Assembly (NCBI GenBank): GCA_044222185.1
Contig: JBGANV010000001.1
Coordinates: 1,088,001-1,152,000 of the forward strand
Direction of reading: 5' to 3'
DNA: 64,000 nt
Origin: Planctomycetota bacterium
GTDB lineage: Bacteria; Planctomycetota; GCA-002687715; CAIWVZ01
Positions within the stretch are counted from its first letter, which is position 1. Every line of letters begins with the position of its first letter. Below, one piece after another: positions 1 through 64,000 of the stretch. The notes below the pieces were generated by a model. It had not been told where the DNA came from. It worked only from the letters and a program-made list of their open reading frames with translations, and did no database searches. The position numbers were made by a program, and so were the translations under genes.

Positions 1-1
1 C

Positions 2-2278
2 GATGCGCGACGACTGCTGGAGGTCGAGCTGCGATTCGAGGATTGCCTTCTGGACCTTCGACAGCCCTTCGGTGGACTTGGCGAATCCACGGGCCTGCGC
101 CTCGGCCTCGGCGAAGAACTGCGTGATGCTCGCGATCGCATCCGATGGGAGAAGCCCTGCGGGATTCGACGTGAACGCAGCGTTCGGCGCACCGATGCCG
201 GGGGGACCGCCCGCGTTGCTCGTCAGAGATCCCAGGCGTGGCGGCGGTGGCGGGCCTTGGGTCAGGGTGATCGGCGGAAATATCGGCGTTGGGTTTCCGA
301 CCTGACCACGCCCAGGGACGTACGGCTCGTTCCGCGGAACGGGTTCCGCACGATGAAGAATGGCTTCGCGGAGCGCATCCAGTGCGGCGTTGTTCTCGCT
401 GAGAAGTCTCGCGTTCTCGCCTTGCGGGGCAAACGACACCTGCGAGGCCTGCTGGGACAGGCTCTCGGCTCGCGCCTTGGACGCTGCGACGCCGGCGTTG
501 TCGCCGCTGAGTACGCTCCCGCCTGCATCGAGGTGCGCCTTTACCTTCAGTGCTGATCCAAAGGCTGCGCCAGGTACTCCGCCGGTCGCGAACCCAATCA
601 GCTGCGCGTTGTCGAGCGCAAAGGCCTTCGCCCTCTCGAAGAACTCCTGGATCTTCAGCTCCGCGAACTTCAGCGATCCCTCGGCGCCCGACCGCATGTG
701 GATCCAGAGGTTGTCGACGACCAACGTCGCAGCCTTGAAGACGTCTTCCAGACTCGCGTGCTCGATCAGCGTCTGCACATCACGGAAGGCACCGCCCACG
801 TCGCCGATCGCGCCCGACAGGATCTTGGCCGCGGATGCGGCGTTGTTGGTCGCGAATCTGCCGAGCGATCCGAGCATCCCTTCGACGGCGTCTGCGACCT
901 TGTTGAACGCGGGCGCAAGGGCAGATCCGACCGACTGAAGGAGGTTCGCAGTCGTCGCGTGGAGCTGCGCGAACCGATCGCGAGTGGTCAGAATGTCGAC
1001 GCTCAGGCCGCGAGTAACGCGAGCCGCTTCCTTGTTCACGAGGTTCAGGATGGCCTGTCGCTGCTCTGCGCCGCTCAGCGAGCTGACGGACTTCTCGATC
1101 TCGTCGGCGTAGTCGCCGTAGGCCTCCTTCAGCTTCACCATCAGTCCAAGATCGTCGAGGATCTTCGGAGACTGGCGACCGATACCGAGAGTGAGCCGCT
1201 CGAGTGCTGTGGCAGCGTCGACACCCGTTACCTTCGCCAACGCGCGCGAGGTCTCAGCGAGCTTGGCGAAGTCGTCGACGCTTTCGGCCGCCCCGAGAGC
1301 CGATGCCCGGTTCGCCTGCCTCATCAGCTCGAGGTCGGAAACAGTTCCTCGGGTCGCGTCCCGCAACTTGTCGAGCGCGCCTGCCACGTCCTGACCAGCT
1401 GCTCGCGCGAGTCGCTCGAAGGCGGGCGTGACCTCCTCGGCCTTCGCGAACTGGCCAAGACCGGCGAACGCCAGCCCGACGGCCGCGCCGACCGTCACCT
1501 TGAGCGCGGTGCCCAGCTTGTCACCGACGAACCCCGCGATCGCGCCGCCGGCGTCCGCAAGAGCACTCGCCACGGAGCCAACTACCGAGAATGCGCTGCT
1601 TAGAGCGCCGGCGACGACTGACCCAGCGCCCGCCAAGGTCTTGTAGATGGACCCGATGACCCGCGTTGCGGCCGTAGTCCCGTCCTTCGCGAGGTCGCTG
1701 AACCCGCCGGCGAGGTTGCTCAGGGTCCCGGACACGCTGGATGCGACGCCGGAGCCAACGGAGGCCGTGGCTCGGATGAGGCCCGACGCCGTCGATCCGA
1801 TCGCCGACGGGATCGCGCCGCCGATCAGGCGGCCGGACGTCAAGGCGCCTACGCCGCCGGAGATCGCTCCGCCAACCTGGGAGAGCCCTGGGGCCGCGCT
1901 TCGCAGGGCGGCCGCGGCGGACCGTTGGATTGCAATCCCGACGCGCGCCCACGCTGCCTCAGCCCGACGCGCGGCGGCCTCCATCCCGTGCTGAATCGAA
2001 ACGGAGACGTTGCCGAACCGCTTCTCGGTGGCCTCTGCGATCCGCTGGAGTCGCAGCGCCATCACCGTGATGCCCTGCGCGCCGACCTCGCCGAATCGCT
2101 GCATGCCTCGGACCATGATGTCCGTGAGGCGCGCCTGTCGCTGCAGGAGCTGCTCGACGCGCTGGAGGTTCGCGATCGTTTGCTGGGACGAGGCTGGCGT
2201 AGCGGGTGCCGTCGACCCGCTAGTCGAAGACGCTCCGCCGCCTGACGGACCCTTGATCTCGATCTCCAGCCGCGCCAT
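2..2278 (-). CDS. Tail tape measure protein (partial; 3' end outside window)
   Basis: Not in the ORF track. My translation from ATG 2278 (MARLEIEIKGPSGGG...) stays open to the window edge and is Ala/Gly/Ser-rich. It contains the TMP-type segment ALDKLRDATRGTVSDLELMRQANRA...LGIGRQSPKILDDLGL and follows the tail chaperone. Confidence 0.88.
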   Translation of the reverse strand, partial: MARLEIEIKGPSGGGASSTSGSTAPATPASSQQTIANLQRVEQLLQRQARLTDIMVRGMQRFGEVGAQGITVMALRLQRIAEATEKRFGNVSVSIQHGMEAAARRAEAAWARVGIAIQRSAAAALRSAAPGLSQVGGAISGGVGALTSGRLIGGAIPSAIGSTASGLIRATASVGSGVASSVSGTLSNLAGGFSDLAKDGTTAATRVIGSIYKTLAGAGSVVAGALSSAFSVVGSVASALADAGGAIAGFVGDKLGTALKVTVGAAVGLAFAGLGQFAKAEEVTPAFERLARAAGQDVAGALDKLRDATRGTVSDLELMRQANRASALGAAESVDDFAKLAETSRALAKVTGVDAATALERLTLGIGRQSPKILDDLGLMVKLKEAYGDYADEIEKSVSSLSGAEQRQAILNLVNKEAARVTRGLSVDILTTRDRFAQLHATTANLLQSVGSALAPAFNKVADAVEGMLGSLGRFATNNAASAAKILSGAIGDVGGAFRDVQTLIEHASLEDVFKAATLVVDNLWIHMRSGAEGSLKFAELKIQEFFERAKAFALDNAQLIGFATGGVPGAAFGSALKVKAHLDAGGSVLSGDNAGVAASKARAESLSQQASQVSFAPQGENARLLSENNAALDALREAILHRAEPVPRNEPYVPGRGQVGNPTPIFPPITLTQGPPPPPRLGSLTSNAGGPPGIGAPNAAFTSNPAGLLPSDAIASITQFFAEAEAQARGFAKSTEGLSKVQKAILESQLDLQQSSRI

Positions 2279-2552
2279 CTGCGCCCTCTCTTTCGCCGCC
2301 CGCGATCGCCTGTGCTGGTGAACCTACCAGAGCCCCGCGCGCATGGACGGTCTGAGCGCGGATCACGTACTGCTGTACCGTTCGAAACCAGAGCGCGACG
2401 CGTTCTGACTGATCACGGAGTGCGCCCGGAAATGGGAACTGTCCAGTCCCGACAGCGTGAACGAGTTCCAGCGCGATCGCGAGGCACCGCCGATCGGTAG
2501 GCGCCTCGCTCCCGAAGTAGAGGTGGGCGATTTCCGCCCCGATCAGTTTGGG
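2220..2552 (-). CDS. Tail assembly chaperone C-terminal extension (gpT-like, -1 frameshift product)
   Basis: The -1 frame is entered at slippery CCCAAAC (2546-2552) and reads PKLIGAEIAHLYFGSE... to the stop at 2220. Confidence 0.7.
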   Translation of the reverse strand, partial: PKLIGAEIAHLYFGSEAPTDRRCLAIALELVHAVGTGQFPFPGALRDQSERVALWFRTVQQYVIRAQTVHARGALVGSPAQAIAGGEREGADGAAGDRDQGSVRRRSVFD

Positions 2553-2980
2553 ACGATGGCGTCCGCGGCCGCGAGAACCTCGGAGAAGAACACGGCGGCG
2601 TCGCGCAGAACCAGGATCGGCTTGCCGCGTTGCTGCTTCACCCACGTCTCCCACGTCTTGGGATCGCTGTTGCGCGCCGGCATGCCCGGCACCTCTGATC
2701 GGTCAACGTACGCGCAGAGCAGCCGCGCGGCCGACTCCACTGCGTGTTCACCCCGGGTTCGGCACGACTCCAGCCAATCGGCCAGGCGGTCATACCTCGC
2801 GTCGCGCAGGAAGACCTTTCCGAGACCGAATCCGGAGAGGTCGACGGTTGCCTCCAGCCATGAGGTCCTCTTGAAGTGCGGACGTTTCGCCAGGCCTTCG
2901 ACGATGTGCGGCGGAAGGCCCTTCGTCTCTGAACCTGACTCGACCGCCTGCGCCGCCGCTTCGTTGACTTCTTCGCTCAT
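2543..2980 (-). CDS. Tail assembly chaperone (gpG-like)
   Basis: 145 aa between tail tube and TMP; ends ...IVPN* with an X XXY YYZ heptamer directly before the stop. Confidence 0.8.
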   Translation of the reverse strand: MSEEVNEAAAQAVESGSETKGLPPHIVEGLAKRPHFKRTSWLEATVDLSGFGLGKVFLRDARYDRLADWLESCRTRGEHAVESAARLLCAYVDRSEVPGMPARNSDPKTWETWVKQQRGKPILVLRDAAVFFSEVLAAADAIVPN

Positions 2981-4407
2981 GTGTTGTCGTCGTTGTAGGC
3001 CTTGCGGGACATGATGGACGTCGCCCCGGCCGCGAGGACGACGGTCGCCGTGAAGTTCACGACCTTGGCGAGCCCGGAGTTGCTGGGCTTGCTGGGGGCC
3101 GCGGTGATGCGGGCGAGGTCGCAGCGCAGCTCGAACGCCGTGTTGCGGACCAAGATCGTCTCTGTGCCGCCGTTCATTGCGATGTCGGCCGCGGTGATCG
3201 TGAGCGTCGTCGTGACGATGTTCGTGATGGTGACGACCTGCTGTAGGTTCGCGGTCGGCTGGATCAGGATGATCACGTCACCGATGGCGAAGCCGGTCGC
3301 GGACGCCACGACGATCGACGTGCCCGACGCGGCGAGGTTCGTGGCCGACGTCGACGAGCCGCTCGGACTCGACCCGTACGCCATGATCCGGCACTTGAGC
3401 TTCCGGAGGTCGGAGAGGCGTGACAGGTTCAGGTATGACCCGTCGGACACCTGGAGTTGTCCGGTGATCTCCAGCTTCGGATCGCCGATGAACACCTTCG
3501 TCCACGTCTGATCCAGCTCGGGCGTCGTGCTCGACAGGAACAGCTTCGGTTCGAGAGGCGCCGAGTAGTTCATGCTCAGCGACAAGAGGTCGAGCTTGTC
3601 GCCGGTGTAGGCACCCAGGTTGTTCGAGCTGTCCGCGAGCACCACGTCGACGAAGCAGTTCTTCGTCAGGTAGGGCGATTGGGTCGGGAAGGAATAACCT
3701 GGGTAGTTCTTGGTCGAGGTCCCGCCGGAGGTGTAGGCGCCGTTGCCGGTCGAGCCCGTCAGCGAGAACGTTGTCGAGGTGAGGACGATGATCGTCCACG
3801 TGCCGTTGGCGGCCGTGTTGCCGGCCACGCCTGCGATCGTCACGACGTCGCCCGTCGTGTAACCGTGCGTGGCGCTCGTGATGACGATCGGCGACGCGTT
3901 CGTGGCCGCGCTGATCGCGAGTCCGGACGTCGTGATCTGGTAGTCCGCGTTGATGAAGTGGTCGAGCTGGAAGCTCAATCCCGCGGGGTTCTCTCGGTCG
4001 AACGCGACAGTGAATCCCTGGGCGATCATCCCAGCGAGCTTGCGGCCGATGACCTGCGGCGACCCGCCGAGCGTCACGTTGAAGTACTGCTCAAACGTGT
4101 GGTACGCCGGCAGCCCCGTCGACTGGAGCGCCAGCGCCATGTCGAGCAGGAACTTCGCGTTCTCCGGGTAGATCGGCGTCTTGAACTGCTGTGCCCCGGT
4201 GTTCTTCGAACCGATGAACGGCCCGTACTTCAGCCCGGGGACCGCGTGCTCCGTGGCGATCTCGAACGTGTTGATGTTCACGCCGTCGGGCGTCCCATCT
4301 TCCTCGTTCGGGATGTACACGTAGGTCGACGGAGCCCCGAGTCGATCGGTCGGCGTCGAGTTCACGCCGATGCGGCAGAACACCTGTTTCTTGAGCAGAT
4401 CGGCCAC
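2977..4407 (-). CDS. Major tail tube protein with two inserted Thr/Gly-rich beta domains
   Basis: Position before chaperone/TMP; 476 aa; inserts ISAATNASPIVITSATHG...YTSGGT and GTSIVVASATGFAIGDVI... Confidence 0.75.
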   Translation of the reverse strand: MADLLKKQVFCRIGVNSTPTDRLGAPSTYVYIPNEEDGTPDGVNINTFEIATEHAVPGLKYGPFIGSKNTGAQQFKTPIYPENAKFLLDMALALQSTGLPAYHTFEQYFNVTLGGSPQVIGRKLAGMIAQGFTVAFDRENPAGLSFQLDHFINADYQITTSGLAISAATNASPIVITSATHGYTTGDVVTIAGVAGNTAANGTWTIIVLTSTTFSLTGSTGNGAYTSGGTSTKNYPGYSFPTQSPYLTKNCFVDVVLADSSNNLGAYTGDKLDLLSLSMNYSAPLEPKLFLSSTTPELDQTWTKVFIGDPKLEITGQLQVSDGSYLNLSRLSDLRKLKCRIMAYGSSPSGSSTSATNLAASGTSIVVASATGFAIGDVIILIQPTANLQQVVTITNIVTTTLTITAADIAMNGGTETILVRNTAFELRCDLARITAAPSKPSNSGLAKVVNFTATVVLAAGATSIMSRKAYNDDNT

Positions 4408-4505
4408 GTCCGAACCCTCCCCACGACTCCGGAGCCGCCCGCCCCGGTCCTCTTGCGCGTGAACGCGTCAGGACCTGATCCCCTGCGCGCCCCTCTCTCT
4501 CACCG

Positions 4506-5003
4506 TCACACGATGACGGTGTGCCTTTTTCCTGTCATCTCGATGGACCAGTCCCAGTACCAGAACCGCGGAACGCCCTGCGCGAGCTCCGGGATCGGCT
4601 TCGGACTGTCCGGCTTCCAGTCGTAGGTCTCGATGACGTCCGACTGGAGCCGCGATGTCTGCGCCGCGAACGTCCCGAGAATATCGGAGAGCGTGGCGAA
4701 GGCGCGTTCGATGGGTGCGCGCGTTGGGTTCGGCTGCGTCGCAGCGAACACGAGGCGCCCTTTCAGCTCCAGCTTGTCGCGCACCTGCTGCTCGTTGACC
4801 TGCTTCGATCCGATCGCTGCGTTGAGCGCGTAGATCGCTGGCAAGGCGTCAGCTGGGAACAGCCCCTTCGTTGGGTCGTACGGAAGGAACCGCCCGTCGT
4901 AGCCGCGGAACTCCTTCAGATTGAGGCTTCGGTACGCCGGCTGCTTGTTCAGGTACGTCCAGAACGCGGCCTCCATGTCAGTGAACGGTGTGTCGCTGAT
5001 CAC
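4506..5003 (-). CDS. Putative tail terminator/completion protein
   Basis: 165 aa, GTG start overlapping the upstream stop, directly before the tail tube gene; call is positional. Confidence 0.55.
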   Translation of the reverse strand: MISDTPFTDMEAAFWTYLNKQPAYRSLNLKEFRGYDGRFLPYDPTKGLFPADALPAIYALNAAIGSKQVNEQQVRDKLELKGRLVFAATQPNPTRAPIERAFATLSDILGTFAAQTSRLQSDVIETYDWKPDSPKPIPELAQGVPRFWYWDWSIEMTGKRHTVIV

Positions 5004-5494
5004 GCGGCCACCTTCGCGATGATCTGGTTTCCCAGCCACGATTCGATGGCCTTCTCGATGCTCTGGTCCAGGCTGTCGAGGAACCAGATCGCGGACTCCG
5101 GCAGCCCGTTCGCGATCACCGAGAACGGATCGGCCGCCTTGATCGGCCCGTCATAGTTCTGGGATGGGTCGATCGTCGCGCTCTTCGGTCCGATCTTCGT
5201 GAAGTGGTCAGTGGCGTGGCGGAGCGCGCCGGTCCACTCGAGGTACGGGAAGTCGGGGCGCGCACGCTCGTTCGGCGGGTTGCGGTAGTAGCCGCGACCC
5301 TTCGCGCGAGCCTCGATCGTGCTCTGGGCGTGCTGAAGCCCGATGCGGAAGCGGGAGTCCCAGACCTGCATCTGTGCCTCCGGCAGGATCTCCTCGTTCA
5401 TCAGATCGAAGAACGTCGTCCAGTCCTCGAGCTGGTGCATCACGCCGGCGATGACCGCCTGCGCCGCCTCGGGGGTGTCGACGCGGATCGTCAC
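5000..5494 (-). CDS. Putative neck/virion morphogenesis protein
   Basis: 164 aa in the head-tail joining block; STIEARAK...LEWTGALRH resembles virion morphogenesis proteins. Confidence 0.5.
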   Translation of the reverse strand: MTIRVDTPEAAQAVIAGVMHQLEDWTTFFDLMNEEILPEAQMQVWDSRFRIGLQHAQSTIEARAKGRGYYRNPPNERARPDFPYLEWTGALRHATDHFTKIGPKSATIDPSQNYDGPIKAADPFSVIANGLPESAIWFLDSLDQSIEKAIESWLGNQIIAKVAA

Positions 5495-5895
5495 CGCTCG
5501 ATCCTCACGAACATGGAGCTGGCTTCGAGCGGATCTCGGGGCGGGAGCTTCTCGCCGTCAGCGCCGACGATCCAGCCACGGCCGATGATCTTCGCGATGC
5601 GCTCGGTTGCCTCGTTCTCCAGGCGTCTCGGCAGCTGAAGCCCATCGCCGCGATCCGGGTTCGTCTCGCCGAACACGATTCGCAGGTACCGGGCGCTCGC
5701 GAGACGCAGAGCGATGTGGCGGACCTCCGGCGGCGTCGAATCAGGTGACCAAAACGATCGGTCCCACTTCTCGAACTCGCCGTCGATGACGGTGTCCGAC
5801 TCTTCCTCGCAGATCCGAGCGGTTTCGTCGTCGAGTTCGGCGACGGACGCCAGGTAGCCGACGCCCGCCTCAAGCTGGCAGTACTTCCCCGCCAT
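5491..5895 (-). CDS. Putative head-tail connector/adaptor
   Basis: Start MAGKYCQ at 5895 (TGATG overlap); IDGEF...TPPEVRHIALRLASARYL is typical of head-tail adaptors. Confidence 0.6.
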   Translation of the reverse strand: MAGKYCQLEAGVGYLASVAELDDETARICEEESDTVIDGEFEKWDRSFWSPDSTPPEVRHIALRLASARYLRIVFGETNPDRGDGLQLPRRLENEATERIAKIIGRGWIVGADGEKLPPRDPLEASSMFVRIER

Positions 5896-6167
5896 CAGGA
5901 CCTCTCGTGCGCGATCCAGTAGACCGTGCGACGCGTGTTCACGTACTGCGAACCGGTGACGGTGAGCGTGAAGCCCGAGTAGGTCACGCTGGTGGCCGCG
6001 TACGTGGCGCCTGCGGACACGTCGGCGCCGTCCTCGACCACCATCATTTGGGGCACGTCGTTGAATGCCTCTTCGAACGTGATGCCGAGGGACGCGTGCC
6101 CACTGCCGTCGAAGATCAGGACGGACTTCCGGTACTCGATCAGTTTGGAGTCGATGCCGCGGCTCAC
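5895..6167 (-). CDS. Small beta-rich protein, H-type-lectin/fibre-tip-like fold
   Basis: 90 aa, GTG start 6167; pattern ITFEEAFNDVPQMMV...SGFTLTV...VYWIA. Confidence 0.5.
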   Translation of the reverse strand: MSRGIDSKLIEYRKSVLIFDGSGHASLGITFEEAFNDVPQMMVVEDGADVSAGATYAATSVTYSGFTLTVTGSQYVNTRRTVYWIAHERS

Positions 6168-7240
6168 TTGCCCCCTCCGTCGAGCCACCTGCGCCTGAGT
6201 TTCTCGCCATGGGCCTCCGCCGCTGCGCGGTAGATCAGAGGCACGGCGATCAGGTAGCTCACGTCGCCGAATCCGAGGCCAAGCGTATCCCACGCGCTGG
6301 ACGAGACGCGGCCGGCGTTCGCACGGGACTGAATGGCCAGCCAGTCGTTCATCTCGCGGACGCGCCACAGCTCTGGTCCGAGGATCCCGGTCGGGTCGAT
6401 CTTGCCGAGGTGCCGCTCGGGGACATCGAGCCGGAACGCGCTGACGCCGGCGTCGGTCGCCTCGGAAACGGTGCGCCGGCGGTGCACGCCACGGATGTGT
6501 GCAGCGATCGACAGTCGCATGTTGCCGCGGTGGGTGCGCCAGCCTTCATCCGTTGCGTCGGCGGGCGCCCGCGTCCGCCGGCGATCCCCGACGCCGAGCA
6601 GGAAGTCCAGCGCATCGTCGGGCCTGTTGAATCGCCCGGTGACGCGAACGAGCGTCTCGGTCACGCGGCGGCCATCGAAGGCGATGTGCCGCAGGATGTT
6701 CAGCGTCTGGTCTTCGACCGCTTCGAGGAAGTCCGCGTCTTCGCGGCGCTTCGCTGGCGGCTGCTCGGGCGCAGCGGTACGGCCACCAGATCCTCCATTT
6801 CGAACACGCGCATCGGGCCGACTGTCAGGCCGTGATTCGTCCCTTTCCACGATCTTGCGGCCGCGCTTCCATGCCTCGTCGAAGATCTTGATGGCGTCGC
6901 GGACTGCGTCGGGGGCGATCGCACTGGGGACCCCGGACGCGACGGCAGCGGTAGCCACCGCGGGTCCCTGACCTGTGAGCGCGCGAGACGTGCCTCGCAC
7001 CCACTGCTCGACCGCAGTTCGAACGTGAGCCCGAAAGCGCAGTACTTCGTCACGATAACGGTGGTCGATGAATCCGGCGGCATTGGTGGGCAGCGAGGCT
7101 ACACGACGCGCGAGCTTCCGCCGCAGCCCAGACTCCCAAAACAGCAGGAGGGCGAGGGCCGCGAGCCACGTGCGCTCGCTGTGCCCATCGACCTCCTCAA
7201 CGCCGTCGATCTGGGTCCGCCAGTAGTCCTGCCACGCCAT
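6164..7240 (-). CDS. Phage head-module protein (possible minor capsid protein)
   Basis: 358-aa ORF with RBS (GGAGG), coupled to the downstream gene; function is positional only. Confidence 0.5.
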   Translation of the reverse strand: MAWQDYWRTQIDGVEEVDGHSERTWLAALALLLFWESGLRRKLARRVASLPTNAAGFIDHRYRDEVLRFRAHVRTAVEQWVRGTSRALTGQGPAVATAAVASGVPSAIAPDAVRDAIKIFDEAWKRGRKIVERDESRPDSRPDARVRNGGSGGRTAAPEQPPAKRREDADFLEAVEDQTLNILRHIAFDGRRVTETLVRVTGRFNRPDDALDFLLGVGDRRRTRAPADATDEGWRTHRGNMRLSIAAHIRGVHRRRTVSEATDAGVSAFRLDVPERHLGKIDPTGILGPELWRVREMNDWLAIQSRANAGRVSSSAWDTLGLGFGDVSYLIAVPLIYRAAAEAHGEKLRRRWLDGGGK

Positions 7241-7255
7241 GGGCGCGGCCTCCGA

Positions 7256-7708
7256 TCAGCTCGGTTCGCCCTGGAGATCCGGGAGCGGGTTGCCGTTGTA
7301 GGTCAGCTCGCGGTGATTCGGCGGCGGCTCGCTGTCGATGACGCCGGCGGCGAATGCGACGCGCGCGACCTCGATCGGGACGTACCGGCGTTCGCCTCGC
7401 TTGCACCAGTACGCGACGCCGTTGATCCGGGCGAGGAGGACGTAGTCGCTGTCCTGCTTCCCCTTCTGCTTCGGCTTCACATACACGGGGAACTGCTGGC
7501 CTTCGCCGAGCGAGTGGGCCGTGTGCTGGTCGGGCTCGGTCTTTGGGTCCGGGATGCGGACACCCTCGCGTTTGGCCGCGCGGTCACGCAGCTTCGCGTT
7601 GGCCGCAAGGTCCAACGGATCCATGGCGACGGTCTTCGACTCGGGCGCCTCGACCTGATCTTTCGACGCAGGGTCCACAACCTCGGCGTCTTTGCTCTGC
7701 TTGGCCAT
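7256..7708 (-). CDS. Hypothetical protein downstream of major capsid
   Basis: Good RBS; INGVAYWCKRGERRYVPIEVA resembles small proteins that follow N4-gp56-type capsids. Confidence 0.65.
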   Translation of the reverse strand: MAKQSKDAEVVDPASKDQVEAPESKTVAMDPLDLAANAKLRDRAAKREGVRIPDPKTEPDQHTAHSLGEGQQFPVYVKPKQKGKQDSDYVLLARINGVAYWCKRGERRYVPIEVARVAFAAGVIDSEPPPNHRELTYNGNPLPDLQGEPS

Positions 7709-7733
7709 GTCCTCTTCCCTCTCTCACGCACAG

Positions 7734-7757
7734 GGCCGGAGCCCGAAGGCCCCGGCC
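7734..7757 (-). terminator. GC-rich cUUCGg hairpin after the major capsid gene (no U-tract; weak terminator or stabiliser)
   Basis: Minus strand reads GGCCGG-G-GCC-TTCG-GGC-T-CCGGCC. Confidence 0.5.
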
Positions 7758-7779
7758 GGTGCTACGCCTGAAGCGGCGC

Positions 7780-8991
7780 TCACGCCGCGTAGAACTCGTA
7801 TCGCTCGAGCTGGTCCTGGTCGATGACCTTGGCCACGAAGTAGGCCTTCCAGCCGAGGTGCCCCTTCTGGCCCAGCTTGTCAGCCGAGTCGGGGGTGTTG
7901 ATGTTCCGCACCATCGCCGTGACGGACTGACCCTTCAGCTTCGTCACGCCGAACGCGCGCTGACCGAACACCGGCATGATCTGCACGGTGTTGGTCGTGA
8001 ACGTGCCGCCCGACGTGTAGGCCGCGTTGCCGGCGCGACCCGTCGTCAGGGTCGAGTCGGTGTAGAGCGCGAAGGTCGTCGACGACAGCTGGTCGACGTA
8101 GTACGTCCCGTTCGCGTTCGTGTTGCCGCCGACACCCGAGATGGTGACGACGTCGCCGTCGACCAGGCCGTGGGCCGCCGAGGTCGTGATCACGATCGGC
8201 GTGGCGTTCGTGGCGCCCGTGATCGTGCCCGTTACCGGCGTCGACACGTAGCCGGTCGTCGACATCACGAACCGGATCGAGTCGTACTTGCCCACCTCGT
8301 TCGGGAACGTGGCGTTCCCGGCCTGGTAGGAGTCGACCTTCTGAACGCCGGTCGTGCCCTTGATGTTCTCCCACATCTGCGGGGTGACGAACGCGATGTA
8401 GGCCGGCAGGCCCACCACCGTTCCGACACCCGTCGACGGGTTGATGAAGCTCGTGACGTAGGGCACGTGCCGCGACTGGAGGTTGCGGATCACCCGGTCC
8501 AGCTTCGTCGTGGAGAACGTCATGGCCGACGTGATCTGGTTGCGAGCCGTCGCCGTGCTCGCGTAGGTCACGTTCGTGCCGGCGAGGACCACCGCCTGGA
8601 TCAGCGCGTCGAACGTCAGGGCCGCTTGGCGCCCCTGGAGCTCGAGCGTCTGGATCGCGTACGGGTCCGGCCCGGTGTCGAGCAGCTTGTCGGTGAACTC
8701 GACGAAGTCGCCGTACTGCCCGATCGTGGCGGTCACTTCGGTGAGCGTCAGGTTCGAGCCCGAGGGCGGCGAACCTTCCGTCAGCGCGGTCGTGGCGGCC
8801 GACAGCTTGCCGAACTGGCGCCAGCTGATCGTCTGCCCCGACTGGCTCGGGATGTCGCGGCCTTCGACCGCGAACGCCCGCAGCCCCAGCCACTGGTGGA
8901 GCGTGTCGATCAGCGTGTCGCTGTAGAACGTGCGGGTGGCAGTCGTGATCTGGTTCAGACCACCACCGGAACCGATGGATTGAGCAGCCAT
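7780..8991 (-). CDS. Major capsid protein, N4-gp56 family, with inserted decoration domain
   Basis: TISWRQFGKL...ALTEGSPP...TEVTATIGQYGDFVEFTD and C-terminal DKLGQKGHLGWKA motifs. Confidence 0.9.
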   Translation of the reverse strand: MAAQSIGSGGGLNQITTATRTFYSDTLIDTLHQWLGLRAFAVEGRDIPSQSGQTISWRQFGKLSAATTALTEGSPPSGSNLTLTEVTATIGQYGDFVEFTDKLLDTGPDPYAIQTLELQGRQAALTFDALIQAVVLAGTNVTYASTATARNQITSAMTFSTTKLDRVIRNLQSRHVPYVTSFINPSTGVGTVVGLPAYIAFVTPQMWENIKGTTGVQKVDSYQAGNATFPNEVGKYDSIRFVMSTTGYVSTPVTGTITGATNATPIVITTSAAHGLVDGDVVTISGVGGNTNANGTYYVDQLSSTTFALYTDSTLTTGRAGNAAYTSGGTFTTNTVQIMPVFGQRAFGVTKLKGQSVTAMVRNINTPDSADKLGQKGHLGWKAYFVAKVIDQDQLERYEFYAA

Positions 8992-9032
8992 TTAGGCTCT
9001 CCGAGCCCCCTGCCTGAAATCTGCGAGCCGCG

Positions 9033-9746
9033 TCAGTCCTTGAACGCGACTTCCTCCCCGTTCTTGATCCGCTCGCGCAGTTTCGCTCGGTCGGCAGGCG
9101 TCATCGCATGAACCTGCTCGGCCGTGAGCGCCTGAGGCGCGGGCGCGGTCCCCACTTGAGCGCTCGGGGCGGGCCCAGCGCCGTTGCCGCCCGGGGCCGG
9201 GCGGAACACGTCCTGCGTGCCGAGATCCTGGACCGCCTGCTCCAGAGAAAGCGTCCGACCGTTGTGGTCGTACACGATCTCGCCGGTCGCTCCCTCGCGA
9301 AGCCGTGGCTCGATCAGGTCGCGCATGATCTGCGGGTTGGCGTACTTGCCGTCCGCGATCAGCTTGTCGATCGTTCGCTGGCGCGCAGCCTTCGATTCGG
9401 CCGCGGCGCGCTGCGCCTCCGACTGCTTCAACCTGTCGAGCTCGGCCTGCTGCGCCTCGAACATCGGACGGACGTTCTCGGGCAGCGCGGACGGATCGAT
9501 CCGGGTGGGCTTCGGGTCTTCCTTCTGGCCCGCACGACGCGCCGCGTTGGCCTGGTTCTCCAGCGACGTGATCTTCGCCTGCAGCGGGGCAACGGCTGCC
9601 TGCACCACGCCTTGGATCGCCTCCAACGTCAGCCCAGGATTTGCACTCGCCGACTGGCCGGCGGTAGTGCCACCTGAACTCGCGGTGGCCCCGGTACCCC
9701 CGCCATTGGCAGGGCTCCCGCCTTGGGCGGGGTTCGGATCGGTCAT
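9033..9746 (-). CDS. Capsid scaffolding protein
   Basis: Low-complexity N-terminus, coiled-coil, PGGNGAG C-terminal part; lies between portal and capsid. Confidence 0.75.
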   Translation of the reverse strand: MTDPNPAQGGSPANGGGTGATASSGGTTAGQSASANPGLTLEAIQGVVQAAVAPLQAKITSLENQANAARRAGQKEDPKPTRIDPSALPENVRPMFEAQQAELDRLKQSEAQRAAAESKAARQRTIDKLIADGKYANPQIMRDLIEPRLREGATGEIVYDHNGRTLSLEQAVQDLGTQDVFRPAPGGNGAGPAPSAQVGTAPAPQALTAEQVHAMTPADRAKLRERIKNGEEVAFKD

Positions 9747-9757
9747 GTGTTCCCTCT

Positions 9758-11341
9758 CTACGCGAACGGAGCAGGGCTAGCCCCCTGCTGATTCGGCGCG
9801 GAGAGTATCACGACGCGCTGCTGAAGCTGCTGCAGCGTGAGCTTCGCGAGTTCGTCAGCGACGGCCTTCTTCTTCTCCTCGGAGACGTCGCCCATGATCG
9901 TCAGCGCGATGCGCGTGAGCATGGTTCGCAGGAAGGTCTCGGAGTCGGCGAACCACTCCTTCGTGTTCCCGAACTGATCGATGAGCTCGTTGATCTCATC
10001 GTCGGTGAACTTCGCCGGGTAACGCACGGTTCCCGCGAACACCTTCGTGTCAGGCGGGGGCGGCGTGGCCGAAAGCCGCCGCGCCACGAGCTCCAGAATC
10101 GCCCAGTGCCCAGCCTGGAACCAGCTCGCGAGCTTCGAAAGCAGTCGAGCCTCCGTGTTGGAGAATCGAGACTTCTTCGCGGTCCCGCTCTCGGGCGTGC
10201 TCGTCTGCTCGAACATGCCGGTCGGGTCCGCGCCCGCCTGGCGGAACCCGTTCAGGTTCTTGTTCTCGACGGCCTTCATCGTCAGCTCGAAGCCGTCCGA
10301 TGGCGTCGACGCATACTCGAAGCTCTCGTTGTCCTCGGGGTTGAGCACGATCGCGACTGCCGGATCGCGGATGACCTCGGACACAAGGCGCTTCGTCTTC
10401 AGCACCTGGGCCGGGATGTTGTGCACGTAGCGCGAGAAGTCGCCCTGGCTGGCCTCGTTGAACGCGGAGATGTCCGCGCGGACGGTGCCCATGAGCATCG
10501 GCGACGCCCAGAGCGGGTGCTGCGGGTCGCCGAGCCAAGCGATCGGAACGCACCCGCAGCCGTGGGGCACGGCCGCCTGCACCTGCGGCTCCTCGATGTT
10601 GTTCTCGAATGCGTAGAGCTGGTCGATGGTGATCGAGAAGTAGTCGTAGCCGGGCATCTCCTTGAACCCGGCCCGGTACACCGTGACGTTCGCACGATCG
10701 ACGACCAGCCATTCGACCTTCGGTACACGTTTCCCGAGCACCGACTGCTCGCTGATGATCCGCGTGAGCACGACCCACTCCGGTCGCGTCGACCGGTCGA
10801 GCTGCCAGTTGGTGATCTCCTCGACCTGGTAAGCCACCAGGCGCGGCGCCCACGGGATCCCGTTTCGCTTCAGGAAGTCCATGGACTTGTCGGTGCTCGC
10901 TCCGAGCAGCGTCATCTGTTCCGGCGTCCGCTGCTCCATGTCGACGAGGACACCGACGCCCCCCATGCCGACCACGTCCGGGGCCTGGTTCTTGACGAAC
11001 TCGAATAGGGCGGTGCCTTGGCCGTCCGTGTCCTTCGACCAGGCCTCGATGTCGACCTTCGAGCCCCTGGTGTCGTAGGTCACCTCGATCGGGTTCTCGA
11101 AGATGGCGCCCGTGAAACGCTCGATGATGCCGGCCGTGACGCCAGCGAACTCGGAAAGGCGCACCCGCGTGGCGTAGTGGTGGTCCTTCTCGAAGTTGCC
11201 GCGGATCAGGTACTCCCGCTTCGTGGCCTCCTCGTTCAACGCGCCTCGGACGGCACGGATCTTCGGCCAGTTGTCGCGGCCTGTCATGCGCGCGTACCAG
11301 GGGTGGCGCGAAAGGAGGAACGCCTTCACGTCCGCGGTCAT
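9758..11341 (-). CDS. Portal protein
   Basis: ~527 aa directly after TerL (ATGA overlap); DTDGQGT...GGVGVLVD, HGCGCVPI and ESGTAK motifs. Confidence 0.85.
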   Translation of the reverse strand: MTADVKAFLLSRHPWYARMTGRDNWPKIRAVRGALNEEATKREYLIRGNFEKDHHYATRVRLSEFAGVTAGIIERFTGAIFENPIEVTYDTRGSKVDIEAWSKDTDGQGTALFEFVKNQAPDVVGMGGVGVLVDMEQRTPEQMTLLGASTDKSMDFLKRNGIPWAPRLVAYQVEEITNWQLDRSTRPEWVVLTRIISEQSVLGKRVPKVEWLVVDRANVTVYRAGFKEMPGYDYFSITIDQLYAFENNIEEPQVQAAVPHGCGCVPIAWLGDPQHPLWASPMLMGTVRADISAFNEASQGDFSRYVHNIPAQVLKTKRLVSEVIRDPAVAIVLNPEDNESFEYASTPSDGFELTMKAVENKNLNGFRQAGADPTGMFEQTSTPESGTAKKSRFSNTEARLLSKLASWFQAGHWAILELVARRLSATPPPPDTKVFAGTVRYPAKFTDDEINELIDQFGNTKEWFADSETFLRTMLTRIALTIMGDVSEEKKKAVADELAKLTLQQLQQRVVILSAPNQQGASPAPFA

Positions 11342-12648
11342 CGACTCCAACCTCTGAGGACCTCGAGATCCGGCGCCCGAAACGCGGAGGGCCGGTGCCT
11401 GCGGTGGAGATAGTAGCCCGCGGCCTCAAGTGCGTGCGTGCGCTTGGGATCCTCCTTGTCGACGACGCCCGGCTTCTTCCACACGCACTGCTCGCAGTCG
11501 TCGATGAGCAACTCGCACGCGGGATCGACATAGGCACGGACCTCGCCGGCGCCGTTCATGAACCGCGCGTTCGTCGCGTTGATCCGGTCCACGATCGGAG
11601 GTGCGTCCTTCGGCACGTCGTCGTCGACGCGGCTCCCGAAGTACTTCCCAAAGGCTTCGAGGAGCATCGCGTAGTAGGTGCGACCGGTCTGCGCTGTGCG
11701 CCCGTGGCCGCTTGCGTCGCCGAACAGCGTGACTCGCCCAGGGTGACTCCCGTATTTCGCCCCGACGGCGTCGGCCACGTGGTAGACGTTCGCGTGCGGC
11801 AGGGCGAACTCGTCCAGGAAGTGGGTCTCCGTCCCGCCGGCCTTGCACGCGATCTCCTGCGCGACGACGCAGAGCAGCGGATTCACGTTGAAGTCGTGGC
11901 ACAGGAACAGCGGCAGGTCCGGGTTGTACTCCAGCTTCCGAACGTGCCGCAGTCGGTCGAACTGCCCGACCGCACGAGCACCGGCGAGGTTGAGGAACTC
12001 GCCGTCCATCTCCTGCTTCAGCAGCTGCGGGTCGTACCCGTGGATCAGCGACGGGACGTAGTCGGATGGCAGCGAGAGGTTGTCGATGGTGCGGGCGCGG
12101 ATCAGCCGGTGGTTCGGGGACGGGCGCTTGACGAACTCCTCCCAGACGTGGTCGTAGCCGTTCGGCGTCGTCCCCCAGAAGACGCGAGGGCGATCGCAGT
12201 GCTTCCCACGCATGCGGCCGCGCATGACCTGCACGGCCTTCTTGGGTGCGTCGCGCACCTCGTCAGCCCACCAGCTGTCGACCTCCATGCCGCGCAGCCG
12301 GTTGTAGTTCTCGGTCGACCGGACGAGAATTCGCCCGAGCGCACCGCCGTCGAGCAGGAAGATGCGTTTCGAGCTGCGCCACTCCGCGTGGATGTCGAGC
12401 GCTCCACAGACCTCGAAGAGCGCGGGAAGGATCGTGTCCTCGAGCTGCGTGTAGCTGTTGCCCGTGGCCAGGTGGACGCCTGCCGGGAACTGCGACGCCC
12501 TGGAGACGATCCAAAAGGCGCCGGTCCGGGTCTTCCCGCCTCCGAGCCCGGTGACCATGGCGACCCACGTGAACTGCTCAAGTGACTCGATCGCAGCGAG
12601 TTGGTGCGGGTAGAGGTCGACGAACGCCTCGTTCGCGGCCTGAATCAA
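11338..12648 (-). CDS. terL: Terminase large subunit
   Basis: LYPHQ adenine motif, Walker A GLGGGKT, Walker B WWADE, TTP coupling motif, nuclease HDFNVNP...GDASG...HALEA. Confidence 0.95.
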   Translation of the reverse strand: MIQAANEAFVDLYPHQLAAIESLEQFTWVAMVTGLGGGKTRTGAFWIVSRASQFPAGVHLATGNSYTQLEDTILPALFEVCGALDIHAEWRSSKRIFLLDGGALGRILVRSTENYNRLRGMEVDSWWADEVRDAPKKAVQVMRGRMRGKHCDRPRVFWGTTPNGYDHVWEEFVKRPSPNHRLIRARTIDNLSLPSDYVPSLIHGYDPQLLKQEMDGEFLNLAGARAVGQFDRLRHVRKLEYNPDLPLFLCHDFNVNPLLCVVAQEIACKAGGTETHFLDEFALPHANVYHVADAVGAKYGSHPGRVTLFGDASGHGRTAQTGRTYYAMLLEAFGKYFGSRVDDDVPKDAPPIVDRINATNARFMNGAGEVRAYVDPACELLIDDCEQCVWKKPGVVDKEDPKRTHALEAAGYYLHRRHRPSAFRAPDLEVLRGWSR

Positions 12649-12678
12649 GCACGAAGATCGTAGTCTCGCGCGCTCCCA

Positions 12679-12966
12679 GTGATTGAAGTCACCGACGTCG
12701 TGTTCACTCCGGCGCGCAAGGAAGAAGTCGTCACGGGCCTTCTCGGGTACGTGCGTTTCGTCGTCGGCGGGGCCGTCGCTATCGACGGCGTGACGGCGCG
12801 GCGAACCCGGAACGGCCGACTTACGCTTTCATTCCCCAAGCGAGGCGATCACCACATCGTCCGACCCGCGACCAGCGCAGCGCGTGACTACCTGGAGAAG
12901 TCGATCATTTCGCAGCTGGCGCAGCAGGCGGAGAGGGCGGCTTGGTCATCAGCCGCCAGTGAATGA
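12679..12966 (+). CDS. SpoVG-family nucleic-acid-binding protein
   Basis: IEVTDVVF...LLGYVRFVV...VAIDGV..RR...GRLTLSFP...HIVRP...ARDYLEKSII matches the SpoVG pattern. Confidence 0.7.
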   Translation: MIEVTDVVFTPARKEEVVTGLLGYVRFVVGGAVAIDGVTARRTRNGRLTLSFPKRGDHHIVRPATSAARDYLEKSIISQLAQQAERAAWSSAASE

Positions 12967-13333
12967 CGCGCGTCGGCTGTCCGTCCGCGGGGGCGACATC
13001 GGGCGCGACGACATCGCTGCCGGCCTGCTGATTCGCCGCCTGCAGAATCGCACGCGCGGCGGCCACCCGGGTCTGCGCATCGATCTTGCCTGAACGACAG
13101 ATCAAGGCCAGCGTGTCGAGCGCGAGGTTCTGAAGCCCGAGCACACGGTCGATGACGGCCGACCGAATGGCGTCTCGGCCCTTCGCGAGCTGGGCGCGGA
13201 AGGCCGGATTGGTGTGCAGCAGCTTGGCCACCGTCTTGCGGTTCAGGCCCGAGGCCTTCGCCGCCTCAGAGATCGTCGCGCCGCCGAGGAGCGCGTCGAT
13301 GGCTTTCTGAGCTTTTTCCGGCACTTCCTCCAT
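12905..13333 (-). CDS. terS: Terminase small subunit (N-terminal HTH)
   Basis: KAQKAIDALLGGATISEAAKASGLNRKTV HTH and TRVAAARAIL motif; upstream of TerL. Confidence 0.75.
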   Translation of the reverse strand: MEEVPEKAQKAIDALLGGATISEAAKASGLNRKTVAKLLHTNPAFRAQLAKGRDAIRSAVIDRVLGLQNLALDTLALICRSGKIDAQTRVAAARAILQAANQQAGSDVVAPDVAPADGQPTRVIHWRLMTKPPSPPAAPAAK

Positions 13334-13484
13334 GATCGCGGTTCAGTCTACGACGTAGACTCGCGCGTTCAGGGCTGCTGGCACGGTCTTTGCCTTGGCG
13401 ATCGCGGCCCCGGCGTTTCCAGTCCGCCGGTGACCACTCAAGCCCTGCCGACTCACGCACCGATACCTCGACGGGAGATCGACG

Positions 13485-13703
13485 ATGGCGAAGGCGAGGC
13501 GTGAGCGTAGGGCCGAGGCCGACAAAGCGGACGAGCGTCTGATCCAGGTGCTCGATGCGATCGACAAGCTGGTCATCCGCGCGATGAACAACCAAGCCTT
13601 GAAGCCGAGCGACATCAGCTCACTCGTCACGACTCTGCAGCGCGCCCACAAGCTCCGCGAGCATGCGCGCGCTTCGATCGACGACCGCGCGCGCGGGCTC
13701 TGA
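13485..13703 (+). CDS. Small helical hypothetical protein
   Basis: 72 aa with GGGAG RBS; fills the gap between terS and rusA on the opposite strand. Confidence 0.6.
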   Translation: MAKARRERRAEADKADERLIQVLDAIDKLVIRAMNNQALKPSDISSLVTTLQRAHKLREHARASIDDRARGL

Positions 13704-13707
13704 TCGG

Positions 13708-14208
13708 TCACTGGAACGGGAGCTCCGGCCCCGCGCCGACAGCGGCGCGCAGGACGCTCTCGACGCGGTCTGACGCGAACTCACCGCACTCGATGACCGC
13801 GACCTCGATGAACGGCCGCTGCCCCTGCGGCACGATCCGCTTCGACACGGTCAGGGACTGGACCTGGCTGTCGTCCTCGTAGACGACGTCGTTCATGGCG
13901 TCGAGCACCGCCTTCGCCAGGTTGTCGACGTCGTAGCCGTTCTTGCCGATGTGCGGCGCGGCGGGAAGCGGCTCGCGCTTCCGCCACGTGGAGTGCGCGT
14001 GCTCGAAGCCGAAGCGAATCGTGACCTCGCATGGGCTCTTCATCGGTGGGAGCCCGCGCATCGCCCGACGCGCCTGGCCCGCGATGAACTCCGCGTAGAT
14101 CCGGCTCTTCGCTGGCTTCAGGACGCGAAGGTAGCCGTTGATCATCCTCGGGTTGCCACGGCGCCACGGTTCGGGAACACAGTCGACGGTGAAGTGCAGC
14201 GCGGTCAC
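13708..14208 (-). CDS. rusA: RusA-family Holliday junction resolvase
   Basis: DVDNLAKAVLDAMNDVVYEDDSQV motif; GTG start overlaps the rep stop. Confidence 0.9.
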   Translation of the reverse strand: MTALHFTVDCVPEPWRRGNPRMINGYLRVLKPAKSRIYAEFIAGQARRAMRGLPPMKSPCEVTIRFGFEHAHSTWRKREPLPAAPHIGKNGYDVDNLAKAVLDAMNDVVYEDDSQVQSLTVSKRIVPQGQRPFIEVAVIECGEFASDRVESVLRAAVGAGPELPFQ

Positions 14209-15209
14209 GAGGCCACCGCCTTCTCTGTCCTGCGGGCGGCCGCCATGGCGCGCTCCCTCGCCGCAACGATCTCCGGGTCGTTCGGGTCGACCGGCGGCGG
14301 CTCGTCGGCGGGCTTGGGTGTCGCCGACGGAGGCCTGCGCTTGCTCGCCGCTGCGACCGCCGCATCGATCCGGGCACTGAACGCGTGGATTGCCCAGCCG
14401 CGCTCCGCGATCCAATCGTCCCGGTCGGCCACGAAGGCCTCGATTGCGGCCTTGGCGCGGCGGACGTCGCCGCAGCAGCGGGAAAGCAGCTCGCGGAACA
14501 CGTCCCGGTGCCGCGACGTGTCGGTTTCTGGGCCGATTCCGTGGCGATCCTGCCGCGCATGCCGCCAGTGGCCGAGCAAATCGTCGATCGGATCGGGCGG
14601 TGCGGTGGGGTCCGACCGCGGCGCTGGGGCGTTGGGCGGAGTCGGCGCAGCCGAGCCCCGCGCCCCCCCTGCTCGGGGGGTTGGGGGGGACTGTTCTGTT
14701 CTGTTCTGTTCTGTGTTCGAGACTGTTCCGGTAACCGTATCCGATACTGTATCGGGAACTGTTCCTGACGTTACGGCGCCGAACGTTCGTTCCCACGTGG
14801 GACCGAACCAAGACTGATCCGACCACAGGTGACGGCGGAGCGATTCGATGTGGCGGTACTTCAGTTGGCTCTCCGGGAGCCCCTGCCAGGCCCGGAACCA
14901 CCCGAGGAGTTGCTTCTGGTTCCGCAGCTCCGCGAACTTCGGTCCGTTCGGCAACCGGATGACGCGCTTCTCGGGGTCGACCTCGACCATGCCCAGCCTC
15001 TCCAGGGCATCCATGTCGGCCTTCACTCGCGAGACGGGGCGGCGCCGGATCTCCGCCAGCGTGGCGACACCGCCGATCATCAGACCGGGCACGATCGTGG
15101 TCTGCGGGCCCGTGATGAGCGCGACCCAGAGCATCTGCTGGCTGTCGGTCAGCTGCACAAACTTCTCGTCGTCGTGCAGTCGAGGATCGATCTGACGATA
15201 GATCGCCAT
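14205..15209 (-). CDS. Phage replication initiator (replisome-organiser-like)
   Basis: MAIYRQIDPRLHDDEKFVQLT...LWVALIT N-terminus, wHTH, TEQNRTEQ/PPTP linker. Confidence 0.8.
   Translation of the reverse strand: MAIYRQIDPRLHDDEKFVQLTDSQQMLWVALITGPQTTIVPGLMIGGVATLAEIRRRPVSRVKADMDALERLGMVEVDPEKRVIRLPNGPKFAELRNQKQLLGWFRAWQGLPESQLKYRHIESLRRHLWSDQSWFGPTWERTFGAVTSGTVPDTVSDTVTGTVSNTEQNRTEQSPPTPRAGGARGSAAPTPPNAPAPRSDPTAPPDPIDDLLGHWRHARQDRHGIGPETDTSRHRDVFRELLSRCCGDVRRAKAAIEAFVADRDDWIAERGWAIHAFSARIDAAVAAASKRRPPSATPKPADEPPPVDPNDPEIVAARERAMAAARRTEKAVAS
14691..14766. repeat. Putative phage origin: (CTGTT)x4 tract plus four degenerate 12-bp iterons
   Basis: ctgtt x4 at 14691-14710; gagactgttccg/gtaaccgtatcc/gatactgtatcg/ggaactgttcct at 14719-14766, inside the initiator gene. 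Confidence 0.6.
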
Positions 15210-15337
15210 GTCCGTCTTCCCTTTCGCCCTGCGGGTGGTCGTCGCCAGATCGCCGAGCGATCCATCGCCTACCCACCGCTAAGCCGGCGCCCCCATTCAG
15301 CACCATCCGCCGCACCCGATCCACTCTCTTCCGAGCC

Positions 15338-16627
15338 CTACCCGCTCTCTTCCTGTGCAGGCTCCCGCGCCCGGGCATTCCTGCGCTTGGGAAGCTCATC
15401 GATGGCTTGTTCCCGGGCCCGCTGGGAGGCCTCCTCGATGTTCAGCCCGAAGCAATCCGCTGCGACGGGCAGAATACGCTCCGCGTGTCCCGGGTCGACG
15501 ATCCCGAACGCCAGGTCGAGCACGAGGGCCCGGAGCTCGCGCGGCTTCAGCTCCTCGAGGCTCGCTCGCGCGACGGGCGATGGGATCCCCCATTGCGCGA
15601 GGACCTCGATCGCCGAGGGAGCCGTCGAAAGGCAAAGCGCGAGCGCCACCCAGAACTCGTCCGTGAGTGGCTTCCCTGCGTCCACGCTCTGGACCGCCTG
15701 GTCTCTCACGATCTCGAAGGTGCGGCGCTGCGTGGAGTGCCGCAGATGCGTGCGCCGCTGCGATGGCGTCAACGTCGGGCGCCGTGGAGTCCTGGTCGGC
15801 TCCTGCGCCGATCCCGAGACCCTCAGCGTCTCCGCCGCGGTCTTCGCCGCGTAGCAGACCGGGTCCACGCAGAGATTGTGGCCCTGCTCAGCGTCGAACA
15901 GCGAGAAGATCCGGTCCGCCCGCTTCGGGCACGAGCTGCACGGCCCCACGCCGGGCGTGATGTCGTCCTTCTCCGTGTCGAACGTGGCGTCATCGAGGGG
16001 CTTCAGGACGTTCCGCCGGATCCGCTGGCTCGCATCCGCGACGGAGACGGGTTCGCCGGACGAGACGACCTCGCCGAGAACCAGGCGCTGACCGTCCTCG
16101 GTCGGCATCCGGGCGACCAGCAGCGCGACTGCTGCGGTCATCCTGCCGGCCAGGAACGGTGGCCGCGCGTCCTCGATCAGCGACGTGAGCTGCAGCCGGC
16201 GGAAGACGTAGGCCCGCGACTTCGCCACCATCGCCGCGATCTCGTCGACGGACTTGCCGTGCTCCTCGCGGAGGATTCGGTAGCTCCGCGCCTCGTCGAG
16301 CGGATGGAGCTCATCCCGCTGCAGGTTCTCGGTCACCTGCACGGCGAGGACAGCGTCGGGAGCGTGGCGCGGCCAGACATCGCACGGAACCAGGGTCAGG
16401 CCGGCCTGCCGGGCCGCCATCCAGCGACGCTCGCCCGCGATGATGTCCCAGGCGTCGCCTCGACCCTCCGCCGGCTGCACGATGATGGGGCTGATCACGC
16501 CGAGCTTCGCGATGCTGCGCGCGAGCTCGGTGATCGATGCGGCATCGATGTATCGCCGCGGATTTCCGGTCGACGGCGCGAGCGCATCGACCGGCAGCAT
16601 GGTGATCTGACGATCGTCCACGGTCAC
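15338..16627 (-). CDS. ParB/Spo0J-family protein with C-terminal Cys motif
   Basis: NPRR...ELARSI...GVISPIIV...IIAGERRWMAA, ENLQRDELHPLDEA, HTH, CSSCPKR...CVDPVCY. Confidence 0.9.
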   Translation of the reverse strand: MTVDDRQITMLPVDALAPSTGNPRRYIDAASITELARSIAKLGVISPIIVQPAEGRGDAWDIIAGERRWMAARQAGLTLVPCDVWPRHAPDAVLAVQVTENLQRDELHPLDEARSYRILREEHGKSVDEIAAMVAKSRAYVFRRLQLTSLIEDARPPFLAGRMTAAVALLVARMPTEDGQRLVLGEVVSSGEPVSVADASQRIRRNVLKPLDDATFDTEKDDITPGVGPCSSCPKRADRIFSLFDAEQGHNLCVDPVCYAAKTAAETLRVSGSAQEPTRTPRRPTLTPSQRRTHLRHSTQRRTFEIVRDQAVQSVDAGKPLTDEFWVALALCLSTAPSAIEVLAQWGIPSPVARASLEELKPRELRALVLDLAFGIVDPGHAERILPVAADCFGLNIEEASQRAREQAIDELPKRRNARAREPAQEESG

Positions 16628-17133
16628 GCCTCCGCGGGAACTTCGTTTGGGACGTCCGCGGCCTGCGCGATCTCCGGAGCGGGCGCCGACGGGGGCGGCG
16701 GCTGCGGGACCGCGGCACCCTGCTCGGGCGGATCGGTCGGCGGCTTCAGAAGCTCTTGGATGATCCCGACCCGCCGGAGCACGAACCCCTTTGCCAGCCG
16801 GTGAGCCTTGTCTGCGATGACGAGCCCGGTGTACTCGTCGAGGAGTTCCTCTGGACACTGCTTCGGCAGCTTCATGACGGACTTGTCACGCTTATCCGCG
16901 GGCTTCTCGAACTCGTCCGCGAGCAGCTTTGCGCGCCGCCCGTCGTAGAACCGAGACGCCTTGCGGCGCGCGTCCGACAGTTCAGACGGCGTGCACATGA
17001 GGGCGTGCCCAGCGTTCTCCGCGAGCAGCCTGATCTCCCCCGTCAACTCGTACGGAATCGACTCGCGCTCCGACTTCGCTTCCGCCGCCGCGGGGGCTTG
17101 GCCCTGCGGCTCTTCGATCTTCTCTTCGCTCAT
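16624..17133 (-). CDS. Hypothetical phage protein
   Basis: 169 aa, RBS GGAGGG, coupled to parB. Confidence 0.65.
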   Translation of the reverse strand: MSEEKIEEPQGQAPAAAEAKSERESIPYELTGEIRLLAENAGHALMCTPSELSDARRKASRFYDGRRAKLLADEFEKPADKRDKSVMKLPKQCPEELLDEYTGLVIADKAHRLAKGFVLRRVGIIQELLKPPTDPPEQGAAVPQPPPPSAPAPEIAQAADVPNEVPAEA

Positions 17134-17160
17134 GGTTTCCCTCCCCAGGGAACTCTCGAT

Positions 17161-17382
17161 TCAGCTCGCGACGCCGCACCAGGTCCCGGACGCCTCATTC
17201 GCGGAGTACGGGACGTCCTCCACCAAGTAGGAGTGGACGGCGCCGCCGTCCATGATCCGGTGCACCACCAGATCCGCGTTGTTGCCCTGGCGAACGAGGA
17301 CAACTTGGCCGGGCAAAGTCAGCCGCCCTTCGTCCGTGTCGAGCGTGTACCGAGCCGGCATTCCGATCTTCGCGTTCCACAT
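17161..17382 (-). CDS. Small hypothetical phage protein
   Basis: MWNAKIGMPARY... 73 aa with GGAGGT RBS. Confidence 0.6.
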   Translation of the reverse strand: MWNAKIGMPARYTLDTDEGRLTLPGQVVLVRQGNNADLVVHRIMDGGAVHSYLVEDVPYSANEASGTWCGVAS

Positions 17383-17401
17383 GCCGCACCTCCGTTTGAG
17401 A

Positions 17402-17885
17402 GCCTGGGTGTCCACGTTGAGAAAGGTGGAGCCATCCCCGCACCGTGCGGTGACGCGCGCCATGAACACCCAGGCCGAAATAGGCCGACCGCGAGTCTTC
17501 GTCGACGCACCGGTCCAGCCGGTTGTCCGCAACATGCGGAAACCGCTCGCGGTCGATGACGACGGCGGGATTCGAACCCGCCTCGTGCTCACTGCACGCG
17601 GTGACAGGAGCGACCCGTCTCCGGCGGCCGTCCTTTGCCGCTTCGTCGTCGAATGGCCGGGCTTCCACCGACCGCAGCGATTTCTCCTCGCCTCTGCGCA
17701 CGCGCCGATGCGATCTCCATGGCATCACGCGATAGCTGTGCGCTTTCATCGGATCGGCGGCGTCGTCCGCCATGGCGTAACCCGCCGATTGAATAGTGCG
17801 GGTGAGGGTGATCCCCGCGTCGGCGCCCGACTTCCCGGAAGGATTCATCCGGGCATGCCACGCTCTTCCGGTCACTGACCGGCAA
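17402..17885 (-). ncRNA. Candidate structured non-coding RNA region (tandem multibranch folds)
   Basis: No credible CDS; three tRNA-sized units closed by 6-10 bp stems, plus many short hairpins. Confidence 0.5.
17557..17632 (-). tRNA. Degenerate tRNA-like element (no readable anticodon)
   Basis: Acceptor GACGGC/GTCGTC, D-like GGAG/CTCC, perfect T-arm GCGGG-TTCGAAT-CCCGC; anticodon arm TCAC/GTGA with a non-canonical 8-nt loop; no CCA. Confidence 0.55.
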
Positions 17886-17919
17886 CCTTCAATGGTGTTT
17901 GATCCAACCAACGATCCCG

Positions 17920-18453
17920 TCACCGTGCCGGCTCCGTCGTCGCGATACTTGGATTCGTGGCGCTGACCTTGAGCAGCGTGTCGCGCACCTTCTCGATTGT
18001 GCCGCCAGCGATCGACTTGATTGGGTTGGCAGTCCAGTCCCGCTCAACAAACTGGGCGACCGTCATCACGCCGGCGTCTGCAAGGATTCTTGCCCGCGCC
18101 GGCCCGACGATGCAGTCCAACGCCAGCTGCATCACGTCCCCACCAACCGCCTGGAGCCTTGGCCGCAGTCTCTCGATCAGCGCGGATGTCCTCTCCTCTT
18201 CGCGCTCCCTCCAGAACGCATTGATCTTCTCTCGCTCCTTCCGATCCCTCTCTTCGATCTGCTCGGAGAAGCCGACCTTCATCAGATCTCGAATTTCGGT
18301 GAGGACATATCGGGTGCTCCGCATCTCCTCAAAGACGTTCTCCAGCAGGCCGACGGTGATCATCTGTAGGAACCTCGGATCGCCAGAGGTGATGCGCCCA
18401 CCACCCCAGCCGAAGCATCCGTGTTTCCATTTGACGAACTCGGATTCCGTCAT
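17920..18453 (-). CDS. Hypothetical phage protein
   Basis: 177 aa, coupled start; C-terminus RARILADAGVMTV...IKSIAGGTIEKV is reminiscent of HhH/alpha-CTD folds. Confidence 0.6.
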   Translation of the reverse strand: MTESEFVKWKHGCFGWGGGRITSGDPRFLQMITVGLLENVFEEMRSTRYVLTEIRDLMKVGFSEQIEERDRKEREKINAFWREREEERTSALIERLRPRLQAVGGDVMQLALDCIVGPARARILADAGVMTVAQFVERDWTANPIKSIAGGTIEKVRDTLLKVSATNPSIATTEPAR

Positions 18454-18620
18454 TTCGCGCTCCCGAACAGTTCCTGCTGCCCATCCATCGTCAGCTCGGC
18501 GTCGACCTCGCGCTCCAGACGCTTCGCCTCGTCGAGCGCAGTCCGGTCCTTCTTGTCGAACCAGCGCTTCTGTGCGTCGCGCAGGCGCTTCACGAGGTCT
18601 CGGAATTCGGCGGTGGTCAT
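18450..18620 (-). CDS. Small helical phage protein ending in QQELF
   Basis: MTTAEFRDLVKRLRDAQKRWF... 56 aa with ATGA overlaps at both ends. Confidence 0.7.
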   Translation of the reverse strand: MTTAEFRDLVKRLRDAQKRWFDKKDRTALDEAKRLEREVDAELTMDGQQELFGSAK

Positions 18621-19018
18621 GCCTGGACCTCGACTTCGAACAGCCCCTGCGCGCCGCGGCACGGGATCGGGGTCGTCAGTGCGCGCGCATTGAACAGGAC
18701 CCACGCAAACCGACCCGCCGAGAAGTCGCCGAAGATCAACTCTCGCCCCGACCAGCACTCAGACTCGACCGGAACGCACCGGTCGATCGTCGCGACCGCA
18801 ACGATGGCGCCGTGAGCCATCGGCGGAAAATCGGCCACCGACTTGAGGATCCTCGCCTCACGAAGCAGCTCGCCGAACATTCCATCGTCGTCCGTCGTCT
18901 TGGACGCGTGGATAGCGATCGGGCCGCGGTACGAGGTCGACCAGCTCCGCGTCTCCACCTTCTTGAGGCCGCACGCAATGAGGTGAGCCCACGGCTGCCA
19001 AATCGAGATGGCTTTCAT
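18617..19018 (-). CDS. ASCH-domain protein
   Basis: MKAISIWQPWAHLIACGLKKVETRSWSTSYRGPIAIHAS, PIPCRGAQGLF. Confidence 0.92.
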   Translation of the reverse strand: MKAISIWQPWAHLIACGLKKVETRSWSTSYRGPIAIHASKTTDDDGMFGELLREARILKSVADFPPMAHGAIVAVATIDRCVPVESECWSGRELIFGDFSAGRFAWVLFNARALTTPIPCRGAQGLFEVEVQA

Positions 19019-19230
19019 CGTGGTGTTCCGTTTGCGAACCGCTCGGGCAGCGGCACTCCGAGCACGTGGTTCCGGAAGCGAGCCTCGACCTCCGCGTCAG
19101 ACGTCGTCTTCTTGACGCACGCATAGCACATGATCGCGCCGCCGCGCCCGTATGGGCGCAGCTCCTTGATCTCTCCGCAGCCATCGCACTGCTGCGGTCC
19201 CTCGGTGGCCACGAACCCTCGCCCGCTCAC
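19015..19230 (-). CDS. Small zinc-finger protein
   Basis: CDGC...ELRPYG...CYAC; coupled GTG start. Confidence 0.65.
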   Translation of the reverse strand: MSGRGFVATEGPQQCDGCGEIKELRPYGRGGAIMCYACVKKTTSDAEVEARFRNHVLGVPLPERFANGTPR

Positions 19231-19820
19231 GCGACGACTCCGACCATCATCGCCTCGCAGATGAGCGCGCACGTCCTCACGTCCGCGAGCGCATCATGCG
19301 CCTGCCCCATCGTCGCGACGCCGAAGTACCTCGCGAGCGTCTCCAGCTGGAAGTTGGCCGGCAGTGCGATCCCGCGCTCGGTGAACCACCAGATCGATCG
19401 CTGGTAGGTGTCGAGCGGGTACCACCAGCACCCAGGCCAGAAGGCGCCGTTCAGCGCCTTGTCCATCATCGTGCGCAGACGTGGACCGTCGAAGCTCGCG
19501 AAGTTGTGACCCGCAAGGCGACACGCGATGTATGGGTTGCCGCGCTTCGAGACGAGCTGCATCCGCGCGTGCCGCTTCAGGAAGACCTGGAACTCGAGGG
19601 CGACGTCTCCCTCTGGCTTCGCGTCCTTCCACCTCTCCGCCGTGTACCCGTTGAGCTTCAATGCCTCGGGGTCGCAGGCCTGCGGCGCGAACTGGATCTT
19701 CCGCTCGAACGCGTCGACCTCCTGCCAGTTCTCGACCGCGATAGCGGCGATCTGGATGTTCGGATGGCGGTCCTCGACCCCGCCGGTCTCGAAGTCCACG
19801 AAGACGGTTCGGTCCTTCAC
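19227..19820 (-). CDS. DEDDh 3'-5' exonuclease (DnaQ-like)
   Basis: VFVDFETGG, AGHNFASFD, AHDALADV. Confidence 0.92.
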   Translation of the reverse strand: MKDRTVFVDFETGGVEDRHPNIQIAAIAVENWQEVDAFERKIQFAPQACDPEALKLNGYTAERWKDAKPEGDVALEFQVFLKRHARMQLVSKRGNPYIACRLAGHNFASFDGPRLRTMMDKALNGAFWPGCWWYPLDTYQRSIWWFTERGIALPANFQLETLARYFGVATMGQAHDALADVRTCALICEAMMVGVVA

Positions 19821-19969
19821 TTCTTCGCTCGCTTCCTCGGGTGGCTTCGCGCCGCCCGCTTGCGTCGACCGTTCGCCTCTCGGACGAAATTGAACGAGGT
19901 TCCCGATTTCTCCTTGCGGAGCATCGACTCGATCGCGACTGGGTCTGACTTGATGAACTGCCCGCTCAC
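19817..19969 (-). CDS. Small basic hypothetical protein
   Basis: 50 aa, GTGA overlaps at both ends. Confidence 0.5.
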   Translation of the reverse strand: MSGQFIKSDPVAIESMLRKEKSGTSFNFVREANGRRKRAARSHPRKRAKK

Positions 19970-20061
19970 TTCTCGTCCCTCACGATGAACTCCCCGCGGC
20001 ACTCAAGGCGCGCGCGGATGATCTCGATGATCAGCGCCGCTTCTGGGTCCGGCTCGCTCAC
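19966..20061 (-). CDS. 31-aa ORF MSEPDPEAALIIEIIRARLECRGEFIVRDEK
   Basis: Not in the ORF track; exactly bridges the gap with GTGA overlaps on both sides. Confidence 0.5.
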   Translation of the reverse strand: MSEPDPEAALIIEIIRARLECRGEFIVRDEK

Positions 20062-20540
20062 GACGCCTTGCGCGGCTTCGCCTCACGCGGCGCGCGCGGC
20101 TTGCGTGGCTTTCGCGCCTTCTTCGTCGTCGTTGCGGCCGGGAGCAGTTTCACGTCACCGGGTTCGCCCGATGCGGGAAGCTGAACGGTGTCCATTCCGC
20201 TCGGGAGCGCGTCGACGACCTTCGGCCGCCGCTCGCGTTGCTTCTCCTTCGCCATCGCCGCAGCCTCTTCCTTGAAGAGGGGGACGTCCTTGGGGTCCGG
20301 AACGCGGTCGGCGTGCAGGCGCTCCGTCATGCACGCGGTGATGTCCTCGCGAAGCCCTGTCTGGACCTCCTTGCCGACATCGACGATCGACTTGTGGGGC
20401 GCGATCTCCTCCTCAATCAGGGCGATCGTGTGTTCCCGGTCGATCACCTCCTCGTCGGTCTTTGGAGTCCCAGGCGGGATCTGCACGACGAGCCGGCCGA
20501 TGGTCACCTGCATTCCTCGGGTTTTGCCGTACTTGCTCAC
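20058..20540 (-). CDS. Hypothetical phage protein with basic tail
   Basis: 160 aa, translationally coupled. Confidence 0.65.
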   Translation of the reverse strand: MSKYGKTRGMQVTIGRLVVQIPPGTPKTDEEVIDREHTIALIEEEIAPHKSIVDVGKEVQTGLREDITACMTERLHADRVPDPKDVPLFKEEAAAMAKEKQRERRPKVVDALPSGMDTVQLPASGEPGDVKLLPAATTTKKARKPRKPRAPREAKPRKAS

Positions 20541-21700
20541 GTGGTCACCTCTGCTTCCTTCAGCTTGTGCTCGCGAACCGACGTCGAACGCTTCTTCGTG
20601 GTCCCGTTCAGGGACTCGATCTCGCCCAGGACCTCCCGCTCGAGCTGGGAGATCTTCGCGCCGGTGTTCTGCGCGACGGCGCGCATGGCGCGGTTGATCG
20701 ATGCCTTCGACACGTCGAAGGTCACCGCCTTGTCGGCGATCTCATCGCCGAACTTCTTGCGGATGACGTGAAACGCCACTCCGCCATCGATGATCGTGGT
20801 CTCGCGCTCGCAGGGGCCGAGGCACGAACCGTGGCCGAGGTCGATCGGGGTCGACAGCGCGTACGTGCGCAGCGCCTCGTCGATGCGGTCGGTCGCCATC
20901 TTCAGAGCCTTCAGCGCATGCCATGCGCGCGCGGCCGTCTCGGGCGTCAGCTGGCCGGCGACGATCTCGACCGCATCCCCTGGCTTCTCCGCCAGGGCGC
21001 GCACGAGGTTCGTCTGGGCCGGGCACCACGCGAACGCCGGGCAGTAGCGGCAGTGCGCTCCCGTCGTGAGCTGCTTCGCGCCAGTCCCGATCTTCCCGAG
21101 CAGCTCGGCGAGCTCGCCGGCGAACATGTCGAGGTCGAACGCCTCGATCGTCTCCTGGTCCGCCCAGACCGTTCCGTCGTCCTTGATTCGGACGATCGCG
21201 ATGTGGGCCCGGGAACGGCCGTACGCGAGGCACGCGCAGAGCGCGTAGAAGCGCAGCTGCCAGTTGCGTCGCACAGGGGCGATGTCCGCCCAGCCCGTCT
21301 TGTAGTCGGCGATGACAACCGAATCGACCGTCAGGCCGACCACGTCGGCAGTCCCTGGGATCTCGCCCGGGGCGAGCGTGGCGTAGGCCTCCCGCCGGCT
21401 GAGGCCGCGCCCGATCTCACGGGCCGTGCCAGCAGCCGGGTCGTACGCGAACGCGACCTCCGCGGCGTAGGCGCCAGGGTCGCACGCGGGCAGGCGCCCG
21501 ACGTCGATCGCGGCGCAGGCCGGGCGGTGCTCCGAAGGCACTCGGGCGAGGGCCTCGTCGCGGCCGGCGCTGGTCACGTCCGCGAGGAACGCGTGAACCG
21601 CGGACCCGCGCTCGGAGTACTCCCCGATCGAATCCGCCTGGGGCATCGACACCGACGCCGGGCAGACCGAGATCCGCTGAAGGGATGAGGCGGAAATCAC
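20537..21700 (-). CDS. PD-(D/E)XK Cas4-like exonuclease (DUF2800-like, Fe-S cysteines)
   Basis: SASSLQRISVCPAS, GSAVH, GTADVV...IADYKTG, QLRFYA, HCRYCPAFAWCP. Confidence 0.88.
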   Translation of the reverse strand: MISASSLQRISVCPASVSMPQADSIGEYSERGSAVHAFLADVTSAGRDEALARVPSEHRPACAAIDVGRLPACDPGAYAAEVAFAYDPAAGTAREIGRGLSRREAYATLAPGEIPGTADVVGLTVDSVVIADYKTGWADIAPVRRNWQLRFYALCACLAYGRSRAHIAIVRIKDDGTVWADQETIEAFDLDMFAGELAELLGKIGTGAKQLTTGAHCRYCPAFAWCPAQTNLVRALAEKPGDAVEIVAGQLTPETAARAWHALKALKMATDRIDEALRTYALSTPIDLGHGSCLGPCERETTIIDGGVAFHVIRKKFGDEIADKAVTFDVSKASINRAMRAVAQNTGAKISQLEREVLGEIESLNGTTKKRSTSVREHKLKEAEVTT

Positions 21701-22728
21701 TTCGCACCGCCCTTCAGTGCGGTCTTCTTCTCCATGTAGGCGCGGCTGGCGTCGGCCTTGAGCGCATCCGGCAGCTTCGCAGCTTCGGCGGCCGCGGCCT
21801 TCAGGTCGCCGTCCGTCTTCGCCGCGGCGATCAGATCGAGGACTCGGCGAAGTTCAGGCGGGGTGCCGTCATCCTCGGGCTGGCTCGCTTCGGCGGCAAA
21901 GTCGGTGTGCTCGTCGATCGTCTGCGCCGGGGCCGGTGATGCCGCGGTTGCGGACTGGATGTCGGCGGCGACCATCGACGGCGGCGGCATATCGCCCACG
22001 TCACCGGAGGCATCCACATCGATGACGCGCTCCATCGCGGGTGTCGTCTTGAGCCACTTGTAGAGCGCGCGAACGGCCGTCTTGCAGCACATCTCGGCCG
22101 AGCTGGTGTTCCACGGGTTGTCGTCGCGTTCGTTGAACGTGTGCTGTGGACGCTTGGCGTGGATCTCGTCGACGCTGAGGTATCGGAACACCGGACGCCC
22201 CGTCACCGGGTGCGCGACGGCGTAGGCGCCAACGATCTCGCCGCGCGAACCCATCGCCGGGATGTGCCGCAGCGACGACTCCGTCCCGAGGCGGATCTGG
22301 AAGTCGTCGGCAGCGTGAACGCAGTGCGCCTCGATCCCGCTGTAGAACCCGGAATCGAGGGCGATGTCGATCAGCCCCTTGTAGTCCGGGATCAGCGTCA
22401 CCTTTCCCTTGAACGGGACCAAGTGCGCGCGTCCGCCGGGACCACCTGTGCAGGACAGCCCGAGCTCCGCACAGTTCATGACGGCCGCGTAGAGCGTGGT
22501 GCGGTCGCAGTTGAGCAGGTCTGGATTGCGAACGCACGCCATCACCACCATGCGCGCGAACCGCTTCGGATCCCCAAGCTTCGGCGGAAGCAGTGAAGCG
22601 ATCTGCGTCAACTTCGCGGAGAGTTCCTGTTCGAGCTGCCGGACCTGAACGGAACGCTGTTCGTCTGGCTTCACCACTGCCGAGCCGGTGGACCTGTTCG
22701 CGAACGGACGTGTTGCTGGTGCGTTCAT
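21697..22728 (-). CDS. recT: RecT-family single-strand annealing protein
   Basis: NPDLLNCDRTTLYAAVMNCAELGL, AHLVPFKG...DYKGLIDIA, PW...EMCCKTAVRALYKWL. Confidence 0.92.
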   Translation of the reverse strand: MNAPATRPFANRSTGSAVVKPDEQRSVQVRQLEQELSAKLTQIASLLPPKLGDPKRFARMVVMACVRNPDLLNCDRTTLYAAVMNCAELGLSCTGGPGGRAHLVPFKGKVTLIPDYKGLIDIALDSGFYSGIEAHCVHAADDFQIRLGTESSLRHIPAMGSRGEIVGAYAVAHPVTGRPVFRYLSVDEIHAKRPQHTFNERDDNPWNTSSAEMCCKTAVRALYKWLKTTPAMERVIDVDASGDVGDMPPPSMVAADIQSATAASPAPAQTIDEHTDFAAEASQPEDDGTPPELRRVLDLIAAAKTDGDLKAAAAEAAKLPDALKADASRAYMEKKTALKGGAK

Positions 22729-23447
22729 CGCGCTCTCTTTTCTGCGACGCTCTGCGTCGGGAAGAATCGGACGCCGTCCGGCGCCGATGCCCCGGATTTC
22801 CCGAGGCGGGCCATCTGGTTGAGCTTCGTCATGTCCGCCTGGACAAGGACGATCGTCGGGTGCGCGATCTGCCACCGGCAGAGCGCCAGGATGTCGGTCA
22901 GCTCGGCGGACCACGTCTCGCGAAGCTGGATCGGAGCCGCCTTCGGAACCACCGGCGGCGGGACGTAGCGAGCGACCTCGACGCGAGGAGCCTCGATCAC
23001 GATCGGCTCCGCGCGGACCGCGTCGGCCTCCATGGCCTGGCCTGCGTCCTCGAGCATCGCGGCCGTCGCCGCCTGCTCCTCGCGAGCCTTCTGTTCTGCG
23101 GCTTCGCGCTCTGCCCGTGCGCGGGCTTCAGCCTCTCGCTGGAGGCGGGCCTGCTCCTCGCGGGCCTTCCTGGCCTGCTCCCGCTGGTAGTCCTTGATCT
23201 GCTCGTCGATCGTCTCAACGATCGCCTGAAGCGGATCGAGGTAGCTGCGCTCCTGCGCGAGAGTCTGCCGCTTCGCCTCGTCCTGCGCCTGCTTGATCGG
23301 CTTGAACGTCTCCGTGACCTGCCGGATCAGCGCCTTCGCTTCGCTCCGAATGTTCGCGGCGGCCGTCAGCGAGGCGTCGTCGGTCACGACGATCGAGCCG
23401 GCTCGCTCGCGCAGGGTCGTCTGCTGTGTCGCGAGCTCGGTGGTCAT
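22725..23447 (-). CDS. Coiled-coil phage protein
   Basis: MTTELATQ..., long EAR-rich helix, C-terminal RETW...PDGVRFF. Confidence 0.7.
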   Translation of the reverse strand: MTTELATQQTTLRERAGSIVVTDDASLTAAANIRSEAKALIRQVTETFKPIKQAQDEAKRQTLAQERSYLDPLQAIVETIDEQIKDYQREQARKAREEQARLQREAEARARAEREAAEQKAREEQAATAAMLEDAGQAMEADAVRAEPIVIEAPRVEVARYVPPPVVPKAAPIQLRETWSAELTDILALCRWQIAHPTIVLVQADMTKLNQMARLGKSGASAPDGVRFFPTQSVAEKRAR

Positions 23448-23572
23448 GGCTTCCACGGGGCCCGCTTTCGCGCGTACGCATCGGCGAAGAACCGCAGGAT
23501 GAAGCGGCCCGTGAGGTAGAGGCTGATGAAGATGAGGCCGCAGGCGGCCAGGGGTTGGGCAGCAGGGGACAT
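23444..23572 (-). CDS. 42-aa single-TM peptide
   Basis: MSPAAQPLAACGLIFISLYLTGRFILRFFADAYARKRAPWKP; overlapping start/stop at both ends. Confidence 0.55.
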   Translation of the reverse strand: MSPAAQPLAACGLIFISLYLTGRFILRFFADAYARKRAPWKP

Positions 23573-23934
23573 CACGCACCGCCCTTCATCGAGGCCAGCG
23601 CGCGTCGCGCGTCGTCATCCGCGATCACCCGCGCCCGGATCTCAGCCAGGAGCGCCGTCATCAGATCCGTGTGGCGATCCGCCCACTCGTTGAGCTTCGT
23701 TTCGGTCGTCGGCGCCGTCACCGCCGAGACCACGAGCATGTGGCGAGCCTCCGCGATCCGCACATCCGCGCGAGCCTGCCGCTCGCGGGCCGATGTCAGT
23801 CGGTCAAACGCCGGCGGCACGATGTCCGGCGCCCGCTCCAGCATCCCGCTCGGGCGGTCGTAGGCGCGGTCCAGCGCCAGCTCCTGGTAGCCGGGCGGCG
23901 CGTCGAAGTTGATCGGCGGACGTTCTGGTGTCAT
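23572..23934 (-). CDS. Hypothetical phage protein
   Basis: 120 aa, AAGGAG RBS. Confidence 0.65.
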   Translation of the reverse strand: MTPERPPINFDAPPGYQELALDRAYDRPSGMLERAPDIVPPAFDRLTSARERQARADVRIAEARHMLVVSAVTAPTTETKLNEWADRHTDLMTALLAEIRARVIADDDARRALASMKGGA

Positions 23935-23999
23935 CGTTGCGCTCCTTCATCTGCGCGCGTCGGTTTCCGTCGCTGGGGCCGGCGCGCGACTTTTTTGGG

Positions 24000-24467
24000 T
24001 CAATTCGTCGCCGCCTCGCGCGCCCTTGGCCGGTACTGAAAACCACGCTCCCGCCGGATTCGCGCGTACCGGTTGCGCTCCCACCGAGCGCGGCACGTCT
24101 TGCACTGGCGGAAACCCCGGCTGTTGATCTGCGTGTTGCCGCGCGTGAACTCGTGTCCGTGGGCGCAGTGGGTCTGGGCCGAGGCGCTCGTGGTAGGGCT
24201 CAGTCCGCGGCGGACGTTCTCGGTTGCCGAGACCAGCTCCATGTGCGCGACGTTCACGCAGCCCCGCTGACGGCAGAGGTGGTCAACCGTCATTCCCGCA
24301 GGAATCGAGCCGCGAAGATGCTCCCAGGCGACGCGGTGAACGAGCCTGGACCGACCGCAGCCGACACCGATCGTCCCGTAGCCCTTGGACTGCTTCGCGC
24401 CTGTGAAGAGGATGCAGCCGTCGGGGCCCGCCTCAGTCTTCGCCATCATCCGGTGGAAGGGGCTCAC
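24000..24467 (-). CDS. HNH endonuclease
   Basis: GCILFTGA...GYG...VHRVAW...DHLCRQRGCVNVAHME...EN, HCAHGHEFTRGNT, CKTC. Confidence 0.9.
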   Translation of the reverse strand: MSPFHRMMAKTEAGPDGCILFTGAKQSKGYGTIGVGCGRSRLVHRVAWEHLRGSIPAGMTVDHLCRQRGCVNVAHMELVSATENVRRGLSPTTSASAQTHCAHGHEFTRGNTQINSRGFRQCKTCRARWERNRYARIRRERGFQYRPRAREAATN

Positions 24468-24706
24468 GCTTCGAACTCCGCAGTCGCGATCAGTCCGTTG
24501 ATCAGCAGGTCGCGGAACTCGTCGCGCGTGATCCCGAGCGTGGTGCACAGCCGGTCGACGCTTCGCTTGCGAGGCCAGCAGCCGCGATGTGCGAGGCAGA
24601 CGTCGGCCGGCGGAACCTTCGCGGCGCGGGCGAGGTCAGCGTCGAACGTGAAGCCCTTGTCCAGGCGAACCTGGCGCAAGGTCGGAGCCTTGATGGATAC
24701 AGCCAT
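24464..24706 (-). CDS. Cro-like HTH protein
   Basis: 80 aa, LRQVRLDKGF...DLARAAKV...RLCTTLGI; first full-size gene of the early operon. Confidence 0.75.
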   Translation of the reverse strand: MAVSIKAPTLRQVRLDKGFTFDADLARAAKVPPADVCLAHRGCWPRKRSVDRLCTTLGITRDEFRDLLINGLIATAEFEA

Positions 24707-24719
24707 GGCGCGTCTCGGG

Positions 24720-24761
24720 AAAAAACGCGCCGCCCCGCAGCGAGCCGGGTGGGACGGCGCG
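24720..24761 (-). terminator. Intrinsic terminator in the early leader, upstream of the cro-like gene
   Basis: 11-bp stem CGCGCCGTCCC/GGGGCGGCGCG followed by T6. Confidence 0.75.
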
Positions 24762-24770
24762 CGGGATTGA

Positions 24771-24842
24771 TCAGTTCAGCCAGAAGCGGAGAGTGGGCCG
24801 AGACGGATCGGGTGCCCGAGACGGAATGTGGGCGGTGCGCAT
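24771..24842 (-). CDS. Putative 23-aa leader peptide MRTAHIPSRAPDPSRPTLRFWLN
   Basis: GGAG RBS; stop lies 9 nt before the terminator stem. Confidence 0.45.
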   Translation of the reverse strand: MRTAHIPSRAPDPSRPTLRFWLN

Positions 24843-24927
24843 GTTTCTTTCTCCGTCCGCGGCGATCGTTATCAGGCGACCATCGCGGCGTGTCGTGCGA
24901 GGGAAATCCTCGCTCACGACGGGGCGA

Positions 24928-24955
24928 ACAGTACAAGCGTGTTCGGGTCGGTCAA
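24928..24955 (-). promoter_or_regulatory. Sigma70-type early promoter
   Basis: TTGACC-16 nt-TACTGT with an upstream A-tract; overlapped by GAAC/GTTC half-sites. Confidence 0.6.
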
Positions 24956-24990
24956 GAACTTTTTTTGAACGAAACTGGCGCGACGTGCGT

Positions 24991-25037
24991 GGTGATTCTT
25001 AATCACCGGGTCCCAGGTTCGAGTCCTGGCGCGGGCA
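24991..25037 (+). pseudogene. 3' half of tRNA-Lys(CTT); prophage right att site
   Basis: GGTGA-TTCTTAA-TCACC anticodon arm, CCAGG-TTCGAGT-CCTGG T-arm, CGCGGGCA acceptor 3' strand; no D-arm or 5' acceptor upstream. Confidence 0.85.
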
Positions 25038-25065
25038 TCGTCTCGACGGTCGACCCGGAAGCGCG

Positions 25066-25686
25066 TCACGCCCCGAGCGAGTCGACCAGTTCGCTCGCAT
25101 CCGACAGGATCTCGCGGGCGATCTCGTCCTGGGTCCGCGCGCCGTCGACGCGCCGGATTTCCGGTCCCTGCGCCGCGGCGAAGATCCGAGCGACCTCGGT
25201 CAGCGTGTCCGCGCGCTCGAAGGCATCGCTGCTGCCGGCGCCGCGTGTCGCGACCCGCCCCAGTCCCGAAGCGACGGGGATCTCGACGAGGTAGACGCGA
25301 TCGGGCCTGGGCGCGAAGGACTCGTTGACCGCTCGGATCGCATCCGGATCGATGCCGCGAGCTCCCTGGTACGCGACGCTCGAGAGGTAGTACCGGTCGA
25401 TGATGACGATCCGTCCCGCGGCGAGGGCCGGCGCAACGAGGCTCCGGACGTGCTCGCGTCGGTCTTCGAGGAAGGCCTCGACCTCCTCGCGGGGCTCGAG
25501 CCGGTTCGACTGCGCAGCGGTGCGGATCAGGCGCCCCCACGGCCCGTCGGTGGGCTCGCGCGTGAGGACCACGTCCAGGCCGCGGTCGCGAAGGGCCTCC
25601 GCCAGCCGACGCGCCTGCGTGGACTTGCCGGCACCGTCGATCCCTTCGAAGGTGATGAGGATTCCCCGCTTCAGACGGCCGACCAT
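25066..25686 (-). CDS. tmk: Thymidylate kinase
   Basis: FEGIDGAGKSTQ, TREP, DRY..SSVAYQG. Confidence 0.95.
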   Translation of the reverse strand: MVGRLKRGILITFEGIDGAGKSTQARRLAEALRDRGLDVVLTREPTDGPWGRLIRTAAQSNRLEPREEVEAFLEDRREHVRSLVAPALAAGRIVIIDRYYLSSVAYQGARGIDPDAIRAVNESFAPRPDRVYLVEIPVASGLGRVATRGAGSSDAFERADTLTEVARIFAAAQGPEIRRVDGARTQDEIAREILSDASELVDSLGA

Positions 25687-25912
25687 TGGATCGGAGGGTA
25701 CCCGCTTCGGCGATCCGGGCAAAAGCCCAAGCCGAAGCGCGCGAGCGTGAAGCCCGCGCCGGATGCCGCCGCCAGTCCCAATGACGCCTGGCAGCCGGAT
25801 CGTCGCGCGGACCACACAGCCCGTGCTCCGCGAGCTACAATCGCCGCCCGGTGCCTCATCCCGGTTGCTGCCATCTGTCGATGGATTCGGACGGAACTCC
25901 GCGGACACGATC

Positions 25913-27085
25913 ATGAAAAGGCCTGCATCGACGACGGGTTTCGTCGATGAGGTGGCGCTCGCGATGCCCGACTACGACGGCCGTGAATCGGAGGCTGTCG
26001 GGCAGGTGCTCGCGAGCGGACGGCTCGAGGGCGGTGGTGTGTGGCTCGATCGCTGCGAAAGCGAGCTCCGCGACCGCTTCCCCGGCTGGATCCCCCTCGT
26101 CACGACCTCCTGCACTCACGCCCTCGAGCTCATGCTCATGGCGCACGGAATCGGTCCAGGTGACGAGGTCATCGTTCCCGCGTTCACGTTCACCAGTACG
26201 GCGACGTGCGTGTTACGCCAGGGCGCCCGTCCCGTATTCGCCGACAGCCTGCCGAACCACCCCAACGTCGACCCTGCGGACATCCTGCGGCGCATCACTC
26301 CGCGGACGCGCGCGGTGATCACCGTGCACTACGGCGGAGTCGCCTGCGACCTGAGCCCGATCCGTTCGCACCTCGCCTCCCGCGGGATCCTCGAGTTCGA
26401 AGATGCCGCCCATGCATTCGGTTCGAGTTGGAATGGCAAGCCATGCGGGACGCTCGGTGCGGCCGCGTGCTTCTCGTTTCATGGGACGAAGAACATCACC
26501 TGTGGCGAGGGCGGAGCACTCCTCCTGCGCAATGGCGACACTGCGGACGTCGCGCTGGTCGGCCGCGAGATGGGAACGGACCGCGCGCTCTACCGCATGG
26601 GCCGCATCTTCCGCTACACCTGGCGCGCAGCGGGGTCGTCGTTCCTTCCGCCCGAGATCTCGATGGCAATCCTCTCCGTCCAGCTCAGCAAGTCCGCCGA
26701 GATCACGAGCCGGCGCCGCGCCTGTTTTGCCCGCTACGACGATGCCCTCGCAGGCCTCGAAGCCGAAGGGCGGCTCGTCCGGCCGCAGATCGACCGCGCC
26801 CGGATGGAGCACAACGCGCACATCTACTTCGTGCTGTTTCCTGACACGGCAACCCGAGCGGCGTGTCATGAGCGCATGCGGCGCGAGGGGATCAGCACGG
26901 CCGTTCACTACGACGCGCTGGATCGCACGCCATTCGGCCGGACGCTCTGCAATCCCGATCATCGCCCCTGCGTGAACGCAGCTGCGTTCTCGGATCGACT
27001 GCTCCGCCTCCCGATTCACTCCCGCCTCGATGAACGCGCCCAGGCCCGCGTCGTCGATGCGCTCACCCAGTCGTTGAGCGGATGA
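25913..27085 (+). CDS. wecE: DegT/DnrJ sugar aminotransferase, WecE/RffA-like
   Basis: TSCTHALE, VHYGGVACD, EDAAH, FSFHGTKNITCGEGG, HNAHIYF. Confidence 0.85.
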   Translation: MKRPASTTGFVDEVALAMPDYDGRESEAVGQVLASGRLEGGGVWLDRCESELRDRFPGWIPLVTTSCTHALELMLMAHGIGPGDEVIVPAFTFTSTATCVLRQGARPVFADSLPNHPNVDPADILRRITPRTRAVITVHYGGVACDLSPIRSHLASRGILEFEDAAHAFGSSWNGKPCGTLGAAACFSFHGTKNITCGEGGALLLRNGDTADVALVGREMGTDRALYRMGRIFRYTWRAAGSSFLPPEISMAILSVQLSKSAEITSRRRACFARYDDALAGLEAEGRLVRPQIDRARMEHNAHIYFVLFPDTATRAACHERMRREGISTAVHYDALDRTPFGRTLCNPDHRPCVNAAAFSDRLLRLPIHSRLDERAQARVVDALTQSLSG

Positions 27086-28404
27086 CCGACTTGCCGCCCA
27101 CGACCGAGGTTCCGGAGAGGTCCGTCGATCAGCGCAAGCCGACCCCGACCTCGGGCCGTCGTAGGACGCCCCGCGCGACGGATGCTCCTGCCGGGCTGTC
27201 GACGGCATTCCTCACGCAGCCGTCCGTGCAGGCGGTCCGCTTCCTCCAGAAACTGGTGCTCGTGAACTTCCTGCGACCACCGGAGCTCGGCGAGGCGAAT
27301 TTCGCGGGACTCGTCACCTTCGCATGGTCGCAAGCAGCCGCCTGGGGAATCGACCAGTTCGCCGTCGTCAGTCCGGAGTTCGGTTCGGGACTCGTCCGAT
27401 CGCTTCAGCGTCGCCTCGTCCAGGGCGGGTTGCTCGTCACCATGATCGCAGCCGCAGCCTCTTTCTCGGCCCCTCTCTTCGAAGGAAACGCCGAGCTGCG
27501 ATCCATGCTGCTCGCGCTCGCCCCGGTCGTGTTCATCTCCAACCTCGGAGTCATTCCCACCGCATTGCTGGTGCGCCACCAGAAGTACCGGCGGCTTTTC
27601 GCCGTGGACTTCGGCGCCGCAGCGCTGCAGGCGACCGCAACGATCCTGGCAGTGGAGCTCGGCATGGGTTCCTGGGCCGTGGTCGTGGGCTGGTACGTGA
27701 GCCAGATCGTCACGACGTTCGGGGCCATGGCACTGTCGCGAGACCTCGTTCCGCGCGACCCGGAGCCCGAACCCGACCTCACCCAGCCGTTGGCGACGGG
27801 CCGCCACTTCATGGGTGCGACGCTCTCCGCATTCGCGTCCGAGCGGTTCGACTCCGTCGTCGTCCGGAAGATGTTCGGCGCCGGTGCATTCGGCGCGTAC
27901 GACATGGCGCTGCACCTCTCGCAGTCGTTCGTCAACTACGCGGCGAACCTCGCCCAGCGCTTCCTGTTCCCGACTCTCGCCGCGGCGGCGCGGGCCGAGC
28001 GCAGAGAGAGCGTGCTGAAAGCACTGATTCCCAAGGCCCTGCTGCTCGTCGTACCTGCCTCCGGTCTTCTGGCCGTCTGCGCGAGCGTCTTCGTGACCAG
28101 GCAGTTCGACGGCGAATGGCTGTCGGTCAAGCCGATCGTCGTCGTCTCCTGCTTCACCGCCGGCGCGAGGTGCTTCGACCTGCTTGGAATGGCCGTGTTG
28201 AAGTCCTCCGGGCAGGCGCGGCCGGTCTTCTACCTCGAGATCCTCAAGTCCGTGGTCCTTGCCGTGGCGGTCGGGATCGGCCTGATGGGCGGCGTGATCG
28301 GCGTCGCGTACGCGGTCCTCAGCGCGCGGGCAGTCGGCGCGGCGATGACCTGGTACTCGGCGCGCCGGGTGACGAGTCTCCCGTCCGGCCTCGTCGAAAC
28401 GTGA
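27082..28404 (+). CDS. Oligosaccharide flippase (Wzx-like)
   Basis: Multi-TM protein between aminotransferase and GT; GMGSWAVVVG, FGAGAFGAY. Confidence 0.8.
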   Translation: MTDLPPTTEVPERSVDQRKPTPTSGRRRTPRATDAPAGLSTAFLTQPSVQAVRFLQKLVLVNFLRPPELGEANFAGLVTFAWSQAAAWGIDQFAVVSPEFGSGLVRSLQRRLVQGGLLVTMIAAAASFSAPLFEGNAELRSMLLALAPVVFISNLGVIPTALLVRHQKYRRLFAVDFGAAALQATATILAVELGMGSWAVVVGWYVSQIVTTFGAMALSRDLVPRDPEPEPDLTQPLATGRHFMGATLSAFASERFDSVVVRKMFGAGAFGAYDMALHLSQSFVNYAANLAQRFLFPTLAAAARAERRESVLKALIPKALLLVVPASGLLAVCASVFVTRQFDGEWLSVKPIVVVSCFTAGARCFDLLGMAVLKSSGQARPVFYLEILKSVVLAVAVGIGLMGGVIGVAYAVLSARAVGAAMTWYSARRVTSLPSGLVET

Positions 28405-29438
28405 ACGAACCCGGCGGCCGCGAAAGCACTCCGTTCCCCGGTCCACCTTCGGCGGACCGAGGCGACGATGGGACCGTCTCCGTGATCATTCCCACCTTCA
28501 ACGGAGGCGCCTTCATCCGGGAGACGATCGCCAGCGTCCTCGCTCAGACGTCGCCCCCGCTCGAGGTCATCGTCTGCGACGATGGTTCCACGGACGACAC
28601 GCCACGGCTCCTGCGCGGTCTGGACGCCCGCGTCCGCGTCCTGGAGCAGACGAACCGCGGAGTCTCTGCGGCGAGGAACCTCGGCGCGCATCACGCCACC
28701 GGACGATATCTCGCATTCCTGGATCACGACGACCTCTGGGAGCCCGACTTCCTCGCGACTCAGGTCGCCGCACTCCGGGCCGACCGTCGCCTTGGGCTCG
28801 TCTACTCCGATTCCTGGATCATCGACTCCAATGGGCGATCACACGGGACGCGATCACGGTTTCTCCAGTACCGAGACGGCAACGTCTTCCGAGATCTGCT
28901 GCGCGGGAACTTCATCCCCATCGAGACGATGCTGGTGCCGAGCGACGTCTTCCGCAGCATCGGCCGTTTCGACGAAACGTTGCGATACTGCGAGGACTTC
29001 GACCTCTGCCTGAGGATCACACGCCGCCATCCCGTCCGGTTCGATCGGCGCCCACTCGCCCGCTACCGCATCCACGACCGCAACCTCACCCACGATCGCG
29101 AAAAGCTCGTCGCCGAGTGGCTCCTGATTCTGCAACGGCTCGTGCAGGAGCCGGACCTCGCGGGCGCCGAGCGGATCATCGTCGGTGAGGAACTGGCGCG
29201 GCGACACCTGGATGCAGCCTGGCATGCCATGCGACGCGGCGACCTCGCGTCCGCCGACGCCGCCATCGCGCGCTCCCCGGGCGCGAGGGATCTCCGCCTC
29301 GCGGCGCGAGTGCGCGCCGCGAGGATCGCCCTCGGGATGGTTCCGTCAGGCTGGAGGTCGCGACTGATGCAGTGGTTGCCGCACAAGCGGACCTACGGCG
29401 TCCCCACCGCGCGCGATCGCCAACGCGCGACGCCATAG
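28401..29438 (+). CDS. Glycosyltransferase family 2
   Basis: VSVIIPTFN, DDGSTD, NRGVSAARN, FLDHDDLW, CEDFDL. Confidence 0.92.
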   Translation: MNEPGGRESTPFPGPPSADRGDDGTVSVIIPTFNGGAFIRETIASVLAQTSPPLEVIVCDDGSTDDTPRLLRGLDARVRVLEQTNRGVSAARNLGAHHATGRYLAFLDHDDLWEPDFLATQVAALRADRRLGLVYSDSWIIDSNGRSHGTRSRFLQYRDGNVFRDLLRGNFIPIETMLVPSDVFRSIGRFDETLRYCEDFDLCLRITRRHPVRFDRRPLARYRIHDRNLTHDREKLVAEWLLILQRLVQEPDLAGAERIIVGEELARRHLDAAWHAMRRGDLASADAAIARSPGARDLRLAARVRAARIALGMVPSGWRSRLMQWLPHKRTYGVPTARDRQRATP

Positions 29439-29460
29439 CTCCGCGCGCCGGCCGACGATC

Positions 29461-31245
29461 TCACAGTCCCCAGATGTTGAAGTGAGACGTCACGTTCGCG
29501 CCGAGCATCGGCGGCGTGTTGCACCAATGCGTCATCCCGGTCGCCGTCCCGTACGCATTCACCGTCCCCACGCCGAGGCGGAAATGCAGGCCGTTCGAGA
29601 CCTTCACCGCGTCGTTCGGGAACACCAACGGGTTGTACATCACGACCTGCGAGAAGTAGTCGACACCGTAGAGCGCCGGGTTGCTGGGCACTCCGAGCGT
29701 CGGGACGGATTCCAACGTCACGGGGAACCAGGCCGCCTGCAGGAAGTCGATGTAGAGCGTATCGCCCGTGCCCAGCGGGATGAACGCCGAGTTCGGCGAC
29801 ACGAGCAGGTAGCACTCGGCCACGGCGACCGTGAAGCTGCACGTGGTCGACAATCCCGTGTTGTCGATCGCGGTGAACACGAACACGTGGTTGCCGGACT
29901 GGGCGTTCGTCGGCGTCCAGTTGAGCGTCGTCGACACCGGGTTGCCAGTGGACGGGAGCGCGGGCGTGAGGGTCGCGCCCGTCGGCAGCGCACCCGACGT
30001 CAACGTCACCGTGCTTGCCGGGTCGACGTCCGACGCGGTCACCGTGACGGAGAACGGAACGCCGACGGACGCCATCAGCTGCCCACCACAGGGGGTCGGC
30101 GCGATGAAGGCGGGCGGCGTGCAGTTCCCCACCTGCAGCGTCACGTTCACCGTCGTGCTCTGCGGAGGACTGCCGTTGTCCGTCGCCGTGTAGCTCACCG
30201 TGTGCGGGCCGCATTGCACCAGCGTCGGGCAGAACGTGCACGTCGCGGTCGCCGCCTGACCGGGGCCACCGTTCTGGATCGTGCACGAGAAGTTCTGCAG
30301 ACCGTTGTCGTTGACTACGAGCGAGGTCGACTGTTGAACTTCCGGTGCGATGAACGAGACCGTGTAGGTCACGCAGGCGCCCGCATTCACGTTGACCGTG
30401 TTGCCCGCAGGCACGGTCGTCGCGATCGGCGGAAGGTTGTTGAACGTCGTGGCGGTCGTGAAGCAGATGGACCGGTTGTCGAGATAGGAAACGCCGTCGT
30501 TGTTGCCGCCGGGGCCGTCATAGTCGTTGCCGGCGTGATCGAAGCGACCGATCTGGAAGAAGTTCGTCCCGTCACCCTTGTTGGCTCCCACGGTCGCCGG
30601 CGTGCCGCCGAATCCGCCGACTCCGCCCGAGGCGCTGCCGGTCGTCCATTGCATGTCGTCGTAGCAGAAGCAGACGTTGTTGCCGATTCCCACCAGCGGG
30701 TCCAGTCCATCGGTGAGGATCAGTTCGAACGTGTTCAACTTGTCCGACTGGATGTTGTAGTACCCCACGTGATCCCAGATCACCGTGAACCGTCCAGGCT
30801 GCGCCTTGAAGTACACGACTCCGGAAGCGGCGGCGCGCGTATCCACGTCGCCCCAGAACGGGGCGATCATCGGGAACGCGTTCACGGGGAACCCGGACGA
30901 AGTGAACGTGCTGAACCCCGCACCGAACGACACGTTGCCGTTGTTGTTGATGAAGACCTCGGTGAACAACGTGCCGTAGAAGTCGAAGGCGAAACCGAGC
31001 GGGATCGGCCCGACGAAATCATCGTCGTTGCGCTGGCACGGGTCGGCCGCGCTGGCAGGGCCGTTTCCCTGCGGACCGTCGGCGCTGAACGAGACGACGC
31101 TGTAGGTCGCGTCCAGTGGGGCGCACAGCGTCGTTGCACCGAGCGGGCACGCCCCTGGCCCGTCGGGCGACGGATCATTCCCCTTCTGAGCGAAGCCGAC
31201 TGAGGTGAGTACGACGGCGAGACAAATCGCATGACGAAGCTGCAT
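29461..31245 (-). CDS. Secreted nidogen-like (NIDO) domain protein with Ig/cadherin-like repeats
   Basis: Signal peptide; RNDD...FDFYG...INNNGNVSF...IAPFWGDVDTR...NTFELIL...MQWTTG; ATDNG/ASDVD repeats. Confidence 0.8.
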   Translation of the reverse strand: MQLRHAICLAVVLTSVGFAQKGNDPSPDGPGACPLGATTLCAPLDATYSVVSFSADGPQGNGPASAADPCQRNDDDFVGPIPLGFAFDFYGTLFTEVFINNNGNVSFGAGFSTFTSSGFPVNAFPMIAPFWGDVDTRAAASGVVYFKAQPGRFTVIWDHVGYYNIQSDKLNTFELILTDGLDPLVGIGNNVCFCYDDMQWTTGSASGGVGGFGGTPATVGANKGDGTNFFQIGRFDHAGNDYDGPGGNNDGVSYLDNRSICFTTATTFNNLPPIATTVPAGNTVNVNAGACVTYTVSFIAPEVQQSTSLVVNDNGLQNFSCTIQNGGPGQAATATCTFCPTLVQCGPHTVSYTATDNGSPPQSTTVNVTLQVGNCTPPAFIAPTPCGGQLMASVGVPFSVTVTASDVDPASTVTLTSGALPTGATLTPALPSTGNPVSTTLNWTPTNAQSGNHVFVFTAIDNTGLSTTCSFTVAVAECYLLVSPNSAFIPLGTGDTLYIDFLQAAWFPVTLESVPTLGVPSNPALYGVDYFSQVVMYNPLVFPNDAVKVSNGLHFRLGVGTVNAYGTATGMTHWCNTPPMLGANVTSHFNIWGL

Positions 31246-31454
31246 GACGACCTCCGATCAGTCATGCCCACCCATCGCGGCGCCTCCGACATGGCAGGCG
31301 GATTCCAAGCATTCAATTCCTCGGCGCCGGGCCCAGAGTAGTCCCCAGTGCGACGGCGCGCCACTCACGGCCGAGGATGTGGCCGATCGACCCGCGCGGC
31401 TCCGGCGGCGGCGGGCATCGCGAGCCGGGAGCGGCGGCCGTCGAGCGATCCGAA

Positions 31455-32915
31455 TCAGCCGAACAATCGTCGGTACAGATCCGACTGCAAGCGGGATTCG
31501 GGGTCCAACCGCAGCTTCAAGCCTGCAAAGTCCTGAAATTCCTGGGGCGCAAACGCCCGCCGGACGGACGAGCGCAACAGGGTCGCATCCTTCGCGAAGT
31601 AGAAGCGACCACCGGCCCGGACGACGACCTCGTCGAAGCTGCGGCACAAGCGCCAGAGAGGACGCCGGTTCGCCCGGGTCACGCGAAAGTCCATCGCCAT
31701 CGAGTATCCGTCGACCGAGTGCGTGAGCACGTAGGGATCGCGGCGGTGCCGTTTGTAGACGAGCAGATACGGGACGATGCCCGCGTCCTGTGCACGTCGA
31801 ATGAGCTCGGAATGGACCTCCGCCGCCGTCTCCTTCGGAACGAAACTCTGGTATTGAATCAGTCCGCCCGGACCGAAGGCGAGTTTGTAGTTCGGGATGT
31901 AGTCGAGGAGAAAGGCGAACGCTGCGTGCGACTGGAGGTAGTTCTTCCCAATCCGTGCCTGCATCACGCCGGCGAGATCCTTCGCCTTGTTGATGACGCG
32001 CATGCCCACGTCGTTCATGAGCGGGCGGAGGAACCGCCACATCCAGGTCATGGGCACGACACCGGCGAGCCGCGACGGGAGATCCTGGCGATCCAGCGCC
32101 AACGTCGCCGCGGCTTCGGGATCATCGGTCGCCCCGGCATAGTCGGCTCGATGGATGATTCCGCGACCGACGCCCTTCCCTCGTGCGAAGCCGTCGATCC
32201 AGCCGACGAGGTAATCCGCGTCTGCCCGATGGCTCTCGAAGACGTCGATCATCTCCTGGAGCGAACGCGGGGCGAGCACCGAGACTCGCACACGGCCGCC
32301 AGGTACGGGTTTGAGGCGGAGCGTGATGCGTGTGAACGCCCCGAGCATGCCGAAGCCGCCGATGGCTGCGCGGAAGACGTCTGCGTTCTCCGTGCGTGTG
32401 CAGCGAAGCTCCGCGCCGAGCGGCGTGAGGATGTGGAACGCATCCACGTGCTCCCCGATCGTGCCCACGCGGAAGTTGTTCTTCCCGTGGATGTTCATCG
32501 CGAGACATCCGCCGAGGGTCGGATGCATGGTGCCCGGCACGACGGGCGGCCAGAACCCCTTCGGCACGGCCAGTCGCCACAGGTCGCGGATCGTGACTCC
32601 CGGCTCCGCGGTGACGACGCCAGCTTCCGCGTCGAAATGGATCACCTCGCGCATCGGCGTCATGTCGACGACGATCCCACCGGAGTTCAGCGCCGCATCG
32701 CCGTAGCTGCAACCGGACCCGCGAAGGACGACCGTCCGATCCTCCTCGCGCGCGCGTGAAAACACGGTGCGGAGCTCGGCCACGGAACGCACGGAGACGC
32801 ATTCGGACACCGAGGAAACCGCGCGTCCCCACCCTGCGAGACGCCGCCGGCCACCGACTGCGGACGCCGACCCGGCAGTTGCGGCGCGGAGTGAGGCAGT
32901 CCCTGTTTCAGACAT
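31455..32915 (-). CDS. FAD-binding oxidoreductase, DprE1-like
   Basis: RGSGCSYGDAALN, PVVPGT..TLGG...IHGKN, QYQ, GGRFYFAKD, DP...QSDL.RRL. Confidence 0.85.
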   Translation of the reverse strand: MSETGTASLRAATAGSASAVGGRRRLAGWGRAVSSVSECVSVRSVAELRTVFSRAREEDRTVVLRGSGCSYGDAALNSGGIVVDMTPMREVIHFDAEAGVVTAEPGVTIRDLWRLAVPKGFWPPVVPGTMHPTLGGCLAMNIHGKNNFRVGTIGEHVDAFHILTPLGAELRCTRTENADVFRAAIGGFGMLGAFTRITLRLKPVPGGRVRVSVLAPRSLQEMIDVFESHRADADYLVGWIDGFARGKGVGRGIIHRADYAGATDDPEAAATLALDRQDLPSRLAGVVPMTWMWRFLRPLMNDVGMRVINKAKDLAGVMQARIGKNYLQSHAAFAFLLDYIPNYKLAFGPGGLIQYQSFVPKETAAEVHSELIRRAQDAGIVPYLLVYKRHRRDPYVLTHSVDGYSMAMDFRVTRANRRPLWRLCRSFDEVVVRAGGRFYFAKDATLLRSSVRRAFAPQEFQDFAGLKLRLDPESRLQSDLYRRLFG

Positions 32916-33663
32916 TGAGGCGGCGGAAGATGAACGAAGGAATGTTTCGGATGACGAAGGCGACGAGGCCCCATCGTGCCGGCACGAAGAAGCTCTGACG
33001 GCCGCGATCGGCGCCGTCGAGGATCACTTGCGCGCAACGTTCCGCGGAGATCACCCAAAAGAGCTTCTCGACGCCCTTCAACATATCGGTCTGGATGAAC
33101 CCTGGCTTGACGGTCACGACCGAGACGCCGTGCCGGGTGAGGCGGTTTCGCAACGATTCGAGGAACGTGCTGAAGCAGGCCTTCGACGCACAGTAGGCCG
33201 GGTTCCCCAGCCGTCCGCGCTCGCCTGCGATGGAGGAGATCCCGACGATCTGACCCGAGCGCTGCTCGAGGAATCGGCTGGCCGCGAGGTCGAGCCACGA
33301 CATCGCGCCGATGACGTTCACCTCGATCATCGAGCGATCCTTCGAGGCGTCGAACTCGTCGATTCGGACCTTGGGCATCACGCCCGCGGCATAGATCACG
33401 CGGTCGACGCGACCACCGAGCACCATGACGGACGCATCGAACGCGCGCCGGACGTCGTCGTGGTGAGTCACGTCGTGCGTGATCGCCGTGACGGACGCCG
33501 ACGCGTTGGCCGCCTTGCAGCGCGCGATCAAGGCCTCGAGTTCGGGCGTGCGGCGCGCGACGGCGACGACGGCCTCGCCCCGTCGCGCGATCACCTCGAC
33601 GAGGGCCGCGCCGATGCCGGAGGACGCCCCGACGACGATCGTCTTCCTGCTATGTGCAGTCAT
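32908..33663 (-). CDS. SDR oxidoreductase, DprE2-like
   Basis: VGASSGIG, SSIAGERGR, YCASK, VKPGFI; coupled to the DprE1-like gene. Confidence 0.85.
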   Translation of the reverse strand: MTAHSRKTIVVGASSGIGAALVEVIARRGEAVVAVARRTPELEALIARCKAANASASVTAITHDVTHHDDVRRAFDASVMVLGGRVDRVIYAAGVMPKVRIDEFDASKDRSMIEVNVIGAMSWLDLAASRFLEQRSGQIVGISSIAGERGRLGNPAYCASKACFSTFLESLRNRLTRHGVSVVTVKPGFIQTDMLKGVEKLFWVISAERCAQVILDGADRGRQSFFVPARWGLVAFVIRNIPSFIFRRLNV

Positions 33664-33738
33664 GGGGCGGATTGTGGCACGGCTGAGCCCTCGCGCCACG
33701 CAGGGCGCGAGGAGTGTTTCGCTGCTCGCTCGCCGGGA

Positions 33739-35157
33739 TCAGTTCCTCACGAACTTCACGTAGGGGAAGTCGAGCGGCTGCCCGTTGATGCCCTTGGTCG
33801 GCGGGCAGATGTAGTTTGCGAACTCGCCGGGCTTCGTCACGGGCTTCATGAGGCTCATGACGTAGGCGTGGTCGGTCGGTCGAGGCAGGGCTGCCTGGGC
33901 TTCCCGGTCCCACGCCTCCTCGGTCAGGAGCGGGTTGCCGTCGCGGTCGAACCACTGCCCGGCGTACGCGCCGACGTGGCGGTGGAAGCGACGGTGCGGG
34001 AGGCGGAGACGGTCCGGAACGCCTTCCTCGGAGAGGGCCCGGTTCCACGTGCCGAGCGCGCGCTCGCAGTCCTTGATGTACTCGTCCCGCAGCACTTCGT
34101 TCAGGGCGTTGCGGTACGCGACCTGCTGCTTCGTCAGCCGCCCGTTCTCGAGGACCTCCAGTTCGAAGCCCTGATCGAGCGCCTTGTGGTCCTGGTATTT
34201 CTCCTGTTCGCGGAAGCGTCCCTTCAAACCGGCAGCGAACCAGTCGGCCGAGTTGCTCGAGATCTCGCCCCCGAAGAGGTCCATGCCGTAGGTGAACCAG
34301 AAGTTGATGCAGCGTTGGATCGTGTCGAGCGGGATGCCTCCAAGCTTCGTCACGTCCCCGTTCGGAGCTTGCTTCATGAGCTGCGCGGTCCGGCGGACGA
34401 TGCGTCCCAGGCCCGTTTCACCGACGAAGAGGTGATGCGCCTCCTCCGTCAACATGAAGCGCGTCGAGCGGCGCAAGGGCGCGAACCCGGACTCGGCGAG
34501 CGCGGCCAGCTGATACTTGCCGTCGCGGTCGATGAACATGGTGAATGCGAAGAACGACAGCCAGTCGTTGCACGGCTGGTTGAACGCCTGGAGGATGCGC
34601 GGCTTGTCCGGATTGCCGGAACGGCGCGCGAGCATCTCCTCCGCCTCCTCGCGGCCGTCGCGACCGAAGTAGCGGTGCAGGAGGTAGACCATCGCCCAGA
34701 GGTGGCGGCCCTCCTCGACGTTCACCTGGAAGAGGTTCCGCAGGTCATAGAGGCTCGGGCAGGTGTGACCGAGCTGGCGCTGTTGCTCGACCGATGCAGG
34801 CTCCGTGTCGCCCTGGGTGACGATGATCCGGCGGAGTGCGTTGCGAAACTCGCCTGGAACCTCGTCGAAGGACGGCTCGCCCTCGTGGTCGCCGAAGCCG
34901 ATCGCCTCCGCGTCCTTCTCTTTCGCCAGGAAGATCCCCCAACGGTAGTCGGGCATCTTGACGTGATCGAACTGCGCCCAGCCGTCCGAGTCGACGGAGA
35001 TGGCCGTGCGCAGATAGATCTCGTCCTGCTGGAACCCGTCAGGCCCCATCTCCATCCACCAGTTCTGGAACGATGGCTGCCACTGCTCCAAGGCACGCTG
35101 GAGGCGAGGGTCCGACGAGAGATCGACGTTGTTTGGAATCCGGTCAGAGAGGGACAT
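33739..35157 (-). CDS. boxB: Benzoyl-CoA 2,3-epoxidase subunit B
   Basis: IPNNVDL, VKMPDYRWGIF, QGDTEPASVEQQ, EEGRHLWAM, DRDGKYQL, TEEAHH. Confidence 0.95.
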   Translation of the reverse strand: MSLSDRIPNNVDLSSDPRLQRALEQWQPSFQNWWMEMGPDGFQQDEIYLRTAISVDSDGWAQFDHVKMPDYRWGIFLAKEKDAEAIGFGDHEGEPSFDEVPGEFRNALRRIIVTQGDTEPASVEQQRQLGHTCPSLYDLRNLFQVNVEEGRHLWAMVYLLHRYFGRDGREEAEEMLARRSGNPDKPRILQAFNQPCNDWLSFFAFTMFIDRDGKYQLAALAESGFAPLRRSTRFMLTEEAHHLFVGETGLGRIVRRTAQLMKQAPNGDVTKLGGIPLDTIQRCINFWFTYGMDLFGGEISSNSADWFAAGLKGRFREQEKYQDHKALDQGFELEVLENGRLTKQQVAYRNALNEVLRDEYIKDCERALGTWNRALSEEGVPDRLRLPHRRFHRHVGAYAGQWFDRDGNPLLTEEAWDREAQAALPRPTDHAYVMSLMKPVTKPGEFANYICPPTKGINGQPLDFPYVKFVRN

Positions 35158-36830
35158 CACGTTCTCCGATAGTCGAAAACAGGCCGGGTGGCCTTTCCGT
35201 AGGAGGTCAAGGCACCCTTCTCCCCCACGGCGTTCGGTCGTTGGAAGATCCAGTTCTGCCACGCTGTGAGCCGGCCGAAGATCTTGCTGTCACACGTTTC
35301 CGGCCCGCCGAAGCGGAGCGACGCCTCCATGCCCGTGAGCGCGTCCGGCGAGAGGCTCGCGCGCTCTTCCACCGCGACGCGGACCTCGTCTTCGTAGTCG
35401 AGAGGGTCGAGACAGAAAGTCGCGAGTCCGAGATCGTCGATGCGCCGAGCGTCAAGCAATCCCGACTTCGACGCCGTCCGGATCACGTCGACATGGTCGG
35501 GCGTTCCGAGGAAGCGCGACTGGAGGCGCGTGAGGCCGTGTGGCATCGGCAGCGGCCCGAAATTCAGCGAAGACGTTCCCATGAACACGGGGCGCTTGGG
35601 TTCGTCGAGGACGTAGATGCGGTCTGCCGCGAGCGCCACCTCGAGGAGCGATCCGCCGAAACACGAGCCGGGCTCGACGAACGCGAAGAAGCTCTTCGCG
35701 GTTGCGTCCAGGCGCCGGAGGACGCGCGCCTGATGAAGAAGGACCTCCCGCCCAAACCAGTGGGTCTGAGCGCGAGCGAGGGCCTCGTCCGCGCGCAGTA
35801 CGCGTTGGATGTCGCCGGTCGTCTTGAGCCGCACGACACCGATCTCGAGAAAGTTCATCCGCAGATGGAGGAGCGCGCGATCGAGTTCGCGGAACGCACG
35901 AAGCGCCCACAGGTCCGCGCCGCGGGCGAGCATGGCGTCGGCAGTCTCCGGTTCATCCGCGTCGGGGCCGGCTACGGTCAGCGTCGCCGTGCGGTGCTCC
36001 GGCTCGAGGTCGAGCGTCACGTACTTGCCCTTCAGGGATCCGCCGGCTCCAACCAGGTCGACGGGCGGAAGTTTCACGCCCTGCGTTCCGGCGGCTGGTC
36101 CACCGGTTGCCGCGTCCGCGAACTTGCGGGCGCGCGCATCGACGTCTTGCTGGAACGTGCTCTTGGGAAAGACGTCATCCACGAGGTTCATGGTGATCGC
36201 ACGGCGGCCCTTGATGCCTTCCGCCACCGTCGAGAACACGTCGGCGTGGTCGCGTCGGACCTTGCGCTTGTCGACGAGCCGCGTGAGTCCGCCCGTACCC
36301 GGAAGCACGCCCAGGAGCGGAACCTCCGGCAGCGAAACGGCGCTGTTGCCGTCGTCGACGAGGTAGATCGTGTCGCAAGCGATTGCCAGCTCGTATCCGC
36401 CACCGGATGCCGTGCCGTTCAGCGCGGCGATCGTCTTCACCCCGGAATTCCGTGCGAGGTCCTCGAGGCTGATGCGGGTTTCGTTCGTGAACTTGCAGAA
36501 GTTCACTTTGAATGGATGCGACGAGGCCCCGAGCATGTAGATGTTCGCCCCTGCGCAGAAGATCCGATCGAACGCGCTCGTGATGACGAGGACACGCACG
36601 TCGGGATGCTCGAAGCGCAGGCGCTGGATCACGTCGGCCAGCTCGATGTCCACGCCCAGGTCGTAGGAGTTGAGCTTCAGGCTGTAGCCCGGCCGAAGCG
36701 TCTGCGAATCCTGCACCTGCATGGTGAGGCGTGCGATCTTCCCGTCCACCTGCAGCTTCCAGTGGCGGTAACGCGAGGGATCGGTATCGAACGAGATCGG
36801 GGGATGCGATTGCGTTTCGGTGTCGGCCAT
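35157..36830 (-). CDS. boxC: 2,3-epoxybenzoyl-CoA dihydrolase
   Basis: KLNSYDLGVDIELAD, VNFCKFTNETR, LPEVPLLGVLPGTGG, AWQNWIFQRPNA. Confidence 0.95.
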   Translation of the reverse strand: MADTETQSHPPISFDTDPSRYRHWKLQVDGKIARLTMQVQDSQTLRPGYSLKLNSYDLGVDIELADVIQRLRFEHPDVRVLVITSAFDRIFCAGANIYMLGASSHPFKVNFCKFTNETRISLEDLARNSGVKTIAALNGTASGGGYELAIACDTIYLVDDGNSAVSLPEVPLLGVLPGTGGLTRLVDKRKVRRDHADVFSTVAEGIKGRRAITMNLVDDVFPKSTFQQDVDARARKFADAATGGPAAGTQGVKLPPVDLVGAGGSLKGKYVTLDLEPEHRTATLTVAGPDADEPETADAMLARGADLWALRAFRELDRALLHLRMNFLEIGVVRLKTTGDIQRVLRADEALARAQTHWFGREVLLHQARVLRRLDATAKSFFAFVEPGSCFGGSLLEVALAADRIYVLDEPKRPVFMGTSSLNFGPLPMPHGLTRLQSRFLGTPDHVDVIRTASKSGLLDARRIDDLGLATFCLDPLDYEDEVRVAVEERASLSPDALTGMEASLRFGGPETCDSKIFGRLTAWQNWIFQRPNAVGEKGALTSYGKATRPVFDYRRT

Positions 36831-36867
36831 GGGGCCAGAGTCTAGCTTCGAGGCGGGAGAACGACAA

Positions 36868-36911
36868 GCACTATACTTCTCTTGCGGTGACCCATCTGGG
36901 CACTATATTGC
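36868..36911. promoter_or_regulatory. Putative BoxR operator(s)
   Basis: GCACTATA direct repeat (36868, 36900); the second copy forms the palindrome GCA-CTATAT-TGC in the boxC/boxR divergent gap. Confidence 0.5.
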
Positions 36912-36919
36912 CCACCGCC

Positions 36920-37687
36920 ATGACGGCGAGGCGCACCGATCCGGATGACCTGGACTTCCTGCGACGGCTGGGCGGCGTCGTCCACGTCAAGCGCCAGCGA
37001 CAGGGCTTCACCGCGAGAGAGCTGGCAGAGCGCTCGGGGCTCTCGCGGCGCTTCATCGCCCTGCTCGAAGCCGGCGACGGCAACGCGTCGGCGACGAACC
37101 TGCGACGCCTGGCGCGGGCCCTCGGCGTGACCCTGGCCGATCTGCTGACGGCCGCCGACGGCCCGCCTGCCCGTCGGCCCATCGCACTGTTGGGCCTGCG
37201 GGGCGCCGGCAAGAGCACCCTGGGAGCCAAGGCCGCCAAGCGCGCGGCGCTCCCCTTCGTCGAGCTCGACGCCGTCGTCGAGAGGTCGGCCGGCCTCGCG
37301 CTCGCCGAGATCTTCGCCGTCCATGGAGAGCAGTACTTCCGCCGAGTGGAGCGCGAGGCCCTTCGCGAAGTCGTGGACGCGGACCCGCCGGCGCTCATCG
37401 CGACGGGTGGCGGGATCGTGGCGTCTGCCGACACGTTCGCGCTCCTTCGCGAGCGCTGCGTCACCGTCTGGCTCAAGGCCACGCCCGAGGACCACTGGAA
37501 CCGCGTCGTGGCACAGGGCGATCACCGGCCCATCACGAGCCGGCCGGACGCCAAGGCCGAGCTGCGTTCGATACTCGCGGCACGCGCGCCGCTCTACGCA
37601 CAGGCGGATCACGTCATCGACACGTCGCACCTCGACGTGGAGGAAGCCGTCGCGGCGCTCGTGGAGATCGCGAAGCAGCCGGCTTGA
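36920..37687 (+). CDS. boxR: BoxR/BzdR-type regulator (HTH-XRE + shikimate-kinase-like)
   Basis: LAERSGLSRRFIALLEAGDGN; IALLGLRGAGKSTLG; RVVAQGDHRP. Confidence 0.9.
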   Translation: MTARRTDPDDLDFLRRLGGVVHVKRQRQGFTARELAERSGLSRRFIALLEAGDGNASATNLRRLARALGVTLADLLTAADGPPARRPIALLGLRGAGKSTLGAKAAKRAALPFVELDAVVERSAGLALAEIFAVHGEQYFRRVEREALREVVDADPPALIATGGGIVASADTFALLRERCVTVWLKATPEDHWNRVVAQGDHRPITSRPDAKAELRSILAARAPLYAQADHVIDTSHLDVEEAVAALVEIAKQPA

Positions 37688-37693
37688 CGCGGC

Positions 37694-38221
37694 TCAGTCT
37701 GGCTGGTCGACGGACCAATCGCAGTGGTCGCCACCCACGGGCAGTTGCAGGTCGACGCTCCCTGCACCGCCCGTCCGCGGCTCGATCTCCTCGTACCAAG
37801 GCGGCGCGAGCCGCTTGCAGAGGACCCGACAGTCGTGGGATCCGGCCCGTCCCGTTCGCTTGAGGTTCTCGAAAAACGCGCATTGCTTGATGCGCATCAC
37901 GACCTTGCCGTCCTTCACGAACAGCTCGAACTTGTGGCCGTACAGGTGCGCCATCGCCTGGAAAACGGCCATCTTGTCCGCGGCACTTTTTCCGTCGAGG
38001 CCCGCGATCTTCCTCCACGCGCGCGTGGCGATGCGGAACTGGGAGATGAAGACGCGGATGTCCACCTCCATCGTCTGCGCTTCGCCCAGTCGCTCGAGGA
38101 TGTTCATGAACCACAGTCCGTCGAGCGTGATGATCATCTGCCGCGAGAATGCGGCGATCTTCGCCCAATCGACGGCGGCGTCGTGGGTGAGAGGTTGCGG
38201 AACGGGCGCGGGCTGCTCCAA
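37694..38221 (-). CDS. DUF6125-like / V4R-related protein
   Basis: TLDGLWF...E..G...D and C...R...C...C.W pattern. Confidence 0.6.
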   Translation of the reverse strand: MEQPAPVPQPLTHDAAVDWAKIAAFSRQMIITLDGLWFMNILERLGEAQTMEVDIRVFISQFRIATRAWRKIAGLDGKSAADKMAVFQAMAHLYGHKFELFVKDGKVVMRIKQCAFFENLKRTGRAGSHDCRVLCKRLAPPWYEEIEPRTGGAGSVDLQLPVGGDHCDWSVDQPD

Positions 38222-38233
38222 GGGGAGCTCTCC

Positions 38234-39271
38234 TTACGACCCCACTCCGCCGGCGACCGGCGCCGCAACCGGAGCGGCCGCGGGCGCGGCCACGATCCTG
38301 TAGTCCGGGTGCTGTTCGCGGAACTTCGCGAGCTGGCTCGGGAAGAACATGCCGCGGCAGAGGAGCTGTCCGGCGCGATAGTACCCGAAGGGGACGATGT
38401 GCGCTCCAGCCGCCACGAGTTCCGGCTTCAGCTTCTCGTGCAACTGTGGGAGCTGGCTCCAATGCACGTTCGGGTGATCGTGATGTTCGATGTGGTACCC
38501 GATGTTGAACATCGTCAGGTTGAAGAGTTTCGACACGAACGTCGTCGAATGGCTGTACGGCCTGGCCTCGGTCTTGCGGACACAGCCAGCGTGTTGCGCG
38601 TACATTCCGGGCGCCATCACCATCGCGTTGGCCACGATCGCGGGAAGCAGCCACAGCCCCAGCGCCATCACTGGATCGATCAGGAACGGAATCGACCACA
38701 GCGCGAGGAAGATCACGAATTCGATCAATGCCTTGCGCCCGATGCGTGCCTCCCACCGGCCGCCCGTGAAGTCCTTCCAAAGCGCCGGGGTGTAGCGGAA
38801 CGGCCACGCGAAGAACGAGTACGTGTAGATGTTCTCGAACGACCCGTCGGGCCGTTGTTTCGGCAGCGTCCAGTCGATGTCCTCGAGCAGGTGCGCGTGG
38901 TGGACCGTCACGTGGGCGTGCTGCCAGAAGAAGGATGGCCACGCGCCCGACACCGTCCAGGTCCGCCCGAACCACGTGTTCAGCGCCGGGCTGTTGAAGA
39001 TCTTCCGGTGGGTGTGGTTGTGGAAGTTCACACCGACGTTGATCCCGGAACACCACCCGAGCATCAGCGCGCACGCGGCGACGTAGGCCAGCCGCGCGAG
39101 CACGCTCGTCTCGATGACGGCGAGTGCGCCGACCGGGTGCAGATAGAGGATCATCGCGAGGACGTACCCGAGCGTCAGCACGACGTGGAATACGACGCAA
39201 TGGATGTCCTGCGGATGCGCGAGGATCGGCTTGCGTTCAGGGCCCGTCGTATCCTGTGTCTGTGTGCTCAT
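38234..39271 (-). CDS. Membrane fatty-acid desaturase/hydroxylase family
   Basis: His boxes HNHTH, HAHVTVHH, HIEHHDHP; TM segments. Confidence 0.88.
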   Translation of the reverse strand: MSTQTQDTTGPERKPILAHPQDIHCVVFHVVLTLGYVLAMILYLHPVGALAVIETSVLARLAYVAACALMLGWCSGINVGVNFHNHTHRKIFNSPALNTWFGRTWTVSGAWPSFFWQHAHVTVHHAHLLEDIDWTLPKQRPDGSFENIYTYSFFAWPFRYTPALWKDFTGGRWEARIGRKALIEFVIFLALWSIPFLIDPVMALGLWLLPAIVANAMVMAPGMYAQHAGCVRKTEARPYSHSTTFVSKLFNLTMFNIGYHIEHHDHPNVHWSQLPQLHEKLKPELVAAGAHIVPFGYYRAGQLLCRGMFFPSQLAKFREQHPDYRIVAAPAAAPVAAPVAGGVGS

Positions 39272-39274
39272 GGC

Positions 39275-39436
39275 TCAGGCGATGCGCGCGACGATGCGCC
39301 ACCACAGGTACGCGAGGATCAGGCTGATCCACGGTCCCCAGAACACGGCGCCGACGACGATTGCGAGCGCCGTGATGGGAAACAGCGACCGCCCCACGAT
39401 CGATCCGAGGCTGATGCTGGTACCGCTTGCATTCAT
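39275..39436 (-). CDS. Small two-TM membrane protein
   Basis: 53 aa, hydrophobic, ends 3 nt upstream of the desaturase start. Confidence 0.6.
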   Translation of the reverse strand: MNASGTSISLGSIVGRSLFPITALAIVVGAVFWGPWISLILAYLWWRIVARIA

Positions 39437-39610
39437 GTGAGGGCTCTCAGAAGTCGCGACGCCGAGGACGAGCCGACGCGACACGAGGTCGCCGGAAGAT
39501 ACCTCCGGTCCCTGGGGTCGTGCAAACCCCAGCGGCTTTTCCAGTTGGGAAAACGCAGGTCGGGTGAGTCTCTTCCTCAGTGATCGATTTCGTCGCCGAA
39601 CACGTGGCTT

Positions 39611-40636
39611 TCACACGTGCTTGTCGCGACCGGATGTCGTGCCGAGTGGAGGCGGAACCACGATGTCCTCCGCGTGAATGAAGCGCGGTTGAGGTGCACG
39701 TCCCAGGTCGGCGGCGGCCGCATCCCACTCTTCGGCGAGGGCCTCGGCATTGACCCGCGGCGATGCGGCACGGATGCCCAGATAGGCTCCGTCCTCGGGC
39801 GCGACGCGAAAGCCGGCGCGCGCGAACGTCAATAGCCAGGGCGATCGCGCAAAGGAGGGCGCCTCGACCCGACGCTCCCCCGTCCCGATCACGGCGCCGA
39901 GGAGCGCATGAGCCGCGACCTCGTCTTCTGGCGGGACACGAAACTCCATCACGATCACGACCTCACCGCGGGGCCGCACGATCGCATGGCCCCGGACCGA
40001 TCCATCGCGATCGACGACCCCGAGCACGAAATCGTCGCGCCACGGGTTCGACGTACGGAAACGCATGAGCGCGCCGTCGCGCCGCACGTCGATGCTGCGG
40101 GCTGCCGTCCGGCGCGGCAGACGGTCGAGTTCATCACTGGTCAGCCGGCGGACGTCCAGGTCGCACTGCGTCTGAAACGGCGCCGGCAGGCGTACGGCGC
40201 GAATCTCCGTCCGCACGGGTTTGAAGTCGCGCACGCGCCGCAGGAACCACCAATCGGACTCATGCACCAATCCGAACACCGCGTGAACCCGCCCGCCGGC
40301 TTCCGCGTACTCGGCGAACGTCTCGTCCATCGCAACGAAGGACCCGTGGATGCCGCCGACGCGGTAGAGCTCGTCAGTCCAACAGCCGAACAGCCGCCCG
40401 AACGTCATCTCGTGCTCGCCGATCTGCATGGGAACGTGCGAGGCGCCGAGGTGACCGACGATTCTCCCGCTCGAGTCCTCCGCCACGATGGACGAGCACC
40501 CGAACGGGTTGCCGCCCAGGGCGTGACCGATCATGTGGCGGACGTTCTCGAACGGGCGCGCGGTCGCGCTCGCGAAGCCTCGAGCAATGCCGTCCAAGTC
40601 CGCCTCGGTGGACGGCCGGATGTTGAAACCACTCAT
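39611..40636 (-). CDS. GNAT-family protein (divergent paralog)
   Basis: NPFG..SIVAED..GRIVGHLG, tandem GNAT architecture. Confidence 0.7.
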   Translation of the reverse strand: MSGFNIRPSTEADLDGIARGFASATARPFENVRHMIGHALGGNPFGCSSIVAEDSSGRIVGHLGASHVPMQIGEHEMTFGRLFGCWTDELYRVGGIHGSFVAMDETFAEYAEAGGRVHAVFGLVHESDWWFLRRVRDFKPVRTEIRAVRLPAPFQTQCDLDVRRLTSDELDRLPRRTAARSIDVRRDGALMRFRTSNPWRDDFVLGVVDRDGSVRGHAIVRPRGEVVIVMEFRVPPEDEVAAHALLGAVIGTGERRVEAPSFARSPWLLTFARAGFRVAPEDGAYLGIRAASPRVNAEALAEEWDAAAADLGRAPQPRFIHAEDIVVPPPLGTTSGRDKHV

Positions 40637-40646
40637 CGTCGCTCCG

Positions 40647-41654
40647 TCACACGAGGTCGAAATCCGCGAGCGTGTAGTACCAATGACGCCGCAGGTACTC
40701 GGGCTCGAACTTCTGGTGGTATGGCCGCGCCGTCATCACGTAGGGCGTCGGCTCGGCCTCGAACCCCCAATCCTGGAACTGCGCGAACCAGGGGCTGGAC
40801 GTCGGGCAGATGAACGCGAGTTCTCGATGCCCGTCCTGCGCCGCGCGCTCGGCGGCCCAACGCAACAGAGATTGCCCCGCGGTCGTGTCACACGGATCGA
40901 GCATCCAGTCGACGATCACACCGTAGGGCCGCGCTGCGATCTTCGCGTTGCGATAAACGACGTAACCGCGGACTGCGCCCCCCTCACCCGGCCGCGAGAT
41001 CGCCATGCGATACGGGTTGCCGGGTGCATCGGTGAACCGCCAGTTCAGGAATCGAGAATCCCGGACCGCCATGCATCCGAAGATCGAGGCTTGCCGCTCG
41101 AAGCACTCGTCCATCTCGGATGGAAACGACGTGACGGGAATGGCGTGCATCGCCGGCGCCCATTCCGGGAGCCGCGCGCCGTCGCGACAAACCAGCATCA
41201 TCTGCGACCGCAGCATCCAGTAGTCGAGGTAGCGGACGCCGACGCGGTAGTGGTCGGGTACGGGCAGGCCGTACATGACGACGTCCTCGTGACTCCCGCC
41301 GAACGTCGACGCGTACGCCTGCGCGAGCCGCACGAAGAGCCCCGGGTTCCTCAGGCCACGTCGGATCGTCGGATCCGAGTAGGCGTCGCAGTTCTGACCG
41401 AAGCGATACTCGCGCCCGTCGGCACGAACACGGAGGGGAACGCCGCCGTAATGTGCCACGACGCGACCGTCCGGGTCCTCGACGACGAGCGTGTGACTAC
41501 CCGCGGGGTTCCGAGCGTATTTCCACCGCCACCACTGGGCGTCGCGCGGCTGGAACTCGGGGTCCGCTGGACCGAAGACCTTGTTGAAGAGGTCCGCGAT
41601 CGCGGTCTCGTCGCCGGATTCGTAGCGGCGGATGACGTAGCCGGTGCCTTTCAT
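40647..41654 (-). CDS. GNAT-family N-acyltransferase
   Basis: IRRYESGDE..I..LFN.VF, WWRWKY..NPAG, D...DP..R, YGLP, RD..FLNWRF. Confidence 0.8.
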   Translation of the reverse strand: MKGTGYVIRRYESGDETAIADLFNKVFGPADPEFQPRDAQWWRWKYARNPAGSHTLVVEDPDGRVVAHYGGVPLRVRADGREYRFGQNCDAYSDPTIRRGLRNPGLFVRLAQAYASTFGGSHEDVVMYGLPVPDHYRVGVRYLDYWMLRSQMMLVCRDGARLPEWAPAMHAIPVTSFPSEMDECFERQASIFGCMAVRDSRFLNWRFTDAPGNPYRMAISRPGEGGAVRGYVVYRNAKIAARPYGVIVDWMLDPCDTTAGQSLLRWAAERAAQDGHRELAFICPTSSPWFAQFQDWGFEAEPTPYVMTARPYHQKFEPEYLRRHWYYTLADFDLV

Positions 41655-41686
41655 GGGCCGGACTCTCGCCCGCGGCGCCGCTCCTG

Positions 41687-42685
41687 TCAACCGGTTCGTA
41701 CGCCCGGCTGGCTCCGAGCGAGATCCACGGCCTGCCTCGCGACGCGGACCCCCTCGTCGACGGCGGCCTCGATGATCCGCGAGTCCTGCTCGAGCGAGCG
41801 AATGAGTCGCGCAGGCGGAGCGATGACCGTGATGTTCACGCCGGTCGGCGGATGGTCGAGGATCCCGAGCGCGACCTTGCGCGCGTGCCGGCCTGCGCGA
41901 ACGGCGAGGGCTACGCTGGAATGCAGGCCCCGCCGCCCCGCCAGCGTGTAGAGCAGGAGCGTTTCGTACCAGGCCGGCCCTTTCGGGGGCGGCAGCGTGA
42001 GGATCACGACGAGGTCCGTGAATCCGCCGGCGATCGCCTCGACGACGGGAAGCGGCGCGCCACAGGCCCCGTCGATGTACATCCCATGTTTGAGGTCGTA
42101 GGCGTTGGCGAGAACCGGAACGGACGCCGCCGCGAGCAGGCTCGGCAGCATGTCGTCGCGCGGCAACGTGCGAACGTCGACGAACTTGGTCGTCAAGTCG
42201 TAGGCGTGAGTGATCGGAAAGTAGATCGGTGCATGAAACCCGGCGACCGCGTTGAGATCGATGGGCCGCGCGCGCGTCATGGCGACCTCCACCGCATGGA
42301 GGTTGATCACCGGGCGTCCCGCCGCCAGTCGCGCCATGAGGTGCGGCGCGTTGCGGTAGAGGAAGAACGGCGGCTCCTTCGCCCTCGACAGCTCGTCGAT
42401 GTAGACCCGCGTCCCCTGACGCGTCCGCTGCGAAACCCAGTACATGAAGTTCAGCGCCCCCGCGCTCGTCCCGTACAGCGCGTCGAACGCGTCGACCGGA
42501 ACGCCAGCCTCCCAGAGCCCGGCCTGAACGCCGGCGCCGAACGCCCCGCGCATGCCGCCGCCTTCCTGAAGGAGTGCCACGCGCCGACCTCCGCGCTCGG
42601 ACCTCGGCGTCAGGGCGCAGGCGAGCGCCGCGGACATGCCGCGTGCGGGAACGACGAGCTCGTTGCGGACGGAAACGGGAGGCAT
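41687..42685 (-). CDS. Patatin-like phospholipase (start uncertain)
   Basis: EGGGMRG, GTSAG, DGA motifs. Confidence 0.85.
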   Translation of the reverse strand: MPPVSVRNELVVPARGMSAALACALTPRSERGGRRVALLQEGGGMRGAFGAGVQAGLWEAGVPVDAFDALYGTSAGALNFMYWVSQRTRQGTRVYIDELSRAKEPPFFLYRNAPHLMARLAAGRPVINLHAVEVAMTRARPIDLNAVAGFHAPIYFPITHAYDLTTKFVDVRTLPRDDMLPSLLAAASVPVLANAYDLKHGMYIDGACGAPLPVVEAIAGGFTDLVVILTLPPPKGPAWYETLLLYTLAGRRGLHSSVALAVRAGRHARKVALGILDHPPTGVNITVIAPPARLIRSLEQDSRIIEAAVDEGVRVARQAVDLARSQPGVRTG

Positions 42686-42806
42686 GACTGGCGGACCGAG
42701 CGAGGCCGAGGCACGGATCGCCCGTGCTGTATCGGCACGCCGAGCGGGCATCATGACACAGAACCGGCCTCGTGTCTGCGCCGCGGTGCTCGGCGTGTGC
42801 GCGCGG

Positions 42807-43709
42807 TCAAGAACGAATCGGCCGGGGCGTGATAGCCGCAGGCCCCGCGAAGGCACCCGGGGCGATTCGTTCAAACGCGGCGGACGGACGACAGACGAAG
42901 CGCAGCTTCCGGCCCGTGATCGGATGCTGGAAGCCCAGGATCCACGCGTGCAGCATGAGTCGCTTCGACGGTGCCCCGTCGTACAACTCGTCTCCCAGGA
43001 TCGGATGACCGGCTTCCGAAAGATGCACCCGCACCTGATGTTTCCGTCCCGTCTCGAGCCGGACCTCGAGCGCGGACACCCTCGGTCCCGAGTGTCGCAC
43101 GAACCACCGCGTGAGGGCGTCCTCCGATCGGTCGCGGAGCATGCGAGGATCCCCGCGCCGAAGCGAGCGGACGTGGTGCCGAGCATCGTCGAGCTCGACC
43201 AGCCGTCCTGCGCACTCCCCGCTCGGCGCGTCCATCTGCCCGGAGACGATGGCAGCGTAGTGACGGTCGATCGCATGGGTCGCGAACGCCGCCTTCAGGC
43301 CTTCGCGTGCCGCGTCCGTTCTCGCGAACACGAGCAGCCCGGACGCCTCCTTGTCGAGGCGGTGAACGAGGTGGACGTCCGAATCCGTCCCGCGCTCACG
43401 GAGCGCGTGGCGCAGCTCGGACCACGCCGAGCGTTGCGCGCTCGACCGCTCCGACACGCTGATCAAGCCAGGCGGCTTGTCCACGACGATGATGTCGTCG
43501 TCGATGTGGACGATCGGAATGGCGTCGTCCGCGGTTGCCCGAGCCTCCTTGGGACGGATCTCGATTCGCGCCGAATCCGCCACGAGCTCGGCGCCACCGC
43601 GGACCGCCGTGCCGTCGACAACGACGCGATCGTGGTCGAGAAGCTGTTTCAGCGTGCGCTTCGATGCCGTGGGCATCAGGAGCTTCAGTCGTTCCATCAG
43701 GGGCCGCAT
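42807..43709 (-). CDS. RluA-family pseudouridine synthase
   Basis: VDKPPGL, VHRLDKEASG, ETGRKHQVRVH, HPILGD.LY. Confidence 0.92.
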   Translation of the reverse strand: MRPLMERLKLLMPTASKRTLKQLLDHDRVVVDGTAVRGGAELVADSARIEIRPKEARATADDAIPIVHIDDDIIVVDKPPGLISVSERSSAQRSAWSELRHALRERGTDSDVHLVHRLDKEASGLLVFARTDAAREGLKAAFATHAIDRHYAAIVSGQMDAPSGECAGRLVELDDARHHVRSLRRGDPRMLRDRSEDALTRWFVRHSGPRVSALEVRLETGRKHQVRVHLSEAGHPILGDELYDGAPSKRLMLHAWILGFQHPITGRKLRFVCRPSAAFERIAPGAFAGPAAITPRPIRS

Positions 43710-43828
43710 GGTCCGGGCATCTAACACCTGGATGGCCGCCCCAGAACGAATTCGCCTCGTGCCCCGCGGCGGAATCGGGCCCGTGGGGTCGCGACCTCGC
43801 GACGATGGCGCTGATACGATCCGCCGCC

Positions 43829-45637
43829 ATGCCGTCGCCCAAAGCCCCCGAACGCACGCGCAGTGCACGCGAGCTCCTGCGCGCCCTGCGACCGTACACG
43901 CGGCCGCAGCGGCGCTACGTGGGCCTCATCCTGGCGATCCTCCTCGCAGGACTCCCACTCGCCTGGGCGACTCCGTTCCTCGTACAGCGCGTGTTCGACG
44001 ACGCCGTCGCCAACCGGGATCTGGGCGAACTCTGGCGCCTGGCGTTGGGCCTCGGCCTTCTGACGTTCGCGGCGGCGCTGCTTTCCCTCGCTCGCGGGGC
44101 GTGCACGACGCTGTTCCAGAACAAGACGATTCACCGATTGCGGTTGCACCTGTTCCGGGTCAACCAATCGCTCGGCCTCTCGTTCACGCAGGGTCGCGAG
44201 ACCGGCGAGACGATGTCCCGACTCTCCGACGACGCGGCAAACCTGGGCGGCGTCATGGCGGATACCTTCGCGTCGGCCGTCACCGCCACCGTCCAGCTTC
44301 TGGTCGTCGCGGCGATCCTCGTCGTGCGTGAATGGCGGCTTGCGCTGGCGGCGGTGGCCGGTGCGGCAGGACTTCTCGGGATCCAGGCGCTGTTCGTGAA
44401 ACCCCTGAGGCGCCGCAGCACCGACGTTCGCGAACGGGCCGCCGAGCTGAACGCCGGACTGCATCAGGCGCTATCCGGCCACCAGTTGGTGCGTGCCACC
44501 GCCTCGGAGGGGTTCGAAGCGCATCGTTTCGGAGACCTCCTCGCGAGGTCCGTGCGCACGACGGTCGGGCGGGACTTCTTCGGACTGTGGACCGGCCATC
44601 CCACGGTCGTGCTCGGTGGACTCTTCCCACTGATGTTGCTCGTGCTCGCCGGATACCTGATGGCGAAGGGAGAGCTCACACAGGGCCAGCTCTTCGCTTT
44701 CTTCATCCTCCTCGGACAGCTCTTCGACGCAGCGGCCACTCTCGGGCGACTGAACCCCGCGTTCCAGACCTCACTCGCGTCGCTCGATCGGATCGTCGAC
44801 CTGCTGGAAGCGCGGAAGCTCCATCGCCAACCCACGGGCACCCACGTCCTCACGAGGATCGACGGCCGCGTGCGCTTCGAAAGCGTGTCGTTCCGCTACA
44901 GGCCGGCGCCGGACGGTGAACTGGTCCTGCGAGACATCTCGCTCGACGTCGCCGCCGGGACGACGGTCGCGCTCGTCGGTCGAAGCGGAGCCGGCAAGAC
45001 GACGCTGCTCTCCCTGATCCCGCGGTTCTTCGAACCCACGTCGGGAGAGATCTTCGTGGACGACGTCCCCCTGCGCGAAATCGAGGTCCGGTCGCTGCGA
45101 GCGCGGATGGGGCTGGTGCCGCAGGACGTCTTCCTGTTCGACCGCACGATCGCGGAGAACATCCGGTACGGATCGCCCGCAGCGACGCCGGCAGACGTCC
45201 GCGCCGCGGCGGAGGCCGCATGCTGCCTCGACTTCGTCGAAGCGCTGCCGAAGGGATTCGAGACCCGCGTCGGCGAGAGAGGCGTGACGCTCTCCGGCGG
45301 ACAACGACAACGCCTCGCCATCGCCCGCGAAATCCTGCGCGACCCACGCATCATCATCCTCGACGAGGCGACCTCGTCGCTGGATTCCCAAACGGAGCGC
45401 GCCGTCCACACGGCGTTGAGACGGCTGCTCGAAGGACGAACGGCCTTCCTCATCGCCCACCGACTGTCCACCGTCCGGGACGCCGACCTCATCCTCGTGA
45501 TCGACGAAGGCCAGATCGTCGCCCGCGGGACGTACACCGAACTGTTGGCCACGAGCCCCGAGTTCCGGAGGCTCGCACTTCTCCAGGACCTCTCCGCACC
45601 CGAACGAGCCACAGGACCATGGACACCGGCATCCTGA
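43829..45637 (+). CDS. ABC exporter (TMD + NBD, MsbA-like)
   Basis: GRSGAGKTT, LSGGQRQR, ILDEATSSLD, IAHRLST. Confidence 0.92.
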   Translation: MPSPKAPERTRSARELLRALRPYTRPQRRYVGLILAILLAGLPLAWATPFLVQRVFDDAVANRDLGELWRLALGLGLLTFAAALLSLARGACTTLFQNKTIHRLRLHLFRVNQSLGLSFTQGRETGETMSRLSDDAANLGGVMADTFASAVTATVQLLVVAAILVVREWRLALAAVAGAAGLLGIQALFVKPLRRRSTDVRERAAELNAGLHQALSGHQLVRATASEGFEAHRFGDLLARSVRTTVGRDFFGLWTGHPTVVLGGLFPLMLLVLAGYLMAKGELTQGQLFAFFILLGQLFDAAATLGRLNPAFQTSLASLDRIVDLLEARKLHRQPTGTHVLTRIDGRVRFESVSFRYRPAPDGELVLRDISLDVAAGTTVALVGRSGAGKTTLLSLIPRFFEPTSGEIFVDDVPLREIEVRSLRARMGLVPQDVFLFDRTIAENIRYGSPAATPADVRAAAEAACCLDFVEALPKGFETRVGERGVTLSGGQRQRLAIAREILRDPRIIILDEATSSLDSQTERAVHTALRRLLEGRTAFLIAHRLSTVRDADLILVIDEGQIVARGTYTELLATSPEFRRLALLQDLSAPERATGPWTPAS

Positions 45638-46983
45638 CGTTCCTCCCGCCGGGCTGGCGGAGCGACGTGACGCGTCGAAACGACCTGTTTGCGCTGGAAG
45701 AGCGGCTCCGCTTCACGCTTTCGGGCTGGCAGCTCGCACCTGCGCTTGGTGGCGAGCCGTTCCACCCGGATGAACACTTCGTCGACTCCATCTCCGCCGC
45801 GCGACTGCAGCTTCACCACCTCCTCGAGCGCGACGTCCGGGTCATCGTCCTCTTCTTTCCCCAAACCGGCGGTGGGCGTGCGGCGACCGCACTGGTTCGC
45901 TACCTGGACGCCATCGTGAGCCCGCCGCTCCCCGTCGTACTCCTGGGATTCGACGGCCTGGACGGCGGCTCGGGCGAGGCGGCCTGCGTTTCTGCCGAGC
46001 TGCGGCTCGTTCATCGGCGCCATTCCGTCCACGTTGCCACGGTGCAGGAGTCCGATCGTGCGTTCGGCGCGTTCGGCGACGATGTGGAGGTCCTGCGGGA
46101 CGAGGCTCGCAAATTCGAAGTGCGAATGGCGTTCCGCGACGACCTGCGTCGCCATCACCACCTGAGGATCGCCCCGTCGGATCAGGTCCCCCTCCATTGG
46201 CAGATCCCCCGTGCCGATGCGCACGAGAAGGTGGGAATCTCGGTGACCTCGGTCGACGCCGCCGAGTTCCACCGTCGTGTGCGGGAGATCCTTCGCGCCG
46301 ACGGACGACCCATCGATCCGCGCCTGCTGCGCGCCATCGCGATCGATTGCCACCCGACGGAGCCGGCCCATCGGGCCGCTGTGCTCGTCGCCCGCGACCT
46401 GGCGGATGAATGTCATGCGCAGAGCGTGGCCCTCGGGCCCCAACTCGGATCACGGCTGTCTGGAGCGCGGATCGCCACGGGGATCAGCCAGCTCACCGGC
46501 CCGGACGGAACCGCATGGCCGTCGATCGCGGCAGTCGCCGATGGTGACGACGCGGGTGCTCTCACGCAGGCGATTCTCCAGCGCGCGTTGCCCGAACCGA
46601 CGCTGCGCGCGCCCTCGCGCTTCAACGACCCTGGACAACTCCGGCCGGCTCGCGCAGCCGCGACGCTCACGATCCGACACTTCGCCGACGGTGAGATGAT
46701 CCTGGATGGTGCTCCCTGGCAGGTCCCCGACGGCGCGACGTCGAATTCGTTGACGTGCGCGCGGGTCGTCTTCGCCCCCGAAGGTCCACGCCTCTTTCAC
46801 CTCCAGGCAGCGCCGCTATCTCCGGGGCCGATCGACGGAACGTGGCGCCTGTGCGTGAAGCATTCACGTGCGGCGTTGCTCCGAGCCTGGCCATCCGATC
46901 GCATCACGCTGATCGCGGGTGACTGCGCCGCACGCGTCGCCGAGCTCGCACGATCGTGCGGCCTCAGCGCCCATTCACCGTGA
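45619..46983 (+). CDS. Hypothetical protein, possibly a degenerate L-fucose/L-arabinose isomerase-like fold
   Basis: Overlaps the ABC stop; VADGDDAGALTQAIL resembles the isomerase (C)EGD..GALT motif. Confidence 0.45.
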   Translation: MDTGILTFLPPGWRSDVTRRNDLFALEERLRFTLSGWQLAPALGGEPFHPDEHFVDSISAARLQLHHLLERDVRVIVLFFPQTGGGRAATALVRYLDAIVSPPLPVVLLGFDGLDGGSGEAACVSAELRLVHRRHSVHVATVQESDRAFGAFGDDVEVLRDEARKFEVRMAFRDDLRRHHHLRIAPSDQVPLHWQIPRADAHEKVGISVTSVDAAEFHRRVREILRADGRPIDPRLLRAIAIDCHPTEPAHRAAVLVARDLADECHAQSVALGPQLGSRLSGARIATGISQLTGPDGTAWPSIAAVADGDDAGALTQAILQRALPEPTLRAPSRFNDPGQLRPARAAATLTIRHFADGEMILDGAPWQVPDGATSNSLTCARVVFAPEGPRLFHLQAAPLSPGPIDGTWRLCVKHSRAALLRAWPSDRITLIAGDCAARVAELARSCGLSAHSP

Positions 46984-49096
46984 TGCGAAGGATCATCGAG
47001 GCGCCGGCTGCCATGGGGACGTGAGCCACCCCGCGATCCAGTGGCAGGTCACCCCCGCTCGGGAGGGCCCGAAGCCCCAATCCGGCAGGCACACAGACGT
47101 CGCGAACGCCGGCGGCTCGGGCCGTGATCGCGAGGATCGCGCCATTGACGGAGCACCAATCTCCGCTCGCCATCCAAACGTGAACGCCCGCGTCCCGGGC
47201 GAGTCGCCGAAGAACGTGCGCAGGGACCACGGCGTCTGCCGAATAGCTGACCTGCCTTCCGCTCACGTGCCCGCGGAACAACGCGGGCTCCGCCGTGGCC
47301 GCGTGCACGCCGAGGACGTCCACCTCCTCCGGGCGCGCGCTCACGAGCCATGGCTGCCAGAACCGGCGACCGAAGCCCGATGGCTCACCAGCGACGAGTA
47401 GATCGGGGGCGGTCAACCGCACCTCCACGGGACTCGCTCGCGAGATCGCCGTCGCGGGCAGTCCCGTGACCTGCGCCACGCCGGGCCCCTCGCCCGCCGA
47501 CGTCGGCGCCAGCCCCACGGCACCGATGAACAACGCGCCCTTTGCGCCGCGAACCAGCCGGCGCACGCGCTCCAGCGTCCGCGCCTCGACCCGAAAGAGG
47601 TTCGGAAACACGAGCCACGTGTATCCGTGGGACTCATCGAGTTCGTCGAGCAGCACGGCTTCGTGCGACACGCCGGCGCGACTCAACTCGGTCATCTGCC
47701 TCGGGATCACGTCGGCATACCGGTCGGACCAATAGTCGGTGACGGCCAGCGAGTCCTCGTCGATGACGAATGCCACGTCGACCCGCGGCGGAGCCGACCA
47801 GGGCTCGCGCGCGCAACTCACCACCTCCGTGACCGCAGCCAGCGTCGCCGGGTCGTCGTAGAACGAGCCCGTCATGTCGAACCACCAGAAGCCCATGCCA
47901 TTGGCGAGCGCCAGGCCTGCTTCGCGGACCTGCGCCGACGCCGTCAGCGAAGGTGTCTCCGTCCAGCCGTACCCGGCGTTGTCGAAGAGGAGGTGCGTTC
48001 GCACGTCATTTTCGTGGAACGCGGCCTTGCCGGCGCGCCTCAACGACCCCAGCGGCATCATCGTCTGGGCGGCCCCGCGCCGCAGATCGCGATTGGTGTA
48101 GGAGCCCGGACTCGCGAGGAAGTCGACGCGGGGATCGGCGAGGAGCTGGCTCAACCCCAGGTGTCCGCCGTGAAACACCCCCTCGCCGTGGAAGGGCATC
48201 TCGATGAGGTAGCCGAAGAAGGCCCCGGCGAACCAACGCCCACCCGACTCCTCGCCGATGACGCCGCAGAGGTCTCCGATGAACGTTGCGGCCTCGTCTG
48301 CGAGGAACGCGTCGAAGTCGAGCACCCAGGCCTGCGCCCTGGGATCGCGGAAACGCGCGACGCTCGGCCGGCGGCGAAGTTGTTTCGGGGGGATTTCGAT
48401 CCGGTCAGGGTCGACGGGCACGCCCCAGCGTTCCGCCAACGCATTGGGTCCCGGGTACCTCGACAGGGCCCAATCGGCGAACGCCACACGCGCCGGCTCG
48501 CTGTAATCCGGGAGCCAACCCTCCATCGTTCCGACCTGGAACCACTCCTCGGTGTTGCCGGACGCGACGAGGATTCCGCCGACGTTCTCGCCGTAGTCCT
48601 GCCGCGCCACGTGTCGGGCGAAGTGCCGGAGGTTCTCGGCCGCCGCAGCTCGCCAGGCTCGAGAGCTCCACGAAACGCAGGTCGACTTGGAGTAGCCGTG
48701 GAGAAACGGATCCTCCGGGCGTCGGTCCGCGAACGTCACGAGTTCCTGCGGATGTTCAGCGTCCCACCACGGCGGCGAACACAGATGTACCCGCGGAATC
48801 AGGCACGCATCGGGCGCGCCCGCCAGGGCCGCCCGAGCCCGGCGATCCAGCTCCGCGTAGTCGTAGGTTCCTGGAGCCGTCCAGACCGGCTGTGCGAGAC
48901 GGTAGGGATGGAAGTCGGCGGTTGCCGTGAATGAAACCCCGACGACTCCGGCCTCACGGAACCTGCGGACCGCCTCCGCGTCGGGGTCGGGCGTGCAGTA
49001 GAAGAGCGGGGGTTCCCGCCGCCCGCGCCATTCGATCCACCATCGGCCTCCGTCGCTTCGGAGGGCGTGCGACGGGCGGACCGGCTTCGGTGCCAT
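46964..49096 (-). CDS. Glycoside hydrolase, GH42/beta-galactosidase-like
   Basis: PPWW...HP.E, G..EEW, DYS.P...AF, FHEND.RT, C-terminal trimerisation-like region. Confidence 0.7.
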   Translation of the reverse strand: MAPKPVRPSHALRSDGGRWWIEWRGRREPPLFYCTPDPDAEAVRRFREAGVVGVSFTATADFHPYRLAQPVWTAPGTYDYAELDRRARAALAGAPDACLIPRVHLCSPPWWDAEHPQELVTFADRRPEDPFLHGYSKSTCVSWSSRAWRAAAAENLRHFARHVARQDYGENVGGILVASGNTEEWFQVGTMEGWLPDYSEPARVAFADWALSRYPGPNALAERWGVPVDPDRIEIPPKQLRRRPSVARFRDPRAQAWVLDFDAFLADEAATFIGDLCGVIGEESGGRWFAGAFFGYLIEMPFHGEGVFHGGHLGLSQLLADPRVDFLASPGSYTNRDLRRGAAQTMMPLGSLRRAGKAAFHENDVRTHLLFDNAGYGWTETPSLTASAQVREAGLALANGMGFWWFDMTGSFYDDPATLAAVTEVVSCAREPWSAPPRVDVAFVIDEDSLAVTDYWSDRYADVIPRQMTELSRAGVSHEAVLLDELDESHGYTWLVFPNLFRVEARTLERVRRLVRGAKGALFIGAVGLAPTSAGEGPGVAQVTGLPATAISRASPVEVRLTAPDLLVAGEPSGFGRRFWQPWLVSARPEEVDVLGVHAATAEPALFRGHVSGRQVSYSADAVVPAHVLRRLARDAGVHVWMASGDWCSVNGAILAITARAAGVRDVCVPAGLGLRALPSGGDLPLDRGVAHVPMAAGASMILRITVNGR

Positions 49097-49105
49097 CGGT
49101 CGAGC

Positions 49106-50548
49106 TCAGTCGCGGACGAACCGCCTGGCGAAATCCATCGGATCGACACCCGAGTCGTTCATGACCTGGAAGACGGCGAGGTTGGCCTGGTGCCGTGAGG
49201 TTCGCAGCGTCGCCTCCTGTTCAGCGACGAGGGCCTCGCCCTCGAGGACCTCGCGCCCCGTCGCCACCCCGGCACGCAGCTGTTCCTCGAGAATCCGGAG
49301 GTTCTCGCGGGCCGAACCCACGGACGTGGTTGCTGCCGCGAGCGCCGATTGCTTCTCGACGGCCCTTCGGAAGTTGTCCAGGATGCGCTGCTCGAGCTGG
49401 CGAAGCGTCGCCGTCACGGCCCAGGCGCTCTCGACGATCTGGGCTTCGAGCCCCGCCGAACGCGCCTCGATGCGACCGCTCAAGTCCGGATTCCAGTTCA
49501 ACGAGAGGAAGCCTGCGATGTTCGTGTTCGGCTGACTCAACGAGTCGCTCGTGAACGTCAGTTGAGGGCCGACGCTCAACTCGGGCCAGTTCGCCCGGCG
49601 GTTCGACTCCAATTCGTGGAGCAGTGCCTGGCGCGTCTCCACGAGGACGTCGACCGACGGGTTGTCGTATCGAGCGCGGTCCAGCAGTTCGATGACGTTC
49701 GTCGGGAGCGCGATCACCTCCTGCCACGGGACGACCTCCGTCGGGTGATCGATGGGCAGGCCGACGGCTGCGTTCAGCGCACGGCGCGACTGAGCCACGG
49801 CGCTGGCGATCTCCTCGCCGCGCTGGCGCGTGTTCGTGAGTGCCACCTCCACGACGAGCACGTCGTTCCGGCGCAGCAACCCGGCGTCGAAACGCGCTTG
49901 GGCATCCGCGAGTTCCCGAGATTGAGCGGCGATGGACGCTCGGTTGACGTCGCCGAGTTCCTGAGCCTGGAGCATCGTGAAATAGGCCTGCGCCACGAGG
50001 AAGCGTTGTTCGCGTCCTGCGGCGGCGAGGCGTTGCTCCGCGCTCCGGTAGCGTGCCTGGGCGGCCCGAACGGACTCCGCGAGCCGACCGCTGACGTCGA
50101 GCGGAATCGAAAGGTCGATCGTGAGATCGACGACGGTCTTGTCCTGATGGAAGAACGCGTTTCCGGGGGCCTTGGCCTTGGACTGGAGGCCTGCACGGAT
50201 CTCGAAGTTGGGGCGCAGCGCCGATCGTGCCTCGTCCACGCCAGCGGAAGCCTGGGCGACCTGGGCGCGAACCGTCTGCAGGTCGATGGATCCACCCTCG
50301 ACGCTCTCGAGCAGTTCGACGAGGGAGACCGGGCGCCCCGGCTCCAAGCGAACCGTCGTCGCCTCGGCTCGGAGCGCGACGAACGCGTCCCGTTCATCCT
50401 TCGATTGAGAAACGCCCCGCTGGCTCTGCATCTCCTCGGAGAGCGTGCACGCACCGAGCGTCGCGACGCCCACGAGCAGCACCGCATAGCCGATCGGTTC
50501 CAAGAGGCGACACATGCGGTGGATCGCTCGTTCGTGGTTGATGGTCAC
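49106..50548 (-). CDS. TolC-family outer membrane efflux protein
   Basis: Lipobox-like TLGAC; OEP repeats VAQAYF...RFDAGL and ...LRAGVAT; start uncertain. Confidence 0.85.
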   Translation of the reverse strand: MTINHERAIHRMCRLLEPIGYAVLLVGVATLGACTLSEEMQSQRGVSQSKDERDAFVALRAEATTVRLEPGRPVSLVELLESVEGGSIDLQTVRAQVAQASAGVDEARSALRPNFEIRAGLQSKAKAPGNAFFHQDKTVVDLTIDLSIPLDVSGRLAESVRAAQARYRSAEQRLAAAGREQRFLVAQAYFTMLQAQELGDVNRASIAAQSRELADAQARFDAGLLRRNDVLVVEVALTNTRQRGEEIASAVAQSRRALNAAVGLPIDHPTEVVPWQEVIALPTNVIELLDRARYDNPSVDVLVETRQALLHELESNRRANWPELSVGPQLTFTSDSLSQPNTNIAGFLSLNWNPDLSGRIEARSAGLEAQIVESAWAVTATLRQLEQRILDNFRRAVEKQSALAAATTSVGSARENLRILEEQLRAGVATGREVLEGEALVAEQEATLRTSRHQANLAVFQVMNDSGVDPMDFARRFVRD

Positions 50549-50549
50549 G

Positions 50550-51422
50550 TCACTCCGCGACTGCGGTGGACTTGGTTGCAAAGCGCTTCATCGTCTCCGG
50601 CTTGTATGTGAACAAGAGGTCGACGAGCTGCGCGAGCGTGTGCTTGAGTTCGTGGCGCTTGACGATCTTGTCCACGAACCCGTGCTCGAGCTGGAACTCG
50701 GATCGCTGGAACCCTTCCGGCAGATCCGTTCGCAGCGTCTCCTGGATGACTCGGGGCCCGGCGAACCCGATCAAGGCGTCCGGCTCGGCGACGATGACGT
50801 CGCCCAGGGCGGCGAACGATGCCGTGACGCCACCCGTCGTGGGATCCGTGAGCACACAGATGCAGAGCCCACCGCTCTTGTCCAGCCGGTGGAGAGCGCC
50901 GGAGGTCTTGGCCATCTGCATGAGCGAGAGGACGCCCTCGTGCATGCGGGCTCCGCCCGACGCGCTCACGAGGACTGCGGGGATCTTGAGCTCGGTTGCG
51001 AGTTCGACGGCCCGCGCAACCTTCTCCCCCACGACGGAGCCCATGGACCCGCCCATGAATCCGAAGTCGAGGACGCAGAGCGAAACGGGCTTCCCTTCGA
51101 TGAGCCCGACGCCGGCGATCGCGGCCTCGGTCTCACCGGACTTGATGACGGTGCGCGCGAGCTTCTCCGGATAGGGCTCCTTGTCGACGAAGCCGAGGAA
51201 ATCCCTGGGGTAGAGCTGGTTCCACATCTCGTCGAACGTGCCTTCGTCCACGAGGGAATCGACCCGACGGCGACCTGCAAGGAGGGAGTGCGCTCCGCAG
51301 TGCATGCAGACGTTCAGGTTCTTCTCGAAATCCTTCTGGAAGAGCGTCTGGTTGCACTTCTTGCATTTGATCCAGAGCCCCTCGGGCATGTCCTTCTTCT
51401 TGCCGAAGCTCCTCCAGCGCAT
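50550..51422 (-). CDS. accD: Acetyl-CoA carboxylase carboxyltransferase beta
   Basis: GLWIKCKKC zinc finger, FMGGSMGSVVGEK, SGGARM, IGFAGPRVI. Confidence 0.97.
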   Translation of the reverse strand: MRWRSFGKKKDMPEGLWIKCKKCNQTLFQKDFEKNLNVCMHCGAHSLLAGRRRVDSLVDEGTFDEMWNQLYPRDFLGFVDKEPYPEKLARTVIKSGETEAAIAGVGLIEGKPVSLCVLDFGFMGGSMGSVVGEKVARAVELATELKIPAVLVSASGGARMHEGVLSLMQMAKTSGALHRLDKSGGLCICVLTDPTTGGVTASFAALGDVIVAEPDALIGFAGPRVIQETLRTDLPEGFQRSEFQLEHGFVDKIVKRHELKHTLAQLVDLLFTYKPETMKRFATKSTAVAE

Positions 51423-51423
51423 G

Positions 51424-52095
51424 TCAGGTCTCCTTCACCGCTGCCGGCAGTGCCGACGCGGCGCGCTCGCGAAGTCGCGCAATCGAGGCCGCCCGATCCT
51501 TCTGACCGAACACGGCGGAGCCAGCCACCATCACCGTCGCGCCTGCGGCGGCGGCCGCTCCGATCGTGTCTGCGTTGATGCCGCCGTCGATCTCCAGATC
51601 CCCCTCGAAACCCATCTGCCGCAGTTCGCGAAGCTTGGGCAGAACCTCGGGCATGAAGCGCTGTCCACCGAAGCCCGGATGAACCGACATCACGAGGATC
51701 ATGTGGAGTCTGCCGAGGTGGGGTCGGAGCCCGGCGACCGACGTCTGCGGGTTGACCACCATGGCGGGCTTGACACCCAGCGCCTGCAGATGATCGATGA
51801 CGGGGCTCGGATCCTTCACCGCCTCCAGGTGGAACGAGATGATGTCCGCACCCGCCTCCGCGAACGGTTTCGCGTAGGTCATGGGGTCGGTGATCATCAG
51901 ATGGGCGTCGAGTGTCATGGTCGTCGCCTGCCGGATCGAGGCGACGAGAGGAGGTCCGAACGTGATGTTGGGGACGAAGTGCCCGTCCATCACGTCGAGG
52001 TGAAGGAGGTCCGCCCCGCCCTTGCGTACGGAGTCGATCTCTTCGGAGAGTCGCGTGAAGTCCGCCGCGAGGACGGATGGTGCGATCTTGATCAT
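51424..52095 (-). CDS. rpe: Ribulose-phosphate 3-epimerase
   Basis: IAPSVLAAD, HLDVMDGHFVPNITFG, MSVHPGFGGQ, EIDGG. Confidence 0.97.
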   Translation of the reverse strand: MIKIAPSVLAADFTRLSEEIDSVRKGGADLLHLDVMDGHFVPNITFGPPLVASIRQATTMTLDAHLMITDPMTYAKPFAEAGADIISFHLEAVKDPSPVIDHLQALGVKPAMVVNPQTSVAGLRPHLGRLHMILVMSVHPGFGGQRFMPEVLPKLRELRQMGFEGDLEIDGGINADTIGAAAAAGATVMVAGSAVFGQKDRAASIARLRERAASALPAAVKET

Positions 52096-52131
52096 GTCTC
52101 CGGTCTCCGCGTCCCCGGGCTCGCGATCATC

Positions 52132-53313
52132 CTATGCCCGATCCTTCAGGCACGCGATGCCGGGGAGGATCTTCCCTTCGATCAGCTCCAGGCTGGCGCC
52201 GCCCCCCGTCGACACGTGAGCCATCTTCGACGCGAGGCCGAACTTGTTCACCGCGGCAGCCGAATCTCCGCCGCCGACGATCGTCACCGCCGTCGACGCA
52301 GCGCAGGCTTCGGCGACCGCCTTCGTTCCCTCGGCGAACGGCGTCATCTCGAAGACGCCCATGGGGCCGTTCCAAAGCACCGTCTTCGCGTTCATGATCT
52401 GGTCGCGGAAGATTCGCATCGTCCCGGGACCGATGTCGAGCCCCATCCATCCGTGGGGAATCTGACCGACCTCGAGGCGACGCTCCGCCGTCTCCTTGAA
52501 CTCGTTCGCGCACAAGTGGTCCGTGGGAAGGTGAAGAGCGATCCCCTTCGCGCTGGCGTCGTAGATGATCTTCCGCGCGAGTTCGACCTTGTCCGGCTCG
52601 ACCTTCGAGTTGCCGATCGGGACTCCCTGCGCCGCGAGGAACGTGTAGGCCATTCCGCCGCCGATGAGGATCGAATCGACGCGCGTCATCAGGGACTCGA
52701 TCACGAGGATCTTGTCCGAGACCTTGGCTCCGCCGAGGATCGCGACGAAGGGGCGGACCGGATGGCCCATGATCTTGTCGAACGCTGCCAGCTCCTTTTC
52801 GACGAGGAACCCTGCGACGGCCGGCATGAAGGCTGCCACACCGCTCACGGAGGCGTGGGCGCGGTGAGACGACCCGAACGCGTCGTTGACGAAGACATCC
52901 CCGAGGCTCGCCAGGGCCTTGGCGAATTCCGGCGTGTTCTTCGTCTCCCCCGGCCAGAACCGCACGTTCTCGAGCAGCAGGGCCTCGCCATCCTTCAGGG
53001 CGGCGACGGCCTTGGCGGCCTCGGGCGCGACGATGTCCGACACGAGCCCGACCTTCTGCCCGAGTTCCTTGGACAAGCGCTCGGCGACCGGCGCGAGCGA
53101 CGCCTCTGGCATGCGCTCTCCGTCGGGACGCCCGAGATGGGACATCATGACGAGGCGTCCGCCCTGCGAGATCACGTGGCGGATCGTCGCCAGGCTTTCG
53201 GTGATGCGCGTGGCATCCGTGATGACACCGTTCTTCAGGGGCACGTTGAAGTCGGCCCGCATGAGAACGCGCCGGCCTTTGAGGGGAATGTCGCGAACGG
53301 TGAGCTTGTTCAT
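52132..53313 (-). CDS. pgk: Phosphoglycerate kinase
   Basis: RADFNVP, SHLGRP, NDAFG..HRAHAS, WNGPMGVFE, GGGDS, STGGGASLE. Confidence 0.98.
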   Translation of the reverse strand: MNKLTVRDIPLKGRRVLMRADFNVPLKNGVITDATRITESLATIRHVISQGGRLVMMSHLGRPDGERMPEASLAPVAERLSKELGQKVGLVSDIVAPEAAKAVAALKDGEALLLENVRFWPGETKNTPEFAKALASLGDVFVNDAFGSSHRAHASVSGVAAFMPAVAGFLVEKELAAFDKIMGHPVRPFVAILGGAKVSDKILVIESLMTRVDSILIGGGMAYTFLAAQGVPIGNSKVEPDKVELARKIIYDASAKGIALHLPTDHLCANEFKETAERRLEVGQIPHGWMGLDIGPGTMRIFRDQIMNAKTVLWNGPMGVFEMTPFAEGTKAVAEACAASTAVTIVGGGDSAAAVNKFGLASKMAHVSTGGGASLELIEGKILPGIACLKDRA

Positions 53314-53445
53314 GTCGGTCGGAGTTCCGGCTTCAAGTTCGACGTGATCGTTGGTGCGGGTCTTAGCACACGGGGTCCCTGGCATCGACCGTCCGACGCG
53401 CGGCGACTATCATCGAACGGAGGCCCCGCCGAACCCGGCCCGCGC

Positions 53446-54867
53446 ATGACCGACTCCCAAGCCCGAACACCCCTCGACCCCCTCGAACGCGCGCTGCTGC
53501 GTTGCGGATTCGCGAAGGGCGACCACGTCGGCGTGGCCGTGTCGGGCGGCCCCGATTCGACGAGTGCTCTCGCGGCCACCGCGGCTCTCGGGTGTCGCGT
53601 GGGTTTCACCGTCACCGCGATCCACGTCGACCACGGACTGCGCGGCCCCGCCGCCGCGTTCGCCGACGAACGCGCCGTCGCGCGATGCTGCGAAATCCTG
53701 GGAGTCGACTTCCTCGTTCGGAAGGCAGATGTCCTGACGCGCGATCGAGGCGGCAGTCGCTCGATCGAATTCGCGGCCCGCGAAGCCCGCTACGCGGTGT
53801 TTCGGGAGGTCGCCGCCACCGTGCGAATCACCCACCTCGTCCTCGGCCACCACCGCGACGATCAGGATGAACACGTGATCCTGGCGCTCCTGCGCGGGAG
53901 CTGGCCGCAGGCACTCGCGGGAATGCCCCCTGCACGAGACTTGATCCCCGGTTGCACGCTCGTCCGCCCCTTCCTCGACCTGCGCAAGTCCGAACTCGGC
54001 GCTCGACTGGGAGACCTGCCGATCTCCGAAGACGAATCGAACGCGGCCCCCGCTCACCGGCGCAACGTCGTGCGTCTGGCGCTTCTACCGGCGCTCCAAA
54101 AGACCAGCGACGCGACGGCGACCGTGCTCGCGCGCGTCCGCCGCCAGTCCTCCGCTCTCACCGAAGCCTGCGCCGCCCGCGTGAACGCCGTGCGACCGCG
54201 GCTTTTGATCCACCGCGAGCCCGGCCTCATCGTGCTGGACGCGCGAACCCTGACGCAGGAGGCGCGCCTGGCGCGGGCCTGGATCCTGCGCGCACTTTGC
54301 AACGAGGACCGAACGATCGTCGGCCCGGCGTCGTGGCAGCTCGTGCGCCAGCTCGAGGACGCGCTCGGTGGCACCGACACCGCCGCCTGGGAGATCAAGC
54401 GTGGGGTGTGGATCGAACGGCGAGACGGCCGCATCCACGTTTTTCGCGACCCGCCCGCGACGGACCCTGGGCCGCCGGTCGCGGCTGGCGAATCGGAATG
54501 GGTCCTGTTCGACGACGGCGTGAGGCGGATCTCATTGCGTGCGGAGTCGCGTGACGGCGATGGTCGCTGCCCGAACGTCGCGGTACGCCGCGCGCGGCCG
54601 AGTGACCGATTCCCACTGGAGAACGGCGGCACGCAAAGTCTCGCGGACCTGCTGTCGAATCGCCACGTTCCGCGCGCGTTCCGCCGGCGGGTCCCAGTGC
54701 TGATCGCCGACGGGCGGATCGCGTGGGTCGTGGGAGTGCGTTCCGCCGCGGTCCCGTCGACCCCTGGAATGCGATGGACCGCGTGGGTCGACGGGAGTGT
54801 GCCGTGGGCGCGGACCGAAGGGCCGCACCCGGCACCGATGACCGTTCAGGTCACTTGTAGGCGATGA
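53446..54867 (+). CDS. tilS: tRNA(Ile)-lysidine synthetase
   Basis: AVSGGPDS, HVDHGLR, E.AAR.ARY, HH.DDQ.E, RPFL, DESN...RN.VR. Confidence 0.92.
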   Translation: MTDSQARTPLDPLERALLRCGFAKGDHVGVAVSGGPDSTSALAATAALGCRVGFTVTAIHVDHGLRGPAAAFADERAVARCCEILGVDFLVRKADVLTRDRGGSRSIEFAAREARYAVFREVAATVRITHLVLGHHRDDQDEHVILALLRGSWPQALAGMPPARDLIPGCTLVRPFLDLRKSELGARLGDLPISEDESNAAPAHRRNVVRLALLPALQKTSDATATVLARVRRQSSALTEACAARVNAVRPRLLIHREPGLIVLDARTLTQEARLARAWILRALCNEDRTIVGPASWQLVRQLEDALGGTDTAAWEIKRGVWIERRDGRIHVFRDPPATDPGPPVAAGESEWVLFDDGVRRISLRAESRDGDGRCPNVAVRRARPSDRFPLENGGTQSLADLLSNRHVPRAFRRRVPVLIADGRIAWVVGVRSAAVPSTPGMRWTAWVDGSVPWARTEGPHPAPMTVQVTCRR

Positions 54868-56083
54868 CGTAACCGTCCTTCGTGAGTCCGAGCAGGAGGT
54901 TGGCCTCCGGTGCGCCCATGACCCAGTCGAAGGAGCCGAGTGTCGCTTTGGCGGTCGTCCGGCCGGTCTTGGCGTCGACGCGCCAGACTTCGTGGCCGTG
55001 GCCGCGGAGGTATGCCCGCTTGGCGTTGTACGCGAGGCCTTCGGTCGCGAGCTCGAAGCCCTCCGGCGCCTTGTCGACGTCGGACGCGCGCCACACGCTC
55101 AGGCCGGTCGTCAGGTCGACCGCGACGAGGCGATCCGCGTTGTGCGCGAAGACGACGTTCCCGCTGACGGTGGCCGCCGTGACGAAGGGTGACTCCGTCC
55201 GGTAGGTCCAGCGAGAAACGCCCGTTGCGCCGTCGAGGCAGTACAGCCCTCGATCCTGACAGGACGCGATGAGGCTCACGGAGTGCTTCCCGGCCTCGAC
55301 CGTGTCCGACATCGTGAGTGCGTTGCAGGCTCCGAGGAGGCGCGTCCGCCATGCGGCGTCGACAGGGGCAACCTCGTTCCATCCCATCGCGGGGACGGCG
55401 ACGACCTCGCCATCCAGCCCGCCGACGATTGCGAGACCCCGTGGAAGCCGCGGAGTGACGATGGGACCGGCCGTGATGACGGACGTCGCGGCGAAACGCC
55501 ACGCGGTCCGCGCATCGACGGGGTTGAGCGCGAGGATCTGGTTGGTCGCGAGGCCGGCGGCGAACACCGTGGTGTCCGTCGACGCCAGCGGCATCGTCGT
55601 GGCCACGTTGAGCTCGGTCCGCATGCGGAACTCGTGAGCCCCCGTCCGGCGATTGACGACGATCATCCCGCCGTCGGTCTCGGTGACGAACACGACGTAG
55701 CGATCGCCGGGGCGAGGATCCAGGCGGACCTTCTTCGGTCCCAGCACGACCACCCACTTGCGCTCACCCACCTTCAGGTCGACGCAGATGACTTCGTACT
55801 GGCGCTTCGCCGGATTGAACTGCTCGAGGTACAGGTCTGAGCCACTGACCCAGGCGTCCTCGAGGGTCCCGCCATCGAGGCAGTTCCAAGCGAAAGCGCG
55901 CTCCATTCCCACGCCGGCCATCTCACTCGCCAGCATTTCGACACGACTGGAATTGTCCGCGAGGGGCGCGGACGTCTCCTGGGTCGAGGTGTTCGTCGTC
56001 TGTGCACACGACGCGAACAACAACACCAGGCCCAGAACGGGGGCTATGCCCCGATTCCGAATGAGCATGAGCGCGGTCTCCAA
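54851..56083 (-). CDS. PQQ-like beta-propeller lipoprotein (BamB-like)
   Basis: Lipobox LFASC; repeated ..D..TG...W blades. Confidence 0.75.
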   Translation of the reverse strand: METALMLIRNRGIAPVLGLVLLFASCAQTTNTSTQETSAPLADNSSRVEMLASEMAGVGMERAFAWNCLDGGTLEDAWVSGSDLYLEQFNPAKRQYEVICVDLKVGERKWVVVLGPKKVRLDPRPGDRYVVFVTETDGGMIVVNRRTGAHEFRMRTELNVATTMPLASTDTTVFAAGLATNQILALNPVDARTAWRFAATSVITAGPIVTPRLPRGLAIVGGLDGEVVAVPAMGWNEVAPVDAAWRTRLLGACNALTMSDTVEAGKHSVSLIASCQDRGLYCLDGATGVSRWTYRTESPFVTAATVSGNVVFAHNADRLVAVDLTTGLSVWRASDVDKAPEGFELATEGLAYNAKRAYLRGHGHEVWRVDAKTGRTTAKATLGSFDWVMGAPEANLLLGLTKDGYVIAYK

Positions 56084-56136
56084 AGTGAGCTTGAGCAGCC
56101 TATCTTTTTTCCCGGTTCGAGCGCGTAAGCGGCACT

Positions 56137-56164
56137 AATATAGGCACGTAGGAAAACGAGTCAA
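56137..56164 (-). promoter_or_regulatory. Putative sigma70 promoter for the beta-propeller gene
   Basis: TTGACT-16 nt-TATATT. Confidence 0.45.
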
Positions 56165-56206
56165 GAAAACCTGCGGACGTCTCCGTCGCCCCTGATCGCG
56201 CGCTCG

Positions 56207-56941
56207 ATGCCCGACCCCACCCCTTCGCCTGAAAATCTCCGCGCCATCGTCGCGGCGAACCTCGCGTCCGTCCGCCTGCGGATCTCGGCCGCAGAGCGGT
56301 CTGCGGGACGCAGTTCGGGCTCCGTTCGCCTCGTCGCCGTCACGAAGTCCGTGACGGTTGAGGGTGCGATCGCGCTCGCCCGGGAGGGGGTCCTCGACCT
56401 GGCGGAGAACCGTCCGGAGAACCTCGTCGAGAAAGCGTCGGCACCCGGCCTGGCCGGAGTCGTCTGGCATCTGATCGGGACCTGGCAGCGTCGAAAAGTC
56501 CGCGATTCGATCGCGCGCGTGGGCATCGTCCATTCCGTGCACAGCCTGGACCTGGGCCGGGAGATCTCGCGGCGAGCGTCGGACGCAGGGCGGCGCCTCC
56601 CCGCGCTCGTCCAGGTCAACATCTCGGGGGAACCATCGAAGCAGGGCCTGACGGCCGAGGAAGCGCCCGCAGCGATCGACGCCCTCCACGCGCTGAGCGG
56701 GATCCGGATCGACGGCCTGATGACGATGGCTCCGGAGGGCGCCGACGGATCGACGCTCCGGCGCATCTTTGCTGCGACCCGCGCGCTCCGCGACCGTCTG
56801 GCAACGCACGAACACCCGCTCCCGGAACTGTCCATGGGAATGTCGTCCGATTTCGAGCCCGCCATCCTCGAAGGCTCCACCATGGTGAGGATCGGGTCGG
56901 CGCTGTTTCGCGGCATTCCTTCCGGCGGGACGCTGACATAG
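56207..56941 (+). CDS. yggS: PLP homeostasis protein YggS
   Basis: LVAVTK, WHLIG..Q..K, VQVNISGE.SK.G, GLMTM, LSMGMS.DF, G.TMVRIG. Confidence 0.95.
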   Translation: MPDPTPSPENLRAIVAANLASVRLRISAAERSAGRSSGSVRLVAVTKSVTVEGAIALAREGVLDLAENRPENLVEKASAPGLAGVVWHLIGTWQRRKVRDSIARVGIVHSVHSLDLGREISRRASDAGRRLPALVQVNISGEPSKQGLTAEEAPAAIDALHALSGIRIDGLMTMAPEGADGSTLRRIFAATRALRDRLATHEHPLPELSMGMSSDFEPAILEGSTMVRIGSALFRGIPSGGTLT

Positions 56942-56977
56942 ACTCTGGTCCCTCCAGGCCCGAACAACGTTGTCTGC

Positions 56978-59671
56978 ATGCCGATCCTGATCGTCGAAAG
57001 AGGAAACGAACGAGGTCGCCGTTTCGACCTGAAGCCAGGTGCCCGTTTCGTTTTCGGCAGGGACGAAGCCTCGACCCTCGTCACCAGCGACCACCTCTGC
57101 TCGCGGCAGCACTTCGCCGTCGAGGAGAGGAACGGTGCATGGGTGGCCGTCGACCTCGGCTCGTCGAATGGCACCTTCGTCAACGAGGAACGCATCACGG
57201 AGCGGACGCTCGCATTCGGCGACTTCATCGGCGCCGGCGAGACGCAACTGCTCTATCACCAGGACGAAGCCAGCGCGGGCCGCGGTCTCGCCGGCAAGGT
57301 CGTCGGTGGATACAAGATCCTCGAGCGCCTCGGTCGCGGTGGCATGGGCACGGTGTACAAGGCGAACCAGATCAGCCTGAACCGGGTCGTCGCCCTGAAG
57401 GTGCTCTCCCACCGAGTCAGCGCCGATCCAGCCTTCGTGAAGCGGTTCCAGGCCGAGGCCCAGGCGGCCGGCCGGCTCAACCATCCGAACATCGTCCAGG
57501 TCTACGACGTCGGCAACGACCAGCGGCTGCACTACTACTCGATGGAGTACATCGAGAACGGAAGCGTGCAGACCCTCGCGACGAAGCTCGGCACGCTCCC
57601 CATGGACCTGGCGATCGCGGTGATCACGGACGCGGCTCGAGGCCTCGTCTACGCCGAGAAGCGCAACCTCGTTCACCGCGACATCAAGCCCGACAACTTG
57701 ATGATCAACAGCGAAGGCGTGGTGAAGATCGCCGACCTGGGACTCGCGCGCGACGCTGGTGAGCGTGCGCGCCACTCGGGAGAGAAGTCGGAGGGAACGG
57801 GCGAAGACAGTGACATCTTCGGCACTCCCCATTTCATCTCCCCCGAACAGGCCCAGGGCAAGGCCGTCGACACGCGTTCCGACATCTACTCGCTCGGCGC
57901 GACCTTCTACCGGCTCACCGCCGGCCAGACGCCCTTCAGCGGCGAGAACGTCCAGGAGATCATCCAGAAACAGATCGACGAGGAGCCCGTCCCCATCCGC
58001 AAACAGCGGAAGGACTGCAGCCCTGCCGTCGCCGCGATCATCGAGAAGATGATGCAGAAGGACCCTGGCGCCAGGTACCAGTCGGCGCAGGACCTGCTCA
58101 ACGATCTCGAGTCGTTGGAGAAGACCGCCGCGGGCGGTTCAGGCAAGCTGGTCGCCGCCATCGTTGCGCTCGTCGTCCTGGCCGGCGGCGGTTTCGCCGC
58201 GTGGAAGGCACTTGGAGCGAAGCCCGAAGTGGTCGTGGCGCCCCCCGTCGACACGAAGCCGACGGCGACCCGCCCGAGTACCGACGACGGGAGCGACCTG
58301 AACTCCACCGAGCAGGAGCGCGAAGCCGCGCGCGTGGCTTTCCTCGCCGTGCGCGACGCCGAGGACCAGGCCGTGGCCGCCGGCAACGCCGACTGGCCCG
58401 CTCTGCGCACCCGCTACCAGACCGTCGCGGACAGCTACGCCCGAACCGCCTTCGGAAAGAACGCCCGCGAACGCGTGACCGCGATCGACAAGATCGTCGC
58501 CGCCAACGAGGCCAAGGCCGCGGCGCTCGCGGCAGCGGCCGAGTCGCGGGCGGCCGCCGTCCGAGGCTCCATCGAGAAGGCGAAGTCGGCGGCCGAGACC
58601 GCCGCCAAGGAGGACCGATTCGCCGACGCGCTCGCCGCCGTGCAGAAGGCTCGACGTGAGATCGGGCCCGGAGCTGAAGGTGCGGCGCTCGACCAGCTGA
58701 CCGAGTCCTTGAAAAAGCAGGCGATCGCGCGCGTGACGGCTCTCGGCGACAGCGCCAAGGCGCTCGAGCAGGCCGGCAAGCTCGACGACGCGGAAAAGTT
58801 GCTGCGTGACGCCGCGGCGGCATTCGTCGGTGAGAACACGGGGACCGCACGCCAGCCGTTCGAGAACGGTGCAGCACAGCTCACGACCGCCGCCGCCGGA
58901 GTGCGCGCCCGCGGAGAGGAACGAAATCGCGCCGACATGGAACACGATCGTCAGCTCGTCTTCCAGACCCGCAAGTCCGTCGGTACGAGCCTCACGCACA
59001 ACTTCGACCCGGACCAGGCGAAGACCGCGCTCACCCAGGCCTCCAACGAACTCCGGCGGGCCGATCAGAAGGCGGCGATCGCCGCTGACCTGGAGGCTCT
59101 GGATGCGGCGATCCGTCTGCGCACGCAGTGGGTCGAGTTCCTCCAGGCGCAGATCCCGCGCGGACTCAAGCTCAAGCTGCCGACGTCGCCGGATCGCAAG
59201 AAGACCGGAGACTTCACGATCGTCAGCGTGAACTCGACGGGCCTCGTCGGAAAGCGCGGGACCGGCGAGATGCCGTTCACGTTCTCATCCTTCACCACGG
59301 TCGAGTTCTACGACTACTTCCTGAAGGACTGGGTCGAGAAGAACGACGCCACGCACGCCGATGCGGCGCAGCTGCTCATGCTGGGTGGAGCGCCCGACCG
59401 CGCCCTCGACCTCGCGAACACCCTGAAGGATCCTGCCGTGAAGGATTCCCTCATCGGCATCGCGAAGCGCGAGGCGGAGGCCGCGGCGCTACTCGCGGAG
59501 GTTCGCGACCTCGCGCAAAAGGCGACGACCGACGAGTCGGTCACGGGCCGGCTGTACCGCAAGGTCAACCGTCTCCTCGACGAGTTCGGAACGACGCGCA
59601 CCACGTTGATGAACCGTCGCGCCCCGCCGGCGCCCATGAGCCGCCCGACCTCGCGCGATTCGCTTCGGTGA
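56978..59671 (+). CDS. FHA-domain Ser/Thr protein kinase with TM and helical C-terminal region
   Basis: FHA GR...SRQH...SSNGT; GRGGMG, VALK, HRDIKPDN, DLGLA, GTPHFISPEQ; TM LVAAIVALVVLAGGGF. Confidence 0.92.
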   Translation: MPILIVERGNERGRRFDLKPGARFVFGRDEASTLVTSDHLCSRQHFAVEERNGAWVAVDLGSSNGTFVNEERITERTLAFGDFIGAGETQLLYHQDEASAGRGLAGKVVGGYKILERLGRGGMGTVYKANQISLNRVVALKVLSHRVSADPAFVKRFQAEAQAAGRLNHPNIVQVYDVGNDQRLHYYSMEYIENGSVQTLATKLGTLPMDLAIAVITDAARGLVYAEKRNLVHRDIKPDNLMINSEGVVKIADLGLARDAGERARHSGEKSEGTGEDSDIFGTPHFISPEQAQGKAVDTRSDIYSLGATFYRLTAGQTPFSGENVQEIIQKQIDEEPVPIRKQRKDCSPAVAAIIEKMMQKDPGARYQSAQDLLNDLESLEKTAAGGSGKLVAAIVALVVLAGGGFAAWKALGAKPEVVVAPPVDTKPTATRPSTDDGSDLNSTEQEREAARVAFLAVRDAEDQAVAAGNADWPALRTRYQTVADSYARTAFGKNARERVTAIDKIVAANEAKAAALAAAAESRAAAVRGSIEKAKSAAETAAKEDRFADALAAVQKARREIGPGAEGAALDQLTESLKKQAIARVTALGDSAKALEQAGKLDDAEKLLRDAAAAFVGENTGTARQPFENGAAQLTTAAAGVRARGEERNRADMEHDRQLVFQTRKSVGTSLTHNFDPDQAKTALTQASNELRRADQKAAIAADLEALDAAIRLRTQWVEFLQAQIPRGLKLKLPTSPDRKKTGDFTIVSVNSTGLVGKRGTGEMPFTFSSFTTVEFYDYFLKDWVEKNDATHADAAQLLMLGGAPDRALDLANTLKDPAVKDSLIGIAKREAEAAALLAEVRDLAQKATTDESVTGRLYRKVNRLLDEFGTTRTTLMNRRAPPAPMSRPTSRDSLR

Positions 59672-59982
59672 GCGTGACGATCCAGGAGACGCGGGAGGGT
59701 GTCGTCTTCCGCGTCCGCTGCCGCCCTTCGGCGCCGAAGACGCGGCTCGCGGGCGAACATGCGGGATCCCTCAAGGTCGACCTCGCCGCGCCGCCCGAGC
59801 GCGGCAAAGCGAACGCGGAACTCGTGCGATTCCTCGCCAAGACGCTCGGTGTCGACGCGGCTGCGATCCGGATCTCCGCCGGCGAGAGCGGCCGTGAGAA
59901 ATCCATCCGCCTTTCGGGTATCACTTTGGCCTCACTCGCCGCGAAACTCGCGGCCATTGACGGGGGAACGTCGCACTCATGA
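59668..59982 (+). CDS. yggU: DUF167/YggU protein
   Basis: V...P.A......G.....LKV...APPE.GKAN..L...LA..LG......I..GE.GR.K. Confidence 0.9.
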
Positions 59983-60803
59983 CGACACTGAATCAGCAGA
60001 TCCGCGAATCCGCCGACGCCGTGCGCGCCGCGGTCGGCGACCTGCGTCCTGAGGTCGGCATCATCCTCGGTACGGGGCTCGGCAGCCTGGGCTCGGAGAT
60101 CGAGTCCCGCAAGACGATGCCCTACTCCGAAATCCCGCACTTCGCGCGCTCGACGGTCGAATCGCATCGAGGGGATCTCGTGTTCGGAACGCTCTCCGGC
60201 AAGCGCGTCGTCGCCATGGAGGGTCGGGTCCATTTCTACGAGGGCTATTCCATGCGCCAGATCACGCACCCGGTCCGCGTGATGAAGGCGCTGGGCGTTC
60301 ACACCCTCATCGTGACCAACGCATGCGGCGGCATGAATCCCCAGTGGAAGACCAGCGACATCATGGTGATCGACGATCAGATCAACCTGATGGGCGCCAA
60401 CCCGCTGATCGGCCCCAACGACGATGAGCTCGGGCCGCGCTTTCCGGACATGTCGCAGCCCTACGACCGCGAGCTCATCGGCCTCGCCCAGCGCGTCGCC
60501 CTGGAAGAGAAGATCACGCTCCAGAAAGGCGTGTTCGTCGCCGTCGCCGGACCCAACCTCGAGACGCGGGCGGAGTACCGTTTCCTGCGGACGATCGGAG
60601 CCGACGTCGTCGGCATGAGCACGGTGCCTGAAGTGATCGTCGCCGCACACCAAGGCACCCGCGCCCTCGGCTTCTCGATTATCACGGACAGCTGCCTTCC
60701 CGACGCGTTGCGGCCGGCGCAGCTGTCCGAAATCCTCGAAGCCGCAGCCCACGCCGAACCCAAGCTGAAGAAGCTGGTCAAAGGCGTGATCGCGAAGCTC
60801 TGA
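59979..60803 (+). CDS. punA: Purine-nucleoside phosphorylase
   Basis: [48 protein letters not shown]. Confidence 0.95.
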
Positions 60804-60863
60804 CCGCCTCGCGACAGAAACCCGAATCGATCGAAGGCCCCGTGATCCACGGAGACGCCACGA

Positions 60864-63800
60864 ATGTTCCAGGAAATAGGGGGCGCCCGGCGCCAGCAGG
60901 ATCTCGAAGATCGCGTACTCGCACGGTGGAAGGCGCAACGGATCTTCGCCCGCGCACAGGAACGGCGCGCGAATGCGCCGCGCTTCACGTTCTATGAGGG
61001 TCCGCCCACTGCGAACGGTCGCCCGGGCATCCATCACGTCCTCTCGCGAACGCTGAAGGACGCCATCTGCCGCTACCGCGACCTCACGGGCAGCTACGTG
61101 GAACGCAAGGCCGGGTGGGACACCCACGGCCTCCCCGTCGAGGTCGAGGTCGAGAAACAACTCGGCATCCACGGCAAGGCCGAGATCGTCGAATTCGGCC
61201 TCGAGAAGTTCACGGAACGCTGCATCGATTCCGTGTTCACCTACACGAGCGATTGGGAGCGCCTCACCGATCGGATCGGCTACTGGCTCGATCTCGATTC
61301 GGCGTACGTCACCTACCACGAACCCTACGTCGAGTCGGTCTGGTGGGCGCTGAAGACGCTCTTCGACAAGGGCGTCCTCTACCGTGGCCACAAGGTCGTC
61401 TGGTGGTGGCCGCAAGGGGGAACGGCCCTGTCGGCGGCGGAAGTGGGCCTCGCATACAAGACGACGGATGATCCGTCGGTCGTCGTTCGCTTCCGCGTCG
61501 CCCCCGCCTCCGATGGAACGCCGCGATCGCTCCTCGCCTGGACGACGACGCCCTGGACGCTCCCGTCGAACGTCGGCCTCGCGGTTGCAGCCGACCTTCC
61601 CTACGTGGAGGTTCGTCTGGAGCCGACGGAGAAGGCCCCCGAGAGAGAGATCGTCATCCTCGGTGAAGGGCTGCTGAGTTCCGTGCTCGGCGACCGGCCC
61701 TACGAGATCGTCAAGCGGTGCTTCGGTCGCGACCTCGTCGGCTTGAAGTACGAACCACCACTCCCATTCGGTGACCCGACGGGCGGCCGCGCCTGGGAAG
61801 TCGTCGCGGGCGACTTCGTCACGTTCGACGCCGGCTGCGGCATCGTCCACCTCGCACCCGCGTTCGGCGAGGACGACATGCGCGCCGCGAAGTCGACGGG
61901 CCTGGGCTTCCTCCAACTCGTGGAGCCCGACGGGACCATGTCGGCGGCGGTCACGCCGGCGGCGGGAATCTTCTGCAAGAAGGCCGACAGCATCCTCACG
62001 AAGGAACTGAAGGCACGTGGACTCCTCTTCAGCACCTCCGTCTACCGCCACGAGTACCCGTTCTGCTGGCGCGCCGAGAAGGATCCACTGATCCAGTACG
62101 CGCGACAGTCGTGGTTCATCCGCACGTCCGAGTTCAAGGAGCGGATGATCGAGATCAACGGCAGCGTCGACTGGCATCCGGAGCACATCCGCGAAGGACG
62201 GTTCGGCGATTTCCTGCGCAACAACGTGGACTGGGCCGTGTCTCGCGAACGGTTCTGGGGCACGCCGCTGCCGATCTGGATCAACGACGTGTCCGGCAAG
62301 ATGGACGTCGTCTCCTCGGTGGACGAGATCCTCTCGCGAAACCCGCAGGCATTCGCGGCATTCGACGAAGCCCGCAAGCAGAACCCCAAGCTCGCGTCCC
62401 ATCTCCGCGTCCACAAGCCGTGGGTCGACAACGTCACGTGGACGAAGCCCGGCGAGGCGGGCGTTTATCGCCGCGTCCCCGACGTGATCGACTGCTGGTT
62501 CGACTCCGGCGCCATGCCGTTCGCCCAGCGTCATTACCCGTTCGAAAACAAAGCGCTCTTCGAGTCCTCGTTCCCCGCCGATTACATCTGCGAGGGAATC
62601 GACCAGACGCGCGGCTGGTTCTACAGCCTGCTCGCCATTTCAACGCTGCTGTTCGACAAACCCGCCTACAAGCACGTGATCGTCAACGGCCACATCAACG
62701 ACAAGCACGGCAAGAAGATGTCGAAGTCGTTGGGCAACACCGTGAACCCTTGGGAGGTCCTCGACAAGTACGGCGCTGATCCGCTGCGCTGGTACCTCTT
62801 GGGCGGCAGTCCGCCGTGGCTGCCCAAGTCGTTCGACCCGGAGCAGATCGACGAGATCTCCAAGAAGGTGTTCGGGACGCTGTGGCCGTCGTTCAACTTC
62901 TTCGCGCTCTACGCACGCGTCGACGGGTGGAAGCCCGGACGGCCGGCGCCTGACGCCAAGAACCGATCCACGCTCGACCGGTGGCTTTTGTCCCGCGTGA
63001 ACTCCGTCGCTCGCGACGTTCGCGCCGCCCTCGAGAGCTACGACCCGCAGCGCGCGACTCGACTCCTCGCCGACCTCATCGACGAGATGTCCAACTGGTA
63101 CATCCGCCGAAATCGCGCGCGGTTCTGGAAGTCGACCGACCCCGCGGACAAGGCGGCGGCGTACGACACGCTGCATCGCACGTTGACGACGCTCGCGTTC
63201 CTCCTGGCGCCGATCGCGCCGTTCTCTGCCGACGAGCTGTATCTCGGCCTGCACCCGGCCGGCACCGGTCTCGAATCCGTCTTCCTCGGAGACATGCCCG
63301 CGGTCGACGAGAGTCTCATCGATCCGGCGCTCGAAGCGCGCATGGCGGCGGTCATCGCCGTCGTTTCGCTCGGCCGATCGGCTCGCACGACCTCCGGCCT
63401 CCGCGTCCGCCAGCCGCTCGCACGAATGATCGCGTCGGCCCCCGACGCCGCAGGGCTCGCAGCCCTGAAGGACGAAAGTCTCGCCGAGGAGATCAAGGAC
63501 GAGTTGAACGTGAAGGACCTCGTCACGGTCGACCGCCGCGCGGGCTACGTGGACGTCAGTCTGAAGCCGAACCTCCCCGTGCTCGGTCCCAAGCTCGGGA
63601 AACGGCTCGGCAAGGTGCGCGCGCTCCTCCAAGCTCCGACGCAGGAGATGATCCAGTCCGTCGACGAGACCGGCTCGGTCACCATCCAGGTCGACGGCGA
63701 AGCCATGACCCTCGGCCCCGACGACCTCATCGTCGAATGCACGGGCAAACCGGGATTCGCCGTCGCTGCCGAGCGCGGCTACCTGGCAGCGCTCGACACC

Positions 63801-64000
63801 GCGCTGACGGACGCACTGATCCTCGAAGGCCTCGCGCGCGAGGTGCTGAACCGGCTGCAGAACGCCCGCAAGGATGCCAACCTCCAGGTCACGGATCGGA
63901 TCCGCATCCGGGCGCACGCGACGGGCCAGCTCGAAGCGGCGATCGCGACGCATCGGACGATGCTCGAATCGGAGGCGCTCGCCGTTTCCATCACCATCGA
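60864..64000 (+). CDS. ileS: Isoleucine--tRNA ligase, type 2 (partial; 3' end outside window)
   Basis: Not in the ORF track. FYEGPPTANGRPGIHH, GWDTHGLPVE, WTTTPWTLPSN, DWAVSRERFWGTPLP, EGIDQTRGWFYSL, KMSKS. Confidence 0.97.
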   Translation, partial: MFQEIGGARRQQDLEDRVLARWKAQRIFARAQERRANAPRFTFYEGPPTANGRPGIHHVLSRTLKDAICRYRDLTGSYVERKAGWDTHGLPVEVEVEKQLGIHGKAEIVEFGLEKFTERCIDSVFTYTSDWERLTDRIGYWLDLDSAYVTYHEPYVESVWWALKTLFDKGVLYRGHKVVWWWPQGGTALSAAEVGLAYKTTDDPSVVVRFRVAPASDGTPRSLLAWTTTPWTLPSNVGLAVAADLPYVEVRLEPTEKAPEREIVILGEGLLSSVLGDRPYEIVKRCFGRDLVGLKYEPPLPFGDPTGGRAWEVVAGDFVTFDAGCGIVHLAPAFGEDDMRAAKSTGLGFLQLVEPDGTMSAAVTPAAGIFCKKADSILTKELKARGLLFSTSVYRHEYPFCWRAEKDPLIQYARQSWFIRTSEFKERMIEINGSVDWHPEHIREGRFGDFLRNNVDWAVSRERFWGTPLPIWINDVSGKMDVVSSVDEILSRNPQAFAAFDEARKQNPKLASHLRVHKPWVDNVTWTKPGEAGVYRRVPDVIDCWFDSGAMPFAQRHYPFENKALFESSFPADYICEGIDQTRGWFYSLLAISTLLFDKPAYKHVIVNGHINDKHGKKMSKSLGNTVNPWEVLDKYGADPLRWYLLGGSPPWLPKSFDPEQIDEISKKVFGTLWPSFNFFALYARVDGWKPGRPAPDAKNRSTLDRWLLSRVNSVARDVRAALESYDPQRATRLLADLIDEMSNWYIRRNRARFWKSTDPADKAAAYDTLHRTLTTLAFLLAPIAPFSADELYLGLHPAGTGLESVFLGDMPAVDESLIDPALEARMAAVIAVVSLGRSARTTSGLRVRQPLARMIASAPDAAGLAALKDESLAEEIKDELNVKDLVTVDRRAGYVDVSLKPNLPVLGPKLGKRLGKVRALLQAPTQEMIQSVDETGSVTIQVDGEAMTLGPDDLIVECTGKPGFAVAAERGYLAALDTALTDALILEGLAREVLNRLQNARKDANLQVTDRIRIRAHATGQLEAAIATHRTMLESEALAVSITI

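Follow-up and report, generated by a model that had tools for sequence, protein, structure and literature searches.

The question raised by this locus is what a long space without a recognisable gene is doing inside a prophage operon whose genes otherwise mostly overlap, and whether it works as RNA, as DNA, as protein or not at all. The space lies in a 64-kb window (the whole stretch of DNA analysed here, C1:1088001-1152000) of a planctomycete genome of 7.08 Mb and 66.8% GC. The original prediction placed in it an array of tRNA-sized multibranch RNA folds, units A to D and further stems, which would be either a polycistronic series of processed small RNAs, with a part in regulation or in diverting anticodon nucleases as tRNA decoys, or one large undescribed non-coding RNA. 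The analysis below leads us to a different reading, held with moderate confidence, in which a phage tRNA region has left the gap as its non-coding remnant or derivative, with a conserved module and a tRNA-like cloverleaf in it, the latter probably processed.

The prophage spans about 45 kb, carries all of its genes on the minus strand and is bounded by a direct repeat of 50 nt that copies the 3' part of the host tRNA-Lys(CTT) exactly, with host genes to the right of ~25.0 kb (Table 1). Besides the genes listed in the table, PHROG and Pfam matches identify two more exonucleases and an HNH endonuclease. The repeat bounds and the gene content together place the gap within the early replication/recombination operon of the prophage, in agreement with the phage early operon first proposed. 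According to the ORF map, the gap is slightly longer than the ~520 nt originally given and is the largest intergenic space of the minus-strand early operon, in which neighbouring genes mostly overlap by a few bases or sit 27-65 nt apart; a second apparent gap, at 21700-22725, is occupied by a 405-aa ORF. Both flanking genes are orphans. The upstream 177-aa protein finds only itself among 5.8 billion proteins and has a weak HHH_5 match below cut-off, while the downstream 73-aa gene reaches a GC3 of 0.88 in its own frame. A scan of 16500-19000 returned no intrinsic terminator and no sigma-70-like promoter, planctomycete and phage promoters lying outside the coverage of that scan.

Table 1. Coordinates of the features discussed, in window positions except where C1 positions are given
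Feature	Position	Strand	Description
Repeat copy inside intact host tRNA	C1:1067993-1068042		intact tRNA-Lys(CTT) at C1:1067967-1068039
Major head protein	7780-8991	-	PHROG/Pfam
Portal	9758-11350	-	PHROG/Pfam
Large terminase	11338-12648	-	PHROG/Pfam
ParB-like protein	15338-16858	-	PHROG/Pfam
Downstream 73-aa gene, orphan	17161-17382	-	ATG 17380-17382; GGAGG 17389-17393, 6 nt upstream
242-aa ORF	17195-17923	-	GTG start in GTGA overlap with upstream TGA
Gap (non-coding spacer)	17383-17919	-	537 nt, between the 177-aa and 73-aa genes
Unit C	17402-17475	-	long irregular hairpin, 13-bp closing stem; z = -4.10
Unit B	17487-17554	-	multibranch hairpin; z = -2.14 (minus), -3.60 (plus)
Unit A, tRNA-derived cloverleaf	17650->17557	-	94 nt, five arms
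Unit A discriminator A	17557	-	CCA not encoded
Unit A acceptor	17644-17650 / 17558-17564	-	GACGACG/CGTCGTC, 7/7 Watson-Crick
Unit A T arm	17565-17581	-	GCGGG-TTCGAAT-CCCGC, 5-bp stem, canonical
Module	17797-17903	-	~105 nt; 86/96 ungapped columns identical to L038 1423-1528
Module hairpins (RNAalifold)	17868-17882; 17817-17863; 17800-17816	-	6-bp; long, bulged, possible; small
Upstream 177-aa gene, orphan	17920-18453	-	TGA at 17920-17922
ASCH	18617-19018	-	PHROG/Pfam
RNase T-type exonuclease	19227-19820	-	PHROG/Pfam
Right attachment site of prophage	24991-25040	+	50-nt exact copy of the tRNA-Lys(CTT) 3' part

The gap itself has a GC content of 65% and, when searched against its own genome, matches only itself; being single-copy, it was rejected as a REP-like host repeat. 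Short contigs from three of four other metagenome runs (X4, X6, X7) match its sequence at 100%, covering 17143-17490 and 17527-17858 (17491-17526 and 17859-17919 are uncovered) with no difference and no indel, so that a frameshift artefact is unlikely in the two covered stretches. The four runs gave 100%-identical pieces only and hence zero variants for covariation. One contig joining 17581 to 17919 was ignored, as the match on its 23-nt side is of T-arm size and stems from another organism.

The original prediction set against its RNA reading the possibility that the 242-aa ORF, whose frame stays open across the entire gap, is the real product. When the gap is shuffled 2000 times with its dinucleotides preserved, however, 25.6% of the shuffles contain an open frame of at least 178 codons, and the count of stop codons, 21 where 17.3 are expected, shows no depletion. 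Log-odds of codon usage were derived from 25 confident genes of the window, and real genes score 0.2-0.5 bits per codon on this scale. All six frames lie near zero or below over 17620-17920, and over 17440-17620 values rise no higher than 0.14-0.28, in the ORF frame and in the frame antisense to it. The last 188 nt of the ORF overlap the well-supported 73-aa gene out of frame, and the GC3 signal there belongs to the 73-aa frame; a 143-aa ORF extending the 73-aa gene at its N-terminus was rejected, with log-odds at or below zero upstream of 17382. No Pfam or PHROG profile matches the 242-aa ORF, and none of eight gap ORFs is present in the gene-called protein collection, which does hold the 73-aa and 169-aa flanking genes of the contig. 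A 56-aa antisense ORF brought nothing new from the 5.8-billion-protein set. Substitutions tell the same story: between the window and a metagenome contig (L038) that shares the module, changed codons in the ORF frame are synonymous in 2 cases and non-synonymous in 6, codon positions 1/2/3 take 6/1/5 of the 12 substitutions, and a synonymous excess is absent from every frame on both strands, so that the constraint on the module is not on a protein. The 242-aa ORF is thus not supported as a protein-coding gene, and the gap is non-coding.

As to RNA structure, every stem and inner hairpin of the original prediction was found at its place, including the ATCGGCGG/CCGCCGAT stem and the 17703-17714/17748-17759 pair. 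Taken as a whole, the gap has a folding z of -2.80 on the minus strand, the lowest value among the 25 windows tested, and of -2.33 on the plus strand; 24 minus-strand control windows of 536 nt range from +0.98 to -2.53, none of them reaching -2.80 and two falling below -2.3. This outcome favours the predicted folding, yet it exceeds chance only marginally. In a uniform scan of the minus strand of the window (Lfoldz, that is RNALfold-z, span 120), 145 merged loci have z <= -3, or 1.21 per 537 nt, and 31 have z <= -3.9; the gap holds three loci with z <= -3, and at least three such loci occur in 9 of 120 bins of 537 nt. The same scan yields 40 structures with at least three hairpin loops, the majority within genes, and inverted repeats (9-nt seed, within 110 nt) number 195 per 64 kb, in line with the caveat, raised from the start, that high GC inflates hairpin frequency. 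The stems of the gap are mostly what DNA of 66.8% GC yields, and the specific signal resides in unit A only.

Units B, C and D, proposed as equivalents of unit A, do not stand apart from this background. Unit C is one of the 31 minus-strand loci with z <= -3.9. Its 10-bp stem (17402-17411/17466-17475) can be lengthened to 13 nt at 92%, and 8 nt separate its end from the Shine-Dalgarno sequence of the 73-aa gene downstream. Unit B, with a 9-bp closing stem (17487-17495/17546-17554) that extends to 10 bp, folds better on the plus strand. Minus-strand values are unexceptional for unit D (z = -1.13), for 17690-17795 (z = -1.10) and for 17800-17885 (z = -1.26). Units B and C have no counterpart in the two related sequences described below (P0005 and P0006), in which nothing similar follows the cloverleaf, and the stretch between module and cloverleaf is mostly without similarity, with short 'SV..RP' residues alone aligning with unit D. 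All three units are best read as GC-rich hairpins that belong to this lineage alone and lie in the 5' leader of the 73-aa gene. Of the predicted array, then, the stems and the tRNA likeness of unit A hold, and the equivalence of the four units as processed small RNAs is not supported.

Unit A is a five-arm cloverleaf on the minus strand. Its minimum free energy structure (-52.1 kcal/mol, z = -3.96) accounts for 74% of the ensemble. The 7-bp acceptor leads directly into a 5-bp T stem with a UUCRANY-type loop and the G53-C61 pair, as in a canonical tRNA. The D arm has a 5-bp stem, compared with 3-4 bp in a canonical tRNA, and an 8-nt loop that starts with A and contains GG, position 8 is A instead of U, and the variable arm has 5 bp. 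The anticodon-type arm is a stem of 9-10 bp, interrupted by an A.A mismatch and capped by a 5-nt loop; with its last pair opened the loop grows to 7 nt and shows U33 and, at the position-37 equivalent, a pyrimidine, which departs from the anticodon arm of a tRNA (5-bp stem, 7-nt loop, U33, purine 37). A cloverleaf body this far from the tRNA norm in A8, the D stem, the anticodon stem and loop and the pyrimidine 37 suggests that unit A no longer decodes and has probably lost the geometry on which decoding depends. RNase P, the 3' tRNA-processing enzymes and the CCA-adding enzyme recognise the acceptor/T minihelix, and it is precisely this part, 12 bp with its T loop, that unit A keeps. A loose T-arm pattern occurs at 102 sites of the genome, 47 within called tRNAs or the tmRNA and 55 outside them, and unit A alone among these 55 has, at tRNA distance, an acceptor with 7/7 Watson-Crick pairs.

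Standard annotation passes over the element. ARAGORN reports no tRNA gene in the window by default and, relaxed to the 95% threshold, calls unit A an 86-nt tRNA-Ala(cgc) with a poor acceptor; Rfam gives no match in the window at gathering score. The sole tRNA-clan match in the window is that of unit A to tRNA-Sec (RF01852), at 24.6 bits against a gathering score of 47, with E = 0.027 in a 1-kb search and 1.7 over the whole window. Judged by a score of at least 47 bits, a UCA anticodon and an 8/5 acceptor/T architecture, this assignment was rejected, as the alignment needs two acceptor mismatches and drops the anticodon arm, and UCA is absent. A tmRNA was likewise rejected (nothing from ARAGORN -m at the 80% threshold, no Rfam match). 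The host's own tmRNA is encoded elsewhere in the genome. Nor is unit A a copy of a host tRNA or an attachment site: it has only the T arm in common with the 58 host tRNAs, and the attachment site of the prophage is tRNA-Lys. Translated in register, its D region gives EAAKDGR, compared with VAQ(S/L)VE(H/R/Q) in five of the top seven of the 58 host tRNAs compared; the other two of these seven depart from that pattern at residues 5-7.

Relatives of the gap were sought through its 180-aa translation, for which HMMER (E <= 0.001) returned three matches among 1.84 billion proteins. One, P0004, was dropped as a repetitive 1340-aa protein. The other two, P0005 (133 aa, from one ENA contig of 11.5 kb; E = 5e-8) and P0006 (310 aa, from three Logan contigs; E = 7e-6), are both singletons, and both are spurious ORF translations from other assemblies. 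They share with the gap a peptide block at 17795-17890, in which 28 of 38 residues are identical with P0006, and after it the string 'FDD ... AGS(T/N)PAVV', where 'FDD' is the in-frame 5' strand of the acceptor and 'AGS(T/N)PAVV' the T arm plus the 3' acceptor strand. In the seven residues after FDD, P0005 has VAQSVER, the window EAAKDGR and P0006 GAGTVTG. Host tRNAs read from position 7 give VAQSVEH (tRNA-Lys) and VAQLVER (tRNA-Gly), each identical to P0005 at 6 of 7 residues, a resemblance that points to a canonical D arm in P0005. The P0005 lineage thus seems to hold a canonical tRNA at the equivalent place, and the interior in the window is non-canonical, as that in P0006 appears to be, as far as can be read from P0005 and P0006, which are known as protein translations alone. 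The acceptor-to-T-arm interiors of the three lineages would measure 51, 63 and 123 nt. The module and the T arm share one reading frame in all three, an agreement expected by chance at ~1/9 and a slight point in favour of coding. Helix threading on back-translated P0005 and P0006 was set aside as uninformative, being too permissive.

The tRNA part alone is a poor guide to ancestry. A 21-mer covering the T arm and the 3' acceptor strand recurs in four species of the genome contig collection with unrelated interiors, namely in two Bryobacterales tRNA-Glu genes, one odd Thermoflexales tRNA and one Promicromonospora site; the 5' acceptor strand of unit A is identical in the Thermoflexales tRNA and one base off in the Bryobacterales tRNA-Glu. 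The same T arm and acceptor in unrelated tRNAs make identity in this part alone weak evidence of homology. Sixty relatives searched with 1.4 kb of DNA gave only a 40-nt T-arm-like match, in G009, at which ARAGORN finds no tRNA. No homologue of the gap came from blastn of phage records and of plasmids, from IMG/VR with sequence patterns and with protein and alignment queries, or from the genome contig collection with the gap ORF. P0005 against the 5.8-billion-protein set brought nothing new, and against 400 Planctomycetota genomes 19 marginal matches, the best of which (L019) is an ordinary coding region and was rejected.

A metagenome scan with the three-sequence alignment found L038 as its sole contig. 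This contig of 1528 nt and, by eye, ~57% GC is phage-like, and its last ORF is the N-terminus of P0005. Its copy of the module is cut at the contig end and is directly preceded by an HTH gene that matches replication-initiator PHROGs. The module differs from that of the window at 10 of 96 ungapped columns, and the sequence flanking it is unalignable between the two. In the 33-pair consensus, all 66 of 66 cells are paired, with four one-sided pair-keeping changes (G.U to G-C or A-U) and no double change, the structure having been derived from the same two-sequence alignment; several of the G.U pairs exist on the minus, transcribed strand only. Shuffled sequences fold as well as the module does (z = -0.94 for the copy in the window, -0.69 for that in L038), and the minimum free energy structures of the two copies differ. 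No Rfam 15 family matches the module in the window or in L038, and a covariance model of it (R1) found only itself in its own genome and 150 relatives. The module may act as DNA instead of RNA.

Several known systems invite comparison; PMC10264068 and PMC10865867 provide background on phage tRNAs and anticodon nucleases, and PMC10879173 on the theta ribozyme. Unit A resembles phage tRNA genes and clusters (for example PMC10264068 and PMC10865867) as a tRNA-shaped element in a phage operon, co-oriented with the genes. The likeness extends to P0005, which appears to carry a canonical tRNA at the equivalent place; unit A differs in being missed by default ARAGORN and by Rfam at gathering score, in standing single and not arrayed, and in an anticodon stem and loop that should not allow decoding. 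In the tRNA region of phage T4, small stable RNAs (species 1 and 2) are co-transcribed and co-processed with tRNAs. The gap is similar in that a structured non-tRNA element would lie beside a tRNA-type one, release by tRNA enzymes being here only a proposal. The bacterial Y RNA YrlA, found also in phages, has a tRNA-like domain with T and D arms that is a non-decoding substrate of RNase P and CCA addition, carries a closed stem-loop at the acceptor position and a long Ro-binding helix at that of the anticodon arm, and is encoded beside a Ro60 (TROVE) gene (PMC4201824). Unit A would be alike as a non-decoding mimic and differs in its open acceptor and normal tRNA topology. TROVE (PF05731) has no match in the genome, which is 93.8% complete, and control genomes were positive; with this topology and no adjoining Ro60/TROVE gene, YrlA was rejected as an identity for unit A.

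In MALAT1-mascRNA, a cut by RNase P both generates the 3' end of the RNA lying upstream and frees a small non-decoding tRNA-like RNA. With a tRNA-like structure downstream of another RNA, this eukaryotic system serves as a working analogy only, with no homology implied and cleavage here being proposed; the gap matches the MALAT1/MEN-beta family (RF01684) at 18.1 bits and E = 1.1, which is chance level. The phage RNAs to which the original prediction appealed, P1 C4, P4 CI and GOLLD/ROOL, are alike in being structured RNAs that phages carry, with RNase P processing or a location near tRNAs in some cases. These families are included in Rfam, and the search of the gap ended with no family matched, theirs included, and with none at E <= 10 beyond five weak matches.

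In our preferred reading, the gap would be transcribed on the minus strand with the early operon and would carry two inherited parts, the ~105-nt module and, ~146 nt further on, the cloverleaf. The latter would be cut out by RNase P and 3' processing, and as a processing or stabilising point it would separate the 177-aa from the 73-aa cistron and leave a stable tRNA-like RNA; alternatively, the cloverleaf may be a tRNA on its way to decay. A bolder version, tentative and on the whole unlikely, joins module and minihelix into an undescribed two-part phage non-coding RNA unit, in which the RNase P cut would set the 3' end of the module RNA and release a non-decoding tRNA mimic with an interior free to vary, for example one that binds or diverts a host tRNA-directed enzyme or a defence nuclease.

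The cloverleaf and module could instead, in equal agreement with the data, be a neutral relic, a dead tRNA gene and a module left by mosaic phage recombination with no present function. Such a history would suit the non-canonical cloverleaf body, the interior that varies in length across lineages, the unexceptional module fold and the orphan genes on either side. It accords poorly with a mismatch-free acceptor and T arm in an unusually well-defined fold, with a module that has stayed ~90% identical though its flanks have diverged past alignment, and with the oddity of 537 nt of dead spacer in an overlap-coupled phage operon, and we consider it doubtful. A role of the module as DNA, whether as replication origin, primosome-assembly or single-strand initiation site, or operator/promoter, with the tRNA-like part incidental, draws on its position within a replication/recombination block, on the initiator-like HTH gene directly upstream of it in L038 and on conserved sequence without a convincing RNA fold. 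The gap, however, has no iterons or origin repeats (its direct repeats are two-copy families of chance size only), no AT-rich stretch at 65% GC and no promoter of the sigma-70 type within the reach of that scan, and the G.U pairs of the consensus fold form on the transcribed strand alone; we judge the DNA role rather improbable.

The predicted array of processed small RNAs, or a single large new non-coding RNA, has on its side three long-stem units lying back to back at distances of 2-11 nt, the lowest fold score of the windows tested and the conservation of part of the gap elsewhere. Against it, what is conserved elsewhere does not include units B, C and D, whose scores lie within the background of the window; B folds better on the plus strand, and z is above -1.3 for D and for the two stretches beyond it. 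The units have no common motif, a T loop occurs in A only and no Rfam family was matched, all of which makes the array very unlikely. That the 242-aa ORF, or its first ~180 codons, is a real protein we hold to be extremely improbable: the GTGA-overlap start, the raised log-odds in 17440-17620, the two database matches and the shared frame of module and T arm would fit it, yet the peptides it shares with those matches include a translated T arm and acceptor stem, and shuffles, codon usage, the overlap with the 73-aa gene and the changes relative to L038, with no third-position excess, all speak against it.

To our knowledge, non-decoding tRNA derivatives inside phage operons are rarely documented, common as phage tRNA genes are, and the value of this locus hinges on the processing of the cloverleaf and the role of the module. 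If neither part is functional, the gap would be a snapshot of a decaying phage tRNA gene, and a caution that arrays of GC-rich hairpins are no evidence of RNA genes. If the cloverleaf is processed, it would offer a case from a bacterial virus either of a tRNA mimic or of a tRNA-like structure that punctuates and stabilises the transcript of an operon. The module, which matches no Rfam family and recurs in phage-like contigs that are unrelated in other respects, would then be a candidate for a new element of phages, acting as RNA or as DNA.

The prophage measures about 45 kb, and both of its ends are marked by a 50-nt exact direct repeat that copies tRNA-Lys(CTT) in its 3' part: the repeat begins in the anticodon stem and extends 3 nt beyond the tRNA 3' end. 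The left end of the prophage, together with any integrase, lies outside the window. Three orphan genes surround the non-coding gap of the early operon: the sole match of the 177-aa protein in a search of 5.8 billion proteins was itself, and the 73-aa and 169-aa proteins each fall in a single-member cluster. The two strongest local folds of the window are listed in the table below.

Coordinates of repeats, genes, folds and tRNA-like features (window unless a contig is named).
Feature	Location	Strand	Remark
50-nt repeat	24991-25040; G000 (host genome) C1:1067993-1068042		prophage ends
Orphan gene, 177 aa	17920-18453
Orphan gene, 73 aa	17161-17382
Orphan gene, 169 aa	16624-17133
Strongest fold	28421-28514	minus	z = -5.60; directly past end of host gene 27082-28404
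Second-strongest fold	15541-15624	minus	z = -5.02; within ParB-like gene
Odd tRNA, 91 nt	L015 2500-2590	minus	Thermoflexales MAG
tRNA array	L016 4944-7957		Bryobacterales MAG; 32 genes
tRNA array	L017 336-2464		Bryobacterales MAG; 24 genes
88-nt "tRNA-Ser(tga)"	C2:10-97; C5:10-97; C5:73231-73318; C6:790270-790357		G000; ARAGORN

Unit A, the tRNA-derived cloverleaf inside the gap, and the odd Thermoflexales tRNA, to which ARAGORN assigns a four-letter anticodon, are identical in their acceptor strands and T arm, whereas their interiors are unrelated; that of the latter holds a duplicated CTGCAAAA motif. The two Bryobacterales MAGs carry tandem tRNA-gene arrays with a few bases between neighbours; among the members are a tRNA-Ile(tat) of 92 nt and one tRNA-Cys(aca).

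Within the host genome itself, ARAGORN made the same "tRNA-Ser(tga)" call four times, two of the copies (C2 and C5, 10-97) sitting at an identical offset from the contig start. These four copies look like a repeated element with a tRNA-Ser-like gene, and this element seems to break the assembly.
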